Assembly (NCBI GenBank): GCA_965231055.1
Contig: OZ246411.1
Span: forward strand, 732,500-796,499
Direction: 5' to 3'
Origin: an uncultured Candidatus Saccharibacteria bacterium
Lineage (GTDB): Bacteria; Patescibacteriota; CALEFQ01; G965231055
DNA length: 64,000 nt
Each line of letters starts with the position of its first letter. Position 1 is the first letter of the stretch. The notes below the pieces were generated by a model that saw nothing but the letters and a program-made list of their open reading frames with translations, had not been told where the DNA came from and searched no databases. Of the stretch, positions 1 through 64,000 are shown in pieces. The position numbers were made by a program, and so were the translations under genes.

Positions 1-30
1 AAAAGTTAATAGGGAAATAAATTAGAACTA

Positions 31-531
31 TTACAAATCCCCAATAGCAACTATATTGCTGGGCAAATCTTTATATGAAACTCTTACAATACCAACGGGC
101 ACAATTTTTTCATTGCTCTTAACTTGCATTTTATCCACATCGGTAAAAGTTTTCTTATCACAAATATAAACTTTTCCTGTTTTCTTTTTTGCCGCATCTA
201 TTAGATTTTGGGAAGCTTTGAAAAATGAACGCCCTTCTTCATCAATACCGAATTCGCTTTGAGATTCACTCGTAACATCTTCTGGATTAATCAATGATCT
301 AAAAATCGCAACTTCAGCAAATGGCGTTGCCCACACAGCAGATTCACCATCTTTAACTGATTTTTTATCATCGCTCACGAACTGATCTCCTTCTCTGGGC
401 TCTAATACATCAATATCAAATAAAGAACCATGAAAAACATATTTACCCTCTTTTTCAAGGGTAAGAAGTTTTTCTCTGCCGCTCAACTGTTTTTCAACTT
501 CATGGTTATTTTCAGCATTCATAAAACCCAA
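31..531 (-). CDS. hypothetical protein (166 aa), no recognisable motifs
   Basis: ORF track; K/E/D-rich soluble protein with no hydrophobic segment. Confidence 0.45.
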   Translation of the reverse strand: MGFMNAENNHEVEKQLSGREKLLTLEKEGKYVFHGSLFDIDVLEPREGDQFVSDDKKSVKDGESAVWATPFAEVAIFRSLINPEDVTSESQSEFGIDEEGRSFFKASQNLIDAAKKKTGKVYICDKKTFTDVDKMQVKSNEKIVPVGIVRVSYKDLPSNIVAIGDL

Positions 532-545
532 AAATTAAATTAAAA

Positions 546-2309
546 TTATGGAGTAACTATTTTTTTTCTTTTTGTGCGAATTGTATTCAATATTTCTTCT
601 ATGGCTTGTGGGGAATAAAACATATATATCTGCATACCTTTCCTTCTTCTTAACCCAAATGAATTGGAGTCTGGATTATTCGCCTCATATTTCCCAACGG
701 CTTCATAAAAAGCGTAGAGCGAAATAGAATCATCAGTTTTTTTCAATTCTAAATAACATTCATGGGCTGTTTTCCATCCCCCCTCAGGCTCTCCGATAGA
801 CTCAATAGTATTTTCAATATTCTTTGCTAGCTCTGGTCCAACACATTCCGCTATATTACTCTTCACCCTAAACTTACCAAACCATTCACTGCCATGATCT
901 TCCATGTATTCTTCCAACATGCGCTTCAATGTTTTTCTATTAATACCTAGTTTTTTTGCTAGCGCCTCGACAGAGATCCATTTATCAGGTATCTCGGGAT
1001 ATTTTAAATATTCAAATGCCTTGCTTTCGATAATATCAATTAATTCAGCATCAAGACGTTTAGCACTAGCAACATTTTCGGAGCGCTTAACCCAATCAGG
1101 ACGACTTGTAGTATACTTTTTTACAGCTCTATCTATGAAAGAACGACTAACACCCAATCGTCTAGATAAATCATCAACTGTCTCCCCTTTCATAGATGAA
1201 GCATCGCGAGAATTGATTGCTGAATCAAGTTCATTAAATAACTCTGGGCCAATATGTTCTGCTGCTCTGCCTCGAAGAGGTCTAAATACCTTTGTTGAAC
1301 TTTTATTTTCCATTTTGTCCATTCGTCTTTCGATAGTAGAAATATCAACACCTAACCTTTTTGCAGTTTTTCGTTTCGATCTCCATCCAGATTCAGCGAA
1401 TGGCAACACCTCCTTTTTCATAATAGAAATTAGGTCAGGACTATAGTACTCTCTATTTCCAAACTCACCCGATAGCTCTGGATTTGCTTTCAAATATTTT
1501 TCAGATAGTGAAATAAATTTAGCTCTCCTGACGTGTAATTGCCTTGATGCTCCTCTAGCACTAGGCCACCCCAATGGACGCTCTGACAGAATAGGAGCAT
1601 TTATTTCCTGGGCATCCTTGGATTTCTTTTTAATTTCAACTTCTTTTAATAGAGCTATTCGCATATCATCTTTCCATTTCACCTCATCGCCTGGATATAC
1701 TATCTTATCAACTCGGCCTTCAAGCTCCTGAAGTTGTTGTTTAGTCATTCCTGAATAATCCTCCCAGTTTTCTATGGGGTTTTCAATATCTTTGATGATA
1801 TAAGTGGCATTATCTTCCTCGTTGTTTACCATAACTATTCTCGAGTTTTCTGGAAGTATGAACGGTTGATAACTAAGCTCACGAACCATGTTGGGATCAT
1901 TTTTACCACTAACTACTGAATATGGAATCTGCATATCGGAAAGAAGCTCCATCAGAAACTGGGTTCTGGGGATATATTTGGGCTTTTCGAACTTGTTTTC
2001 TCCAGTTATAGCTCGTTGTATCTCTCCTTGATCTGGAGGAAGAATCACTTTACTTGATTGAATGATCTGATCAGGAAGTCTAAGATTCATTCCCTTTGAA
2101 ATTAGATCATCCACATATTCTTTGACTTTGAAATGGGTGAATTCTTTGCCCTTTTTCACTTCTCTGGTCACGAAGTCTCTAGCATTCAAAATTTGTGCCA
2201 TTTCAAAGATAGGAAGTCCTTCATGCAAATATCCTTCTATTTGCTTACTGGTTTTCATCCTAAAATCTTCTCGTTTTCCTATTTCACTTGATTGTTCTGG
2301 ATTGTTCAT
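546..2309 (-). CDS. paralog-family protein A: conserved ~200-aa N-domain plus C-terminal HTH-like W-repeat modules
   Basis: N-terminal 200 aa about 90% identical to ORF 39164..40945 and about 75% to 37492..39066; C-terminus has repeated modules of form P(D/E)GW..LA..LG(V/I)...TI.R...NPEWF...YYSPE.I. Confidence 0.7.
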   Translation of the reverse strand: MNNPEQSSEIGKREDFRMKTSKQIEGYLHEGLPIFEMAQILNARDFVTREVKKGKEFTHFKVKEYVDDLISKGMNLRLPDQIIQSSKVILPPDQGEIQRAITGENKFEKPKYIPRTQFLMELLSDMQIPYSVVSGKNDPNMVRELSYQPFILPENSRIVMVNNEEDNATYIIKDIENPIENWEDYSGMTKQQLQELEGRVDKIVYPGDEVKWKDDMRIALLKEVEIKKKSKDAQEINAPILSERPLGWPSARGASRQLHVRRAKFISLSEKYLKANPELSGEFGNREYYSPDLISIMKKEVLPFAESGWRSKRKTAKRLGVDISTIERRMDKMENKSSTKVFRPLRGRAAEHIGPELFNELDSAINSRDASSMKGETVDDLSRRLGVSRSFIDRAVKKYTTSRPDWVKRSENVASAKRLDAELIDIIESKAFEYLKYPEIPDKWISVEALAKKLGINRKTLKRMLEEYMEDHGSEWFGKFRVKSNIAECVGPELAKNIENTIESIGEPEGGWKTAHECYLELKKTDDSISLYAFYEAVGKYEANNPDSNSFGLRRRKGMQIYMFYSPQAIEEILNTIRTKRKKIVTP

Positions 2310-2468
2310 GTACTTATTTCTATAATCAATTTACACGAATATGCATCATAAAATCCTTTAAAAAAAGATTTTTTTATTAAAATCTTCTTTTCATCATCAC
2401 GCAAGATAACTAGATTTTGAAATATAGTTAATTATGAACAGAGATAATTATAACAATGAGTTATGAGG

Positions 2469-3395
2469 TTAAATACTCGTCATCTTTCTAATTCTCTCCA
2501 TTTTTTTATTTATCTCATCCTGAATTTCTGCGATGGCTTTTTCGTTTTTTGTAGGTTTAAATAAATGTTTGAAGCGACCTTGCATCTCAAGAAAGTTTTC
2601 TATTGGTTCAAGTTTTTTGGGATCGTAATTCAAAATCCATTTACCATTGTCATATTCATAAAGTGGCCAAAAACCAGTTGAGGTAGCTTTTTTAGCAATT
2701 TCAACTGTTTTTGCGGGTACATATTTCCACCCAGGAACGCATGGAGAAAGAATATTAAGGAAAGTAGGTCCTTTGGTTTCTAGAGCTTTTTTGGCCTTGT
2801 TATAAAGATCTGGCCAATTTGCAATAGATGCCTGCGCTGCATAAGGAACCTTGTGAGCTGCCACGATTTCAAAAAGCTCTTTGCGTTGATTGCTTTTACC
2901 TACCAAGGCAGTACTTCCCACGGGAGTTGTAGTGGTATTGGCACCATAAGGAGTAGCACTAGAGCGCTGAACTCCCGTATTCATATATGCTTCGTTGTCA
3001 TAGCAAATATAGGTAAAATCATGACCTCGCTCGAGTGCCCCTGAAAGAGATTGAAGTCCGATGTCATAGGTACCTCCATCTCCGCCAAAAACCACAAATT
3101 TCACATCTTCTTTTATTCTTCCCTGCTTTTTTAGTGATTTATAAGCAGTCTCGACTCCACTCATCGTAGCTGCAGCATTTTCAAAAGCAGAATGTATCCA
3201 TGGTACATTCCAAGAAGTAAAAGGATATATTGTCGAAGTCACTTCGAGGCACCCCGTAGCATTGGCAACTACTACCGGTTTATTGGTAGCGCGTAGCACA
3301 TGACGAACGATTATAGGAATAGCACAACCCTGGCACGTGCGGTGTCCTTGAACAAATCTTTTTTCTGATTTTTCAAAATCTTTTAGAAGAGGCAT
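2469..3395 (-). CDS. porB: pyruvate:ferredoxin oxidoreductase beta subunit (TPP-binding)
   Basis: CQGC near N-terminus and GGDG..D TPP-binding motif; 308 aa; adjacent to porA, porD, porG. Confidence 0.85.
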   Translation of the reverse strand: MPLLKDFEKSEKRFVQGHRTCQGCAIPIIVRHVLRATNKPVVVANATGCLEVTSTIYPFTSWNVPWIHSAFENAAATMSGVETAYKSLKKQGRIKEDVKFVVFGGDGGTYDIGLQSLSGALERGHDFTYICYDNEAYMNTGVQRSSATPYGANTTTTPVGSTALVGKSNQRKELFEIVAAHKVPYAAQASIANWPDLYNKAKKALETKGPTFLNILSPCVPGWKYVPAKTVEIAKKATSTGFWPLYEYDNGKWILNYDPKKLEPIENFLEMQGRFKHLFKPTKNEKAIAEIQDEINKKMERIRKMTSI

Positions 3396-3407
3396 GATTT
3401 TCTATAA

Positions 3408-4589
3408 TTATTTTTTTCCTGGATATTCGTTGGTCACTTTACCTTTTTTCAAATCATCAAAAACTTTTGCTATTTGACTTTGGGTTATTTCTCTACCGCC
3501 AAGTCCGTAAGTATATCCAAAAACTTCTGGGCTATTTTTTATATTGTGAAGCGCATTCTTAACTTCCGAAGCAACCGGACCATATGCTCCATATGAAAAC
3601 GATCTATCAAGTACCGCAACTCGCTTTGCGCCACTTAGTGCTTTTGCCACTTCAAGATATGGAAAAGGCCTAAACAATCTGATTTTTAGTAAAGCTACGT
3701 TTTCACCCCTAGCTCTCATTTCATCAACTACATCTTTGGCTGCGCCGGCAGTAGAATTCAAAGCAACTATAATATAATCTACTTTGGCATTTTTTGTATC
3801 TTTGCCAGTATAAAATTCTACAACATCAAAACTTCTTCCTATAATTTTGGCCAAAAACTTTGAATGCTTTTTAAATGAATCGTAAGCATTGCCCATTCCC
3901 TGCTCTCTTTTTATAGCATCTTCAAAATAGGAATCAGTTAGCTGAAGCGGACCCACTGTAATAGGATTTTTTATATCTAGAAGATTCACCCATGACTTGA
4001 ATTTTCCTATGAATTTTTGCGCAACACTATCTTCCAAAACTTCAAGATTTGACGCCGTATGAGAAGTGATAAAACCATCCTGCATCACCATGACTGGGAG
4101 TTTAACATCTGCATCTTCTGCAATTTTTTGTGCTACCAAAGAATTGTCATAAACTTCTTGAGGATTTTCACTAAAAATCTGCACCCATCCAGAATCCCTA
4201 CACGCCATTGAATCTGAATGATCACAGTGAATATTTATAGGAGCACTCAATGCTCTATTTACTACATGCATAACTATGGGGAGTCTGAGTCCAGAAGCCA
4301 CTCCAGTAATTTCAAACATCAGGGCCAATCCAGCAGAGGAAGTTGCGGTCATCGCTCTCACTCCAGCTGAGGAAGCACCCACAACGGCACTAAGAGCAGA
4401 GTGCTCTGATTCTACAGGGATCATCTCTGTGTCAACTTTTCCATCAGCGACATACTCAGCAAATTTCTCCACAATTGGAGTTTGAGGAGTAATAGGATAC
4501 GCAGCCACAACATCAGGGTTAACCTGACGCATCACCTCTGCGGCTGCTTCTGCACCTGTTAGAACCAATTTTTTCTGTATATTCTTCAT
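3408..4589 (-). CDS. porA: pyruvate:ferredoxin oxidoreductase alpha subunit
   Basis: 393 aa with typical PorA N-terminus (TGAEAAAEV..AAYPITPQT); operon context. Confidence 0.85.
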   Translation of the reverse strand: MKNIQKKLVLTGAEAAAEVMRQVNPDVVAAYPITPQTPIVEKFAEYVADGKVDTEMIPVESEHSALSAVVGASSAGVRAMTATSSAGLALMFEITGVASGLRLPIVMHVVNRALSAPINIHCDHSDSMACRDSGWVQIFSENPQEVYDNSLVAQKIAEDADVKLPVMVMQDGFITSHTASNLEVLEDSVAQKFIGKFKSWVNLLDIKNPITVGPLQLTDSYFEDAIKREQGMGNAYDSFKKHSKFLAKIIGRSFDVVEFYTGKDTKNAKVDYIIVALNSTAGAAKDVVDEMRARGENVALLKIRLFRPFPYLEVAKALSGAKRVAVLDRSFSYGAYGPVASEVKNALHNIKNSPEVFGYTYGLGGREITQSQIAKVFDDLKKGKVTNEYPGKK

Positions 4590-4961
4590 TTATTTTTTAA
4601 GTTCTTCTGATTTTCTATGACTATGATCACTTTTCTTTTTTCCATCACTACCTATTTTACAAAGATACTCCGGAGTCATATGTATACATTTCACAGGGCA
4701 AACATTGGCACAGATTCCACAACCCTTGCAAAATTCAAAATTAATAGGATTTTCTTCATCTATTTTTCCATTTTTTATATTCCAAATTCCCTCTGGACAA
4801 TAATTAAAACAAGCTAAACAATGAATGCATTTTTTAGCATCTCGCTGGGGCCTTAGAGTTCTCCATGATCCGGTTTTGTATTCAATAGAAGAACCAGGGG
4901 TTCTTATGGTACCACCTACATCAGTCTTTATTTTAGTTGTCTTGGTGTTTTCTTTTGGCAT
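4590..4961 (-). CDS. porD: pyruvate:ferredoxin oxidoreductase delta subunit (2x[4Fe-4S] ferredoxin)
   Basis: Two CxxCxxCxxxCP motifs (CIHCLACFNYCP, CKGCGICANVCP). Confidence 0.85.
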   Translation of the reverse strand: MPKENTKTTKIKTDVGGTIRTPGSSIEYKTGSWRTLRPQRDAKKCIHCLACFNYCPEGIWNIKNGKIDEENPINFEFCKGCGICANVCPVKCIHMTPEYLCKIGSDGKKKSDHSHRKSEELKK

Positions 4962-4962
4962 T

Positions 4963-5523
4963 TTAGATTGATGAATATCCTTCGTTAATAGCTTCTATAT
5001 TTGCTTTGGCAATTTTATCACCGAACTTTTTTACAAAAGATTTTTGTACGAATGCAGTGAATTGATCTATCGTCATATCTTTGCTATTTAGAATTTTCAA
5101 AATACTTCCCATCATCACAGCACTAGGCACTGGCTTACCTATTCTTCTTTCAGCTATCTCAGAAGCATTGATAGTGAAAACTTTGCCCTTGAAACCTTTT
5201 TCTGTTTTTACTCTTTCTCCTGAATCACAAGTATTTACTATAATAATAGTATCAGTACCCACACCTGCTGAAATTTCTGGTTCGTCTATCAGTGTTTCAT
5301 CTAGAACTATAACTAGACTTGGATTTTTTATACCCTCAACAATCCTTATTGGTTTAGAATCTATCCTGAGATACGTTTTCATGGGAGCTCCTTCTCTTTC
5401 GGGACCAAAATCAGGAAAAGCTTGTACATACTTTCCATAGCTACCAAAAGCTTCCGCAAGAATTGTAGCTGCGGTTTTTGCACCTTGTCCTCCCCTGCTG
5501 TGAAAGCGTATTTCAATCATCAA
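4963..5523 (-). CDS. porG: pyruvate:ferredoxin oxidoreductase gamma subunit
   Basis: SRGGQGAKTAA motif; 186 aa; first gene of the por operon. Confidence 0.85.
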   Translation of the reverse strand: MMIEIRFHSRGGQGAKTAATILAEAFGSYGKYVQAFPDFGPEREGAPMKTYLRIDSKPIRIVEGIKNPSLVIVLDETLIDEPEISAGVGTDTIIIVNTCDSGERVKTEKGFKGKVFTINASEIAERRIGKPVPSAVMMGSILKILNSKDMTIDQFTAFVQKSFVKKFGDKIAKANIEAINEGYSSI

Positions 5524-5536
5524 TGTAGAATATTTA

Positions 5537-6589
5537 TTATTGACCCACTAGCTCAAAAGCTTTTTTAGCGAGCATGATCTGCTCATCGGTCTCCATGAAG
5601 CAAATTCTCGCATCGTTGTAGAAAGGTAGCCCCTCTAGGACTTTTTTTCTGATTAAGTCTTCTTGTCTAGCGCCTATTGAACCGGTAAACACTATTATAT
5701 CAATATCTCCCAAAATACCAAAATAGCTACCTATATACTTCTTGATTCTGTAGAAAAACAAATCCACAGCAAGTTTCACATTTTCGTCGTTTTTACTGTA
5801 TTGTTCTAGTATCTTTTTCATGTCTTGATCATATCCAGTCATTCCAGCCATTCCACTTTTTTTAAGTAGCAACTCTTCTAGCTTTTTCATATTGAGATTC
5901 ATAGCATCAGCTATATAAAACATCACTCCGGGATCTATGTCGCCAGATCTCGTCATCATCAAAAGTCCCTCGCTTGGCGTAAATCCCATACTCGTATCTA
6001 TCGCTTTGCCATTTTTTATCGCAGTAATACTTGATCCTCCACCAAGATGACAAGAAATAATACTAGCTTTATCAAAATCCATCTTAAATTCTTTGCAAGC
6101 TTCTTTTGAAGCATATTCATGGGAAAGCCCATGAAAACCTATTCTTTGTATTTTGAGTTTTTGTGTTATGTCTTTGGGAATTCCATAGCTTGTTGCATAA
6201 TCAGGCATATCAGTATAAAAACCAGAATCAAAAACTGCTACGTGTTTTGCGCTAGTAAATATTTTTTGAGAAGCTATTATTGTGTCTAGCTCAGCTGGAT
6301 TGTGAAGAGGTGCTAAAATTGAATACTCCTTTATAGCCTCGAGCACATCGTCATTTATCAAAGTTGGCTTTCTGTATTCTATTCCACCATGCACAACTCT
6401 GTGAGCTACCAAGGTCACATCGCTTCCTTTGAGTTTATCTGACAGCACGTCAACAGCATCTCTATGCGTATCATAAGTACCACCTTTAAAAATATTTCCA
6501 AATTCTCCCGAGTCAATGCAGTTGAAATTCTCGGAATCATATAAACTATATTTCAAAGACTGGGATCCTGAGTTGATTGATAGAATCAT
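5537..6589 (-). CDS. ackA: acetate kinase
   Basis: VAHRVVHGG signature; start set at second Met (MILSINSGSQ) giving a 1-nt ATGA overlap with the upstream pduL stop; longest ORF extends to 6637. Confidence 0.8.
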   Translation of the reverse strand: MILSINSGSQSLKYSLYDSENFNCIDSGEFGNIFKGGTYDTHRDAVDVLSDKLKGSDVTLVAHRVVHGGIEYRKPTLINDDVLEAIKEYSILAPLHNPAELDTIIASQKIFTSAKHVAVFDSGFYTDMPDYATSYGIPKDITQKLKIQRIGFHGLSHEYASKEACKEFKMDFDKASIISCHLGGGSSITAIKNGKAIDTSMGFTPSEGLLMMTRSGDIDPGVMFYIADAMNLNMKKLEELLLKKSGMAGMTGYDQDMKKILEQYSKNDENVKLAVDLFFYRIKKYIGSYFGILGDIDIIVFTGSIGARQEDLIRKKVLEGLPFYNDARICFMETDEQIMLAKKAFELVGQ

Positions 6590-7179
6590 TAGTTTAGATT
6601 TATAATTTTGGCCATAGTTCCTTTTTCTGCCCAACAAGCATTGCCTTCATCAGTATCCAAATGCAATGCTAAGTTAAATTTATCTTTTACTCTCATCGGC
6701 ACTTTTTTAAAAACCAACGGTCTTTGATCAGACGCAATTTCTACATCAACAAGATCGCCATCAGCTACTCCTAGAGCCTTTGCATCTTCGGGACTTGCAT
6801 GAATGTGCTTTTTGGCAACTATCACTCCACCCGACATCTTGACTTCACCCATTGGGCCACGAAGAATTATCGGCGCTGATCCTTCCAGGTCTCCTGACAA
6901 TTTGAGCGGAGCTTCTATACCAAGAAAAAAAGTGTCAGTACGAGAAAGCTCTATTTGAGTTTTTTCTCTGGCGGGTCCCAAGACTCTTATATTTTCCAAA
7001 ACTCTTCCGGAAGGACCTATCGCATTTACAACCTCCCTAGCTGCAAACTCGCCTTCTTGGCTTAGGTCTTTGTATTTGGCTAGGTTATGGTCTGGACCAA
7101 AAAGTTTTTTCATATCAGAAACAGAAATATGCATATGTCTAGCCGAGACTTCTACTGGAATTAAATTAGATGTTTTCAT
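6589..7179 (-). CDS. pduL: PduL-type phosphate acetyl/propanoyl-transferase
   Basis: 196 aa with two-repeat architecture and SARHMHIS motif typical of PduL; directly upstream of ack. Confidence 0.7.
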   Translation of the reverse strand: MKTSNLIPVEVSARHMHISVSDMKKLFGPDHNLAKYKDLSQEGEFAAREVVNAIGPSGRVLENIRVLGPAREKTQIELSRTDTFFLGIEAPLKLSGDLEGSAPIILRGPMGEVKMSGGVIVAKKHIHASPEDAKALGVADGDLVDVEIASDQRPLVFKKVPMRVKDKFNLALHLDTDEGNACWAEKGTMAKIINLN

Positions 7180-8140
7180 ATTTGCTTATTTTTACTTTTT
7201 TAGAAATTTTGTTTAGCACTTTTTCGTTCACCAAACCATGTTGAGCCCCTATTTCTTCGGTTACCTTTGAAGACTGAATAATAGCATATTTGAGCGCTTT
7301 TTCAATATCTTCGTGTTTATAAAATGCCCCTATAAAAGTAGCGCCAAAAGCATCTCCAGTACCAGTTGAATCAACACTTTTTGTATCAACTATATCCACA
7401 TGAAAAAGAGTTTTACCATCATAGACATTGGCACCCGCTTCTCCCTCTGTAATTACAACCATTTTCGCTCCGCACTTGTGCATTTTTTTGGATAGAAATT
7501 CCATATCAGAGCTCTTGGAGCCCAAAAGCAACGAAACCTCTTTTCTATTAATAAGCAGGCAATCTATATCCGGCATTATGGACCTAATAAAATCAGGATT
7601 TTGGGATAACTGATTTTGTCCTGGATTAAACGCTATTTTAAATCCCATTTTGCGCTTAAGCAAAAAGATTTTTTCTAAATCTTGCTGCCAATCACCATGA
7701 AGCGAAGTTATATAAACCCATCTTGGTTTTAGTTTTTTTATACCTTTTACGTAAATGCTCAATTTTTCATTGGCACCTCTTGCTACAAATAAAACATGTC
7801 TTCCTTTTTTCTTGGTTATTAGAACCACTGACACTCCCGTATGACTGTCTTTATCTACCTGAACCAATTCAGTGGAGATACCTCTTTTATATAATTCTGT
7901 TTTTACAATTTCACCTCTCGCATCAGCACCTATGTTTATCATAGGAGCTACAGCCAAATTTAATTTTGAAAGTACAATGGCAGTATTCATACCCCCTCCG
8001 CCCAAATTAAACTCTGCGTTTTGAATTTCTATTTTTCTATCCTCATAAAAACTAAAAAGTGCGTTGCCGTGAGCTTCTGGATTGTTTACAATAAATGAAA
8101 CATCTTCGAGAGCACTTCCTATTGTTATAAAATCGTACAT
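7166..8140 (-). CDS. PfkB/ribokinase-family carbohydrate kinase
   Basis: N-terminal GG motif (NLGGGGMN) and C-terminal DSTGTGDAFGATFIGAF anion-hole motif. Confidence 0.75.
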   Translation of the reverse strand: MYDFITIGSALEDVSFIVNNPEAHGNALFSFYEDRKIEIQNAEFNLGGGGMNTAIVLSKLNLAVAPMINIGADARGEIVKTELYKRGISTELVQVDKDSHTGVSVVLITKKKGRHVLFVARGANEKLSIYVKGIKKLKPRWVYITSLHGDWQQDLEKIFLLKRKMGFKIAFNPGQNQLSQNPDFIRSIMPDIDCLLINRKEVSLLLGSKSSDMEFLSKKMHKCGAKMVVITEGEAGANVYDGKTLFHVDIVDTKSVDSTGTGDAFGATFIGAFYKHEDIEKALKYAIIQSSKVTEEIGAQHGLVNEKVLNKISKKVKISKYENI

Positions 8141-8149
8141 TATAAAAAA

Positions 8150-8467
8150 TTATTTTTTAAATCTTTTTTTGTCTCTGTTGGTGTTTTTGTCCATCATTTT
8201 TTTAAACGCATCTGTCAGATCAATCCCCGTATTATTGGCAATGCATATTAATACAAAAAGCACATCGGCCAACTCACCTGCCAAATCATGACCCTCTTCT
8301 TTTTTAAATTTCTGATCACCATATGTTCGAGATATAATCCTAGCAACCTCGCCAACTTCTTCTGTTAACTGTGCTAGCTGAGTCATCTCTGAAAAATATC
8401 TAACACCAATATTTTTAATCCAATCATCTACTATTTTTTGCGATTCTTTAATGGTGATATCTCCCAT
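8150..8467 (-). CDS. MazG-like nucleotide pyrophosphohydrolase (small single-domain)
   Basis: E..GE..R..GD..K/E..ELADV motif layout of MazG-like NTP-PPases; start placed at internal Met to avoid overlap with gpmI. Confidence 0.55.
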   Translation of the reverse strand: MGDITIKESQKIVDDWIKNIGVRYFSEMTQLAQLTEEVGEVARIISRTYGDQKFKKEEGHDLAGELADVLFVLICIANNTGIDLTDAFKKMMDKNTNRDKKRFKK

Positions 8468-8471
8468 AAAT

Positions 8472-10049
8472 TTATTTATTGGATAGATTGGCAAAACTAA
8501 AACCATGCATATCCTTTGGCCTCTTTAGTCCCATTAGATCCAAAATAGTAGGAGCAACATCTCCAAGAAAACCATCAGGAGAAACATCACCCAAATCAAA
8601 AATACTCCTACTCGCATGTTCAAACCCCTTAGCTACAATGCAAAGAGGAACAGGATTTATAGTATGATCAGTTTCCATCATTCCCGTATGGGCATCTCTC
8701 ATGGACTCACAGTTACCGTGATCTGCGGTAATAATAGTCGCACCACCCATATTCAGAACTTCATTTGCAATTCTAGCTACGCTATTATCAACTGTTTCTA
8801 TGGCGATTTTTGTAGCATCAATATTTCCAGTATGCCCCACCATATCGCAATTGGCAAAGTTTATAACTATGAAATCATATTTATTAGTAGCAAGCTCTCT
8901 AAGTACCCTATCTGTAAGTTCCCTAGCTGACATTTCTGGTTTCTCATCGTATTTAGGAACTTGTGGGGAAGGAATCAAGACTCTATCCTCTCCTACAAAA
9001 TTAGCTTCCACTCCTCCATCAAAGAAAACGGTAACGTGAGCATATTTTTCAGTTTCAGCTATGTGAAGTTGTTTTAGCCCAGCTTCACTTATCACCCTAG
9101 CTACTGGATACTCTACATTCACAGGATTAAATGCAATTTCAACGGGTAGATCTTTGTCATACTCTGTCATTGCAACAAATAATAAATCCTCCACCTTCTG
9201 AGTTCTTTTCACTTCATCTGGCAAGCTTGGCATAACAAAAGTCTTGGTTATTTGTAACGCCCTGTCTGGTCTAAAATTGAAAAATATCAGTGCATCTCCT
9301 TTTTCTATTTTTGCTATTGGCTTTTGACCTTCGCAAATCACGGAAGGCTCTACAAATTCATCAGTGATTCCTTTTTCATAAGATGTGGCCACAACATCCT
9401 TTGCATCCTTGTATTTTGGTCCTTCACCTAGCACCATTGAATTGTATGATTTCATAATTCTATCCCAATGCTTGTCACGATCCATTCCAAAATAGCGTCC
9501 TCCTATCGTAGCGATTTTGCAAGAACCAAATCCGGAAATAGCTTTTTCAAGATCCGTTAAATACCCCAAAGCACTTTTGGGAGCAGTGTCCCTGCCGTCA
9601 GTGAATAAATGTAAGAAAATATTTTTTATTCCTTTTTGGGTTGCAAACTCAATAAGCGAATACATATGCTTTTCATATGAGTGAGCAGCTCCGGTACCAA
9701 GAAGCCCCATAATATGAAGTTTGGAATTGTTTTTTTTCACATGCTCTTCTGCTTTTAGAAATGCTGGATTTTGAAAAAAGGATCCGTCTGCAATCGTGCT
9801 ATTTATCCTCGGTAAATCCTGAACCACGATTCTACCAGCCCCCAAGTTTATATGTCCAACTTCAGAATTTCCCGTTTCGCCCCAAGGCAATCCAACACCC
9901 TCCCCAGAAGCACTCAGTGTTGCACTAAAATAACTAGAAGTTAATTTCCTCAAGTTTGATATATTGGAAAGAGAGACCGTATTTCCTGGTCCATTTGGAG
10001 CTATTCCTAGTCCATCTATTATAGTAAGTACTACTGGGCGATAATTCAT
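8472..10049 (-). CDS. gpmI: 2,3-bisphosphoglycerate-independent phosphoglycerate mutase
   Basis: 525 aa, N-terminal VLTIIDGLG and metal-binding D/H motifs of iPGM. Confidence 0.85.
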   Translation of the reverse strand: MNYRPVVLTIIDGLGIAPNGPGNTVSLSNISNLRKLTSSYFSATLSASGEGVGLPWGETGNSEVGHINLGAGRIVVQDLPRINSTIADGSFFQNPAFLKAEEHVKKNNSKLHIMGLLGTGAAHSYEKHMYSLIEFATQKGIKNIFLHLFTDGRDTAPKSALGYLTDLEKAISGFGSCKIATIGGRYFGMDRDKHWDRIMKSYNSMVLGEGPKYKDAKDVVATSYEKGITDEFVEPSVICEGQKPIAKIEKGDALIFFNFRPDRALQITKTFVMPSLPDEVKRTQKVEDLLFVAMTEYDKDLPVEIAFNPVNVEYPVARVISEAGLKQLHIAETEKYAHVTVFFDGGVEANFVGEDRVLIPSPQVPKYDEKPEMSARELTDRVLRELATNKYDFIVINFANCDMVGHTGNIDATKIAIETVDNSVARIANEVLNMGGATIITADHGNCESMRDAHTGMMETDHTINPVPLCIVAKGFEHASRSIFDLGDVSPDGFLGDVAPTILDLMGLKRPKDMHGFSFANLSNK

Positions 10050-10052
10050 AAT

Positions 10053-11330
10053 TTAGATAACACTTTTAAATACACTCTTATTTCCCAAAATTCTTTCTAT
10101 TTCCATAAGTCTATTGTATTTTGCTAGTCTCTCTCCTCTGGCAAGTGATCCTGTCTTGATTTGCATAGCATTTGTCGCCACGGCAAGGTCTGCAATAAAG
10201 GCATCATTGGTTTCCCCTGAACGATGAGATATCACTACTCCATAATTATTGAGTTTGGCTAATTTTATAGCGTCAAAAGTTTCCGTGAGAGTTCCTATTT
10301 GATTTACTTTTATAAGTACTGCATTTGCAATATTCTTATCTATAGCTATTTGTATCCTCTTCACATTTGTAACCAAAAGATCATCTCCTATCAGCTGAAC
10401 TTTTTTACTCATTTTCTCAGTGAGCTTTTTCCATGCATCCCAATCATCTTCTGCAAAACCATCTTCAATAATAGCTACATGAAATTTGTCATGCCATTTT
10501 TCATACATCTCTATAATTTCTTCAACACTAAGTTTTTTATTTAATGTTGTAGATTTATACCCTTCGCTTTTTTCAAAAAATGAAGAAGCAGCTACGTCCA
10601 TTCCTATTTTAATATCCTTACCAAGTCTATAACCAGCTTTTTCAATTGCACTACTTATGAACTCCAACGGCTCATCAAGATTACTCACCTTTGGCGCAAA
10701 TCCTCCCTCATCTCCAACTCCAGTAGCTAATCCCTTTTCATTGAGCACTTTTTTTAGACTATGATAAACCTCTGATCCCATCCTAACTGCGGTAGCAAAA
10801 TCACTAGCCCCAACAGGAAGAATCATATATTCCTGAACATCCAAATTATTATCAGCGTGCTTGCCTCCATTTAAAATATTGAACATAGGAAGTGGCATAT
10901 AGTAAGCCCCATTGCTTCCAAAAATCACTCTAAGATATTCAAACAGCTCAACTCCCAGATGATTTGCATAAGCTCTAGCACACGCCAAAGAAACGCTCAA
11001 AATCGCATTGGCACCCAGTCGCTTTTTATTCTCAGTGCCATCAAGCGAATTCATTTTATAATCTATCGCTGACTGCTCCCTAGCATCCATACCTACAATA
11101 TGCGGAGCTATTTCTTCCTCAACATTTTTTATTGCATTGAGCACTCCTTTGCCCATATATCGCTTGCTATCTCCATCGCGTAGTTCTAGGGCCTCATGAA
11201 TTCCAGTGGATGCGCCAGAAGCAACGCTCGCCACACCTCTTACACCATTTTCCAATATCACGGTGGTCTCAATAGTGGGCTCGCCCCTAGAATCCAAAAT
11301 TTCTTTTGAGTGAATTGAACTTATTATCAT
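10053..11330 (-). CDS. eno: enolase
   Basis: SRGEPTIE N-terminus; 425 aa; canonical enolase motifs. Confidence 0.95.
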   Translation of the reverse strand: MIISSIHSKEILDSRGEPTIETTVILENGVRGVASVASGASTGIHEALELRDGDSKRYMGKGVLNAIKNVEEEIAPHIVGMDAREQSAIDYKMNSLDGTENKKRLGANAILSVSLACARAYANHLGVELFEYLRVIFGSNGAYYMPLPMFNILNGGKHADNNLDVQEYMILPVGASDFATAVRMGSEVYHSLKKVLNEKGLATGVGDEGGFAPKVSNLDEPLEFISSAIEKAGYRLGKDIKIGMDVAASSFFEKSEGYKSTTLNKKLSVEEIIEMYEKWHDKFHVAIIEDGFAEDDWDAWKKLTEKMSKKVQLIGDDLLVTNVKRIQIAIDKNIANAVLIKVNQIGTLTETFDAIKLAKLNNYGVVISHRSGETNDAFIADLAVATNAMQIKTGSLARGERLAKYNRLMEIERILGNKSVFKSVI

Positions 11331-11338
11331 ATTTTTAT

Positions 11339-12502
11339 TTATTTTTTTAAAGCCTCTATCGCAACGAGCTTGCCTTTTTCAAGATATTTAAGCATAGCTC
11401 CTCCGCCAGTAGATACATACTCTACATCTTCTATTAGCTTTATTTCTTCTAACGCGTCTATAGTTTCTCCGCCTCCCACTATAGATTCTCCTGAGGCATG
11501 AGCTATCACTCGAGCCACTTCAAATGTACCTTGGCTAAAATCTTTTTCTTCAAATTTACCCATGGGACCATTCCAAACCACCATACCAGCTTTATTTATT
11601 ATATGAGAAAAAACTCCGATGGTTCTTTGGCCTATGTCAAAAACCTTGTCATCTCTTGTGATTTGCATCACATCTTTTTCCAAAACATTTCCCAAAACAT
11701 CTTTTACTTTTACATCTATTGGGATATGTAAGTTATTATCAGATAATTTGGAAATAAGAATCTTGGCTTCGTTTAAAAAATCTGGCTCTATTTGATCACT
11801 TGAAATTTTTACGCCAGTAGCTGCAAGTAAGGTATTGGCAAGCTTTCCTCCCACCAAAACATTGTCAGCATTATTGATCATGTATTTGAGTAATCCCAGT
11901 TTGGTCTTGAGCTTCGCTCCACCTGTCACAAAAACAAATGGTGTTTTTGGATTGTTCCTCACCTGATCCATTTTTTTTATCTCTTCTTCTAGCTGAAAAC
12001 CGGCAAATGAAGGAAGAAATTTCACCACACCCATCATGGAAGCGTGATCCCTGTGGCAATTTGAAAAAGCTTCATTTACATATATTTCTCCAAGTTCAGA
12101 CAAAGATTTGGCAAAATTCAAATCATTTTCTTCTTCCTCTTTATGAAATCTGAGATTTTCCAAAAGTATAATTCTTTCCACCGAAGAATGTATGATCTTT
12201 TTATATTCTTTGGATATCGAGTCATCTAGCTTGAGAACTTTTTCAGACAAAAGCTTTTCAAGTTTTTTTGCAAAATAACCCCCCAATCTCAAATTATTAA
12301 CCACTTTTCCCTCGGGACTTCCCAAATGAGTCATGAGCACTGCCTTGCCACCCCTATCCAGAATATATTTGATGGTTTTTAGACTAGCGCGTATTCTAAA
12401 ATCACTCTGGGGCTCTCCCTTTTCATCTATGGGTTCATTAAAATCCACTCTTACAAGAGCGATTTTGTTTCTCAAATCTATGTCAGATAATGATTTTATC
12501 AT
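11339..12502 (-). CDS. pgk: phosphoglycerate kinase
   Basis: LVRVDFNEP N-terminal motif; GGGA..LE C-terminal motif; 387 aa. Confidence 0.95.
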   Translation of the reverse strand: MIKSLSDIDLRNKIALVRVDFNEPIDEKGEPQSDFRIRASLKTIKYILDRGGKAVLMTHLGSPEGKVVNNLRLGGYFAKKLEKLLSEKVLKLDDSISKEYKKIIHSSVERIILLENLRFHKEEEENDLNFAKSLSELGEIYVNEAFSNCHRDHASMMGVVKFLPSFAGFQLEEEIKKMDQVRNNPKTPFVFVTGGAKLKTKLGLLKYMINNADNVLVGGKLANTLLAATGVKISSDQIEPDFLNEAKILISKLSDNNLHIPIDVKVKDVLGNVLEKDVMQITRDDKVFDIGQRTIGVFSHIINKAGMVVWNGPMGKFEEKDFSQGTFEVARVIAHASGESIVGGGETIDALEEIKLIEDVEYVSTGGGAMLKYLEKGKLVAIEALKK

Positions 12503-12503
12503 T

Positions 12504-13136
12504 CTAATTTACTCGTTTTTTTAATAAAAAGGATTTTATCTTGCTATCCAGTCTTGCACTAGAGACTCCCCCGTGAAAAACAAATGTATCCATGCCAAAC
12601 TTTTTCGCAGTACCTATATTTTCAGGAGTATCATCTACGAAAAAGCATTGTCCGCCCTTTACTTTCAATTTCCTCATCACGTACTCAAAAATTTGAGGAG
12701 TTGGCTTTCTAAGTCCTATGTCAGCAGAGTTGAAAATATACTTAAACTTCTTGAAAATTTTGTATTTGCGCTTCCACATCTTCATCCATTCCTTATTGTG
12801 ATTGGTAAGCAAAATCAAATCAACTTTTCCGTAAAGTGAATCAATAATATCCCACACCTCGTGAATGGGAATAAAACCGCAAAGAAGCCATTTCTCAAAC
12901 TCTTCACCCCCAACTCCCAGCGAAACTTCTTTGTAAAAGTTAGTAAAAAATCTTTTGGGACTTATTTTACCTATCTCCAAATCTGCAAGCCCACCTTTTC
13001 TCTTGGTATCTCTGAATTTTTTCTCTATCTCATCAGTATCTTCTCCGGTTTCCCGTTTGAGTTTATGAAAAACCTGCTTGGTTCCATCTTCAAGCACCAC
13101 TCCACCAAGATCAAAGATTATATATTTTTTATTCAT
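12504..13136 (-). CDS. HAD-superfamily hydrolase (phosphatase/beta-phosphoglucomutase-like)
   Basis: FDLGGVV motif I at N-terminus and DD motif near C-terminus. Confidence 0.6.
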   Translation of the reverse strand: MNKKYIIFDLGGVVLEDGTKQVFHKLKRETGEDTDEIEKKFRDTKRKGGLADLEIGKISPKRFFTNFYKEVSLGVGGEEFEKWLLCGFIPIHEVWDIIDSLYGKVDLILLTNHNKEWMKMWKRKYKIFKKFKYIFNSADIGLRKPTPQIFEYVMRKLKVKGGQCFFVDDTPENIGTAKKFGMDTFVFHGGVSSARLDSKIKSFLLKKRVN

Positions 13137-14139
13137 TATTTTTACCTACCATAATTACTTCTTCGATCAATCTTTCAGTATAGCCCCATTCGTTGTCATA
13201 CCACGCAACAACCTTAGCGAGATTTCCACCCACCACCATGGTGTATTCCAAATCAACAATGGATGAATAGCTATTTCCAATAATATCTGAAGACACAATT
13301 TGATCTTCTGTAAATGTGAGTACGCCTTTCATTGAATTTTTTGAATACTCTTTTATACCAAGGTTTATTTCTTCGGCGGTCACTTCTTTTTTTAACACTG
13401 CAATAACCTCAGCGATTGATCCAGCAATAACCGGAACTCTATAAGCATTTCCATCAAATAGTCCTTTGAGTTTTGAATATGCTTGGGTTGTGGCCTTTGC
13501 AGCACCAGTAGAAGAAGGAGATATGTTCGCAGCCCCTGCGCGTCCTCTTCGGAAATCTTTTTTAGCAGGCCCATCCACCAAGCTCTGAGTAGCTGTGTAG
13601 GCATGAATGGTGGATGTCATGGCTTTTTCTACTCCGAATTTCTCATCGAGCATTTTTATCACGGGACCTATGGCATTGGTAGTGCAAGAAGCGCAAGAAA
13701 TAATACTTTCGCCTTTGTATTCATTATCATTTACTCCTCTAAGATATGTGGGAATTCCCTCTCCCTTAGCTGGAGCAGATAGTACTACTTTTTTTGCACC
13801 TGCCGTGATGTGCTTTTGTAGATCTTCAAGCTTAGTAAACACCCCGGTTGATTCAATTACCACGTCTACACCAAGATCTTTCCATGGAAGTTTTTCTGGT
13901 TCTTTGATTGCAAAAATAGGAAACTTTTTATCCTCTACGATAATTCCCCCATCATAATATCCTATTTTTTTACCGTATTTTTTTTGAACTGAATCGTATT
14001 TGAGCAAATATGCCAAATTTTCCGGATCTGTAAGGTCATTGATTGCAACTATTTCCAAATCGGGTTTTTCCAAAGCTATTTTAAATGATGCCCTACCTAT
14101 GCGACCAAATCCATTTATAGCTACTTTGATTTTTTCCAT
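13129..14139 (-). CDS. gap: glyceraldehyde-3-phosphate dehydrogenase (type I)
   Basis: INGFGRIGR Rossmann motif and ASCTTN active-site motif; start moved to MEKIKVAING. Confidence 0.9.
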   Translation of the reverse strand: MEKIKVAINGFGRIGRASFKIALEKPDLEIVAINDLTDPENLAYLLKYDSVQKKYGKKIGYYDGGIIVEDKKFPIFAIKEPEKLPWKDLGVDVVIESTGVFTKLEDLQKHITAGAKKVVLSAPAKGEGIPTYLRGVNDNEYKGESIISCASCTTNAIGPVIKMLDEKFGVEKAMTSTIHAYTATQSLVDGPAKKDFRRGRAGAANISPSSTGAAKATTQAYSKLKGLFDGNAYRVPVIAGSIAEVIAVLKKEVTAEEINLGIKEYSKNSMKGVLTFTEDQIVSSDIIGNSYSSIVDLEYTMVVGGNLAKVVAWYDNEWGYTERLIEEVIMVGKNNE

Positions 14140-14149
14140 TATTTTAATT

Positions 14150-15025
14150 TTATTTTTTATTTGGAATAAATTTTCTAGCTGACCCCAAAACATCAATATG
14201 TCCTTCCACAATTTTTTGTACGGCGTCTCTAGCTGGCGCTATTAGCTTTCTTGGATCATAATCATTTTCATGATCTCTTTTGCTAAAAGCTTTTTCCGCC
14301 TCGTCACAGAAAGCCATTCTAAGCTCAGTGTCGTAATTGACCACTGAAATACCTAGCCCTATAGCTTTTTGTATATATTCATTTCGTATTCCCGATCCCC
14401 CATGAAGAACCAAAGGAACACTCACTTTTTCTCGTATTTGTTTTAGTCTATCAAAATCCAAATTACTATCCGCAAGTCCGTGCGAATTACCAATTGAAAT
14501 AGCCAAAATATCTATTCCGGTTTTTTTCACAAATTCAACCGCCTGATTTGGATCCGTATATTCTGCTTCTGTTTCTCTGTAATCCTCTTTGCCCTTATAA
14601 ACTCCTATGATTTTACCAAGCTCTCCTTGCGCCCAAACCCCATGATCATGTGCATAATCGGTTGCTTGTTTTGTAACCTCTATATTTTCATCAAAGGCGA
14701 GTTGCGATCCATCCATATGAATAGATGAAAATCCAGCTCTCACGCATTCAACTACCGAATGAAAACTTCTTCCGTGATCAAGATGCAAAGCGATAGGAAC
14801 ATTGTTTGATTCGTTTTTTGCTATGGTGCTGACTATATGAGTAATGGGCTTTAGTCCTGCATATTCAATAGTGGTTTCACTCACCTGAACTATAATAGGA
14901 GCTGATTTAGCAACGGCACCTCTTATAATTCCTTGTGTGATTTCTAAATTAAAAGTGTTAAAGGCACCAAGAGCGTAACCTTGTTTATCTGCATTTGGAA
15001 CTATGTCTCTTATATGTGATAACAA
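14150..15025 (-). CDS. fba: class II fructose-bisphosphate aldolase
   Basis: LHLDHG metal-binding motif; 291 aa. Confidence 0.85.
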   Translation of the reverse strand: MLSHIRDIVPNADKQGYALGAFNTFNLEITQGIIRGAVAKSAPIIVQVSETTIEYAGLKPITHIVSTIAKNESNNVPIALHLDHGRSFHSVVECVRAGFSSIHMDGSQLAFDENIEVTKQATDYAHDHGVWAQGELGKIIGVYKGKEDYRETEAEYTDPNQAVEFVKKTGIDILAISIGNSHGLADSNLDFDRLKQIREKVSVPLVLHGGSGIRNEYIQKAIGLGISVVNYDTELRMAFCDEAEKAFSKRDHENDYDPRKLIAPARDAVQKIVEGHIDVLGSARKFIPNKK

Positions 15026-15049
15026 TTTAGAAAAATTATAATTATAAAA

Positions 15050-15799
15050 CTACTTTAGAGATTCCAAAATACTTACAAAAGTTTTTTCGTCAGCGCTAGC
15101 TTTGCCAATAAGAAGTCCTGAGATGGATTTATCAGCAACAAATTTTTTGGCATTGGCTTCGGTTATACTTCCCCCATATATCACTGGGATTTTGGATCCA
15201 GTCTTTTCTCCAAATTTATCTAATAGAAAATCTTTTATTATTCTTGCGATCACGAAAGAATCTTCTGGTGTGTCGGCCTGGGAACCTGCAAATCCCGAAA
15301 CAGCCCAAATAGGTTCATAAGCTATAATCAAGTCTTTTGCGTAATCCTTGCTCAAACCATTTAGATCATCCGAGAGTTGCCTTTGAATGTAGTGCTTTGT
15401 GGTTCCCAAGAGTCTTATAGACCTCGTCTCGCCTACGCAAAGTATCACTTTCAATTTGCTCCTAGTCGCAAGTTTTACCTTTTCATTTATGATCAAATCG
15501 GTTTCTTTGTGATGAATTCTTCTTTCAGAGTGCCCCAATATCACATACCTAGCCCCTGCTTCGTACAAAGATTTGGGAGCCACGTCACCAGTAAACGCAC
15601 CCACTTGATTGTAAAAACAATCTTGTGCTCCTATTTTTATTTTTTTTGCATTTTGATTTGCAATAGATATGGATGGGAAAGAGGGACACACAACAACTTT
15701 TAGTTTTCCAGAAACTAGTCCCGAATTTTCCACAAAGGAAATAAACTTACCAACTTCTTTGGTAGTTTTGTACATTTTATGATTAGCAACTATTATCAT
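15050..15799 (-). CDS. tpiA: triosephosphate isomerase
   Basis: ANHKM and GHSERR motifs. Confidence 0.9.
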   Translation of the reverse strand: MIIVANHKMYKTTKEVGKFISFVENSGLVSGKLKVVVCPSFPSISIANQNAKKIKIGAQDCFYNQVGAFTGDVAPKSLYEAGARYVILGHSERRIHHKETDLIINEKVKLATRSKLKVILCVGETRSIRLLGTTKHYIQRQLSDDLNGLSKDYAKDLIIAYEPIWAVSGFAGSQADTPEDSFVIARIIKDFLLDKFGEKTGSKIPVIYGGSITEANAKKFVADKSISGLLIGKASADEKTFVSILESLK

Positions 15800-15804
15800 T
15801 ATTT

Positions 15805-16815
15805 TTATTTTATTTCTCTTAAATAATCAGCGGCATTTTCTGGAGACATTGTATTTATAATCATACCGGTACCCAATTCAAATCCAGCTATCTTGGTAAA
15901 CCGTGGGATCAATTCCAAATGCCAATGGTAATGAGGATATTCTTTTCCATCGCAGGGAGATGAATGAATATAAAAATTGTATGGCGGATCATCGAAAGCC
16001 ACATAAAGCTTGTTTAGCATTTCCCGAAGGTGATCACCGAATTCAAACCTTTCATCATTGCCAATGGTTTCAAAATATGGTTCGTGCTTCTTTGGCATTA
16101 TCCATGTTTCAAAAGGAAATCTAGATGCATAAGGCATGAAGGAGATAAAATTATCACTCTCCATAATCACTCTTTGCTTCTGCATGCTTTCTTGACTAGT
16201 CATATCACAGTAAACACATCTTTGATTTTTGTTGTGATAGTCCAAAGAACCCAAAATTTCATCATTCACATCATTTGTAACCAAAGGAAAAGCGAAAAGC
16301 TGTGAATGAGGATGAGTAATAGAAGCCCCTGCTTTTTCTCCATGATTGTAAATAATACAAACATATTTCACATGATCCTTCGCGCAATGAGTTGAAAATC
16401 TTTCTTGATAGGCCCGTATGAGCTCCGCCATCTCCTCACTACTAAAAAGAGCTGGGTGTTTCTTGGGATCAGCGGTCACGATCACCTCGTGATAACCCAA
16501 TCCCTTTTTATGTTCAAAAATTCCATTTTTATAAACTTTCATTTTATCTCCTGGATCAAAATCAAAAGCAGGATATTTGTTTTCAAAAACTCTCACGGTC
16601 CAGCCGGGAGTATCTGGTCTTCGTCTCGGGTCACTTGAATACGCCAATAATTCGGGAGCATTTTCGGCTTCTCTGCCCTGCGCAAAAGGATCGCTATTAT
16701 CTTTTGCATCAAAAAAAGCTCTTTCTTTGGCTTTGAAAGTTTCTGGGCGTTTCGCTCTCTCTGTGGCAAGCACCACCCATTTATTTGAGATTGGGTCTTT
16801 TCTTAATTCTGGCAC
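15805..16815 (-). CDS. galT: galactose-1-phosphate uridylyltransferase-like nucleotidyltransferase (HIT superfamily), GTG start
   Basis: HPHSQ HIT-like motif and CxxC..H..H Zn site; 336 aa. Confidence 0.65.
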   Translation of the reverse strand: MPELRKDPISNKWVVLATERAKRPETFKAKERAFFDAKDNSDPFAQGREAENAPELLAYSSDPRRRPDTPGWTVRVFENKYPAFDFDPGDKMKVYKNGIFEHKKGLGYHEVIVTADPKKHPALFSSEEMAELIRAYQERFSTHCAKDHVKYVCIIYNHGEKAGASITHPHSQLFAFPLVTNDVNDEILGSLDYHNKNQRCVYCDMTSQESMQKQRVIMESDNFISFMPYASRFPFETWIMPKKHEPYFETIGNDERFEFGDHLREMLNKLYVAFDDPPYNFYIHSSPCDGKEYPHYHWHLELIPRFTKIAGFELGTGMIINTMSPENAADYLREIK

Positions 16816-16870
16816 AGGTAAGTGTTAAATAATAAGTTTTAAACTATAAACCTTAGGTTATTGCCGATCA

Positions 16871-16898
16871 CTGAATACTGAAAACTGAATACTAATAT
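16871..16898 (-). promoter_or_regulatory. CTGAAWA heptad-repeat array (4 units) upstream of galT-like gene
   Basis: ctgaata ctgaaaa ctgaata ctaatat. Confidence 0.45.
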
Positions 16899-17633
16899 TT
16901 ATTTATATTTTCCTGATTTTATATTTCTTCTTATTCTAAAAAGCTCTCTCAGCGTATCTTGTGCGGCTTGTGCAGCTTTTAATTTTGATTCGCCTACATG
17001 ATGCCAGACAATTGGTACTTCCTTGATTTTGAAATTGTGTAATTTCGCAATAGCAAGCACTTCGATATCAAACCCCCATCGTTCAATTGTGAGTTTGGGA
17101 AAAATCAAATCAACAGCCTTCTTGGAAAAAGCCTTGAAACCATTTTGAGTGTCTTTAACTCCCCTCACAGCAAACATTTTTATAAGTAATCTTCCTCCCC
17201 AGCCCAAAATTCTTCTTTTTATCCCCTCTTGTTTTTCTATTTTAGCTCCTTTTATGTGCCTAGATCCCAATACTATGTCATAGCCCTCTTCAAACCATTT
17301 CCAGAAATTATCCATTTCTTCAATGGTTGTGGCACTATCTGCATCCATGAACAATCGCACATCCCCTTTTGCGGAAAGCATTCCTTCTTTTACTGTGTAA
17401 CCTTTGCCATGATTTTCCTTTCTCCCGATAACTTTTATATCAAAATCAGGATGTTCCATCTTAAAAGCTTCCAGCACTTTCACCGTATCATCCTTCGAAC
17501 CATCACTCACTAAAACCATTTCTGAACCAAAGCTTTGCTTTTTTAGATAATTAAAAACACTATCCAAGGTGGGCTTCACTCTTTCACTTTCATTGTAACA
17601 AGGAATAATTACTGATAATTTTGTATTTGTCAT
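16899..17633 (-). CDS. family 2 glycosyltransferase (dolichyl-phosphate mannose synthase-like)
   Basis: SVIIPCYNE motif; start set at ATG (M10) rather than the upstream TTG. Confidence 0.75.
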   Translation of the reverse strand: MTNTKLSVIIPCYNESERVKPTLDSVFNYLKKQSFGSEMVLVSDGSKDDTVKVLEAFKMEHPDFDIKVIGRKENHGKGYTVKEGMLSAKGDVRLFMDADSATTIEEMDNFWKWFEEGYDIVLGSRHIKGAKIEKQEGIKRRILGWGGRLLIKMFAVRGVKDTQNGFKAFSKKAVDLIFPKLTIERWGFDIEVLAIAKLHNFKIKEVPIVWHHVGESKLKAAQAAQDTLRELFRIRRNIKSGKYK

Positions 17634-17672
17634 TTTTTTGTTTTGATTTTTAATATTCAATACATATCATTC

Positions 17673-17707
17673 ATGAATACTGAATGCTAATTATTGAACA
17701 CTAACTA
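17673..17707 (-). promoter_or_regulatory. CTGAAWA heptad-repeat array (5 units) upstream of the GT2 gene
   Basis: atgaata ctgaatg ctaatta ttgaaca ctaacta. Confidence 0.45.
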
Positions 17708-18103
17708 TTTTGCAAACAACTTGTCTAAATATTTTTGCAAAATTAATCGCGCGGCTTCTTTATTTATATCTTCTTTATTTCTAGTTCCCACATTTCCCTC
17801 AGCTTCTTTCGAGGAAAGTCTCTCGTCAATTAATTCAACGGGTATTTTGATACTTTTCTCAAGGACAGCCTTGAATTCTGCAATTTTTTCACTCATCTTG
17901 GAACTACTCCCAGACATTGATATGGGATTTCCAAGCAACACCAAATCCACAGCTTCTTTATTGATTATATTGGCTATTTCCGAAGCCAAAGAAGCCATGT
18001 CTTTGAAATTTATTATACCATACTTGTGTGCTATTGACGACTCACCATCAGAGATAGCCAGCCCCACAATTTTAGTACCAAAATCTATAGATAAAATACG
18101 CAT
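17705..18103 (-). CDS. ruvX: Holliday-junction resolvase-like nuclease YqgF/RuvX
   Basis: N-terminal ILSIDFGTKIVGLAISD and overall 132-aa RNase H-fold layout. Confidence 0.8.
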   Translation of the reverse strand: MRILSIDFGTKIVGLAISDGESSIAHKYGIINFKDMASLASEIANIINKEAVDLVLLGNPISMSGSSSKMSEKIAEFKAVLEKSIKIPVELIDERLSSKEAEGNVGTRNKEDINKEAARLILQKYLDKLFAK

Positions 18104-18117
18104 AATAATAAGTATTT

Positions 18118-18152
18118 ATGAATACTGAGCCCTGAAAACTGAATTCTAAAGA
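18118..18152 (-). promoter_or_regulatory. CTGAAWA heptad-repeat array (5 units) upstream of ruvX
   Basis: atgaata ctgagcc ctgaaaa ctgaatt ctaaaga. Confidence 0.45.
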
Positions 18153-18892
18153 GTTAAAATCTCATGTCCATAATGAGTGACTGCGACAGTATGCTCAAAG
18201 TGAGCAGAGAGCCCACCATCGGCTGTCGAAAAAGTCCATCCATTGTCCTCTGAAACAATATTGTAATCCGAAATAACCACCATAGGCTCAAGTGCCAAAA
18301 CCATTCCCGCTTCAAGTCGTTTTCCAGTTCCAGCTTTTCCATAATTCAAAACCTGTGGCTCCTCGTGAACTGCTTTACCAACTCCGTGACCAACCAGATC
18401 TCTAACCACATCAAAACCCTGACTTTTCACAAAAGATTCTATGGCATGGCCTATGTCTCCAAGCGTGGCTCTGGGATTCATGACCTCAATTCCTTTTTCA
18501 AGCGCTTTTTTAGTTACATCAATTAGCTCCAAAGCTTGGTTACTCACAGATCCTACGGGCACAGTTACGGCGTGATCCGTAAACATGCCTTTGTATATCA
18601 TACCCAAATCAAGACTAACTATATCTCCCTCCAATAGTTCTCTTTTTGATGGAATACCATGAACAATTTCAGCATTTACCGAAGTGCAAAGACCAGAAGG
18701 AAAACTTCCTTTGTAGTTTTTGAAAGAGGGCTCTCCTCCCGCTTCTTTTATCAAGGCCTCGGCTCGCTCATTCAAAAATTCAGTAGTTACTCCGGGCTTT
18801 ACCAAATCAGAAACCTCCCGCAGAATTTCTGCGAGATATTTGCCTCCCTCTTTGAGTTTGGCTATTTCTGATTGTGATTTAAGATAAATCAT
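18146..18892 (-). CDS. map: methionine aminopeptidase type I
   Basis: 248 aa with conserved D/D/H/E/E metal-ligand spacing. Confidence 0.9.
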   Translation of the reverse strand: MIYLKSQSEIAKLKEGGKYLAEILREVSDLVKPGVTTEFLNERAEALIKEAGGEPSFKNYKGSFPSGLCTSVNAEIVHGIPSKRELLEGDIVSLDLGMIYKGMFTDHAVTVPVGSVSNQALELIDVTKKALEKGIEVMNPRATLGDIGHAIESFVKSQGFDVVRDLVGHGVGKAVHEEPQVLNYGKAGTGKRLEAGMVLALEPMVVISDYNIVSEDNGWTFSTADGGLSAHFEHTVAVTHYGHEILTL

Positions 18893-18971
18893 TGCGGTAG
18901 ATAGATTAGTTGAACTAGATGAATCAGAGGTTTCAGGGACTAGGTTTTAAATATAACACTATTACATTACT

Positions 18972-19050
18972 GTCATGCTGAACTTGTTTCAGCATCCATT
19001 TACGGCGTCGAAGACGACGATGTCTGGATCCCCGCATTCGCGGGGATGAC
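18972..19050. other. GC-rich cluster of three consecutive hairpins in the adk-map intergenic region
   Basis: atgctgaa-cttgt-ttcagcat; cgtcg-aaga-cgacg; atccccgc-attc-gcggggat. Confidence 0.5.
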
Positions 19051-19101
19051 AACGAAGCGATAAAATTATCGATCTCGAGCGATAGCTATTCTATAATGGT
19101 G

Positions 19102-19764
19102 CTAAATGTCTTGTCTAGCATTAAACCCTTTCTCAATATCCTCAAACACCTTTTCTCTATCCTGCTCACCATTAATTTCTATGAGGTTACCTTTATTTCT
19201 ATAATATTCAACCAAGGGTTTTGTATTGCGCTCATATTCATCCAATCTCCTTGTAATAGCTTCTTTTGTCTCATCAGCCCTTACTTTTAGCACTGTACCG
19301 CATTTTTTACAAACTTCTATGCCTCTATCACGATCGCCATACTTTTCACCGCATTTAGGACATTCTTTGCGAATAGAAAGTCTTTTGAAAGTTTCTTCTC
19401 TGCTGATATTTATGAAAATAAATACTGACTCTTCTCTATCCCATTCCTTCATTTTTTGTTCAAAATGATCTTTTTGAGCAAGGTTTCTGGGATAACCGTC
19501 AAAGACCACCGCGTCAGAACTTATTACAAGATCTTTGGCTTTTTCGTCAAAAAATTTATTTATATCTGATTCAGGAAGCAGGTTACCTTTATCAATTATT
19601 GATGATATGTGTTTACCAAGCGCGGAACCACTTGCAATTTCATCTCTCAGAAGTTTTCCAGATTCATAGAAACCAAAACCATGTTTTTCAACCAGAAGCT
19701 TGGCCTGAGTACCTTTTCCAGAAGCCTGCGGACCTGTGATAATAATATTTAGCTTTTTATTCAT
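19102..19764 (-). CDS. adk: adenylate kinase (Zn-binding lid)
   Basis: GPQASGKGTQ P-loop; lid CPKCG...CKKCG. Confidence 0.9.
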   Translation of the reverse strand: MNKKLNIIITGPQASGKGTQAKLLVEKHGFGFYESGKLLRDEIASGSALGKHISSIIDKGNLLPESDINKFFDEKAKDLVISSDAVVFDGYPRNLAQKDHFEQKMKEWDREESVFIFINISREETFKRLSIRKECPKCGEKYGDRDRGIEVCKKCGTVLKVRADETKEAITRRLDEYERNTKPLVEYYRNKGNLIEINGEQDREKVFEDIEKGFNARQDI

Positions 19765-19865
19765 AATTTTTCAATTAATAATCTATTGTACCACCTCACA
19801 ATATCTAATTCAAACGCACTTTTTTGGGGAAAACCGTTTGCATATAGCTAAAACAATAATATTAG

Positions 19866-19902
19866 CTATTGGACATCTTGGGCATATTTTGATAGGTTTT
19901 TA
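19866..19902 (+). promoter_or_regulatory. conserved upstream block (promoter/leader) of membrane-protein paralog 1
   Basis: tattggacatcttgggcatattttgataggttttta is about 85% identical to 20457..20494 upstream of paralog 2. Confidence 0.4.
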
Positions 19903-19951
19903 ATATCAGTATTTGAGTATATTAACCCGTTCTTTAAAAAGGAGGTTCGTA

Positions 19952-20365
19952 ATGCTAAAAACCATATGGGCTCACACAATGTTCATACTAACTCTTGCAC
20001 AGATCGGAGTAACTGTCTTTTTTATTAGCGAAAATTCTGCCGTGAACACCTGGATGAATTCCACTGCAACCATAGGAAACAACAATATACCACTCGCCCT
20101 TCTGTTCTCAATCTTGGCATGGTGTTCGCTTGCATGCTACTCTCTTCTGATTTTCCACTCAGCCCACGCCATCAAACCCCAAAAACGGCGCATAATAACG
20201 TCAGCCAGACTAAACATCGCCACATTCCTCATCGGCATTATTATTGCCCTATCAGGATGCGTATATGGTGCCGTATCTGCAATACCACGATTCACATTGA
20301 TAGCTCTTGGACCAATAATGATTGTAAGCCTTACGATACCACTCATAAATTCCAAAGAAGAATAA
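19952..20365 (+). CDS. small multi-pass membrane protein (137 aa), paralog 1
   Basis: AGGAGG RBS 7 nt upstream of ATG; 4 predicted TM helices; the KRRIITSARLNIATFLIGIIIA segment matches paralog 2. Confidence 0.6.
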   Translation: MLKTIWAHTMFILTLAQIGVTVFFISENSAVNTWMNSTATIGNNNIPLALLFSILAWCSLACYSLLIFHSAHAIKPQKRRIITSARLNIATFLIGIIIALSGCVYGAVSAIPRFTLIALGPIMIVSLTIPLINSKEE

Positions 20366-20456
20366 GAAACAAAACAGATCCTTCACACCCTACTGCCTTC
20401 AGTGGGGTTATTTTTTTATAAAATAGAAAATTGCTAGCCCAAAAAAGCTGTTTTTA

Positions 20457-20494
20457 ATTATTGGACATTTTGAGGTAATTTTGATAGGTTTTAA
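20457..20494 (+). promoter_or_regulatory. conserved upstream block (promoter/leader) of membrane-protein paralog 2
   Basis: tattggacattttgaggtaattttgataggtttta; duplicate of the block upstream of paralog 1. Confidence 0.4.
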
Positions 20495-20547
20495 GCACAT
20501 AGTGTTTCTAGATTTATTCAACTCGTTCATTTAAAAGGAGACTAGGG

Positions 20548-20916
20548 ATGAAAAATTTTCTTATCGGTTTAATTGGTGCATTTGCGATTATTCAAGTTGG
20601 CGCGGCGCTTGACATGATTGGAGAATATGCTAAAGCAATCGAAAAAGACGGAACACTACTTATCATCGCAATTCCTCTCCTGACATGGTATGCGCTCACT
20701 ATTTACTCTTTTTGGTTATTTCCACTTGTACTTCTAAGAAATCCCAACAAAACGAGAATTGCAACATCTTTCGGCTTGAGATTTTCAGCGACTTTTATTG
20801 GACTCTGCATTGCCACAGCTGATGCATTGTTCACCGCAAAACTAAGCGTCATTCAACTTATCTTGCTAATAGTGATTAGCTTGGCAACGATCCTTGTGAA
20901 CCCAGTCAAAACCTAA
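20548..20916 (+). CDS. small multi-pass membrane protein (122 aa), paralog 2
   Basis: AAGGAG RBS; hydrophobic profile and the KTRIATSFGLRFSATFIGLCIA segment parallel paralog 1. Confidence 0.6.
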   Translation: MKNFLIGLIGAFAIIQVGAALDMIGEYAKAIEKDGTLLIIAIPLLTWYALTIYSFWLFPLVLLRNPNKTRIATSFGLRFSATFIGLCIATADALFTAKLSVIQLILLIVISLATILVNPVKT

Positions 20917-20945
20917 AAAACCCAACGTTCTCTCTTGAACAAAAA

Positions 20946-20975
20946 AACAGCCCGTAAAAAAGGCTGTTTAAAATT
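20946..20975 (-). terminator. rho-independent terminator downstream of secY (convergent with the + strand membrane-protein genes)
   Basis: aacagcc / ggctgtt 7-bp stem with 9-nt loop; T-run on the minus strand. Confidence 0.6.
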
Positions 20976-20988
20976 GCTCAAAATTAAT

Positions 20989-22266
20989 CTAGATACCCTC
21001 GTAATCTCGCATAACTAACTGAGAATCTATTTGTTTTACTGTCTCTATAACCACAGAAACTACGATCAAAAGCGCAGTTCCACCTATTGTAAGGGTTTGA
21101 ATACCAGTACTTGCCTGAACTATGTTTGGAAGCACAGCTATGATACCGAGAAAGATCGCACCAGTGAGTGTAATTCTGTTTACAATATACTTGAGGTAAT
21201 CAGCAGTGGGCTTACCTGGTCTAATTCCAGGAATAAATCCACCCTGTCTTTGCACATTTTCAGAAATTTGCTTTGGATCAAACGTAATTGAGGTATAAAA
21301 ATACGTGAATGCGACAACCAGCACAAAATACAAAATCGCATAAACCAATTTGTCATTGAAAAATGCCGCTATCGCTGCAGCCGCATTTGCGACTGTGGCA
21401 TTGGAAACACCTGAAAGAAACTGAGCGATGATTCCAGGAAAAAGCATAATAGCTATAGCAAATATAATAGGCATAACTCCCGCCTGATTTACTCTAAGCG
21501 GAAGATGACTCGTAATTCCACCGTACATCCTATTTCCTCTGATTCTTTTTGCATAAGAAACTGGGATATTTCTTTGTCCCTCTGTGATCAAAACTACTCC
21601 GGCGATAACAACTATTGCGATAGCGCCAAAAACTAACATGCTGATTGTTTGAGTAGCATCAGCGACTGATAATGTTTGTTTAATAGAAGCGGGAATTCTA
21701 GAAACAATTCCAGCAAAAATGATTAAAGAAACTCCATTGCCTATTCCTTTTTCAGAAATCAATTCACCAATCCACATCAAAAGCACGGTTCCAGCAGTAG
21801 CCGCAACCACAATTGATACCATATTTGTAACAGAAAGGTCAGTGATCAATTTTACAGAACCTCTGTTCATCAAGGCAATCATGGAATAAACCTGAAGTGC
21901 CGCAAAGGGAACTGTAAAGATTCTAGTAAGTTGATTGAGCTTTTTGCGTCCTTCTTCGCCTTCTTCCTTTTGCATTCTTTCAAGTGCAGGAATAATCATA
22001 GCAAGCAACTGAAAAATAATAGAAGACGTAATATATGGTCCAACTCCAAGCATAGCTATAGAGAGTGAGGAGAGACCTCCTCCAGAAAAAATATCAAGAA
22101 GACCAAACATGTCATTGCTCTCCATAAAATTCGCCAGTGCCGCAGTATCAACTCCGGGAACTGGGATAGCTGAAATAACTTTGAAAATTAAAAGCATAAC
22201 AGCAACAAATATTATTTTGTTGCGTATCTCTTTTACACTAAAAACTTGTTTTAGTTTTTCAAACAC
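20989..22266 (-). CDS. secY: preprotein translocase subunit SecY
   Basis: 425 aa, 10 TM segments with typical SecY motifs. Confidence 0.95.
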   Translation of the reverse strand: MFEKLKQVFSVKEIRNKIIFVAVMLLIFKVISAIPVPGVDTAALANFMESNDMFGLLDIFSGGGLSSLSIAMLGVGPYITSSIIFQLLAMIIPALERMQKEEGEEGRKKLNQLTRIFTVPFAALQVYSMIALMNRGSVKLITDLSVTNMVSIVVAATAGTVLLMWIGELISEKGIGNGVSLIIFAGIVSRIPASIKQTLSVADATQTISMLVFGAIAIVVIAGVVLITEGQRNIPVSYAKRIRGNRMYGGITSHLPLRVNQAGVMPIIFAIAIMLFPGIIAQFLSGVSNATVANAAAAIAAFFNDKLVYAILYFVLVVAFTYFYTSITFDPKQISENVQRQGGFIPGIRPGKPTADYLKYIVNRITLTGAIFLGIIAVLPNIVQASTGIQTLTIGGTALLIVVSVVIETVKQIDSQLVMRDYEGI

Positions 22267-22285
22267 GGTTTTTTATTAAACCCTA

Positions 22286-22735
22286 TTATTTTTTTGCGTC
22301 TTTCTTGTCTCCAAGCAAGCTCGCTGAAAGTTTTATTTCTTTATCAAAAGAAAATGTTTTTTTGCTTTTTCCAGCCACAACCTTAACTGCATTAACGTAA
22401 CTAGCAACTATGTTTTTCTTTTTAAGTTTGGCTATTGTAATAAGTTCTTTGGAATCAAAATATTTGTCCAAAATAGTCATTGATACGGAGTCACTTAGTT
22501 TTTTCTGTAGTTTCATTGCTCCCTTACTTTGACCTCTTAGCTTTGGCATTCTTCTAATAAAAGACTTCATTCCACCTTCAAATCCTGGTCTACTGCCTCT
22601 TCGGCCACCAGATCTAGATCGCTGACCCTTTTGTCCTCTTCCGCTTTTGGCACCACTTCCACCACCAATACCCCTACCTTTTCTGGGTTTCTTGTATGTG
22701 CTTCTGTATTTCGCTTTGATCTGATTTATTTTCAT
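22286..22735 (-). CDS. rplO: 50S ribosomal protein L15
   Basis: G/R-rich N-terminal region (RKGRGIGGGSGAKSGRGQKGQ). Confidence 0.9.
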   Translation of the reverse strand: MKINQIKAKYRSTYKKPRKGRGIGGGSGAKSGRGQKGQRSRSGGRRGSRPGFEGGMKSFIRRMPKLRGQSKGAMKLQKKLSDSVSMTILDKYFDSKELITIAKLKKKNIVASYVNAVKVVAGKSKKTFSFDKEIKLSASLLGDKKDAKK

Positions 22736-22737
22736 GG

Positions 22738-23283
22738 TTATTTCTTAGCTGTATTAGATTGTACTTTTGTATTAGAATTCTTTGCTTTTCTTGTTCTATA
22801 TTTTCCATCAAGAATAGCAATCTTTTCCATCGCCTTGAAAACTGCCTTAACATTATTTATCTTGTTTTGAGATCCCATCATCTTGGCAACAATATCTTTG
22901 ACTCCAGCCATATCCATAACCACACGTACCGAACCACCAGCAATAACTCCTTTTCCTTTTACAGCTGGCTTAAGTAGAACCTTAGCACTTCCGCTTTTAA
23001 CATTTACTTGATATGGGATAGTGGTTCCTTTGAGTGGAACTTGAACAAGATTTTTCTTTGCATGCTCAGCCGCTTTGTTTACCGCAGCACTTACATCAGC
23101 ACCTTTGGCTAGAGCAAAACCTACTTTGCCTTTTCTGTTTCCAACAACAACAAGTGCTCTGAATCTAAATCTTTTGCCTCCCTTAACAACACGAGAAACT
23201 CTGGCAACATCAACTACGCGCTGATCAAACTCGCGTGGTTCTCTGAATCCTCTTGATTTATTGCTTTTTTCAACTTTTGCCAT
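22738..23283 (-). CDS. rpsE: 30S ribosomal protein S5
   Basis: VVKGGKRFRFRALVVVGN motif; immediately abuts rplO with no L30 gene between. Confidence 0.95.
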   Translation of the reverse strand: MAKVEKSNKSRGFREPREFDQRVVDVARVSRVVKGGKRFRFRALVVVGNRKGKVGFALAKGADVSAAVNKAAEHAKKNLVQVPLKGTTIPYQVNVKSGSAKVLLKPAVKGKGVIAGGSVRVVMDMAGVKDIVAKMMGSQNKINNVKAVFKAMEKIAILDGKYRTRKAKNSNTKVQSNTAKK

Positions 23284-23295
23284 CTTTATAAGTGA

Positions 23296-23628
23296 TTAGA
23301 ATTTAAGTCCCCCTTTACGCGCTCCATCCGCAACTGCTTTTACTCTTCCGTGATATTTATATCCTCTTTTATCGAAAACAACTTTGGTAACTTTTTTTGA
23401 AACTGATTTCTTCGCGATCTCTTCTCCGAGGGCAGTAGCCTCCTTAAGTGTTTTACCGCTAGCCTTTGCAGAAAGAATAGTAATACCTTTTACATCATCC
23501 ATCAAAGAAGCGTATATAAATTTATTGCTTTTAAAAACACAAAGTCTTGGGCAATCTGAAGATCCAGAAACCTTAGCTCTGACTCTTTTTACTCGTCTAT
23601 TAAATTTTTCAATTTTACTTGTTGCCAT
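23296..23628 (-). CDS. rplR: 50S ribosomal protein L18
   Basis: RLCVFKSNKFIYAS motif. Confidence 0.9.
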   Translation of the reverse strand: MATSKIEKFNRRVKRVRAKVSGSSDCPRLCVFKSNKFIYASLMDDVKGITILSAKASGKTLKEATALGEEIAKKSVSKKVTKVVFDKRGYKYHGRVKAVADGARKGGLKF

Positions 23629-23645
23629 AATATATTTTCTTAGAA

Positions 23646-24203
23646 TTATTTAGCAGAAGCTTCTTCACCGGCAGCTTTCTTACCTTCTTTTCTCACTATA
23701 TGCTCATCTGCATATTTGATACCCTTACCCTTGTAAGGCTCTGGCGGCTTGATTCCTCTAAGTTCAGCTGAAAACTGTCCCACCATTCTTTTATCTGGAC
23801 CTGAAACTTCTATAGTATTTTTCACAACCTTCACTGAAACTGTTTCTGGTATAGCAAGTTCTACGGGATGTGAAAATCCAACTTCAAGCACAACTTTCTT
23901 GCTTCCTTCAACTTTGATTCTATATCCAACTCCGTTAAATTCCAATTTTTTTGTAAATCCTTTTGACACACCCTCTATTAGATTTGCAACCTGAGTCCTA
24001 GCCAATCCCCAAAAATTTGAAAAATCTTCTTTTCCTTTTTTGGGTTCTAGTGAAACTTGATTGTCAGCTATTTTCATATCAATACTTGGGTGAATCTTAT
24101 CTTTCAATACTACATTTCCTTTTTTAACCTCAACTAGACCGTCTTTTACGGTTACGCTCACTCCCTCTGGTATACTAATTGGTTTTCTTCCTATTCTAGA
24201 CAT
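23646..24203 (-). CDS. rplF: 50S ribosomal protein L6
   Basis: MSRIGRKPISIPEGV N-terminus. Confidence 0.95.
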   Translation of the reverse strand: MSRIGRKPISIPEGVSVTVKDGLVEVKKGNVVLKDKIHPSIDMKIADNQVSLEPKKGKEDFSNFWGLARTQVANLIEGVSKGFTKKLEFNGVGYRIKVEGSKKVVLEVGFSHPVELAIPETVSVKVVKNTIEVSGPDKRMVGQFSAELRGIKPPEPYKGKGIKYADEHIVRKEGKKAAGEEASAK

Positions 24204-24219
24204 ATTTTTTTCTTATATA

Positions 24220-24609
24220 TTACCAAATTTTACCTACGATCTCTCCGCCTATATTAGCTTTCTTAGCTTCTCTACTGGTCATCAGCCCCTTTGAAGTAGA
24301 AATAATAATAATACCATCTCCACCTAAAGACTTACCCATTCTCTGGCATGGACTATAGATTCTCTGACCTGGCTTACTAATCCTCTCTATATGAGATATC
24401 ATTGGGTCTCCATTTGTATAGATAAGCATTAGTTTTATATATGGTTTGCCATCTTTCTCAACATCTCTAAAATCCTCAACATATTTCTCTTTTACTAAAA
24501 TTTCAGCAATTTTCATTTTAAAGTTGGAACGAGGAATCAAAACCGAATCCCTTTTTGAGGACTGGGCATTTCTTATTCTTGTAAACATGTCAGCTATTGG
24601 ATCTGTCAT
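24220..24609 (-). CDS. rpsH: 30S ribosomal protein S8
   Basis: DPIADMFTRIRNA motif. Confidence 0.95.
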   Translation of the reverse strand: MTDPIADMFTRIRNAQSSKRDSVLIPRSNFKMKIAEILVKEKYVEDFRDVEKDGKPYIKLMLIYTNGDPMISHIERISKPGQRIYSPCQRMGKSLGGDGIIIISTSKGLMTSREAKKANIGGEIVGKIW

Positions 24610-24639
24610 TATAGATATATTATTTATTGTATCTTAATC

Positions 24640-24825
24640 TTACCAACTTGATTTTTTGATTCCTGGTATATCACCATTATCAGCAAGCTCTCTAAAACAT
24701 ATTCTGCAAACACCAAATTCTCTCATATATCCTCTTTTTCTTCCGCATCTCCAACATCGTCTCACGTTTCTGGTTGAGAATTTTGGCTTTCTATTTGATT
24801 TTGCGACTTGATTCTTTGTTGCCAT
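24640..24825 (-). CDS. rpsZ: 30S ribosomal protein S14 type Z (Zn-binding)
   Basis: 61 aa with [20 protein letters not shown]. Confidence 0.9.
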
Positions 24826-24827
24826 AG

Positions 24828-25433
24828 CTATTTCTTAGGTTCATTAGCTTTTTTATCTTTCTTCTTTTTCTTATCCTTGCTCTTTTCTATCTTCTCCTTG
24901 GTAAAAGGAAATCCCATCATCTCAAGCATCCTGATAGAGTGATCTCTTTCCTTTGCCTTGATAGTGATAACTACTTCCAATCCGTGAATTTTTTCAACTT
25001 CATCTGGATTTATTTCTGGAAAAGCTGTGTGCTCTCTTAGTCCCACCGCGAGATTACCTCTCTGATCTACAACTGAATAAGGTATTCCTCTAAAATCTCT
25101 AACTCTAGGCAAAGCAACGTTCACAAACTTATCAAAAAATGCATACATTCTCTCTCCTCTAAGTGTAACCATAACTCCAACGATCTGACCTTTTCTGGTG
25201 CCAAAACCCGAAACTGCTCTTTTTGATTTGGTTTTGACTGACTTTTGTCCTGTGATTCTGTTCAATGTGCTCTCGTAGTTTTCTAGCAAAGTCTTGTCTT
25301 CTGAGGCTTTTCCAGCACCGATATTGAGAGTGATCTTTGAAAGAAAAGGAACCTCGTGATCATTATCAAGCTTTAGCTCTTTTTTAAGCTTTTTCTTGAT
25401 TTCTTTATTAAATTTTTCTTTAAGTCTATTCAT
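24828..25433 (-). CDS. rplE: 50S ribosomal protein L5
   Basis: position in spc cluster between rplX and S14 and conserved core; K-rich C-terminal tail. Confidence 0.9.
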
Positions 25434-25747
25434 TAGAATTCTGATTTACATTTTTTACATACTCTAGTGTTTTTATTTCCATCCTTCTTCTTTCCGGTTC
25501 TTGATGGTTTGCCACACTTGGGACAAACTATCATAGCATTTGATATATCAAAATATGCATTAAACTCAACTAGTTGACCTTTTTCTCCTTGCTTCTTTGG
25601 TTTGACACTTTTCTTGCGCTTGTTCATACCTTCCACAACTATCTTGCTCTTTCTTGGATCAACCTTAATAACCTTGCCGGTTTTTCCCTTATCTTTTCCC
25701 GCAAGCATTTTTACTGTGTCGCCTTTTTTTACTTTTAGAATTGACAT
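25433..25747 (-). CDS. rplX: 50S ribosomal protein L24 with C-terminal C4 zinc-ribbon extension
   Basis: KOW motif KKGDTVKMLAGKDKGKTGKV; tail CPKCG...x17...CKKC. Confidence 0.9.
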   Translation of the reverse strand: MSILKVKKGDTVKMLAGKDKGKTGKVIKVDPRKSKIVVEGMNKRKKSVKPKKQGEKGQLVEFNAYFDISNAMIVCPKCGKPSRTGKKKDGNKNTRVCKKCKSEF

Positions 25748-25751
25748 ATTT

Positions 25752-26120
25752 TTATAAAACTTCTGGTGCTAATGAAATAATCTTTTTAAATCCCGCTTGT
25801 CTCACTTCTCTGGCGATAGGTCCGAAAACTCGGGTTCCTCTTGGCTCACCAGCATCATTGAGTACAACTGCAGCGTTCTCATCAAATCTAATATATGAAC
25901 CATCTTCTCTGCGAATTTCTTTTTTCTGTCTAACAATAACAGCCTTTGCAACTTCCCCTTCTTTCACTAATCCTCTAGGTTCAGCGCTTTTAATTGATAC
26001 AACTATTACATCACCGACTCTCGCATATCTTTTTTTGAAACCACCGAGTACTTTAATACAAGCAAGCTCATTTGCCCCTGTATTATCAGCTGATGCCATT
26101 CTTGTTCCTTGCTGTATCAT
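25752..26120 (-). CDS. rplN: 50S ribosomal protein L14
   Basis: [17 protein letters not shown]-terminus. Confidence 0.95.
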
Positions 26121-26127
26121 AGTGATA

Positions 26128-26376
26128 TTACTTAATTATTTTTGTCATTAACCATCGCTTGGTCTTGCTCAAGGGTCTACACTCTACAAACTCAACTTCA
26201 TTTCCAACAATAGCTTCGTCTTTCGCATCATGTACGTAAAACTTCTTAGCTCTCAGAAAGCGCTTCTTGTATTTCTTATGCAGAATGCTTCGGGTAACTT
26301 CCACAACAATCGTGTTTTTCATTTTATCTGAAACAACTGTTCCTTGAAATTTTCTTATTTTTTTAACTTTATCCAT
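26128..26376 (-). CDS. rpsQ: 30S ribosomal protein S17
   Basis: 82 aa, [14 protein letters not shown] motif. Confidence 0.9.
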
Positions 26377-26384
26377 ATTTATTC

Positions 26385-26582
26385 TTAATTAACCTTTTGC
26401 TTTCTCTCATTTAATACCGTCATGATTCTTGCAATTTCTTTCTTGATTTTCACCTTGCTCCAAAAATCTTTCATCTGGTTTTGTGCTAACTTAAAACTAG
26501 CATCACGTTGCTTTTCTTGCAACTCTGAAATTAGCGTCAACAGCTCTTTATCCTGTTTTTCTCTTAATTCTTTGATCTTCAT
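26385..26582 (-). CDS. rpmC: 50S ribosomal protein L29
   Basis: 65 aa between rpsQ and rplP; ELREK...EL motif. Confidence 0.85.
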   Translation of the reverse strand: MKIKELREKQDKELLTLISELQEKQRDASFKLAQNQMKDFWSKVKIKKEIARIMTVLNERKQKVN

Positions 26583-26584
26583 GT

Positions 26585-26992
26585 TTATTTGCTAACAAAT
26601 TTAGTCTTAACTGGCAACTTGTAAGCTGCCAACCTCATCGCTTCTTTTGCAACACTTTCAGATACACCATCCATTTCAAAAATAATTCTTCCAGCTTGAA
26701 CCTTGGTCACGTAATAGTCAACGACTCCCTTACCCTTACCCATTGGAGTTTCTGCTCCTTTGGTGGTCATAGCTTTATCTGGAAAAACTCTTATCCAAAC
26801 TTTTCCTCCACGTTGAATGAATCTCGTCATGGCTCTTCTCGCTGCTTCAAGCTGTCTTGATCTTACATTAACACTCTCGATAGCTTTTAGCCCAAAACTA
26901 CCATAACTCAATTTGCTACCTCGTATTGAAACACCTGAGACTTTTGAGCCTCTTTGTTGCTTTCTGTATTTTACTTTACGTGGAATAAACAT
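26585..26992 (-). CDS. rplP: 50S ribosomal protein L16
   Basis: [16 protein letters not shown]-terminus. Confidence 0.95.
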
Positions 26993-27005
26993 CTGATTGC
27001 TTTAA

Positions 27006-27695
27006 TTATTTTCTGGTAGTTTGAGGGACCTCTTGTTCTACAATTTTATCTTTAAAAACTTGTCCCTTGTAAACCCAAACCTTAATACCAATAATACCGT
27101 ATGTAGTCTGTGCAACATCTTTAGCGAAATCTATATTTGCTCTTATTGTATGCAAAGGAATACTTCCCTGCACCAAATGTTCTCTTCTAGACATTTCAGC
27201 TCCATTAAGTCTTCCAGCAACCATAATTTTTATACCTTTAACACCCACGCTATCCTTTGATCTTTCGATTGCTTGTTTCAAAACTCTTTTAAATGGAACT
27301 CTTTTTTCAAGTTGTTCGGCAATTCCTCTCGCAATAACAGCAGCGTTTCCTAGTGGATCCTTTACTTCTTCTATATTTACCTTGATTTCAAGTTTCTTTC
27401 CAGAAAGCTTTTCGGTCTCTTGCGCAAGTTCCTTTTTCAAATCTTCAACTCCGGCACCACCTTTTCCTATAATAATTCCTGGTCTTGGAGTATGAATTGA
27501 AAAAAGAATACCGCGAGGAGATCTTTCAATTTCAATCTTGGCTACAGCTGCCTCTTTCAGTTTCTTTGAAATAATTTTTCTCAATCTAAAATCTTGTTCA
27601 AGATAGGTTCTAAAATTTCTTCTAGAAAACCACTTGGATTTCCATCCCTGAACATAACCTAATCGCATGCTAATTGGATTGACTTTCTGTCCCAT
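27006..27695 (-). CDS. rpsC: 30S ribosomal protein S3
   Basis: MGQKVNPISMRLG N-terminus; KH domain. Confidence 0.95.
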   Translation of the reverse strand: MGQKVNPISMRLGYVQGWKSKWFSRRNFRTYLEQDFRLRKIISKKLKEAAVAKIEIERSPRGILFSIHTPRPGIIIGKGGAGVEDLKKELAQETEKLSGKKLEIKVNIEEVKDPLGNAAVIARGIAEQLEKRVPFKRVLKQAIERSKDSVGVKGIKIMVAGRLNGAEMSRREHLVQGSIPLHTIRANIDFAKDVAQTTYGIIGIKVWVYKGQVFKDKIVEQEVPQTTRK

Positions 27696-27704
27696 ATTTT
27701 TTGA

Positions 27705-28241
27705 TTATCCCTGACTTGATTTACGTCTAAATAATTGTTTCAAAAATCCTTTGTCACTGCCTCTTGCTGTTGCTTTCTTGTCTGAAACAAATTTCTTTCC
27801 TTTTGAACCACCTTGATCATCCGAAGAATCAGTTTTTGATATATCTTCCTTGGTGCTGATTTTGGAAAACTTAACCTTGTCTTTCTTTTCTGATTTTTTA
27901 CCAGCAACCTCTTTTCCTTCCAAACATATTTGAATATGGCAAGTTCGTTTTAATATAGAATAAGCTCTACCTTTTGAAACTGGTCTCCATCTCTTGAAAA
28001 CTGGACCCTCATCAACTCTAACTTCAGAAACTTTCAAAGTAGCTTCTTCCAAATCACTATTGTTAGTTGCATTTGCCATAGCTGATTTAAGAAGTACTGC
28101 AAAAGGCTTAGCAACATTTTTATTCATAGTCTTTAACTCTATCATAGCAGAAGTAGCATTCATGCCAACAATAAGATCGCCCACTGCTCTGGCTTTTCTT
28201 GGCGCTACATGTAAATGTTTTAGCTTGGCTACAACTTTCAT
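27705..28241 (-). CDS. rplV: 50S ribosomal protein L22 (long K/S-rich C-terminal extension)
   Basis: HVAPRKARAVGDLI motif. Confidence 0.9.
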   Translation of the reverse strand: MKVVAKLKHLHVAPRKARAVGDLIVGMNATSAMIELKTMNKNVAKPFAVLLKSAMANATNNSDLEEATLKVSEVRVDEGPVFKRWRPVSKGRAYSILKRTCHIQICLEGKEVAGKKSEKKDKVKFSKISTKEDISKTDSSDDQGGSKGKKFVSDKKATARGSDKGFLKQLFRRKSSQG

Positions 28242-28246
28242 TTTAG

Positions 28247-28582
28247 TTATTTAGATTTATCATCTGATCCGGCTGCTTTATTCTTAGCACCAGACTCTGC
28301 GGCCTTGGCAGCGGCCTCTTCTTCTTTTGCCATCTTACCACCATGCACAACAAATTTTCTTGTAGGAACAAATTCTCCCAATTTATGACCAACCATGTTT
28401 TCAGTAACGTTCACTTCTTTAAATTCTTTGCCGTTGTATACATCAAAAATCAAATCTACCATGTCAGGAAATATAGTTGAACGTCTTGACCAAGTTTTTA
28501 TCCTATCACCAAGCTTAGCCTTTTTAACTTTGGCTTCAAGATGAGCGTCTCTGAATGGTCCTTTTTTTAGCGATCTAGACAT
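28247..28582 (-). CDS. rpsS: 30S ribosomal protein S19
   Basis: [11 protein letters not shown]-terminus. Confidence 0.95.
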
Positions 28583-28606
28583 ATTGGTAAATAAAATTAG
28601 GTTAAA

Positions 28607-29437
28607 TTATTTTCTTCTCTTTACGATAAACTTATCTGAATACTTTTGTCGTTTTCTTGTCTTGACTCCCAATGCTTTCTTTCCCCAAGGTGTTTTTGGT
28701 CCTTTTCTTAGACCGATTGGAGAATGTCCTTCTCCTCCTCCGTGAGGGTGATCAACTGGGTTCATTGATTTACCGAGTACAGTAGGTCTTATTCCGAGCC
28801 ATCTCTTTCTACCAGCTTTTCCATAAACCACACCTGAGTGATCGATATTGCTTATCTGACCCATTGAAGCTTTGCAACTTTTAAATATACTTCTGACTTC
28901 ACCTGAAGGAAACTTTATCTGAACCAAATCACCTTCCTTTGACATCAACTGAGCATAGGATCCAGCGGATCTAACCAATTTTCCACCTTGATTTGGACTT
29001 ATTTCAATATTGTGAATAAATGCTCCATCTGGAATAAATTCCAAAGGCATTCTATTTCCTGGATTAGCTGAGATTTTTTTACTGGCAAATTCTACACTGC
29101 CACCAACTTCAATTTCTTCTGGTGCGATGATATATCTCTTCTCTCCATCTTCAAACATAACTAACGCAATAAAAGCACTTCTGTTTGGATCGTATTCTAG
29201 CGCAACTACCTTTGCCTTCATTTCTCTCTCTTGTTTGAAATCAACAAATCTGTAAAGATTCTTGTTTCCTGCGCCCTTGTGTCTCGTAGTGATCTTTCCT
29301 TGTGCATTTCTACCAACATCACGTTTCACTCCTTTTACCAATGATTTTTGTGGCTTTTCTTTTGTAAGCCTATCATAAACCACCGAGGTCATGTGACGCC
29401 TTGCTGGTGTTATTGCTTTGTAAGTCTTTAGTGCCAT
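28607..29437 (-). CDS. rplB: 50S ribosomal protein L2
   Basis: MALKTYKAITPARRH N-terminus and GGEGHSP motif; start set at second Met to avoid overlap with rplW. Confidence 0.9.
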   Translation of the reverse strand: MALKTYKAITPARRHMTSVVYDRLTKEKPQKSLVKGVKRDVGRNAQGKITTRHKGAGNKNLYRFVDFKQEREMKAKVVALEYDPNRSAFIALVMFEDGEKRYIIAPEEIEVGGSVEFASKKISANPGNRMPLEFIPDGAFIHNIEISPNQGGKLVRSAGSYAQLMSKEGDLVQIKFPSGEVRSIFKSCKASMGQISNIDHSGVVYGKAGRKRWLGIRPTVLGKSMNPVDHPHGGGEGHSPIGLRKGPKTPWGKKALGVKTRKRQKYSDKFIVKRRK

Positions 29438-29441
29438 ATTA

Positions 29442-29870
29442 TTATATTCCTTCAAAAACTTCTATTTTTTCGCCTTCATTTAATGTAATTATAGCTTTTT
29501 TCCAGGAAGGAGTTGTACCAACTGTTCTTCCCACTTGTCTTGTCTTTCCCTTAACTTTCATTATATTGATACTTTTCACTTTCACGTCATAAAGCTTTTC
29601 TATAGCAATCATAACAGTTCTTTTGTTTGCATCACCACTTACTTCAAAAACATACTTACCACTAGCACTCAAATAGGTAGCTTTTTCTGAAACCACTGGT
29701 CTAACCAAATATCTATATGCAAAACCTGTTTCTTTCTTTAATTTTTTTGTAGCTGGCTTTTTCTTTGAGGTAGTCTGCACTGCCTTTCCGCTCTTGGGAT
29801 TAACTAAAGCTACCGACTTTTTTTCGGTTGCTTTGTTTTCATTTTCAGTTTTTTTACCAAACCATGCCAT
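29442..29870 (-). CDS. rplW: 50S ribosomal protein L23 (with ~45-aa N-terminal K-rich extension)
   Basis: YRYLVRPVVSEKA..YVFEV core. Confidence 0.85.
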   Translation of the reverse strand: MAWFGKKTENENKATEKKSVALVNPKSGKAVQTTSKKKPATKKLKKETGFAYRYLVRPVVSEKATYLSASGKYVFEVSGDANKRTVMIAIEKLYDVKVKSINIMKVKGKTRQVGRTVGTTPSWKKAIITLNEGEKIEVFEGI

Positions 29871-29874
29871 ATCT

Positions 29875-30513
29875 TTATGATTTATTCATTGTTGTTTGAA
29901 AACTCTCAATCGCAGCTTTATCAAAAATCACACCATCATAACTCACCAAGTCTATCAAATTTATATTTGCGATTTTTATAACTTTAACATTTTCCAAATT
30001 TCTAAAAGCCCTGGAAACATTCTTGGATTCATTGTTTGAAATAACAAGGGCGTCTGTAGAATCCTTGGCATTAACATTTTTTATTACATCAGCGGCCAAC
30101 TTGGTTTTTGGATTTTCTAGCTCAAGAGAATCAACTATAGAAAGTTTTTTTGTCGCCACCTTGCCTGATAAAATTGATAGCAATGCTTTTCTTCCAGCTT
30201 TTTTATTTATCTTTACTGAAAAATTTCTATCAGATCTTGGACCAAACACTATTCCACCTTTTCTCCAAACTGGAGTTCTAGATGATCCGACTCTTGCTCT
30301 TCCGGTTCCTTTTTGTGCCCAAGGCTTGATTCCTCCTCCACTAACTTCACCTCTGGTCTTGGTATGAGCAATTACTTTTCTCTTATTTGCTCTTTTTGAC
30401 TCAAAAACATTTCGGATAAGCTTTTCATCCAATTCCAAACCGAAAAGCTTGTCTAAAAGTTTTAGACTGCCTACTTTTTCTCCCTTAATATTTTTAATAT
30501 CTACAGTTATCAT
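29875..30513 (-). CDS. rplD: 50S ribosomal protein L4
   Basis: KPWAQKGTGRARVGS motif. Confidence 0.95.
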   Translation of the reverse strand: MITVDIKNIKGEKVGSLKLLDKLFGLELDEKLIRNVFESKRANKRKVIAHTKTRGEVSGGGIKPWAQKGTGRARVGSSRTPVWRKGGIVFGPRSDRNFSVKINKKAGRKALLSILSGKVATKKLSIVDSLELENPKTKLAADVIKNVNAKDSTDALVISNNESKNVSRAFRNLENVKVIKIANINLIDLVSYDGVIFDKAAIESFQTTMNKS

Positions 30514-30515
30514 GA

Positions 30516-31136
30516 TTATTTAGCATCTTTAATCATAACCAGGCTTCCAAATCTTCCAGGAACTCCGCCTTTTATTGCTATGATATTTTTATCTAAATCA
30601 ATTTTTACAACTTCCTTTTTTACTTCGGTAACTCTTTCATCTCCCATCCTACCAGCCATTCTCAATCCTTTGAGTGTGTGCTGAGGAAATCTTTGTCCAG
30701 TAGATCCACCAATTCTTTCTTCGTGTCTATGTCCATGAGTTGTTGGCATTCCTTTGAAATTGTGTCTTTTTACAACTCCCTGAAAACCTTTACCCTTTGA
30801 TGTTCCTATAACTTCAATTTTATCTCCGGCGCTGAATACATCTACCTTTAGTTCATCTCCCACCTTGAGACTGGATTTTTCATCGTTAATTTTGAACTCT
30901 CTTATGTATCTGTAATTTTCTTCAATCTTGTTCTTTGAAAGTTGCCCCTTAACTGATCTGGCAATATTTTTGGTATTGGCAAATCCGATCTGAATAGCAT
31001 TGTATCCTTCTTTTTCCTTGGTTTTTATCTGGGTCACTTTGCATGGACCAGCTTCAATCAAAGTCACCGGCACTACTATGCCGTTATCTGCAAACACTTG
31101 CGTCATTCCAATTTTTTTACCAAGGATGAATTTCAT
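30516..31136 (-). CDS. rplC: 50S ribosomal protein L3
   Basis: ILGKKIGMTQVF N-terminus. Confidence 0.95.
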   Translation of the reverse strand: MKFILGKKIGMTQVFADNGIVVPVTLIEAGPCKVTQIKTKEKEGYNAIQIGFANTKNIARSVKGQLSKNKIEENYRYIREFKINDEKSSLKVGDELKVDVFSAGDKIEVIGTSKGKGFQGVVKRHNFKGMPTTHGHRHEERIGGSTGQRFPQHTLKGLRMAGRMGDERVTEVKKEVVKIDLDKNIIAIKGGVPGRFGSLVMIKDAK

Positions 31137-31249
31137 TGTATATATGATTTCTAAAAAATGCAGGTCTGCCCTGCATGCTGAAAACAGCTCACAGGCCAGC
31201 CCAGTATCCCACTAACCAAAATTGGTTAATTTGGACTTAAACTAGCTTA

Positions 31250-31600
31250 TTATTGCATTTTAATTTCCACATCAACTCCAGCTGGAAGATTTAGGTTCAT
31301 AAGAGAATCTATAGTCTTTGGAGATAGATTGGTAATATCTATCAATCTCTTGTGAACTCTCATCTCATACTGATCTTTTGATGTAGTATCAATAAAAGGA
31401 GAACGATTTACAGTATAAACCGATCTTTCAGTTGGAAGTGGTATCGGACCAGAAATATTGGCTCCGCTCCTCTTTGCGGTCTCCACTATTTGTTTAGCAG
31501 ACTGCTCAATGATCGTATGATCATAAGCTCTTACCTTGATCCTTATTCTTTGATTTACACCTTCTTCAGTTTCCTTTTTTGAAGAACTCTGCTTTGACAT
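31250..31600 (-). CDS. rpsJ: 30S ribosomal protein S10
   Basis: [11 protein letters not shown] motif. Confidence 0.95.
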
Positions 31601-31658
31601 AATTTATCTTTTAAGAAAGGTGTGCTAGGTATCTAACACACCATATCTCAAGAGATAA

Positions 31659-32867
31659 TTATTTGATAATCTTGACAACAACTCCTGCTCCAACTGTCTT
31701 TCCACCTTCGCGTATGGCGAATTTCATTTTCTCTTCCATAGCGACTGGAGCTGTAAGTTTGACTTTTAATGTAATTGTATCTCCAGGCATAACCATTTCA
31801 GTATTTTCAGGAAGTTCTATTTCGCCAGTAACATCTGTGGTTCTAAAATAAAACTGTGGTTTGTATCCTTTGAAGAATGGGGTATGTCTTCCACCTTCTT
31901 CTTTGCCTAGAATATAAAGTTCTGTTTCAAATTCAGTGTGAGGTGTAATTGATCCTGGCTTTGCAAGAATCTGTCCTCTTTCAACTTCATCTTTCTTTGT
32001 ACCTCGAAGAAGGACTCCGGCGTTGTCACCAGCTACTCCTTTATCAAGAGTCTTGTTGAACATTTCTATTCCCGTAACAACTGTCTTTTGGGTATCCTTT
32101 AGACCAACTATTTCAACGTTGTCATTTATGTTTACTTCACCTCTATCAATTCTACCAGTTACCACTGTTCCTCTTCCTTCAATTGAGAAAACATCTTCAA
32201 TAGCCATAAGGAATGGTTTGTCAGTTTCTCTTTTTGGCTCAGGAATTTTTTCATCCAAAGCTTTGACCAATTCGGTAATAGGTTTGCATTTGGCGCAATC
32301 ATCTTTACCGCAACCACATTCTAGAGCTTGAAGAGCTGAACCTCTAACTACGGCTGCATTATCACCATCAAAATTGTATTTGGTCAAAAGTTCTCTTACT
32401 TCTGCTTCTACCAAATCAATCAATTCTGGATCGTCAACTTGGTCAACTTTGTTTAAGAAAACAACTATAGTAGGAACACCTACCTGACCAGCGAGCAAAA
32501 TGTGCTCTTTGGTTTGAGGCATGGCTCCATCAGCAGCGGAAACCACAAGAATAGCACCGTCCATCTGGGCAGCACCAGTAATCATGTTCTTAATATAGTC
32601 AGCATGCCCTGGGCAGTCTACGTGAGCGTAGTGTCTCTTATCGCTCTCATATTCAACGTGTGAAGTAGAAATAGTAATACCTCTTTCTCTTTCCTCAGGA
32701 GCATTATCAATAGTATCAAAAGCTCTTGCCTTTGATTTACCTTGCGCAGCTAAACAAGTAGTAATAGCGGCGGTTAAAGTGGTTTTACCATGATCTACGT
32801 GACCAATAGTACCAACGTTTACGTGTGGTTTACTTCGATCAAATGTTGTTTTTGCTTCGTCTGACAT
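31659..32867 (-). CDS. tuf: elongation factor Tu, carrying a Cys4 knuckle insertion in domain I
   Basis: [18 protein letters not shown] and NKVD G-motifs; insertion [12 protein letters not shown] at aa 183-194. Confidence 0.95.
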
Positions 32868-33043
32868 TTTTTTATTGTTTCTTTGGGATCACAATTACCC
32901 ATGTGACCCTATATTAATTATTAATAAAAATACAAAACTAGACAATTTATGCGTGTTTTTTAGTATAACACACACCTAAATATGTGCAAGCTAAAATGCA
33001 ATATATAATTTCTACACTAAAATTCAAAACAAGTCAATAGGTA

Positions 33044-35119
33044 TTATTTTGCATCCTCTCCGATAATATCTTTGGCTATATTTCCTGGAACTTCTGCATA
33101 ATGATCGAACTCCATGTTGAAACTAGCTCTTCCCTGCGACATAGATCTTAGCGTAGTAGCATATCCAAACATAGAAGATAGAGGAACCTTTGATCTAATT
33201 GCCTTTATATTGGCGGCTCTATCTGTCATTTCTTCAATTTGACCTCTTTTTGAGTTGATATCTCCGACTATATCACCCATGAATTGCTCAGGAGTTGTAA
33301 CTTCAACTTTCATGATAGGCTCCAAAATAACTGGCTTGGCTCTTCTAACAGCTTCCTTGAAAGCCATTGACGCAGCGATCTTGAATGCAGCCTCGGAAGA
33401 GTCAACTTCATGATATGAACCATCAAACAGGGTTGCTTTCATGTCTATTGCTGGATATCCCGCTATAACTCCATTATCCATAGATTCCCTTACTCCTTTT
33501 TCAACCGGAGGAATGTATTCCTGTGGAATTACTCCACCCTTAATAGCATTTTCAAATTCAAAACCCTTGCCTCTTTCTCGTGGTTCAACCCTTAGGTAAA
33601 CATGTCCGTACTGGCCACGTCCTCCAGATTGTTTTATATATTTTCCTTCGGCTTCTGCTGACTTGGTTATAGTTTCTCTGTAAGCCACCTGAGGTTTTCC
33701 AACATTGGCTTCTACTTTGAATTCTCTCTTCATTCTTTCAACAAGAACATCGAGGTGAAGCTCACCCATACCTGAAATGATGGTCTGACCACTTTCTTCA
33801 TCTCCTTTTACGGTAAAAGTAGGATCTTCTTCAGCTAATTTATTTAGCGCTATGCCAAGTTTTTCTTGGTCAGCCTTGGTTTTTGGTTCAATCGCCAATG
33901 ATATAACTGGCTCAGGAGCTTCTATTCTTTCTAGAATAATAGGATTTTTTTCATCGCAAAGAGTATCTCCAGTCTTAGTGGTTTTAAGCCCTACGGCTGC
34001 GGCTATATTTCCTGCTGAAATTTCTTTTATCTCTTCTCTTTTATTTGCATGCATGTGAAGAATTCGTCCTATTCTCTCTCTCGTACCTTTTGTAGAATTG
34101 TAAATATAAGAACCGGCTTCGAGCTTACCCGAATATACTCTAAAAAAAGCTAAGCTTCCTACAAATGGATCTGTTGCAATTTTAAAAGCTAATGCAGAAA
34201 AAGGCTCATCGTCACTTGCTTTTCTTTGCAATTCTGATTTTTCATCTCTAGGATCAATTCCATGAACTGGTGGCACATCGGATGGAGCTGGTAGGTACCA
34301 GATAACTGCATTCAACATGGATTGCACTCCTTTGTTTTTCAGAGCGGATCCGCAAAGTACTGGATAGATTTTATTTTCAACTGTATGTTTTCTTAAAACT
34401 TTCTTGATTTCTTCTACTGTGACTTCTTTTTCTTCAAGAAATTTTTCAGCTATACCATCGTCAATATCAGCAAGCTTTTCAAGCATCTTATCTCTCCATT
34501 CCTTCGCCTTGGCCTTCATATCTTCTCTAATCTCAGAAGTTTCCATTTTTTCTCCCATCTCGCCATGGAATGAAAGTTCTTTCATCTCAACCAAATCTAT
34601 GCAAGCTTCAAAATTTGCTTCTGTTCCGATTGGGTACTGAATTGGTATTGCATTTGGATTTAGTCTTTCCAAAATTGAATTGTAAGACATTTCAAAATCT
34701 CCACCTGTCTTATCAAGTTTGTTTATAAAACAAAGTCGCGGAACTTTGTATTTGTCTGCTTGTCTCCAGACAGTTTCTGATTGTGGTTCTACTCCCTGAG
34801 CTCCGTCAAATACCACAACGCCTCCATCAAGAACCCTGAGAGATCTTTCTACCTCTACGGTAAAGTCTACGTGCCCTGGGGTATCGATGAGGTTAATGCG
34901 ATGATCCATCCAAAAACAGGTAGTAGCAGCGGCGGTTATCGTGATTCCTCTTTCTTTTTCCTGATCCATCCAGTCCATATCCGCCTCTCCTTCATGAGTT
35001 TCTCCTATTTTGTGCTTTTTTCCAGTGTAATACAAAACACGCTCTGAAACAGTAGTTTTCCCAGCGTCAATATGAGCAATGATTCCTATATTTCTTGTTT
35101 TGTCTATTGAATATTCCAT
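33044..35119 (-). CDS. fusA: elongation factor G
   Basis: 691 aa with [17 protein letters not shown] and NKLD motifs. Confidence 0.95.
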
Positions 35120-35205
35120 TTTTAAGAAGGATTAGCGTTAGATGAAAAAAATTTATAAATCAATTTCACCAATAAAGCCGCCCATATAGACAGCTTTAAA
35201 AAGAA

Positions 35206-35670
35206 TTAAGCAAAGTGAGCAAACGCCTTGTTTGCTTCTGCCATTCTGTGCACATCAGCTCTATGCTTTACCGAAGCACCTTCACCTTTTGAGGCATCAA
35301 GAAGCTCTGTAGCTAATTTTATGTGCATTGGCTTGCCTTTTTTATTTGAAGCTGATTCTAAGATCCATCTAAATGCGAGCATTTGTTTTCTATCACCACG
35401 TACTTCCATTGGTATTTGATAGTTTGCTCCTCCAACTCTCTTTGCCTTGATTTCAAGCACAGGAGCTACGTTTTTCATAGCTTTATCAAAAATAGAAAGT
35501 GGGTCTATCTTGGTTTTTTCTTTTATATAATCAAAAGTGTCATATACAATTTTGCGAGCCACTTCCTTCTTGCCTCTCTCCATAAGATAATTTATGAATT
35601 TAGCAATAACAACGCTTTTATAGCGCGGATCTGGCTGAATTTCTCTTTTTTTAGCTCTTGCTCTTCGCAT
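35206..35670 (-). CDS. rpsG: 30S ribosomal protein S7
   Basis: 154 aa, canonical S7 motifs. Confidence 0.95.
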   Translation of the reverse strand: MRRARAKKREIQPDPRYKSVVIAKFINYLMERGKKEVARKIVYDTFDYIKEKTKIDPLSIFDKAMKNVAPVLEIKAKRVGGANYQIPMEVRGDRKQMLAFRWILESASNKKGKPMHIKLATELLDASKGEGASVKHRADVHRMAEANKAFAHFA

Positions 35671-35696
35671 ATTTAATCAAAATTTATTAACTAGAA

Positions 35697-36122
35697 TTAT
35701 TTCTTTTCCTTAGGTTTTTTGGCTCCATATTTGCTTCTTTGCTGCATTCTTCCATCAACTCCAGCAGTATCTAGAATTCCTCTTACTACATGATATCGAA
35801 CACCTGGTAGATCAGGCACTCTTCCTCCTCGAACCAATACCACGGAGTGTTCCTGCAAATTATGTCCTTCACCTGGAATATATGCGGTTACTTCCATACC
35901 ATTGGTAAGTCTTACCTTTGCTATTTTTCTCAAAGCTGAGTTTGGTTTTTTTGGAGTAGTAGTTTTTACTACAAGACAAACACCGCGCTTGAAAGGATTT
36001 CCTTTGCGTAGTTTTACCGGTTTATTCTTTAACGTGTTGAACTGGGTTTGCAAAGCTGGGGTCCTACTTTTTTTCTTGGGACTCTTTCGGCCTTTGCGGA
36101 CCAGCTGATTCATTGTTGGCAT
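35697..36122 (-). CDS. rpsL: 30S ribosomal protein S12 (about 17-aa insertion after residue 22 relative to E. coli)
   Basis: [11 protein letters not shown] and [12 protein letters not shown] motifs. Confidence 0.95.
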
Positions 36123-36296
36123 AAAAATACTGCTTTTGTAAGCTTAAATAAGTACTTGCATAATTTAGCAGACAACAAAACAAGAGTCAAGTGTATTTCC
36201 GCTAAAATTGACAACAAAATATAAAAATGGTAGTTTCCGCACAATGAGTTTGATCTTTTCCCAGCATTTTGCACAAAACACGAAAGGAGACGCAAA

Positions 36297-36776
36297 ATGA
36301 CAAAGAAGGAATACCAAAAGGTTATTGAGGGTATTGTTTCTCCGATTTGGAAAGAAGAGTTCGGAGATCTCAATGAGGCATTTTCTCGTTCAATATCGGA
36401 TGACACCGAAACACCATGTATCGACTGGGGCAAGGATGTCTACATCAATTTTCATCCTGACTTCAGGGGATTCAACATTGATATATTCCAAAACTTCAAA
36501 ATACCCACCGATTGTACGTTCGACAATGGCATAAAAATCATCAACCTTGCACTTACCACAATGGCTATTAAGATTGATTGGATTCGGGTTTGGAAAGAAG
36601 AATTTTGGGACACTGGCTTCAGCATTAACATGCAACCTTTTCAAATTGAAGACTCCAAAAGCTTCACCGCCAATGTCGAGATTCTTGCAATCCAAAACCC
36701 AAGTGCAAAAAAACTATCTTCAGCACTGAAAATCTTATTCGCCATACTGGGATCGTCAAATTGGCCAAAATCATAA
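36297..36776 (+). CDS. hypothetical protein (159 aa), W/F-rich
   Basis: GGAG RBS 7-8 nt upstream; TTGACA-like promoter near 36207; terminator follows. Confidence 0.5.
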   Translation: MTKKEYQKVIEGIVSPIWKEEFGDLNEAFSRSISDDTETPCIDWGKDVYINFHPDFRGFNIDIFQNFKIPTDCTFDNGIKIINLALTTMAIKIDWIRVWKEEFWDTGFSINMQPFQIEDSKSFTANVEILAIQNPSAKKLSSALKILFAILGSSNWPKS

Positions 36777-36800
36777 CTGCACACTACCCTTTTTCGAACG

Positions 36801-36830
36801 AAACGGGAACCCCAAGGTTTCCGTTTTTTA
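36801..36830 (+). terminator. rho-independent terminator
   Basis: aacgggaa / ttccgtt stem followed by tttttt. Confidence 0.55.
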
Positions 36831-36834
36831 ATAT

Positions 36835-37479
36835 TTAAACTAATTCTTTGCTTTCCAAAAATGTTTTTACTTTCTGAAAAATCAATTTATGTCCTACGGC
36901 ATTGAAATGTACCCCATCCTTATCTAGAACCTTCTCAATTCCAGTTTTTTCGAGCTCTGGCCATATCTCTACAAATTCAACACCCACATTTTCACAAACC
37001 GATTTGGCAATACATCCATATTCCTTCTTGTCTTTGTTACTATATGAGAAATTGGCATCCCAGGAAACTGGATGTGTTTTCAATTCATCCACCATCCCCG
37101 TACCAATAAAAATCACATTTTTAACGAGCTTTTTGGCTTTATCGAGAATCTGCTCAAGATTTAATTTAAAATCCATAGAAGACACTGCGTTGGTATTTTT
37201 ATCTTTTAGAAAAGCTGAGTCATTACTTCCAACTCTAATCAATATAGTCGTCTCATCGTATTTATCATATTTTTATCTAGCTACGGTTTCGCTTTCTATT
37301 CTTTTCAAAACTCCACTAGTGTCATCGCCATCTATCCCGAGATTATAAACTAAAACAAAATAATCCTTACCCTCCATATTTTTCTCGTCAGCAAATTTAC
37401 GAAGTCTTGCGACCCAGCCACCATCAGGATCCCAAGCACCGTAAGTATTGCTATCTCCGAAAATTAAAATTTGAGACAT
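36835..37479 (-). pseudogene. SGNH/GDSL hydrolase interrupted by an in-frame TAA
   Basis: Blocks I GDSNTYG, II GIDGDDTSG, III GSND and V DGVHFN all in one frame; single TAA at 37273..37275 between blocks II and III. Confidence 0.5.
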
Positions 37480-37491
37480 AAATTAAATCTA

Positions 37492-39066
37492 TTAATCTTC
37501 TGATTTCAATTTTGTAATAGCTTTACTAACGGCATCTATCACGCTCGGGGAGTAAAACTTAAGCAATTTACCATTTTTTCTTAAGGACCTAACGAATTGA
37601 TTGCCGTGGCTTTCCACATAATCATGTACGAAGTTGTACACATCAAAATAAATAATACTGGGATTAACCTTCTTGAGATCCATAAATATTTCATGCGAGT
37701 TTTTCCAGCCATCGGGAATTTCAGAAGTTAGAGAAATTTCTTCTTCAATCTCCTGAATCAAATTTAGAGAAACGCACTCTGCAATATTATTGTTAACTAA
37801 GAATGAATGAAACCATTCGGGATGATTTTTGCGAAATTTATTGACCATGCCTACAACTGAAGTTCGATCTTTTCCTAATTTACGCGACAGTGCTTTTAGA
37901 GACATCCAGTTATCGGGAATTTTCTCATACTGACCCCTATTTTTCACCTCATCCGTTAATACTTGAACTAACTCCGGAGAAATACATTGAATCATGTGAT
38001 TTGTTTTTCGGCTTTTAAAAATTTTTACGCCTTCCGGATTATTTTTTTCATATTTACCTAATTTACGGTGAATTGTACTAATATCCAATCCCATTTCATC
38101 AGCCAATTGCCCTAGTGTCTTCCAACCATCTGGCACATCAGCGCGTCCATTTATTTTTGAGGTAATCGCTCTTATTGCTTCGGGAGAAATATAATTATGT
38201 GCGCGACCAATTTTGTTACGAAAACATTGCGTTTTGTCTTCTATACCCAACCCATCTAATTCTTTTTTGATTACAGAAAAATCTACGCCCAGATCGTGAG
38301 CCAGATCAGAAGCGCTCTTCCATCCTTCTGGCAAATCATCAAGACCATGGAGAGCGATTTTTTTAGTATTTCGAGGCTTTTTTATCTGTTCCGCTTCTTT
38401 GGAAAGTTTAGTGCGAAGCCTCTCTTTCCACTTAGTTGGATCATTTGAATAATTAATCTGAACAACTCGACTCTCAAGCTCTTGCAATTGCTGCTTAGTC
38501 ATTTTGGAGTAATGCCCCCAATTTTCTGTGGGATTTTCAACATTCCTGATGACATATGTGGCATTTCCTTCTTCGTTGTTCACCATTATGATCTTTGATT
38601 CTCCTTGTAAAACAAATGTTTGGTAGCTGAGTTTGCGAACCATGTTGGGATCATTTCTTCCACTAATAACTGAATATGGTATTTGCATATCAGAAAGCAC
38701 TTCCATCAAAAACTGGGTTCTAGGGATATATTTGGGTTTTTCAAGTTTGTTTTTTCCGGTAACCGCTTGCTGTATCTCTCCTTGATCTGGAGGCAAGATA
38801 ACCTCATTTGATTGAATTATCTGCTCTGGAAGTTGCAATTCAGAACCCCTGGCAATCAAACTATCTACATACTCTTTGACTCTAAAATGAGTAAACTCTT
38901 TACCTTTGCGACGTTCCACACCCACAAAGTCTTTTGCATTTAAGATTTGAGCCATTTCAGCAACTGGAAGTCCTTCACGCAAATACTCCTCTATCTTTCG
39001 GCTAGTTTGTATTCTAAAATTCTCATTTTTACCGATGGCTTCTCTTGATTGTTCTGGGTTGTTCAT
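37492..39066 (-). CDS. paralog-family protein B (conserved N-domain plus HTH-like W-repeat modules)
   Basis: MNNPEQS N-terminus; about 75% identity over first 200 aa to the other two members; C-terminal modules PDGWK..LA..LG.D.STI.R.L.KY..NNPE. Confidence 0.7.
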   Translation of the reverse strand: MNNPEQSREAIGKNENFRIQTSRKIEEYLREGLPVAEMAQILNAKDFVGVERRKGKEFTHFRVKEYVDSLIARGSELQLPEQIIQSNEVILPPDQGEIQQAVTGKNKLEKPKYIPRTQFLMEVLSDMQIPYSVISGRNDPNMVRKLSYQTFVLQGESKIIMVNNEEGNATYVIRNVENPTENWGHYSKMTKQQLQELESRVVQINYSNDPTKWKERLRTKLSKEAEQIKKPRNTKKIALHGLDDLPEGWKSASDLAHDLGVDFSVIKKELDGLGIEDKTQCFRNKIGRAHNYISPEAIRAITSKINGRADVPDGWKTLGQLADEMGLDISTIHRKLGKYEKNNPEGVKIFKSRKTNHMIQCISPELVQVLTDEVKNRGQYEKIPDNWMSLKALSRKLGKDRTSVVGMVNKFRKNHPEWFHSFLVNNNIAECVSLNLIQEIEEEISLTSEIPDGWKNSHEIFMDLKKVNPSIIYFDVYNFVHDYVESHGNQFVRSLRKNGKLLKFYSPSVIDAVSKAITKLKSED

Positions 39067-39102
39067 AATTGTATTCTAAAATTTATTCTTAAAAAATATT
39101 CG
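39067..39102 (-). promoter_or_regulatory. conserved promoter block of the paralog family, -10-like TAGAAT 6 nt from the ATG
   Basis: Gene-orientation sequence cgaatattttttaagaataaattttagaatacaatt followed by ATG; nearly identical to 40946..40981. Confidence 0.45.
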
Positions 39103-39163
39103 ACTTTATCAATTCCCCTTTCAATAAGACGCTCAAACTTACGCTGCACACAAAAACCTTAAC

Positions 39164-40945
39164 TCAAACTTTTTTAGAATCGCTTTTATTTCTACTCGCC
39201 TTAATTATTTCCATTATATCCATTATTGCTTCGGGAGAATAATAATTGGCTACTTGCCCTCTTTTATTTCTATAAATTTTTATATCATCAGTGCCAGGAT
39301 TTTTTGACTCATATGCCTTGAAAATGTTGTGAACAAACGAAAAAGATATGGATTCACCCTCGCGCTTTAATTCTTTGTAAATTTCATTTGAGTTTTTCCA
39401 GCCCTCTGGGGCATACTCAACGGCTCCGATATCTGCTTCTATTTTTCTCTCCAGCTCGTCCGAAAAACACTGTACAGAAATATTTTTCTTCCAAAACTCG
39501 CCAAACCATTCAGGATTAGTGGAGCGATATGATCCTGCCATTTTTGAAACAAGACTTTCGCTAACACCAATCCTATTCGCCATTGATTTTATAGTAAACC
39601 AACCCTCTGGAAGCTTGTCATGCTCCCTGGGCTTCAATATTTCTTCTTTAATTATTCTAGACATCTTTGGGCTAGCATAAAAAGCTAGTCCTTGACCTTT
39701 TACTTTTTGAAGTTTTTTAATATCTTCACCGCTATTATCGTCATACTTTTTTAATCTATCAATAACAGTATTCTTATCAACCTTCAATCTTTTTGAAATA
39801 TCCAAAGCAGACTCCCAATCGCTAGAAATATCTTCTTGATAACTAAGGGCAGTAGTAATTTTGTCAATCAAATCCGGAGAAAGATATGTAGAGCCCAGCA
39901 AACTAGTTTTCGAACGAAATCGTCCTTTCAACTTCCAACCATCTCCTTCGATTTTTTTAGCTATATTTTCAACGGTATAAAAATCAATTCCTAAATCACG
40001 AGCAACTTGACTGATTAGTTTCCAACCATCTGGAGGAAATGGCAACATCTCCGCTTCAATTTTTTTAAGAATATCCGGGTTATAATACTTTTTCCCTCCA
40101 AATTCTCGCATCAAAGTTGGATTGTTTTCTAGGTGTTTTTCGGCCATGGAAATGAAAGCATCTCTATCTATCTTCAATTGAATGGCAATTTTTTTTGCAG
40201 AACCCCAACCATTATCCAATAATTCATTCAACCCCAGCTCAGCCCCCCTGTCATACTTTTTGCGATCAAAATTACTATCTTGAAGCAGTAAAGATTTTAC
40301 TTCCTGTTTCCAGCTATCCACATTTCCTAGATATGGCAATTTTTCAATTTTATCACCCAACTCTTGCAGTTGTTGCTTAGTCATTTTTGAATAATTCTCC
40401 CAGTTTTCTATGGGGTTTTCAATGTCTTTAATGATATAAGTGGCATTTCCTTCTTCATTGTTTACCATAACTATTCTTGAGTTTTCTGGAAGTATAAATA
40501 GCTGATAGCTAAGCTTACGAACCATATTGGGATCGTTTTTACCACTAACTACTGAATATGGAATTTCCATATCAGAGAGAAGCTCCATTAGGAACTGAGT
40601 TCTGGGGATATATTTGGGCTTTTCGAATTTGTTTTCTCCTGTTGTAGCTTGTTGTATTTCACCCGCATCAGGCGGTAAAATCAATTCCCCTGATTGTATT
40701 ATTGTTTCTGGGAGTTGCAGGTTCGCCCCCTTTGAAATTAGATCATCCACATATTCTTTGACTTTGAAATGGGTGAATTCTTTACCCTTTTTCACTTCTC
40801 TGGTCACAAAGTCTCTGGCGTTCAAAATTTGTGCCATTTCAGAGACAGGAAGTCCTTCACGCAAATATCCCTCTATTCGCTTACTTGTCTTCATTCTAAA
40901 ATCTTCCCTCTTTCCTATTTCATTTGATTGTTCTGGATGGTTCAT
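39164..40945 (-). CDS. paralog-family protein C (conserved N-domain plus HTH-like W-repeat modules)
   Basis: MNHPEQS N-terminus; about 90% identity over first 200 aa to ORF 546..2309; four roughly 70-aa C-terminal modules. Confidence 0.7.
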   Translation of the reverse strand: MNHPEQSNEIGKREDFRMKTSKRIEGYLREGLPVSEMAQILNARDFVTREVKKGKEFTHFKVKEYVDDLISKGANLQLPETIIQSGELILPPDAGEIQQATTGENKFEKPKYIPRTQFLMELLSDMEIPYSVVSGKNDPNMVRKLSYQLFILPENSRIVMVNNEEGNATYIIKDIENPIENWENYSKMTKQQLQELGDKIEKLPYLGNVDSWKQEVKSLLLQDSNFDRKKYDRGAELGLNELLDNGWGSAKKIAIQLKIDRDAFISMAEKHLENNPTLMREFGGKKYYNPDILKKIEAEMLPFPPDGWKLISQVARDLGIDFYTVENIAKKIEGDGWKLKGRFRSKTSLLGSTYLSPDLIDKITTALSYQEDISSDWESALDISKRLKVDKNTVIDRLKKYDDNSGEDIKKLQKVKGQGLAFYASPKMSRIIKEEILKPREHDKLPEGWFTIKSMANRIGVSESLVSKMAGSYRSTNPEWFGEFWKKNISVQCFSDELERKIEADIGAVEYAPEGWKNSNEIYKELKREGESISFSFVHNIFKAYESKNPGTDDIKIYRNKRGQVANYYSPEAIMDIMEIIKASRNKSDSKKV

Positions 40946-40981
40946 AATTATATTCTAGAATTTATTCTTAAAAAATATTCG
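40946..40981 (-). promoter_or_regulatory. conserved promoter block of the paralog family (duplicate)
   Basis: cgaatattttttaagaataaattctagaatataatt followed by ATG. Confidence 0.45.
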
Positions 40982-41499
40982 GTGTTGCCACTTCCTCCTC
41001 TCACAGGACATTCAAAATAATCAGCAATTTTTATTTCATTAGAAGTCAGCTCCTCAACAGTTTTATCCAAAATCTCTTTGGGATTATCAATAACCCTTTT
41101 TCCTTTTATAAATTTTGCCAACTTCCCTACTTCATATTGAGGTTTGAGCAAAGATAGTATCTCCTCTTCTTTTTTGATCAATTTTAATGCCTCTGGCAAA
41201 ATTTTTATCTGTCTGGTCCACCCCACATCTATCACAATAAGATCAACCTTCTCTGGAAGCTCAACCCTCAACGCATTGGTTCTCTCCATAACCACCACTC
41301 TTTCATCTATTCTAAGTTTATAATCCAAAGAACCATAGGCAGTGTCTACCGCATAAACTTTTTTTGCACCATTTTTTAGCAAAAAATCCGTAAAGCCACC
41401 GACATTGCATCCCAAATCAGCACAAACAAAACCGGAGACATCAATATTCCAATGCTTTATCGCTGCTTCTAATTTTTCTCCGCCCCGAGATACGTACAT
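40948..41499 (-). CDS. tlyA: TlyA/FtsJ-like rRNA 2'-O-methyltransferase without S4 domain
   Basis: SRGGEKLE and DLGCNVGGFTDFLL SAM-binding motif; start placed at MYVSRGG because the upstream 37 codons are translated palindromic repeats. Confidence 0.65.
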   Translation of the reverse strand: MYVSRGGEKLEAAIKHWNIDVSGFVCADLGCNVGGFTDFLLKNGAKKVYAVDTAYGSLDYKLRIDERVVVMERTNALRVELPEKVDLIVIDVGWTRQIKILPEALKLIKKEEEILSLLKPQYEVGKLAKFIKGKRVIDNPKEILDKTVEELTSNEIKIADYFECPVRGGSGNTEYFLRINSRI

Positions 41500-41523
41500 A
41501 GAAAAATTTTCTTTATAATAAGG

Positions 41524-41592
41524 TACGGAACGTATATCTGCGTTCCCAATATATACATCCGAAAGTACGGAACGCACATGTGCGTTCCCAAC
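41524..41592. repeat. two tandem copies of a ~27-nt unit each containing a GGAACG..CGTTCC palindrome
   Basis: ggaacgtatatctgcgttcc at 41527..41546 and perfect 20-bp palindrome ggaacgcacatgtgcgttcc at 41569..41588. Confidence 0.6.
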
Positions 41593-41616
41593 ACCTGCGC
41601 TCCCAACCATTATTAA

Positions 41617-42276
41617 TTAGAATAACGCTGCGGCGAAAATTCCCCAAGGAAAACCAAATAGCCACTCAACAAAAATCACCAAATAAGCAAACCCGTAAGA
41701 AAAAAGATTTCCAGCGAAGAACACAAGCATTAGTAGCACAAAAAATCCATATCTTTCAAAGCCCAACTTAAAAGATGCGAAACGGTCTGGAATCAGAGTA
41801 AAAAGAATTTTTGAACCATCGAGCGGAGGAATCGGAATGAGATTGAATACAGCGAGAGTCAAATTTATAAATATAAGTATCGAGATAAGTATAAATATCG
41901 GCCTGTCTGGTCCTATATTTGCATATTCGTAAACAATCTTAAGCACAATCCCCAAAATAGAAGCCAAAATAATATTGGACAAAGGCCCCGCAACGCTCAC
42001 AATAGCGGGCCCCCATTTTTGTTTTTTGAGATTGTAATAATTTACCGGAACTGGCTTACCCCATCCAAATCCCGCAAGAAAAAGAAGTATTGTACCCGCA
42101 AAATCAAGATGCTTGAGTGGATTTAGTGTAAGTCTGCCTTCGTCTTTGGCTGTATAATCACCCAATTTATATGCAGCAAATGCGTGAGAAAATTCATGAA
42201 TCGTAATAGCCGTAAGTATGGCGATCACCCACATAAGACCACGAAGCGGAGATGTAAATAGTTCTACTATAAGCAT
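41617..42276 (-). CDS. site-2 protease family (M50) membrane metalloprotease
   Basis: HEFSHA HExxH motif in TM helix and LDGSKI motif. Confidence 0.75.
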   Translation of the reverse strand: MLIVELFTSPLRGLMWVIAILTAITIHEFSHAFAAYKLGDYTAKDEGRLTLNPLKHLDFAGTILLFLAGFGWGKPVPVNYYNLKKQKWGPAIVSVAGPLSNIILASILGIVLKIVYEYANIGPDRPIFILISILIFINLTLAVFNLIPIPPLDGSKILFTLIPDRFASFKLGFERYGFFVLLMLVFFAGNLFSYGFAYLVIFVEWLFGFPWGIFAAALF

Positions 42277-42439
42277 TTTATTGTTTTTTATTATTTTATT
42301 CTACCACAATGAAAAGCTAAATCCCAAAAATATGATTCTTCACGATCTCAGGGTACCAAGCATGTAACCAACGCGACTTTAGCTTGTCAAAACTCTTTCC
42401 TTATGATACCCTCTTTGAGTAAATATTTAAAGCAAAAAG

Positions 42440-42610
42440 ATGGCACGAGAATGTACAATGTGCGGAAAAGGAACTCAAGTGGTAAACAACAGACCACATT
42501 CTTTGACGATTACAAAACGTAAACAAAAGGCAAATCTTCAATGGACCACCCATAAAGGAAAAAGAGTTAGAGTCTGTACCGCATGCCTAAAGAAGCTTCA
42601 CACAAAATAG
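42440..42610 (+). CDS. rpmB: 50S ribosomal protein L28 (C4 zinc-ribbon form)
   Basis: 56-aa ORF MARECTMCGKGTQVVNNRPHSLTITKRK...VRVCTACLKK, below the ORF-track length cutoff. Confidence 0.6.
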   Translation: MARECTMCGKGTQVVNNRPHSLTITKRKQKANLQWTTHKGKRVRVCTACLKKLHTK

Positions 42611-42620
42611 ATATACGAAA

Positions 42621-42647
42621 AGAGCGCCATTGGTGCTCTTTTTTTAA
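42621..42647 (+). terminator. rho-independent terminator after rpmB
   Basis: agagcgcc att ggtgctct followed by ttttttt. Confidence 0.6.
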
Positions 42648-42709
42648 TCCCGCAAACGGGTTGCAAATGCTATTTCCGATTAGAACAAGTGGGTGCTCGC
42701 ACGAATAAT

Positions 42710-42841
42710 TCATGGACAAACCATCGAATTATTCAAATATTGAACTCCCTTTGCATTAAGTTTGACCGGAAAAGCAAATTTGTAACCTAACGCTTCGCGG
42801 GACAGCTTAATTGTATCATTATCATCTATGTCGTCAAGCAT
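42710..42841 (-). CDS. putative small protein (43 aa)
   Basis: ATG-initiated ORF MLDDIDDNDTIKLSREALGYKFAFPVKLNAKGVQYLNNSMVCP, located about 60 nt downstream (in gene orientation) of a CTGAAWA heptad array. Confidence 0.25.
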   Translation of the reverse strand: MLDDIDDNDTIKLSREALGYKFAFPVKLNAKGVQYLNNSMVCP

Positions 42842-42900
42842 ACGAGTGTTCAGTTTGCAGTGTTCAAAAGTCACGACTGAAATCAATACTTAGACAAAAC

Positions 42901-42928
42901 GTGAATACTGATTACTGAAAACTAAACA
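42901..42928 (-). promoter_or_regulatory. CTGAAWA heptad-repeat array (4 units) upstream of small ORF 42710..42841
   Basis: gtgaata ctgatta ctgaaaa ctaaaca. Confidence 0.4.
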
Positions 42929-43003
42929 CTTATTCATCCCATTGCAATGAGCTAAAAATATTGCTACAATTCACGGGTGAAATTAATTAATAATCTCAAA
43001 AAT

Positions 43004-43177
43004 ATGTACAAAATAGATAAAAGTAAATGTGCTAAATGTGGGACTTGCCTATCTGCTTGTGCAAGTGAATCCATAAAAACTAATAGCGATGGAAGTTTCG
43101 AAATAGACAATGCCAAGTGCATAGAATGCGGAGCCTGCAAAGCGGTTTGTCCAAACGACGCTATTATCGAAGAATAA
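43004..43177 (+). CDS. 2x[4Fe-4S] ferredoxin
   Basis: CAKCGTCLSAC and CIECGACKAVCP motifs; ATG at 43004 preferred over the upstream GTG at 42977. Confidence 0.75.
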   Translation: MYKIDKSKCAKCGTCLSACASESIKTNSDGSFEIDNAKCIECGACKAVCPNDAIIEE

Positions 43178-43208
43178 TTATTTCAAAAAAAGATAATCAA
43201 AAATCGCT

Positions 43209-43238
43209 CCAAGAAGGAGCGATTTTTTATTAAGAGAG
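43209..43238 (+). terminator. rho-independent terminator after ferredoxin
   Basis: perfect 9-bp stem aatcgctcc / ggagcgatt, 5-nt loop, then ttttatt. Confidence 0.7.
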
Positions 43239-43244
43239 CTGTAA

Positions 43245-43397
43245 TCATGGCTTTTTGCGCATTGCCTCAATTGCCTGTTCGGTATCTTTCAAATACTGAT
43301 CCGCCTTTCCAAAATCTTGTTCCTTAATAGCGAGGCACAAAAGTCCAGCAAGCAGCTTCGCTTTTTTCTGATAATCCTTCTTATTCAACATGATCAT
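43245..43397 (-). CDS. putative small helical protein (50 aa)
   Basis: ORF MIMLNKKDYQKKAKLLAGLLCLAIKEQDFGKADQYLKDTEQAIEAMRKKP between the ferredoxin terminator and ndk; no homology recognised. Confidence 0.25.
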   Translation of the reverse strand: MIMLNKKDYQKKAKLLAGLLCLAIKEQDFGKADQYLKDTEQAIEAMRKKP

Positions 43398-43440
43398 CTC
43401 CTTTTCTTGCTTCAACTCCAAGCAAACGAGCGTTTAGAAC

Positions 43441-44097
43441 TCAACACTTCTTAGCTAGCTTTCCGTAAAGTCCCATTTTTTCGTGCATTTTTGAAGTGTA
43501 ATTAACAACTTCATGTTTATCAAACCAAAGTTCAATTTCTTCTTTGGCTTCATCTACCTCTCCAGAGGCATGAACTAAATTATAAAATGGTCTCTTGTAT
43601 TCGTTGGCCAAATCAGCATTGTCCCAACTAAAATCTCCTCTAATTGTACCTGGCTCTGATAGTGTTGGAACAGTTTTTCCAACTAGCTTGCGTCCTATCA
43701 CCACCGCACCCGGTCCCTCCCAAACCATCGCAACAACTGGACCTGAAGTTAGATATTCTACATTCCATGCTTTTATCATTTTACCTATTTTTATAGGATC
43801 ATCTATTCCTAATCTTTTGATAGGATCTATACCTTTTTGTTTGTATTCATCTAGAGTTCTTCCTCCTGCTTTTTTATACCAAGCATCTGTGCTTGGATAG
43901 TGTCTATGCCCCATATCGTCAGTTGCAGATAGCATTTCCATAGCTACCAATTTCAAACCCACTCGTTCAAAACGAGACATAATTTCTCCTACAAGTCCTC
44001 TTGCCACACCATCATGTTTAACAATTATGAGTGTTTGCTCAAAGCGCCTGGAGGTTTTTTTGCTAGATACTTTTTTGGACATATAATAAGTTTTCAA
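43441..44097 (-). CDS. ndk: nucleoside-diphosphate kinase, long form with ~50-aa insertion
   Basis: LIIVKHDGVARGLVGEI, VAMVWEG, IRGDF and NLVHAS (catalytic His). Confidence 0.8.
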   Translation of the reverse strand: MKTYYMSKKVSSKKTSRRFEQTLIIVKHDGVARGLVGEIMSRFERVGLKLVAMEMLSATDDMGHRHYPSTDAWYKKAGGRTLDEYKQKGIDPIKRLGIDDPIKIGKMIKAWNVEYLTSGPVVAMVWEGPGAVVIGRKLVGKTVPTLSEPGTIRGDFSWDNADLANEYKRPFYNLVHASGEVDEAKEEIELWFDKHEVVNYTSKMHEKMGLYGKLAKKC

Positions 44098-44131
44098 TTA
44101 TTAACAATTGGCTTTCAGAATCATATAAACA

Positions 44132-44166
44132 ATGAATACTGAAAACTGAACGCTGATTACTAAAAG
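44132..44166 (-). promoter_or_regulatory. CTGAAWA heptad-repeat array (5 units) between the two ndk genes
   Basis: atgaata ctgaaaa ctgaacg ctgatta ctaaaag. Confidence 0.45.
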
Positions 44167-44768
44167 AAGGCTTCGTCCATTCTCTCATAATTTTCAAATT
44201 CGGGTTTATTTCCTAGCCATATTTTTATCTCACGCTTTGCTTCGTCTTTTTCACCAGATAGATGAACCAAATTATTCATTGATCTACCCTTAAAAGGAGC
44301 TGACAGCTGTGAATCATGAGAATAATCACCAATGATGGATCCAACATCAGCTGTAATAGGAGTTGTAGTGCCTCTGATTTTTCTCGCAACATTGATAGCA
44401 CCCACACCTTCCCAAACCATTACGATAATTGGTCCAGACATAATATACTCAATAAGTTTTTTTACTACTTCTTTGCCAATTTTTTCAGGATTATTTGTAC
44501 CCAAAGATTTCTTGGCATCTATATTAAATTCTTTGTAAGTAGCAAGCGTTTTTTCGCCGATTTTTTTGATCCACTCGGGGCCATTGTCATAGTGAGCTTT
44601 TACTTTTGCTAGTTCTGGCATCTGCATACGGCAGTACACTAGCTTGAGTCCAACCTGCTCAAAACGTCCTGTGATTTTACCAACCAAACCACGATAAACT
44701 CCATCGGGCTTTATCAGGCAAAGTACTTTTTCGGGTTTTGCTATTTCTGGAATCCTGGGAAATTTCAC
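44160..44768 (-). CDS. ndk: nucleoside-diphosphate kinase paralog, long form
   Basis: LIKPDGVYRGLVGKI, IVMVWEG and NLVHLSGE; the insertion sits at the same position as in the adjacent ndk. Confidence 0.75.
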   Translation of the reverse strand: MKFPRIPEIAKPEKVLCLIKPDGVYRGLVGKITGRFEQVGLKLVYCRMQMPELAKVKAHYDNGPEWIKKIGEKTLATYKEFNIDAKKSLGTNNPEKIGKEVVKKLIEYIMSGPIIVMVWEGVGAINVARKIRGTTTPITADVGSIIGDYSHDSQLSAPFKGRSMNNLVHLSGEKDEAKREIKIWLGNKPEFENYERMDEAFF

Positions 44769-44849
44769 TTTTGTATATTAAATATTATTCTCATATTCTA
44801 CTCTTTTCCTAAGAAATATCAACTGCTAAATCTCTGACATTTCCACACG

Positions 44850-45683
44850 TTATTTGATCAAGATATCTCCTATCTCATCAGTTCGCAAAATCTCTGCGCC
44901 AAAGTTTCCAATACGCTCAAGAACCTCTTTAGCAGGATGCCCATAGCGATTTTCCTCCCCCGCGCTCACCACAACTTTTTCTGGATTCACCGCCTTGATC
45001 CAAGAGTCACTATTTGAATATTTGGATCCGTGATGATTGGCATGCATGATTTTTGCAGACACATCAAGGCCTTTTTCTATGATTTTGTTTTCTGTTTCAG
45101 AGTCAATGTCACCAGACAAAAGTAGAATAGGAGCATTATTGAAATAAACTTTCATCGCAACAGATAAATTGTTTAGATCATCTTCTTTGCTTGCAAATTC
45201 ATCTTCAAAAAAAGGATGCAAAACCAAAAAACTAATACTATTATATTCAAAAGCATCTCCCAAATTTGCCCACTCTATTTCTACATCACTAGATTCCAAA
45301 AGAGCATCAAAAATTTGAGATTCCTCGTTTTTGGCACTATTTTTGCTCATTATCACTTTTTCAACTTCATATTTTTCGAGCACGTCTATTAATCCATTTA
45401 TATGATCAGCGTCTCCGTGAGTTAAAACAACTACCTCCATTGTCTTGTCCCAAAAGGGCATGTATTTTCCTATTTTTGAAAGCACTGCACTATTTGGTCC
45501 TCCATCAACCAGTATCTGAAATTCACCTTCTTGTATTAGCGTTGCGTCTCCCTGCCCCACATCAAAAAAGATTATTTCCGGCGCATCATTTTGCTCGTGC
45601 CTAGAAATTAGAACAAAAAAAGATAACGCGACTACTAGCACAAGCACCGTGGTCAAAATAATTTTGAATTTCGAAATTTCCAT
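44850..45683 (-). CDS. comEC: ComEC/Rec2 C-terminal metallo-beta-lactamase domain protein (own N-terminal TM anchor)
   Basis: HGDADHINGL MBL motif. Confidence 0.7.
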   Translation of the reverse strand: MEISKFKIILTTVLVLVVALSFFVLISRHEQNDAPEIIFFDVGQGDATLIQEGEFQILVDGGPNSAVLSKIGKYMPFWDKTMEVVVLTHGDADHINGLIDVLEKYEVEKVIMSKNSAKNEESQIFDALLESSDVEIEWANLGDAFEYNSISFLVLHPFFEDEFASKEDDLNNLSVAMKVYFNNAPILLLSGDIDSETENKIIEKGLDVSAKIMHANHHGSKYSNSDSWIKAVNPEKVVVSAGEENRYGHPAKEVLERIGNFGAEILRTDEIGDILIK

Positions 45684-47161
45684 TTTTTATTAAACTTTAC
45701 AAAAACTATTATACCGCAGATTAATACTAACCACACAATCAATTGCCAAAATTTCATCTCACCAAAATTCCAAGAACAATATTTTATCTTAGCAAGCCAA
45801 TGCATAATAAATAGCTCAAATCTCACACCAATATCAATGCCCACACCAAGAATCCTTCCAATAAAACTATTAAGAGAAGAAACAAAACCCAAAATAAATC
45901 CAGCAATCATAAAAAAAGGCATAAGTAGCTCCAAAATAAATGTACCCACAAAAGAAACCGCGGAAAAATATCCAAAATAGTAAATAGTGATTGGCAAAGT
46001 CACAATACTTGCAGACATTGTGGCTGAGATCGATTCTCTAAATTCCAAAAACGACGGCAAGAATTTCAGAAAATTTTTAAACAAAGAGGAAAGATAAACT
46101 ATCCCAATAGTAGCAAGAAATGAGAGCTGAAAACCTATGTCTTTAAATAATACTTGGGGATTTAGACCCACCATCAATGCCATCGTAAGTGCCAAAAAAA
46201 TCTCAAAATTTCTTCTTCTACCCAGCATTTGCGCACAAAGCACGATAATTCCCGTAATAGAGGCTCTGGTTACTGACGGAGAAATTCCAGCGAGAAATAT
46301 ATAGATAAAAAGAAATATCACGACAAAAATACATGCGATAGTTCTATTTATAAATCTAAGTGAGCTTAGTATTATTGCAGAGATTATAGAAATATTGATC
46401 CCAGAAATCGCAACCAGATGCAATGTGCCCGTGGATCTAAACTCCTCTATTATATCTTTATCGATATTTGAATACCCTCCAAACAAAACCATTTTAATAA
46501 ATCCTGAAGCAGGCAAATGCATAGATATATCAATTGCCTCACCAAACTTATTTTTCACACCAAAAATAAAATGCAGAAATCCACTCCCTCTTTTCTCCAG
46601 TTTCATATAGGGGCTATACGAAACTGAATAAATTTCTTTGGTGGCTAAATAACCAACGAAGTCAAAATCCTCAGCAAAATTTTGCGGAGAATTGATTTTA
46701 CCTGAAATCAATACTCTATCCTTGTATTCAAACTCTTGGTATCGAGAAGTGTAAACCAAAAGTTTTCCGCTAAACGCTATTTTTTCTTTCGTATCTTTCA
46801 GATCCAAAAAACAATTTTGCATTATTAGCTCTGTGTTTTTTTGTTTAACAAGCGGCTCCAAAGAAATTTCGCAAGAAATACTGAAAGAATCTTTGTCATT
46901 GAGCATGCTTATTGGCACATGCTTTTCATAAAATATAGGAACTATTACCCTAAAAAATGCACATGCAAAAACACAAATAAATATACCGATTATTTTTAGC
47001 TTTGTGTTTCCCAAGAAAACAAAAACAACCGAAACAAAAAAAGCTCCCATAAGAGCCAAAAGAATTCTAAAATCAGATAGATTTTCGGAGAAATAATCAA
47101 ACAATCCGCACGCAAAAGCGAATACCAAAAGACATATCAAAAAAACTATATGCTTCTTCAT
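45653..47161 (-). CDS. comEC: ComEC/Rec2 N-terminal polytopic membrane (competence channel) part
   Basis: 502 aa multi-TM; overlaps the MBL-domain ORF by 31 nt in a different frame. Confidence 0.65.
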   Translation of the reverse strand: MKKHIVFLICLLVFAFACGLFDYFSENLSDFRILLALMGAFFVSVVFVFLGNTKLKIIGIFICVFACAFFRVIVPIFYEKHVPISMLNDKDSFSISCEISLEPLVKQKNTELIMQNCFLDLKDTKEKIAFSGKLLVYTSRYQEFEYKDRVLISGKINSPQNFAEDFDFVGYLATKEIYSVSYSPYMKLEKRGSGFLHFIFGVKNKFGEAIDISMHLPASGFIKMVLFGGYSNIDKDIIEEFRSTGTLHLVAISGINISIISAIILSSLRFINRTIACIFVVIFLFIYIFLAGISPSVTRASITGIIVLCAQMLGRRRNFEIFLALTMALMVGLNPQVLFKDIGFQLSFLATIGIVYLSSLFKNFLKFLPSFLEFRESISATMSASIVTLPITIYYFGYFSAVSFVGTFILELLMPFFMIAGFILGFVSSLNSFIGRILGVGIDIGVRFELFIMHWLAKIKYCSWNFGEMKFWQLIVWLVLICGIIVFVKFNKKWKFRNSKLF

Positions 47162-47186
47162 TGCCCTCCTATTAATAAACCAACAT

Positions 47187-47504
47187 CTATCTAATACCCA
47201 AGGCTTGCTGTTGATTGTTCATTTTTAGTCCAAGATCTTCACCACTCACCCCAAAAATCCTAACCACCTTATCCTTACATTTTTCTCCGTGAATAATTAT
47301 CACGGATGACTTCGCAACATCAAAATATTCTGAAAAAAAACTGATTAATTCTTCATTGGCCTTTCCCCCTTCCGGTATTGCGGATATTTTTACCCTAAGC
47401 TTTCCATTCCAAATATCTTTGACTTCAGATTTTTTTGATCCAGGAATTGCCCGTATCTGCAACTCCACTCCACCTTGTATTTCTTTGAAAAAATTCATAG
47501 ACAT
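47187..47504 (-). CDS. DUF167/YggU-family protein
   Basis: 105 aa, L.V.V.A.P..GKAN.E motif layout. Confidence 0.55.
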   Translation of the reverse strand: MSMNFFKEIQGGVELQIRAIPGSKKSEVKDIWNGKLRVKISAIPEGGKANEELISFFSEYFDVAKSSVIIIHGEKCKDKVVRIFGVSGEDLGLKMNNQQQALGIR

Positions 47505-47508
47505 ATTT

Positions 47509-48042
47509 CTAGTATTCTATTCCTTTTCTTGCTGAAATTCCATCTTCATATGGATGTCTGATGCTATCTACTCTTGATATCAGTTTGGCTTTTTGCATTA
47601 TCTTGGGTGAAGCATCTCTTCCTGTAAGCACCAGCTCCATCTTGTGCGGACGTAAATTCAATAAGCTTTCTATGTCATCTTCATGAAGTAGATTAAACTT
47701 GATCGTATCCAAAAGCTCATCAAGAATCAAAACATCATAATAAGCTTTTTCCAAAATTTCCTTTGCTCTTTGTATGCCCATTTCCGCATAATGAATATCA
47801 TTTAGCGTAGGACCTTTTGGTCCTATGAAGTCTCCTGAGCCATATTGTTCCAAAAGAAATTTATAATCAGGATACACTTCTGCCAATGGTTTAGTTTCAC
47901 CAAATTCCCCGTTTTTCATAAACTGAAGAATAGCCACATTTAGCCCTTGACCCAGTGCTCTTAGCGCTTGACCAAAAGCAGCGGTAGTTTTACCTTTGCC
48001 ATTTCCTATATATATTTGTATTATTCCGCCTTTTGTTTTCAT
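47509..48042 (-). CDS. cobA: ATP:cob(I)alamin adenosyltransferase (CobA/BtuR/CobO type)
   Basis: GNGKGKTTAAFG P-loop; 177 aa from internal Met MKTKGGII. Confidence 0.7.
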   Translation of the reverse strand: MKTKGGIIQIYIGNGKGKTTAAFGQALRALGQGLNVAILQFMKNGEFGETKPLAEVYPDYKFLLEQYGSGDFIGPKGPTLNDIHYAEMGIQRAKEILEKAYYDVLILDELLDTIKFNLLHEDDIESLLNLRPHKMELVLTGRDASPKIMQKAKLISRVDSIRHPYEDGISARKGIEY

Positions 48043-48149
48043 TTTTTTGTCTTGGCTTGAATTAGTATGATACCAAATTTTTTGCAAAAAAAATAGTGTC
48101 TACCGATAAATCGATAGACACCAATGAACAATAGCTGAAACTTGAGATC

Positions 48150-48596
48150 TTATAAGACGAAACTTTTCAATTCCTCCCTGAAACGAGGACACTCGTCGAG
48201 AATCTCACTGAAACTACTCATCAAGAAGGAGTTTCCTTCCTTCTTATAAAAGATCCTGAGATTGCCTTCGCAGGAGATCACGTAGTAGCTGAATTCTCCC
48301 TCGGTGAGATCCTTGGGCTTCAGGAGACGAAAACTGCTCGCGTAGAAAATTTTGGGCTCTTCTTTCTTATGATCCGATAAGTACTCCGCGAAAGAGAAGG
48401 ATTCAATTTGATCAATCTCCTGCCCGTGAATTCTCAGTATGCCTCCAAAGTCCCGGTGTTTGAAATATCGCTTACCTTCTTTTGTTTCGAGGTAGTCCAT
48501 ATTCGAGCACCTGTTCTCATCGGTACTTTTCAGAAAACGAATCAGAGCCGTAACCCAATGGGCCATCTCAACTCCATTACAAACTTTATGAGTCAT
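48150..48596 (-). CDS. hypothetical protein (148 aa) with atypical, higher-GC composition
   Basis: Codon usage visibly richer in GAG/CTC/CGC than neighbours; no recognisable motif. Confidence 0.45.
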   Translation of the reverse strand: MTHKVCNGVEMAHWVTALIRFLKSTDENRCSNMDYLETKEGKRYFKHRDFGGILRIHGQEIDQIESFSFAEYLSDHKKEEPKIFYASSFRLLKPKDLTEGEFSYYVISCEGNLRIFYKKEGNSFLMSSFSEILDECPRFREELKSFVL

Positions 48597-48760
48597 TTCT
48601 CATTCCTCCTTGAAAAATGTTTACGTTCCCACAACACAGTGAAGCCACGCAGAATTATTACTTCTTCGCAGCTTTACTGGGTTGTGGATATGTCAAAGAG
48701 CTAACTAATTACAATTTCGATACTAACATATAAGCCATAAAAAGTCAAGCAAACTACAAT

Positions 48761-48784
48761 AAAACCGCTTATTAAAGCGGTTTT
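48761..48784 (-). terminator. rho-independent terminator after the fused nrdJ
   Basis: 10-bp stem aaaaccgctt / aagcggtttt with 4-nt loop. Confidence 0.6.
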
Positions 48785-48794
48785 ATGTGGGGGT

Positions 48795-48831
48795 GTGGAT
48801 AGATTTTTTATCCACACTTAGAGTATCCACA
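48795..48831. promoter_or_regulatory. cluster of three DnaA-box-like 9-mers (TGTGGATAg, TTATCCACA, gTATCCACA) around the nrdJ stop codon
   Basis: gtgtggata-gatttttta-tccacac inverted repeat plus a third copy inside the last codons. Confidence 0.35.
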
Positions 48832-51800
48832 GCTTCGGCAGATAAGGCATCCTTCGGAAAATTCAACAGTGCCTCCGCATTCTGGACACATAGGATTGTA
48901 TCCCAATTCATTGTTTGTGGTGTAAACTTTTTCTTTCTTTTTTTCTTCAACCACAGTTGGCTTCTCTACTTTTTCAACCTTTGGCATAACTAAATCTAGC
49001 TTGAGTTTGACGCTAGGCTTTTCTTCCTTCTTGAATTCCAGTTTTAGTTTACTTTTTCTTTCTATATATCTCTTGAGTGCTAAAGCTATACCATCAGAGC
49101 AAGAAAAAATCGTTCCGCCTTTTGTCATGATGGGAGAAGGGCATCTCACTCCTTCAAGCTGTTTTACTATTTCATTTGGATCTATTCCTGATCTTAGCGC
49201 TATAGAAATCAGTCTTCCTATTGATTCTGAATATGACGCGGGGCATCCTCCTGATTTTCCAAGCTTCGCGAAAACTTCAAACACACTATTCTCATCCTCA
49301 TTTATAGTTACATGCAAAGGACCACATCCAGTCGTGATGACTTCGGTGGTACCCATGACAACTTCTGGTCTCTCTCTTGGTTCAACTGAACCTATGGAAC
49401 CGATGGTTACTTTTGATTTGTCAGCAGATAAACCACTTCCTCTCACAAGCACCTGTTCATCTTTTGATTTGTCTCTATAAATAGTAATTCCCTTGCATCC
49501 GGTACTGTATGCTAGCATGTAGGCTTTTTTCACTTGGTCCACTGTCGCATCCTCTTTGAAATTTACAGTTTTGGAAACAGCGTTGTCAGTATATTTTTGA
49601 AATGAGGCCTGCATTTTTACATGCCACTCTGGATCGATATCATGAGCAGTCACGAAAATTCTTTTTACTTTTTCGGGAACTTCATCGAGATGCTGAACTC
49701 CCCCCTCTGCCTTTACTTTTTCTATTAATTCTTCTGAATAAAAGCCTTCTTCCTTTGCAATTCTTTCAAACTCAGGATGCATCACGACTTGATTTTCTCC
49801 CCCCATTGAATTTTGCATCGTATAGCTTATGGCAAACAACGGCTCTATCCCAGCTGAACAATCTGCGACTATGCTTATAGATCCCGTTGGAGCAATAGTA
49901 GTCACAGTAGCATTTCGCATCGCATCATATTTGCCATTGAAAGTGCTTTCTTTAAACGCTGGAAAGGATCCTCTTTCTTGTCCTAATTTTTGGGATTCGC
50001 TTCTTGCTACCTTGTTTACAAAACCCATAACAACCTCGGCCATATCCGTAGCTTCTTTGCTGTTATAAGGAATTCCAAGTTTAATAAGCATATCAGCCCA
50101 GCCCATTATTCCTAGTCCAGATTTTCTCGTTCTCTTGGTGGCTGATTCTATTTCGGGAAGCACATATTCATTTGATGAAGTTATGTCATCAAGAAATCTC
50201 ACACCTGTTCTCACTACATCCTCTAATCTTCTCCAATCAATTTTGCCATCTTTAACAAACCTGGAAAGATTGACGCTACCAAGATTACACGACTCATAAG
50301 GAAACAATGGCTGTTCTCCGCATGGATTGGTGGCGGTCATCTTACCTAGCCCCGGCACGGTATTACCTTTTTGAATAGTATCAAGAAAAACAACACCAGG
50401 ATCTCCCGAACCCCAAGCGTGTCTAGAAATAAGATCAAATAAATTAGTTGCGCTTACTTCTTTTACACATGCTTTTGTCCTAGGATCTATGAGTTTAAAA
50501 CTCTTATCATCCCTCACGGCTTCCATAAATTCATTTGTAATGCCCACAGAAAGATTGAGATTTTCAACTTCACCAGGAACATCTTTGCATTTTATAAATG
50601 TTTCAATATCAGGATGATCTATATTTAGTATAGCCATTGCGCCCATTTTTCTACCACCTCTGCCTTTTATAGTTCTCATTGTGGCATTTAACGCTCTTAG
50701 AAATTCAACTGGACCAGCTGCGTTTTCTCCAGTGGAACTTACTTTTGAATAGCTAGATCTTATATCTGAGAGATTGAATCCTGTACCACCTCCACTTCGG
50801 AGTATCTGAATATTGTCTCTTACTGTGTTGAATATATCGTTTATGCTGTCATGCATAGGTAGCACAAAACACTTGGACAAGGTTCTGTTTCGTTGTCCTG
50901 CAAAAATCAAAGTGCCCCCACAAAGAAATTCTAAATTCTTTTGAACTTCTGAAAATTTGTTTTTTATTTTTTTGCACTCTTCGTCGGAGCAAAATTCTTT
51001 TTCAGATCGTCCTACGAAATCAGATATTCTATCAAACAATTCTTCGGGAGTTTCTATTACTTCGCCTTTCTCATTTTTGGCAAGAGCTCGCTTTTCCAAA
51101 ACCTTTATCGCATTTGGAGTAAGCTTTGCTTTTTCTTCTTTTGCACCTTGCTCTTCAGGCTGTTTAATTTCAGATGGTTTCTTCTCTTCTTTTTTAACTC
51201 CCATTATCTGAAATTCTTTGCATCCATCTCTATAAATAGTAATACCCTTACATCCAAGCTCATAGGAAAGCATGAAAGCATCTTTGACTTGGTCTATCGT
51301 GGCGTCATTTGGGAAATTTATAGTTTTAGAAACGGCATTGTCTGTATATTTCTGCGCGTTGGCTTGAATTTTTAGATGCCATTCGTATGAAACGTCATGA
51401 GAAGTTACAAAAACTTTTCTCACTGCCTCAGGTATTTCTTCTAAATCCTTTATACTCCCACGAGAAGCTATTTTCTTCATAAGCTCTTCCGAGTAAAAAC
51501 CTTTTTCTTTGGCAACTTCTTCAAAAACAGGATCAGTGATAACTATTTCTTGGTAACTATCACCCTTGAACAATGCTTTTCTTACAGAAACGAGTGAGAA
51601 CACCGGCTCTATACCAGAAGAACATCCGGCGATAAGACTTATGGATCCAGTTGGCGCAATCGTTGTAAGAGTTGCATTTCTTGGTCTGAAACCCGTATCA
51701 ACAAAAATACTCTCTTCAAAAGCTGGAAAAACTCCACGCTCTTTTGCTAGTTCGCAGGAGCGTTTCATCCCTTCTTCTTTTATGAATTTCATAATCTCAC

Positions 51801-52929
51801 CAGATAGTTTTATAGCCTCATCGCTATTATAAGGAATACCTAGCTTATAAAGCATATGAGAAAATCCCATAATTCCAAGGCCTATCTTTCTCGTTCGCTT
51901 TACATTTTCATCTATTTTTTGAAGCGGGAATTTGTTTTCTTCTATAACATTATCCATAAAATGCACTGCGTCTCTCACAGTATTTCTAAGCATATTCCAA
52001 TCCATCACTCCATCTCTGAAATGATTGGTCAAAACTATTGATCCCAAGTTACATGACTCATAAGGAAGCAATGGCTGCTCTCCGCATGGGTTGGTAGCGT
52101 CTATTTTGCCAAGTTTAGGAGTCGGGTTTGATCTTTGTATTCTATCTAGATAAATAGCTCCTGGATCAGCACACTCCCAAGCTTTTTTCGCTATCAAGTC
52201 AAAAACTTCTCTAGCTTTTATTTTTCTAACAACTTCGTTGTTGTGAGGATTTTTCAGATCGTATTCTTTGTTGTTTTTTACCTTCTCCATGAAATCATCA
52301 GTAATTCCCACAGAAATATTGAAATTTTTTATACTTGATCCGCTGTCTTTTAGTTTGATGAAATCCAAAATATCTGGATGATCCACATTCAAAATTCCCA
52401 TATTACCTCCGTGTCTTTTGCTGCCTTGCAAAATTTGAGATAAAGCCGTATCAAAAGTTTTTAGGTAATGAATGGGACCCGCTGCCACATTTGGAATTCC
52501 CCTAACCGAACTTCCTCTTGGTCTTATCGGTGAAAAATTGAATCCAGTTCCTCCGTTATTTTTTTGTATGACCGCTGCATCTGACAATGCCTGAAAAATA
52601 TCTGTGAGCGAATCAGATAGAGGCACCACAAAACAAGCAGAATATTGTCCATTGTGATTGGTTCCTGCTTCAAGTAGCACGGGGCTATTTGGCAAAAATC
52701 TGAGTTGCGCCATCATCTTATAAAACCTGCGGGCATTCTCATCCACAGCTACGGCATCTTTACCGAATTTTTTATCTGCTTCAGAGATACACTTTGCTAC
52801 TCTCCATAACATTTCATCTGGGGTCTCTAAAATATTACCTTTTTCATCAGTTACTAAATAGCGCTTCTTGATAATTTCAAGAGCTGCTTTTGAAAATTTT
52901 GGTTGTGGTAAATCTTTTGGAACTGTCAT
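48808..52929 (-). CDS. nrdJ: tandem fusion of two class II (adenosylcobalamin-dependent) ribonucleotide reductase NrdJ modules; C-terminal Zn ribbon
   Basis: 1373 aa, uninterrupted; module 1 (51201..52929) and module 2 (48808..51120) each have the Cys-containing S(A/K)CFV, NPCGEQPL, ESCNLGS, PTGSIS and KTVNF motifs; joined by a K/E-rich linker (51121..51200); C-terminus CPECGG..CLICRSCG. Confidence 0.8.
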   Translation of the reverse strand: MTVPKDLPQPKFSKAALEIIKKRYLVTDEKGNILETPDEMLWRVAKCISEADKKFGKDAVAVDENARRFYKMMAQLRFLPNSPVLLEAGTNHNGQYSACFVVPLSDSLTDIFQALSDAAVIQKNNGGTGFNFSPIRPRGSSVRGIPNVAAGPIHYLKTFDTALSQILQGSKRHGGNMGILNVDHPDILDFIKLKDSGSSIKNFNISVGITDDFMEKVKNNKEYDLKNPHNNEVVRKIKAREVFDLIAKKAWECADPGAIYLDRIQRSNPTPKLGKIDATNPCGEQPLLPYESCNLGSIVLTNHFRDGVMDWNMLRNTVRDAVHFMDNVIEENKFPLQKIDENVKRTRKIGLGIMGFSHMLYKLGIPYNSDEAIKLSGEIMKFIKEEGMKRSCELAKERGVFPAFEESIFVDTGFRPRNATLTTIAPTGSISLIAGCSSGIEPVFSLVSVRKALFKGDSYQEIVITDPVFEEVAKEKGFYSEELMKKIASRGSIKDLEEIPEAVRKVFVTSHDVSYEWHLKIQANAQKYTDNAVSKTINFPNDATIDQVKDAFMLSYELGCKGITIYRDGCKEFQIMGVKKEEKKPSEIKQPEEQGAKEEKAKLTPNAIKVLEKRALAKNEKGEVIETPEELFDRISDFVGRSEKEFCSDEECKKIKNKFSEVQKNLEFLCGGTLIFAGQRNRTLSKCFVLPMHDSINDIFNTVRDNIQILRSGGGTGFNLSDIRSSYSKVSSTGENAAGPVEFLRALNATMRTIKGRGGRKMGAMAILNIDHPDIETFIKCKDVPGEVENLNLSVGITNEFMEAVRDDKSFKLIDPRTKACVKEVSATNLFDLISRHAWGSGDPGVVFLDTIQKGNTVPGLGKMTATNPCGEQPLFPYESCNLGSVNLSRFVKDGKIDWRRLEDVVRTGVRFLDDITSSNEYVLPEIESATKRTRKSGLGIMGWADMLIKLGIPYNSKEATDMAEVVMGFVNKVARSESQKLGQERGSFPAFKESTFNGKYDAMRNATVTTIAPTGSISIVADCSAGIEPLFAISYTMQNSMGGENQVVMHPEFERIAKEEGFYSEELIEKVKAEGGVQHLDEVPEKVKRIFVTAHDIDPEWHVKMQASFQKYTDNAVSKTVNFKEDATVDQVKKAYMLAYSTGCKGITIYRDKSKDEQVLVRGSGLSADKSKVTIGSIGSVEPRERPEVVMGTTEVITTGCGPLHVTINEDENSVFEVFAKLGKSGGCPASYSESIGRLISIALRSGIDPNEIVKQLEGVRCPSPIMTKGGTIFSCSDGIALALKRYIERKSKLKLEFKKEEKPSVKLKLDLVMPKVEKVEKPTVVEEKKKEKVYTTNNELGYNPMCPECGGTVEFSEGCLICRSCGYSKCG

Positions 52930-52959
52930 GGAGATATATTAGTTTTAAAAAATAAAATA

Positions 52960-55155
52960 TTATATTTTTAGCTTTCCGCTATCATCAAGATATTTTTGAA
53001 TTGCTCTAGAAATAGCATCTGCACATGAAAGCACCGCACCGTCTTTTGTAAGCAATGGCTTTGAGCATCTGATTCCTCTAAGTTCTTTGAGCAAATCCTT
53101 TGGATCCATTCCACCCCTCAATGCAGTTGAAACCAATCTACTAATTGCTTCTACCTGAGATCCTTCGCATCCTCCGCTTTTACCCATTCTTGCGATAACT
53201 TCTACCATTCCTTTTTCATCTTCACTTATAGTCACGAAAAGTCTTCCACATCCGCTCATCATTTTGTATGTTTTGCCGGTCACTACCTCTGGGCGCTTTC
53301 TGGGTCTCATTGGTTGCTCTATAACTTTGACAGCTATTTTTCCAGATTGAATAGATTGAGAGTCTCCAGATTCTTTTGAGCCACCCTCGCTACCAATATT
53401 TAAGACCTGCTTATCTCTTGATTTATCTCTATATACAGTGACACCCTTGCATTTAAGTTTATAAGCGAGATCGAAAACCCTTCTCACATCCAGAGTAGTT
53501 GCGTCATGTGGCATATTAACTGTCTTGGAAACAGCATTGTCTATATTGTCTTGAAAAGCTGCTTGCATTTTTACATGCCAATCAGGAGAAATATCATGAG
53601 AAGTAACAAAAATTCTCTTAACCTCTTCGGGAATTTCACCAAAATCTTTGATGCTTCCCTTCTTTGCAATTTTTTCAAATAAAAATTCATCATAAAATCC
53701 TTTTTCCTTTGCTACCTGACTAAAAAGTGGGTGCGTTTCTGTCATAGAAAAATCACCCAAATCCAAAATATTTTTTCGGGTAAACGAGATAGCGAAAATA
53801 GGCTCAATACCGGACGAACATCCAGCAATTATGCTTATAGTTCCGGATGGAGCTATTGTAGTGACAGTTGCGTTTCGCATGGCTGGAAATCCTTGCTCTG
53901 ACCAAATACTTTTTTCCATATTTGGGAAAGAACCTCTTTCTTCTCCTATTTTTTCAGACATTCGTCTTCCCTCTTCTGATATAAATTTCATCACTCTCTG
54001 CGCAGTAGCTATTCCTTCTTCGCTGTTATATGGAATACCAAGGGCCATAAGCATATCTGCAAATCCCATCACGCCTAGACCAATTTTCCTGTTCGCCTTG
54101 GTTGCTGTATCTATTTTGGTTATGGGAAAATTATTTACATCTATAACATTGTCAAGAAAACGCACAGCGGATCTAACCACGCGACCAAGCTTTTTAAAAT
54201 CAATTGAAACCTTACCTTTGTCATCCATAATCATTCGCGAAAGATTTATGGAACCCAAGTTACATGATTCATAGGGCAACAATGGTTGCTCTCCGCAAAC
54301 ATTGGTTGATTCTATTTTGCCAACACCTGGAGTAGTATTTTTATTGTTAATTTCGTCTATAAATACTATTCCGGGTTCTGCGTTTTTCCACGCCATCTCC
54401 ACAATAAGTCCATAAACATCATTGGCTCTCAGAGTCTTTACGGCATTTTTGGTATGGGGATCAATAAGCTCATATTCCCTATCGTTTTTCACGGCTTCCA
54501 TAAACTTTTCCGTAACTGCTACTGACACATTGAAATTATTAAGTTCTCTTGGATCGTCTTTGACAGTAATAAAATCCAAAATATCAGGATGATCCACTCT
54601 CAAAATTCCCATGATGGCACCTCTTCTAGCGCTTGCCTCATTTATTGTGTTTGTTGAGTTATTAAAAAGTTTCATGAAAGAGATAGGACCAGTTGATCCT
54701 TTTTTTGTAGTTGAGATTATAGATCCTTTGGGACGTAGCTTTGAAAAATCAGATCCGCTTCCGCCACCAGATTTGTGCACCAAAGCAGTTTCGCGCATTG
54801 CTTCAAAAATAGATTCCATAGAATCATCTACGGGTATCACATAGCATCCTGAAAGCTGACCCATCTTGCTTCCTGCATTCATCAAGGTTGGAGAGTTTGG
54901 TAAAAAGTCCAAAGAAGCCATAAGATCATAGAACTCTTGCTTGGTGTTTTTGACTTCTTGTTCCGATGCTCCATATCTGGCATCTGCTTGCGCCACAAAA
55001 GAAGCCACCCTATCAAACATTTCTTCAGCCGTTTCCGTAACCTCTCCACTAGAATTTCTTTGTAAAATTCTTTTTTTCAATACTTCCTCTGCATTTTTTG
55101 ATAGTGTCAATTTCATTTTTTTATTTACTGCGAATCTTTTAAAGGTTATTCGCAA
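52960..55155 (-). CDS. nrdJ: class II (adenosylcobalamin-dependent) ribonucleotide reductase NrdJ, stand-alone
   Basis: 731 aa; LSGCYVIPV, NVCGEQPLLPYESCNLGS, APSGTISI; C-terminal TGCG..GKSGGC subdomain present. Confidence 0.85.
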   Translation of the reverse strand: MRITFKRFAVNKKMKLTLSKNAEEVLKKRILQRNSSGEVTETAEEMFDRVASFVAQADARYGASEQEVKNTKQEFYDLMASLDFLPNSPTLMNAGSKMGQLSGCYVIPVDDSMESIFEAMRETALVHKSGGGSGSDFSKLRPKGSIISTTKKGSTGPISFMKLFNNSTNTINEASARRGAIMGILRVDHPDILDFITVKDDPRELNNFNVSVAVTEKFMEAVKNDREYELIDPHTKNAVKTLRANDVYGLIVEMAWKNAEPGIVFIDEINNKNTTPGVGKIESTNVCGEQPLLPYESCNLGSINLSRMIMDDKGKVSIDFKKLGRVVRSAVRFLDNVIDVNNFPITKIDTATKANRKIGLGVMGFADMLMALGIPYNSEEGIATAQRVMKFISEEGRRMSEKIGEERGSFPNMEKSIWSEQGFPAMRNATVTTIAPSGTISIIAGCSSGIEPIFAISFTRKNILDLGDFSMTETHPLFSQVAKEKGFYDEFLFEKIAKKGSIKDFGEIPEEVKRIFVTSHDISPDWHVKMQAAFQDNIDNAVSKTVNMPHDATTLDVRRVFDLAYKLKCKGVTVYRDKSRDKQVLNIGSEGGSKESGDSQSIQSGKIAVKVIEQPMRPRKRPEVVTGKTYKMMSGCGRLFVTISEDEKGMVEVIARMGKSGGCEGSQVEAISRLVSTALRGGMDPKDLLKELRGIRCSKPLLTKDGAVLSCADAISRAIQKYLDDSGKLKI

Positions 55156-55170
55156 AATATTAATTTATAA

Positions 55171-55614
55171 TTAAAGTTCTAAAATAGTTTTTTGAAAATC
55201 TTCGGGGGAAGAAAAACGATCAAAAACAGATTTAAATCTTATGAAAGCAATTAGATCGAATTTCTGAAGATGCTTAAGCACAATCGATCCGATGTCTTTG
55301 CTATAAATCTCGCCTTCGGAAAAAGCCAATATTTCCTGCTCTATTCCATCAATCAATGAATTGATTTCTTCCTCGCTTCTTCCTCGCTTTGCGCATGCAT
55401 AATTTATAGCTTTGTATAATTTTTCACGATTATACATTTCTTTTTTACCGTTTCGTTTTCGCACCTCAAGTTTTTTCAATTCTATTCGCTCAACCGTCGT
55501 GTATCTTCTTTTGCAGCTCTCACACTCACGCCTTCTTCTAATAGAAATTCCATCCTCTGATATTCGAGAATCTACCACCCTAGTCTCTTTGTATCCGCAT
55601 ATTGGACAATTCAA
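55171..55614 (-). CDS. nrdR: transcriptional repressor NrdR (Zn ribbon + ATP cone)
   Basis: MNCPICGYKETRVVDSR...CESCKRRYTT. Confidence 0.9.
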   Translation of the reverse strand: MNCPICGYKETRVVDSRISEDGISIRRRRECESCKRRYTTVERIELKKLEVRKRNGKKEMYNREKLYKAINYACAKRGRSEEEINSLIDGIEQEILAFSEGEIYSKDIGSIVLKHLQKFDLIAFIRFKSVFDRFSSPEDFQKTILEL

Positions 55615-55649
55615 TTTTTATATTTAACCTGCTTTTATTTTTGTTAAAA

Positions 55650-55697
55650 CCACAATGTATTGTATTGCAGGGATAATCTTACCACAATATCTAGTGC
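55650..55697. promoter_or_regulatory. two tandem NrdR-box-like palindromes, centres 32 bp apart, upstream of nrdR
   Basis: ccacaatgtattgtat and ccacaatatctagtgc compared with the NrdR-box consensus acaCwAtATaTwGtgt. Confidence 0.55.
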
Positions 55698-55714
55698 CAA
55701 AGAATACGTAGTGT

Positions 55715-55738
55715 CTGTGGATAAGTAGTTATCCACAG
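55715..55738. promoter_or_regulatory. inverted pair of consensus DnaA boxes (TGTGGATAA / TTATCCACA) upstream of nrdR
   Basis: ctgtggataa-gtag-ttatccacag perfect palindrome. Confidence 0.45.
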
Positions 55739-55803
55739 CTAGCCATTATTAAATATCAAAAATATAGCTATCTTTTGCTACAAATACGCCAAGATAGTAT
55801 AAT

Positions 55804-56742
55804 ATGAGACCAACTAAATCATTAAAAAACAAACAAATGGAAAATGAAACAGTGAATAATCCAGATCAACCAAAAAAGGAAGTTCCTCACGGTATGATAT
55901 GGATAATACTAGTCGCAGTAGTTATAGTGGCAGCAATTTTTTTCTTGATATTCTGGATAGGTAAAGAAACTGCTAAAGCTCCGGAAGTTTCTTATAACGC
56001 TAGTGAAAACGAAGCTACGGACCCAGCAGGAGAAAGTATTGAATCCCCTGAAATTGCAACCGAAACAAAGGAAGCCCAAAGTAGCGCAAAGACAGGAGCC
56101 GAAACAGTATCAATAGATAGTACATGGAACAAATACACAAATTACGATTTGGGATTTTCAATCAACGTACCAAAGCAAGCTGCATCTGGATATGCTAGTT
56201 GCGAGTTTAATTCAGGTGAAAAGTCCTACAGAGCAAAGGCTGGAATGGTCCAAATAAAAACTTTTGAAGATGCTTCGAGTGGTGTGGTCTACATAGCTCC
56301 TGAATATTTTTATAGACTAGGGGGAGAGAAACAAAATTCGAGTGGAGTCTCCACATTTTCAATTTGTACGAAGATTCAAAACTCTGTCTCTGAAATGAAA
56401 AAATCAAATGAATTAACAGAAATCAACTACTGGAAGCTGACAACACAATCGACTGAAAATGATGTAGAAATTGAAAGCTTCTTGAAATCTATATTTGGAA
56501 CTGCATGCAAACTTGGAGATAAAACTCAAACTTCGGTCGCTGGGGTTTATGACATAAAAATAGATGGAGTTACTGATCTTGATGGTGCATGCCCAATGAA
56601 CGCTGCCTATGTTTTCAAGTATTCACAAGTAAAAAAATTGGTTACAACGTGGACCACTGGACAAGCTTATAGCTTCTACACATCAACAGACTACAGTAAT
56701 GCTCATGACGAACAAATGATAGATAGCTTTAGTTTCAATTAA
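55804..56742 (+). CDS. membrane-anchored (one N-terminal TM) secreted hypothetical protein
   Basis: 312 aa; TM helix IWIILVAVVIVAAIFFLIFWI then low-complexity linker and Cys-containing globular part. Confidence 0.55.
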   Translation: MRPTKSLKNKQMENETVNNPDQPKKEVPHGMIWIILVAVVIVAAIFFLIFWIGKETAKAPEVSYNASENEATDPAGESIESPEIATETKEAQSSAKTGAETVSIDSTWNKYTNYDLGFSINVPKQAASGYASCEFNSGEKSYRAKAGMVQIKTFEDASSGVVYIAPEYFYRLGGEKQNSSGVSTFSICTKIQNSVSEMKKSNELTEINYWKLTTQSTENDVEIESFLKSIFGTACKLGDKTQTSVAGVYDIKIDGVTDLDGACPMNAAYVFKYSQVKKLVTTWTTGQAYSFYTSTDYSNAHDEQMIDSFSFN

Positions 56743-56752
56743 GGACATTAAA

Positions 56753-57253
56753 ATGGCAAACGAAAAATCCAACTACAAAGAAACTCAGATGCAAACCCAG
56801 GTATGGATCTGGGCAATAGTTATTTTTTCCGCATCCATTACGTGGTATCTATTCATTGGCAATATTTTCAATGCTTGGGCTATATACGAAGCACCAAGTA
56901 TTGGCATGACTATCTTCATCTGGTTACTTTGCGGAGTATTTTTGCCGTTTTTACTTCTTGGAACTCGTTTGATTTACGAGGTAAGAGATGATTATCTATA
57001 CGTTTCGTATTTTCCACTTGCAAAGAAAAAGATTTTTTACGACAACATATCAAAAATCAACTCAGAAAAATATCATCCGATACTGGAATTTGGTGGCTGG
57101 GGCATAAGAATAAATCCAGCAAAACCCAAAAAGATCGCCTATTCAACGAGCGGAAATGAGGGAGTTAGAATCATACTAAAAGACGGTAGTGAAATAATGC
57201 TTGGGACCAAAAAGCCAAAAGATATAGAAAAAGCGATCAAGGAAAAAATGTAG
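56753..57253 (+). CDS. membrane protein with two TM helices and a C-terminal bacterial PH-like domain
   Basis: 166 aa; GWGIRINP...IILKDGSEIMLG resembles bPH-like folds. Confidence 0.45.
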   Translation: MANEKSNYKETQMQTQVWIWAIVIFSASITWYLFIGNIFNAWAIYEAPSIGMTIFIWLLCGVFLPFLLLGTRLIYEVRDDYLYVSYFPLAKKKIFYDNISKINSEKYHPILEFGGWGIRINPAKPKKIAYSTSGNEGVRIILKDGSEIMLGTKKPKDIEKAIKEKM

Positions 57254-57282
57254 TATCGCAACTATAAAACCTAAAACCATCA

Positions 57283-57888
57283 ATGCTTAAGATACAAAAA
57301 ATTTCTTGGACTTCTTATATGAATATAGCGATAGTAATCACAATTGCTATTATTGTGGCCTTTTTGGTGTACCAAAACCAAGTTGATCTCATAAAATTAT
57401 ATAGCAAGGATGATACAAAAACGGAGCAACAGCAACTAGAATCTACGAAAAAGACGAGTTCAAGTGAAAAATGGAGCATCGAAATAAATAAACTAAATAT
57501 TTCAGCACCCGTGATACTAAATGTGGATGCAAAAAATGAAGACGAATACTACAAAGCCCTAGAGGGTGGCGTTGCCCACATGAAAAACACCGCACTCCCA
57601 GAAAAAGGAAACACGGTGATTTTTGGTCATTCTAGTTACTACCTTTGGAAACCAGGAGAATATAAAAAGGTTTTTGAAAAATTAAACGACCTAGAAAACG
57701 GAGATCAAATAATCCTTAAAAATAAAGATCAAGAAATAAAATACGAAGTAACAAAAAAGGAGATCGTATCCCCCACCAAAGTTGAAGTTGCAGATCCTAC
57801 CGAAGAATCACAACTAACTCTTATAACTTGCTGGCCCATAGGTTCTACAAAAGAAAGACTTATCGTAGTAGCTAATCAGCGAGAATAG
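57283..57888 (+). CDS. sortase-family transpeptidase
   Basis: N-terminal TM anchor; VIFGHSSY (His) and TLITC (Cys) catalytic motifs. Confidence 0.75.
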   Translation: MLKIQKISWTSYMNIAIVITIAIIVAFLVYQNQVDLIKLYSKDDTKTEQQQLESTKKTSSSEKWSIEINKLNISAPVILNVDAKNEDEYYKALEGGVAHMKNTALPEKGNTVIFGHSSYYLWKPGEYKKVFEKLNDLENGDQIILKNKDQEIKYEVTKKEIVSPTKVEVADPTEESQLTLITCWPIGSTKERLIVVANQRE

Positions 57889-57916
57889 TTTAAAATGAAA
57901 TACCTTAATTATTCAC

Positions 57917-57947
57917 AAAACACTAAAAAACTTTAGTGTTTTTTTAT
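57917..57947. terminator. bidirectional rho-independent terminator between sortase and the Cys-rich protein gene
   Basis: acactaaa / tttagtgt stem, aaac loop, flanked by A-run and T-run. Confidence 0.6.
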
Positions 57948-59692
57948 TTCATAGCACCCTCATAACACTCTCCGCAATAAATATTATAGCCATCTTCCTC
58001 TTTGTATCTAGAATCTATTTCTTTACCACATTTATTGCATTTTATTTTATTGAGGTTATAGGCATGAGGTATTTCCATGAGAAATCTTTTTCTATAGCGC
58101 ACTGCGGGATGAAATCTCGGAATAGGAATACCATTTTTCCTATAATACTCTAGTTCTTTTTTTGTTATACGAAATGGTTTTTTTGACTCTTCACAAATAA
58201 TAATTTTATTAAGAATATCATCATTTACATCATCGATATGGTCTGGGATATTCTTAGCTACCAAATCACTATCTACCACCGTGTCCACAACTGATTTCGC
58301 GAGCGAATAAGAATAATCGTAGTCCATGCCAAAATACTCCAAGTCTTTTTTGATTTTTGATTCGTAGTTATTTTCATCTGGGAAAAACATATTTGCGACA
58401 GTATCTATGTATGGAATACTACCAAAAGCAAATGGCAAAAATTCTCCATACTCTTTTCGCTCAAGCATTTTAATCTTAATCTGCTCAATGAGTTCAAAGT
58501 ATTCTTTCTTTTCGTATTGCTTATTCAAAATGCAATATTTTTTACTGCGAAGCCCCACACAACCAAAACAATCCTGACACCCCATGCATAGATCACAATA
58601 TTCCATATCCCTAGATCCCCTAACCATATTCGAAAACTTGATCATATAATCCTGCATGCCTCCACCTATAGTTTCATACATCACTTCGCTCGCTATTCCA
58701 CCATAGTCCACATCAAGACAATCCTTCCTTCTTCCAGAATTGGTGCAATATCTCAAGTTTTCACTCTCCATCTCATTAAACACATCAAAGGCATTCTTGC
58801 ATCGCCACATACTATCGCCAACTGAATTCTCGCACTGACCAACCAAGACACCTTCATGAGGACTTGCTTTCATCATGTTTACAAAATCTAACTTCAGTTT
58901 TTCAATCGCAGAGTAACTACCCAAATTCATACTTTCCATTTTTGCGAGATAATCATCCTTTGAAAGTTGTTTGTTTTCAAAACAGTATTCCTTATGCCTC
59001 AGATTTGAACACATAAAACAATTTTTGCAATCCCTGCATCCAGCTAAAAAATAACTATCTCTAGAATTTTTAGTATTGAAGCAGTACTTACAACCATAGT
59101 TTTGCTCGCAAGAAACATTTTCATAACACAATTCAGAATAAGCGCACGAAAACATATCAACACAATCCCTAGATTCACCAAAAAAATCACCATACATACA
59201 ATCCTCATTTTTGTATGTAACAAATATCATGTAACAATTTTTATCATTGCCGGTATTATTTGAGTATTGCACATTTTCATTTGAAGGATCGCCTATTAGG
59301 TGAGGTCTTGGCGTAGCTATCCTTAATTTCTGGAATTGTTTAAAAAAAGATTTGTTTAAATCCAAATCCATCCCGTACGTAGCTCCATCAAATCCATCAC
59401 TCCACCACTCTTTTTCATCATAAATTTTATATGGGGAATCATTGCGATACATTGAAATCAAATCAACTCCAGTTTTACCACACTTTCTACTAAAAAGATT
59501 CCGTTCGTTTCTAAAAACCATTCTCCTTTCTCTTCTACACAATGGACATAGAGTAGGAATGGGGACTACAAATTTTTCATAGAAATCAAGATCTTCTTGA
59601 TATACAAAAAAAGCCTTTCCGCAAATTCTACAAGTTTTGTCTCCTGGCTGAGTTTTATCCAAAACATTCAAAATATTTGTTTCAAAGCTCAT
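57944..59692 (-). CDS. very cysteine-rich cytoplasmic protein (582 aa, about 50 Cys) with terminal zinc-ribbon-like motifs and internally duplicated Cys-ladder region
   Basis: N-terminus CRICGK..FY.K..VPIPTLCPLCRRERR echoed near C-terminus (KKPF..YYRKNGIPIPRFHP) followed by CNKCGK...CGEC; two internal segments of repeated C-x2-C / x-C-x-x-x-F units ending in YCFENKQ / YCILNKQ. Confidence 0.6.
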   Translation of the reverse strand: MSFETNILNVLDKTQPGDKTCRICGKAFFVYQEDLDFYEKFVVPIPTLCPLCRRERRMVFRNERNLFSRKCGKTGVDLISMYRNDSPYKIYDEKEWWSDGFDGATYGMDLDLNKSFFKQFQKLRIATPRPHLIGDPSNENVQYSNNTGNDKNCYMIFVTYKNEDCMYGDFFGESRDCVDMFSCAYSELCYENVSCEQNYGCKYCFNTKNSRDSYFLAGCRDCKNCFMCSNLRHKEYCFENKQLSKDDYLAKMESMNLGSYSAIEKLKLDFVNMMKASPHEGVLVGQCENSVGDSMWRCKNAFDVFNEMESENLRYCTNSGRRKDCLDVDYGGIASEVMYETIGGGMQDYMIKFSNMVRGSRDMEYCDLCMGCQDCFGCVGLRSKKYCILNKQYEKKEYFELIEQIKIKMLERKEYGEFLPFAFGSIPYIDTVANMFFPDENNYESKIKKDLEYFGMDYDYSYSLAKSVVDTVVDSDLVAKNIPDHIDDVNDDILNKIIICEESKKPFRITKKELEYYRKNGIPIPRFHPAVRYRKRFLMEIPHAYNLNKIKCNKCGKEIDSRYKEEDGYNIYCGECYEGAMK

Positions 59693-59784
59693 ACTATTGA
59701 ATTAATCATTTATATAGTATATCAGCTAAAACTTCTATTTAAAAGAAGAAGGTGACCCCAGGATCACCTTCAAAAAAAACGTAA

Positions 59785-60255
59785 CTATGCTATAGCTTTT
59801 TTAAGCCACTTTTCAAGAACATCGATGCTTAAATTTTTAAGCGGAATACTTTGACATCCGTCGGCACATGTCGCTCCTCCAACTAGCCCTATCTTTTTTT
59901 TTCCTCTTTGAAGGAAAACTTGTGCAACAGCTTCGCTATCCGTCAGAACACCGAAAAATCCATCCCTAGACAATGAAGGCAATTCCGAAGGCGTAGCGAC
60001 GTGAATATCAACGTTTACAATTTTAAGCATACTGATCACATCATCGACTCTTCCGGTGTCTTCAAAAGAGATCAAGATTTTGCACAAAGAAAGATCTCTT
60101 CCCAAAACCTTTTTATAAACTTTCCTCCTGGTCGAGATAAGCTTTTGATCATCGCTCGGGATGAAATCTGGAGATATACCAGTAACCAATTCACCTCGAT
60201 AAATCAACTTCACATCTCTTCTTTCGTCGCCATTAGACATAGCAACCTCTTTCAT
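59785..60255 (-). CDS. hypothetical protein (156 aa)
   Basis: ORF track; single CADGC motif; no recognised family. Confidence 0.4.
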   Translation of the reverse strand: MKEVAMSNGDERRDVKLIYRGELVTGISPDFIPSDDQKLISTRRKVYKKVLGRDLSLCKILISFEDTGRVDDVISMLKIVNVDIHVATPSELPSLSRDGFFGVLTDSEAVAQVFLQRGKKKIGLVGGATCADGCQSIPLKNLSIDVLEKWLKKAIA

Positions 60256-60353
60256 TGCCTTTCAAAAAGAAAGACCGTTGGGGTTAGTTGAGTGAAATGA
60301 ACTGTTTTTAATATATAAAATTTAATAGCTTTTGGCAAATTTAAAATCCCTTC

Positions 60354-60665
60354 CTATTGAAGGGATTGTTTACTGAAAGATCGCTTGAATTTAAGCTTTT
60401 TAATTATCACTTGGCAAAAATAAAATGTTATCGCAGAAAACATAATGATTTGCCCAAGAGTAAGCCAGTCCTCCTTGATAATAAAAAACTTAACAAGCAT
60501 GGTCGCTGAAACAAACAGTCTTGCTGAAATATCAGTGATGGAAATCAGGGAAACGTCACGCTTGTGCCAAACTTTGCGAATTTGATCAACCACTCCCGCA
60601 GATAAGAATACAAATCCGATAAATGTAAGGATATCAAGAAACATAAACTCACCTCCTATTCGCAA
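60354..60665 (-). CDS. small membrane protein (about 95-103 aa)
   Basis: three hydrophobic segments. Confidence 0.45.
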   Translation of the reverse strand: MRIGGEFMFLDILTFIGFVFLSAGVVDQIRKVWHKRDVSLISITDISARLFVSATMLVKFFIIKEDWLTLGQIIMFSAITFYFCQVIIKKLKFKRSFSKQSLQ

Positions 60666-60696
60666 ACTAGCATATGGAAAAGTTTAAAGCAAACTA

Positions 60697-60762
60697 AAAT
60701 CCGCCTGTCCTTTTCCACTAGCTACAAAGTAGCTTGATGGGTAATGGACAATGGCGGATTTT
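60697..60762 (-). terminator. structured terminator-like element downstream of ftsZ
   Basis: perfect 10-bp outer stem aaaatccgcc / ggcggatttt enclosing tgtcc/ggaca and agctac/gtagct inner stems. Confidence 0.4.
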
Positions 60763-60831
60763 ATATATTAAGATTAACCAAAGCTCGTAACTATTCAGAT
60801 CAAGATGCTTCACGAAAACCTCAAGAGTTGT

Positions 60832-62001
60832 TTATTTCATTTTCTTGCGTATGAACGCAGGAATATCAAGTTCATCTTCTTCTATCGCAGAGCTTTTTTT
60901 AATAGCTTTTGCCTTTTCTCTGGCTTCTTCCTTGCTTTCTCTTTTTACAAGTGGCTCTTCTTCTCTATCGTCATTTCTTTTGGCATGAAGGGCAGCCCAT
61001 GGCATAAGATCATCTGTACTTCCAGAAGCCATAACTTTCTTAGGCTTGCTTTTCTGGTTGAAACCAGTGGCCACAACAGTTACCCTTATTTCGCCCTGCA
61101 TCTCATCGTCTACTACCGCTCCAAATATAACTTTGGCGCTTGGATCGGCTGATTCGGTAATAACCTTTGCAGCTTCATCAATTTCAAACATGCTCATATC
61201 TTGTCCGCCAGTAACATTGAATATAATTCCCTTAGCACCATCTATTGCAAGTTCCAATAAAGGTGATTCGATAGCCTGTCTTGCAGCTTCTGTTGCTCTG
61301 TTTTCTCCAGCTGCCTGACCTATTCCCATAAGGGCAGATCCGGCATTTTCCATCACGGCTCTAATGTCAGCAAAGTCTAGGTTTACAAGTCCTGGAACTG
61401 TAATTAGCTCAGAAATACCTTGCACACCTTGTCTTAGAACATCATCAACGACTCCAAATGCATCCGTGAGAGATGTTTTTTTGTCTATAATCTGAAGAAT
61501 TCTGTCATTTGGAATAGTGATCATCGTATCCACTCTTCCCTCAAGCTCCTCCGCACCAGATTCAGCGATCTCTCTGCGTTGCGCTCCTTCAAAGGTAAAA
61601 GGCTTGGTGACAACAGCTACTGTCAAAGCACCAGCTTCCTTTGCGATGTCAGCTACTACTGGAGCTGAACCAGTTCCGGTTCCACCGCCTAAGCCCAATG
61701 TAAGGAACACCATATCGCATCCCTCAACTGCCTTCTTGATTTCATCCTGATCTTCTTCAGCAGCGCTTCTCCCTATTTCAGGATTCATACCTGCACCCAA
61801 ACCCTTGGTTAGGGTTTTGCCTATATGAACTTTTTTTTGCGCTTCGCAATGATGCAAATCTTGAGCATCAGTATTGATCGCGACAAAATCTATTCCTTTT
61901 AGTTTGTCTTTTACCATTCGCGAAATCGCATTGTTTCCGGCTCCCCCCAAACCCAAAACCTTGATTTTCGCAAACGACTCTAATTTAGGTTTAACTTCCA
62001 T
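60832..62001 (-). CDS. ftsZ: cell-division GTPase FtsZ
   Basis: GLGGAGNNA and GGGTGTG tubulin signature. Confidence 0.95.
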   Translation of the reverse strand: MEVKPKLESFAKIKVLGLGGAGNNAISRMVKDKLKGIDFVAINTDAQDLHHCEAQKKVHIGKTLTKGLGAGMNPEIGRSAAEEDQDEIKKAVEGCDMVFLTLGLGGGTGTGSAPVVADIAKEAGALTVAVVTKPFTFEGAQRREIAESGAEELEGRVDTMITIPNDRILQIIDKKTSLTDAFGVVDDVLRQGVQGISELITVPGLVNLDFADIRAVMENAGSALMGIGQAAGENRATEAARQAIESPLLELAIDGAKGIIFNVTGGQDMSMFEIDEAAKVITESADPSAKVIFGAVVDDEMQGEIRVTVVATGFNQKSKPKKVMASGSTDDLMPWAALHAKRNDDREEEPLVKRESKEEAREKAKAIKKSSAIEEDELDIPAFIRKKMK

Positions 62002-62084
62002 GGTTATAACTCCTTAAGATGCGCAAAGCCAATCCGCATCTTTATTACTTAATAAAATTATTAAAAATATTTAGGCTTCTAAAT

Positions 62085-63332
62085 TTATGGCAACAAGTTT
62101 TTAAACCACCCTTTCATTTTTCCTATGGTGTTTGAAACTGCTGCGTTTCCAGAAAATCCGAAACTTCTTGATCCGCCCATGCCCTGTCTCATTCCCCACA
62201 TCACCAAACCAACGGCAGTAGCAAACGATGGGTCATTGACACTATCTATAATTGTAGGGAATTCTTTTGGTAAACCGATTTGAGCAGGAAGCTTAAGTTC
62301 TTTCTTTGCAAGTTCAACTATACCAGGCATTTTTGCTCCACCACCCACTACCACAACTCCAGCTGGAAGTTTTCCATCTCTACCAATCTGCTTTAGCTCT
62401 TTATTCACCAGGCTAAAGATTTCAGAAATTCTAGCTTCAATAACTTCAGCAACATGATATCTGGAAACTATTTCATCCTCGGTTTCATCTACAGAAGAAA
62501 GGTCTATCTTGTCTCTTTCCGAAACTTCACCAAGAAGAGCGGTACCGTATTCAAGCTTCACCTTTTCTGCGGTAGCTACTGACGTCCTTAACTCCAATGC
62601 GATATCATTTGTTATATGACCAGCGCCTACTGGAATAATTGAGGTATGTAGCAAATCACCTTCTTCATAAACAGTAACACCAGTTTTTCCCTCTCCAATA
62701 TCAACCAACACAACACCCAATTCCTTTTGTCTTTTATCGAGCACAGCATCAGCGGCAGCGAGAGGTGCAAGCACTAGATCGTCAACATCAACACCAGTTC
62801 TATAAACACACTTCGTAAGATTTCTAATGAACCCAGTAGCACCCATTATTACATGAGCCTCTACTTCCAATCTCACTCCGTTCATGCCAATAGGATCTTT
62901 TATGCCACCTTGGTTATCAACTATAAACTGCTTTGGTACAACATGTATGATCTCGTGATTTGGTGGAAGGCTAACTGCCTGGGCAGCTTCTATAACTCTA
63001 CTAACATCATCCTCACCTATTTCACCATCAGCTCTTGATACAGCGATAACTCCTTTGGAAATTTCTGATGTTATGTGAGAACCACTAATCGAGACCAAAG
63101 CATGATTCACAGATATGCCAGTCATGCGCTCTGCCTTTTCAAGAGAATTTGAAATGCTTGATACAGCGTCTTCAACATCTACTACATTTCCTTTTCTGAT
63201 TCCTGCACTATCAGAAATACCGACGCCAAGTATTTTTGGCTTAGCGTCTTGTGATTCTTGGATTTCTCCAACTATAGTCCTTATCTTGCCAGAACCAACA
63301 TCGAGTCCAATTATGTGAGATCCTTTTGACAT
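62085..63332 (-). CDS. ftsA: cell-division protein FtsA
   Basis: 415 aa actin-like ATPase; IIGLDVGSGKIRT N-terminus. Confidence 0.9.
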   Translation of the reverse strand: MSKGSHIIGLDVGSGKIRTIVGEIQESQDAKPKILGVGISDSAGIRKGNVVDVEDAVSSISNSLEKAERMTGISVNHALVSISGSHITSEISKGVIAVSRADGEIGEDDVSRVIEAAQAVSLPPNHEIIHVVPKQFIVDNQGGIKDPIGMNGVRLEVEAHVIMGATGFIRNLTKCVYRTGVDVDDLVLAPLAAADAVLDKRQKELGVVLVDIGEGKTGVTVYEEGDLLHTSIIPVGAGHITNDIALELRTSVATAEKVKLEYGTALLGEVSERDKIDLSSVDETEDEIVSRYHVAEVIEARISEIFSLVNKELKQIGRDGKLPAGVVVVGGGAKMPGIVELAKKELKLPAQIGLPKEFPTIIDSVNDPSFATAVGLVMWGMRQGMGGSRSFGFSGNAAVSNTIGKMKGWFKNLLP

Positions 63333-63478
63333 TTTGTTTTTTTGTAGCGAACAAATTATTTGTTCAACATAGTTTTAACCGACCAAATTTTTTGTTCACC
63401 TTTTATTAATCTATAAAAATTATATAAAAATCTGGGAAAATGTCAATCAAAGAGTTGAAATACTGTGGAAAATCATTT

Positions 63479-63913
63479 TTAGACAGTTTTCAAATTTTCG
63501 AACTCCTTGAGAAGTTTTTCTTGAAGCACAATCATTTTTGGCCTCCCTTTTGTCTCTTCGTGCTCCATCCCGCTTGAATGCAATACACCATGAATCACCA
63601 GCCTTTTCAACTCCTCATCCAATGAAACTCCATATTTTTTTGCATTCTTATTTGCGACTTCAACGCAAATGTATATATCACCAGATATCTCTTTTCCGGA
63701 TCCAATTTCCAGTGAAATCACATCGGTTACATGCTCTCTATCAAATGCCTGTTTGTTTATTTTTTTTATCAATTTACTACCAACAAAGGTTATGCTCAAA
63801 AAAATCAAATCCGTTTTTAATACTTTTCTAGCTACTCTCTCAGCTAGCATTTTGATGTTTTTGAGCACAATCTTGTTCTTGGTTTTGTTTGTAGTAATGA
63901 CATCTATTTTCAT
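63479..63913 (-). CDS. ybeY: endoribonuclease YbeY (rRNA maturation factor)
   Basis: HGVLHSSGMEHE metal-binding motif. Confidence 0.8.
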   Translation of the reverse strand: MKIDVITTNKTKNKIVLKNIKMLAERVARKVLKTDLIFLSITFVGSKLIKKINKQAFDREHVTDVISLEIGSGKEISGDIYICVEVANKNAKKYGVSLDEELKRLVIHGVLHSSGMEHEETKGRPKMIVLQEKLLKEFENLKTV

Positions 63914-63914
63914 C

Positions 63915-64000
63915 CTATTTTTTTAAAGGATCATGTTTGGTAGAAACCTCTTCACCATCAGAATAGCCGTCGCCGTCCGTGTCCCTTTTTACAGGATCAG
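63915..64000 (-). CDS. 3' end of a gene continuing beyond the window; D/G-rich Ca-binding-like repeat
   Basis: Minus-strand frame reads ...DPVKRDTDGDGYSDGEEVSTKHDPLKK then stop. Confidence 0.3.
   Translation of the reverse strand, partial: DPVKRDTDGDGYSDGEEVSTKHDPLKK

Follow-up and report, generated by a model that had tools for sequence, protein, structure and literature searches.

A predicted NrdR operator and a conserved inverted pair of DnaA-box sequences upstream of the nrdR-nrdJ-nrdJJ operon of a Patescibacterium

The window, by which we mean the whole 64-kb stretch of DNA that was analyzed, carries on its minus strand an operon in which nrdR is followed by nrdJ and then by a fused double nrdJ, hereafter nrdJJ (Table 1). 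Among named organisms, the best matches of SecY, at about 64% identity, belong to Torokbacteria, Parcubacteria, Moranbacteria and Doudnabacteria, which places the host in the Patescibacteria (CPR); its contig measures 843,892 bp. The intergenic gaps are short, 15 bp between nrdR and nrdJ and 30 bp between nrdJ and nrdJJ, which indicates that nrdR-nrdJ-nrdJJ forms a single transcript. As for the identity of the genes, the family models bear out the original prediction. The nrdR product scores 147.3 bits against TIGR00244, for which the cut-off is 124.65, and both downstream proteins are adenosylcobalamin-dependent ribonucleotide reductases (RNR), the product of the fused gene also exceeding the cut-offs of the models for this type of enzyme. 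Past the operon terminator lie a 148-aa open reading frame (ORF) without known family and then cobA, which encodes an ATP:corrinoid adenosyltransferase. A scan of the window with Rfam matched no family, and hence no riboswitch or leader was found at the operon. The plus-strand coordinates in which the operon had originally been described run from its promoter-distal end.

Table 1. Genes, predicted regulatory sites and other features of the locus, in window coordinates
Feature	Position	Strand	Description
Intrinsic-terminator-like hairpin closing the operon	48759..48786	-	12-bp stem, then TTTTATTGT
3' cluster of DnaA-box-like 9-mers	48793..48831	-	TGTGGATAC encodes Cys-Gly-Tyr, TGTGGATAA encodes Cys-Gly-stop, cTATCCACA is noncoding
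Fused double nrdJ (nrdJJ)	48808..52929	-	1373 aa; two complete RNR bodies, TSCPD and a C-terminal CxxC...CxxC tail
nrdJ, class II adenosylcobalamin-dependent ribonucleotide reductase	52960..55155	-	731 aa; NF006417 and TIGR02504 above cut-offs; NVCGE finger loop
nrdR	55171..55614	-	TTG start, 147 aa; Pfam Zn_ribbon_NrdR and ATP-cone
Second NrdR box (predicted)	55650..55665	-	CCACAATGTATTGTAT on plus strand, ATACAATACATTGTGG on operon strand; early transcribed region
Putative extended -10, TGgTAAGAT	55676..55684	-	Inferred; TGnTAnnnT common to all five lineages
NrdR box, promoter-proximal (predicted)	55682..55697	-	CCACAATATCTAGTGC on plus strand, gCACTAGATATTGTGG on operon strand; 13/16 consensus matches
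Promoter-proximal DnaA-box consensus 9-mer	55716..55724	-	TTATCCACA on operon strand; exact; 4 nt from distal box
Promoter-distal DnaA-box consensus 9-mer	55729..55737	-	TGTGGATAA on operon strand, TTATCCACA on plus strand; exact; invariant in five aligned lineages
Divergent promoter-like site for 312-aa gene, TTGCTA-17-TATAAT	55775..55803	+	Both hexamers recognisable in L082

The upstream sequences quoted in the original prediction, two NrdR-like boxes and exact DnaA 9-mers in inverted orientation, are all present, inside a 189-bp intergenic gap between divergent genes. On the operon strand, their order is ...gctagC-TGTGGATAA-CTAC-TTATCCACA-Gacactacgtattctttg-gCACTAGATATTGTGG-TAAGATtatccctgca-ATACAATACATTGTGG-...-TTG(nrdR), with 18 nt between the promoter-proximal DnaA box and the first NrdR box. 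The NrdR-box consensus that we used, acaCwAtATaTwGtgt, is 16 bp long and partially palindromic; the second NrdR box agrees with it at 13/16 positions, with three mismatches. Both boxes, whose starts are 32 bp apart with a linker of 16 bp, are the sole matches to ACACWATATATWGTGT in the window when up to three mismatches are allowed. Rodionov and Gelfand reportedly described in 2005 an NrdR operator with tandem NrdR boxes. Operators of this kind are the subject of several studies (PMC13584703; PMC12051234; PMC9110341), two of which give a rule of 15-16 bp for the linker (PMC13584703; PMC12051234). The locus has all of these elements, namely two 16-bp boxes, a linker of the required length, an RNR promoter and an encoded NrdR. 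Compared with known NrdR operators, it shares the two partially palindromic 16-bp boxes, the 16-bp linker and the overlap with an RNR promoter whose operon contains nrdR itself, and it differs in nothing essential, with three mismatches in each box.

The two NrdR boxes flank a conserved extended -10 element (TGnTAnnnT), the TG of which comes from the 3' end of the promoter-proximal box. The corresponding -10 hexamers in the five lineages compared below are TAAGAT, TAAACT, TACAAT, TACAAT and TATGAT. Transcription is predicted to start near 55669, which would put the center of the DnaA-box pair at about -58 to -61. A scan with the promoter consensus yields an alternative promoter, TTGGCA-16-GATTAT, at 55700-55673. 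On the other side of the pair, the -35 of the divergent promoter-like site lies 38 bp away. The agreement with the consensus, the length of the linker (16 bp), the overlap with the promoter and the conservation of the boxes all support the proposal that the two boxes form an NrdR operator, as was predicted.

The DnaA-box consensus TTATCCACA is near-universal, and both half-sites of the pair are identical to it at 9/9 positions, a consensus that may not equal the host's own. The pair reads TGTGGATAA-ctac-TTATCCACA, inverted with a 4-nt gap, and its arms extend to 10 bp (55715-55738). Exact TTATCCACA 9-mers occur four times in the window versus 0.78 expected (at least four in 0/100 shuffles), and two of the four make up the inverted pair. 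Pairs in which neither box has more than one mismatch and the gap does not exceed 40 likewise number four versus 0.26 in shuffles, and they are confined to both ends of the operon. For single boxes with one mismatch allowed there is no window-wide enrichment (26 versus 19.8 expected). The inverted pair is not a generic repeat, a possibility that had been raised as a check on the prediction; scans of the window and of the relatives' contigs rule this out for the lineage. Nor is it an origin of replication: the ±400 bp around it contain only three boxes with at most one mismatch, and the GC skew does not switch but is negative to either side. Both dnaA and oriC are absent from the window and from the 10 kb beyond its right end.

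The best NrdR match in the genome collection has 49% identity. Through a protein database we found contigs of four relatives (L082, L085, L083 and L084), which come from assemblies of sequencing runs, and the resulting footprint comprises five lineages including the window, four of them fairly close. Upstream of nrdR, L082 (NrdR 84% identical) has tTGTGGATAACTACTTATCCACAa, L085 (83%) has cTGTGGATAAGTGGTTATCCACAg with the spacer gtgg, and L083 (71%) has cTGTGGATAATTACTTATCCACAg with the spacer ttac, preceded at a distance of about 55 bp by a third exact box. In L084 (55%), there is an exact TGTGGATAA in the corresponding position, and its second box, TTATaCACA, lies 22 nt downstream. The flanks of the pair diverge among these relatives while the boxes persist. 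Four conserved islands, separated by stretches of lower conservation, stand out in the five-lineage alignment, which are the DnaA box or boxes, the first NrdR box, TGnTAnnnT and the second NrdR box, and the distance from the boxes to the NrdR boxes and the promoter is kept across lineages. The divergent neighbor, by comparison, changes: the window and L082 have the 312-aa gene there, L083 has a radical-SAM gene and L084 has a gene for a dCMP deaminase. Since the pair persists where this neighbor is replaced (L083 and L084), the site belongs with nrdR. In L084, the box upstream of nrdR is the sole exact one in 20 kb, and the two boxes of L178 are likewise the only exact ones in 20 kb.

Further afield, L015, a more distant Patescibacterium (NrdR 46% identical), has an operon of the same layout, in which ORFs of 599 and 1450 aa come after the nrdR match; a single exact box is located about 75 bp upstream of the -35. 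Among other more distant Patescibacteria, L180 and L184 each have a box with one mismatch and four have none, and 80 nrdR loci of other phyla are without DnaA boxes upstream, L015 excepted. Across this set, the gap ranges from 4 to 22 nt and there are one, two or three boxes, while the 9-mer stays constant, as would be expected of boxes that are read singly, in the manner of DnaA boxes. In particular, the spacing in L084 fits singly read boxes better than it fits a dimer operator of fixed geometry or a hairpin. The two alternatives that accompanied the original prediction, an operator of another dimeric regulator and an RNA hairpin, are both weakened by these boxes lying 22 nt apart.

Most of what is known about how DnaA controls ribonucleotide reductase comes from E. 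coli. There, DnaA binds the upstream regions of nrdA and nrdD in vivo and regulates nrdA (PMC11317965; PMC11853086), and its effect on nrdAB depends on the level of DnaA-ATP, according to the portion of PMC11853086 that relays Olliver et al. (2010). Read directly, the sequence upstream of nrdA in E. coli MG1655 consists of TTATCCACA-aag-TTATGCACT, 16 nt, an NrdR box over the -10 (CACACTATCTTGCAGT) and an NrdR box 32 bp downstream (CCCCTATATATAGTGT). The window follows the same plan, from DnaA boxes to an NrdR box at the -10 to a second NrdR box 32 bp on; in both cases the target is an RNR operon and the consensus TTATCCACA is present. Several differences are nevertheless clear. The DnaA and NrdR boxes are separated by 16 nt in E. 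coli and by 18 nt in the window. The E. coli boxes are in tandem with a gap of 3 nt, the second being imperfect and abutting the -35, whereas those of the window are inverted with a gap of 4 nt, both perfect and more distant from the promoter by about 10 bp. In addition, E. coli nrdAB encodes a class Ia enzyme, with nrdR located elsewhere, while in the window nrdR leads a class II nrdJ operon, which would place the level of the repressor, too, under the control of DnaA. The hosts differ as well, that of the window being a Patescibacteria/CPR bacterium. The feature that sets the site apart from its E. coli counterpart is the isolated inverted pair in place of the tandem pair. The footprint in five lineages and the likeness to the nrdAB layout support reading the pair as DnaA boxes, as was first suggested.

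The inverted orientation deserves attention, since in vivo the DnaA of E. coli favors boxes that are in tandem with 2-3 bp between them, and leaves many single consensus boxes unbound (PMC11317965). In the window, the pair is inverted, the gap is 4 bp and neither box has a tandem partner of the kind described in that study. Compared with the E. coli "double DnaA box" sites reported there, the pair similarly consists of two close 9-mers at a nucleotide-metabolism promoter with a purine after the box, but it is inverted with a 4-bp gap, where the E. coli sites are in tandem with a gap of 2-3 bp. Oppositely oriented DnaA boxes do form the cores of the E. coli sites DARS1 and DARS2 (PMC6868365). 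These are intergenic, with boxes a few bp apart, as in the window. We read the DARS1 core directly as TTATCCACT-5-TGTGGATAA-3-TGTGTATTA. The CACA ends face each other across a 5-bp gap and there is a third, tandem box; in the window, the TTAT ends face each other across 4 bp and there is no third box. Identity with a DARS was therefore ruled out by the sense of the inversion, the gap and the number of boxes.

The same geometry is found in other genomes. When metagenome contigs were scanned for TGTGGATAANNNNTTATCCACA, 90 stretches were found, of which 80 loci were fetched. NrdR or NrdJ relatives were detectable in 0/80 of these loci. About 66 of the 80 sites are intergenic. Clusters of at least five DnaA-like boxes surround 33 of them, and the other 47 palindromes are isolated pairs adjoining unrelated genes; the palindrome extends further in 20 of 73 sites. 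Given the isolated pairs and the longer palindromes, the 22-mer is not always a DnaA site in other genomes. Several sites do belong to origin-like arrays, which comprise 15-23 boxes, and there they mark the place where the orientation of the boxes flips. In L147, for example, four leftward boxes are followed by the pair junction and then by four rightward boxes at 2-3 nt spacing. The flip junctions in the arrays of L147, L113 and L131 have the same TGTGGATAA-N4-TTATCCACA geometry as the window pair, but they are flanked by tandem boxes 2-3 bp apart, whereas the window pair stands alone. Genes flanking the metagenome sites include those for DnaA, DnaN, YidC and MnmE; more often, they are unrelated, such as those for DegS-like kinases, Orn/DAP decarboxylases and cytochrome bd. 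Judged from these arrays and their surroundings, the inverted geometry with a 4-nt gap is one that occurs in genuine DnaA-box arrays but also outside them. In 75% of 146 metagenome half-sites, TTATCCACA is followed by a purine, and E. coli DnaA sites identified by ChIP-seq likewise have a purine after the box (PMC11317965).

Could the palindrome be the operator of another dimeric helix-turn-helix regulator, one that recognizes TGTGGATAA half-sites, rather than a DnaA site? A perfect 10+10 palindrome with a 4-nt gap that is fixed in four lineages is what such a regulator would bind, the preference of E. coli DnaA is for tandem over inverted pairs (PMC11317965), and in metagenomes the 22-mer is found 100-150 bp before tandem genes for DegS-like histidine kinases, often with longer symmetric flanks, an arrangement that resembles a dedicated operator. 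However, a dimer of fixed geometry could not use the half-sites of L084, which are 22 nt apart, and would leave the extra single boxes in L083 and L015 unaccounted for. Moreover, no regulator gene is conserved beside the site, the two half-sites do not depart from the DnaA consensus at any of nine positions, and the DegS-linked sites are themselves found among 6-9 DnaA-like boxes. We consider this reading unlikely.

As for the 3' end of the operon, it had been proposed that the 9-mer palindrome recurs there. Three copies are indeed present: TGTGGATAG at 48794-48802, TTATCCACA at 48808-48816 and GTATCCACA at 48823-48831. The coding strand ends in ...TGC CGA AGC TGT GGA TAC TCT AAG TGT GGA TAA aaaat cTATCCACA Cccccacat, which is followed by the 12-bp terminator hairpin. 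Two of the copies encode the conserved NrdJ tail, ...CRSCGYSKCG-stop (CRxCGYSKCG-stop), and Cys-Gly-TAA by itself fixes 7/9 positions of TGTGGATAA. The noncoding third copy and the stop-codon copy form a 9-bp hairpin (48793-48817) across the stop codon. When the last 350 aa of the fused NrdJ were used as a query, only proteins about 50% identical were found, all in other phyla. Neither of the two relatives with a readable 3' end, L084 and L015, has the cluster. They keep the tail peptide, encoded by TGCGGATAC..TGTGGGTAG and TGCGGATAT..TGCGGGTAA, respectively, without a downstream box. The recurrence thus stands as far as the three copies go, but they are not a site equivalent to the upstream one, two of them being codons and the whole cluster being absent in L084 and L015.

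That the cluster (48793-48831) is nonetheless a second functional DnaA site, so that the operon would be bracketed by two, seems quite improbable. Three boxes with at most one mismatch inside 38 bp speak for it, as does the noncoding copy, for which rough arithmetic (about 10 positions x 28/262144 nine-mers) gives a chance of about 0.001; there is also a further ATATCCACA at 48683-48691. On the other hand, two of the copies are the codons of ...CGYSKCG and the stop, which codon usage yields jointly with a probability of about 0.05, the relatives that keep the peptide write it with other codons and have no downstream box, and a plain RNA hairpin together with the terminator accounts for what remains. 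Most likely, then, the 3' cluster is a by-product of the NrdJ-tail codons plus a lineage-specific hairpin, to judge by codons and relatives, and it is probably not part of a regulatory device or a second operator.

Returning to the upstream pair, DnaA might bind it without controlling the nrd genes, the pair acting as a small titration or reactivation site of the datA or DARS type. Opposite boxes are at the core of DARS1 and DARS2 (PMC6868365), and the pair is located outside the core promoter, as such a site could be. We nevertheless hold this to be very unlikely. DARS1 has the opposite inversion sense and a third tandem box that the window lacks, and two boxes offer negligible titration capacity. 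The distance of the pair to the NrdR boxes and the promoter is conserved across lineages, and the layout parallels that of the regulated nrdAB promoter of E. coli. Least credible, to the point that we set it aside, is a role of the palindrome as nucleic-acid structure, either an RNA hairpin (leader or terminator) or a DNA cruciform: it does fold at -14 to -15.5 kcal/mol on either strand (z of about -3.4 to -3.9), and L082 has T-A in place of C-G at the tenth pair, but the conserved promoter elements are downstream of it, in no lineage does transcription of a gene run into it, it is not followed by a T-run, the boxes are retained in L084 without the pairing, and the preference for a purine after the 9-mer explains the change at the tenth base in each half-site separately. 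The tenth pair of L082 was therefore rejected as a compensatory change, 75% of the 146 half-sites having a purine there, and a terminator or hairpin was rejected for the upstream palindrome on the lack of a T-run, the pairing lost in L084 and the lack of an Rfam match.

We therefore favor, with moderate confidence, a reading in which the operon would be driven by one promoter with two inputs, the NrdR boxes and the conserved DnaA-box pair. A NrdR tetramer loaded with dATP/ATP would occupy the two boxes that bracket the extended -10 and block RNA polymerase. If NrdR functions here as its family does, it would thereby repress both the class II reductases and itself. The replication initiator DnaA would bind the pair, which lies just upstream of the -35 region, and so adjust the level of transcription. 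Both this binding and its effect on transcription are what we infer from the conserved boxes and their position. With such an arrangement, dNTP synthesis would follow the initiation potential of the cell, as at E. coli nrdAB. The position of the pair outside the core promoter would favor activation or anti-repression at low occupancy, and at high DnaA-ATP repression by spreading toward the promoter is possible. A link between the start of replication and dNTP supply is credible by analogy, and it would not be surprising, the layout being already known from E. coli nrdAB; the site reveals no new kind of mechanism.

A bolder proposal goes further than this promoter, and we offer it tentatively, as a possibility on which we would not rely. 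The isolated inverted pair with a 4-nt gap and facing TTAT ends could be a self-sufficient DnaA operator, different from the tandem "double box" of E. coli and the same module as at the flip junctions of oriC arrays. Through it, DnaA would directly control NrdR and the only RNRs in a family of genome-reduced Patescibacteria. The isolated pairs in metagenomes would then be widespread unrecognized DnaA sites. If this is true, organisms without controls of the Hda/SeqA type would have a built-in link between replication initiation and dNTP supply. The question of how dNTP synthesis is matched to initiation in cells without Hda-type systems has been raised before (PMC11853086). At 24 bp, the site offers a compact test case for inverted pairs as DnaA operators.

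For the biology of these bacteria, a conserved DnaA pair beside NrdR boxes in Patescibacteria suggests that the coupling of replication initiation to dNTP supply is either old and widespread or easily re-invented. In the organism studied here, this coupling would reach the repressor gene as well as the enzymes.

Across the 80 metagenome loci fetched for carrying it (L087-L166), the 22-mer TGTGGATAA-N4-TTATCCACA, an inverted pair of DnaA-box 9-mers with the same geometry as the pair upstream of the window nrdR, is at some of its sites part of a larger symmetry. A perfect palindrome extends at least three bases beyond the 22-mer in 20 of the 73 copies counted as distinct sites, against 1.1 expected, and in some copies it runs on for 13-23 bases. 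Consequently, some members of the 22-mer population are parts of long inverted repeats and not just plain pairs of boxes. At nine of the loci (L099, L120, L126, L129, L130, L134, L135, L149 and L157), genes for DegS-like histidine kinases lie 100-150 bp downstream of the 22-mer, in several cases as tandem copies. Here, the 22-mer often carries three further symmetric bases per side (e.g., GCC...GGC), and 6-9 DnaA-like boxes are found within ±400 bp. At these kinase genes, the 22-mer may serve either DnaA control or a separate regulator. Three other loci (L147, L113 and L131) show origin-like arrays, in which strings of boxes spaced 2-3 nt apart flip orientation exactly at a TGTGGATAA-N4-TTATCCACA junction.

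Coordinates of the features described in this part, in the window or in the locus named
Feature	Position	Strand	Basis or remark
nrdR 5' end	window 55579-55614; L081 9965-10000	- (window)	start-codon reassignment
Divergent 312-aa gene, 5' region	window 55798-55845	+	longest ORF opens at ATG 55804
dCMP/cytidine deaminase gene, divergent from nrdR	L084 9451-9822	-	55% relative
Class II reductase bodies, three complete	window 48808-55155	-	one in 731-aa NrdJ, two in 1373-aa fusion
148-aa ORF region, between nrdJJ and cobA	window 48150-48807	-	ORF
587-aa protein with several helix-turn-helix motifs	window 546-2309	-	Pfam
Origin-like arrays, 15-23 DnaA boxes	L147 3577-3668; L113 9149-9258; L131 1300-1771		box spacing and orientation

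As for nrdR itself, the public call, P0001 (135 aa), begins with a GTG inside the gene and lacks the zinc ribbon's first CxxC; with TTG 55614 as start codon, NrdR has its full 147 aa and matches the family model along the entire length. On the other side of the intergenic region, ATG 55804 of the 312-aa gene lies directly 3' of the TATAAT in the gene's own promoter-like site. Either translation really begins farther downstream, at ATG 55838 or ATG 55845, or a leaderless mRNA is made from another start. In L084, a relative whose NrdR is 55% identical, nrdR shares its DnaA-box-containing intergenic region with the deaminase gene, another gene of nucleotide metabolism.

The 148-aa ORF, which has no match in Pfam or NCBIfam and is missing from L084, is preceded by a promoter-like site of its own (48748-48720), and its upstream region holds a one-mismatch DnaA box, ATATCCACA, at 48683-48691. 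Elsewhere in the window, the 587-aa protein combines helix-turn-helix motifs of different types (Pfam HTH_28, HTH_23, HTH_8 and others) with no other recognised domain, and the contig index has no exact copy of it.

The fused reductase consists of two NrdJ bodies joined head to tail. The finger-loop motif reads NVCGE in the single NrdJ and NPCGE twice in the fusion (residues 280 and 868), pairwise identity among the three bodies is 48-49%, and only the last carries a CxxC...CxxC tail. A matching layout of single and fused nrdJ is found in L084 (10443-16660; 720 and 1351 aa), with the RNR domains confirmed by Pfam, and, judged by ORF sizes, in L015 (10532-16722; 599 and 1450 aa), a more distant Patescibacterium. 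An NrdJ "dimer" made by covalent linkage, with a separate paralogue alongside, is unusual.
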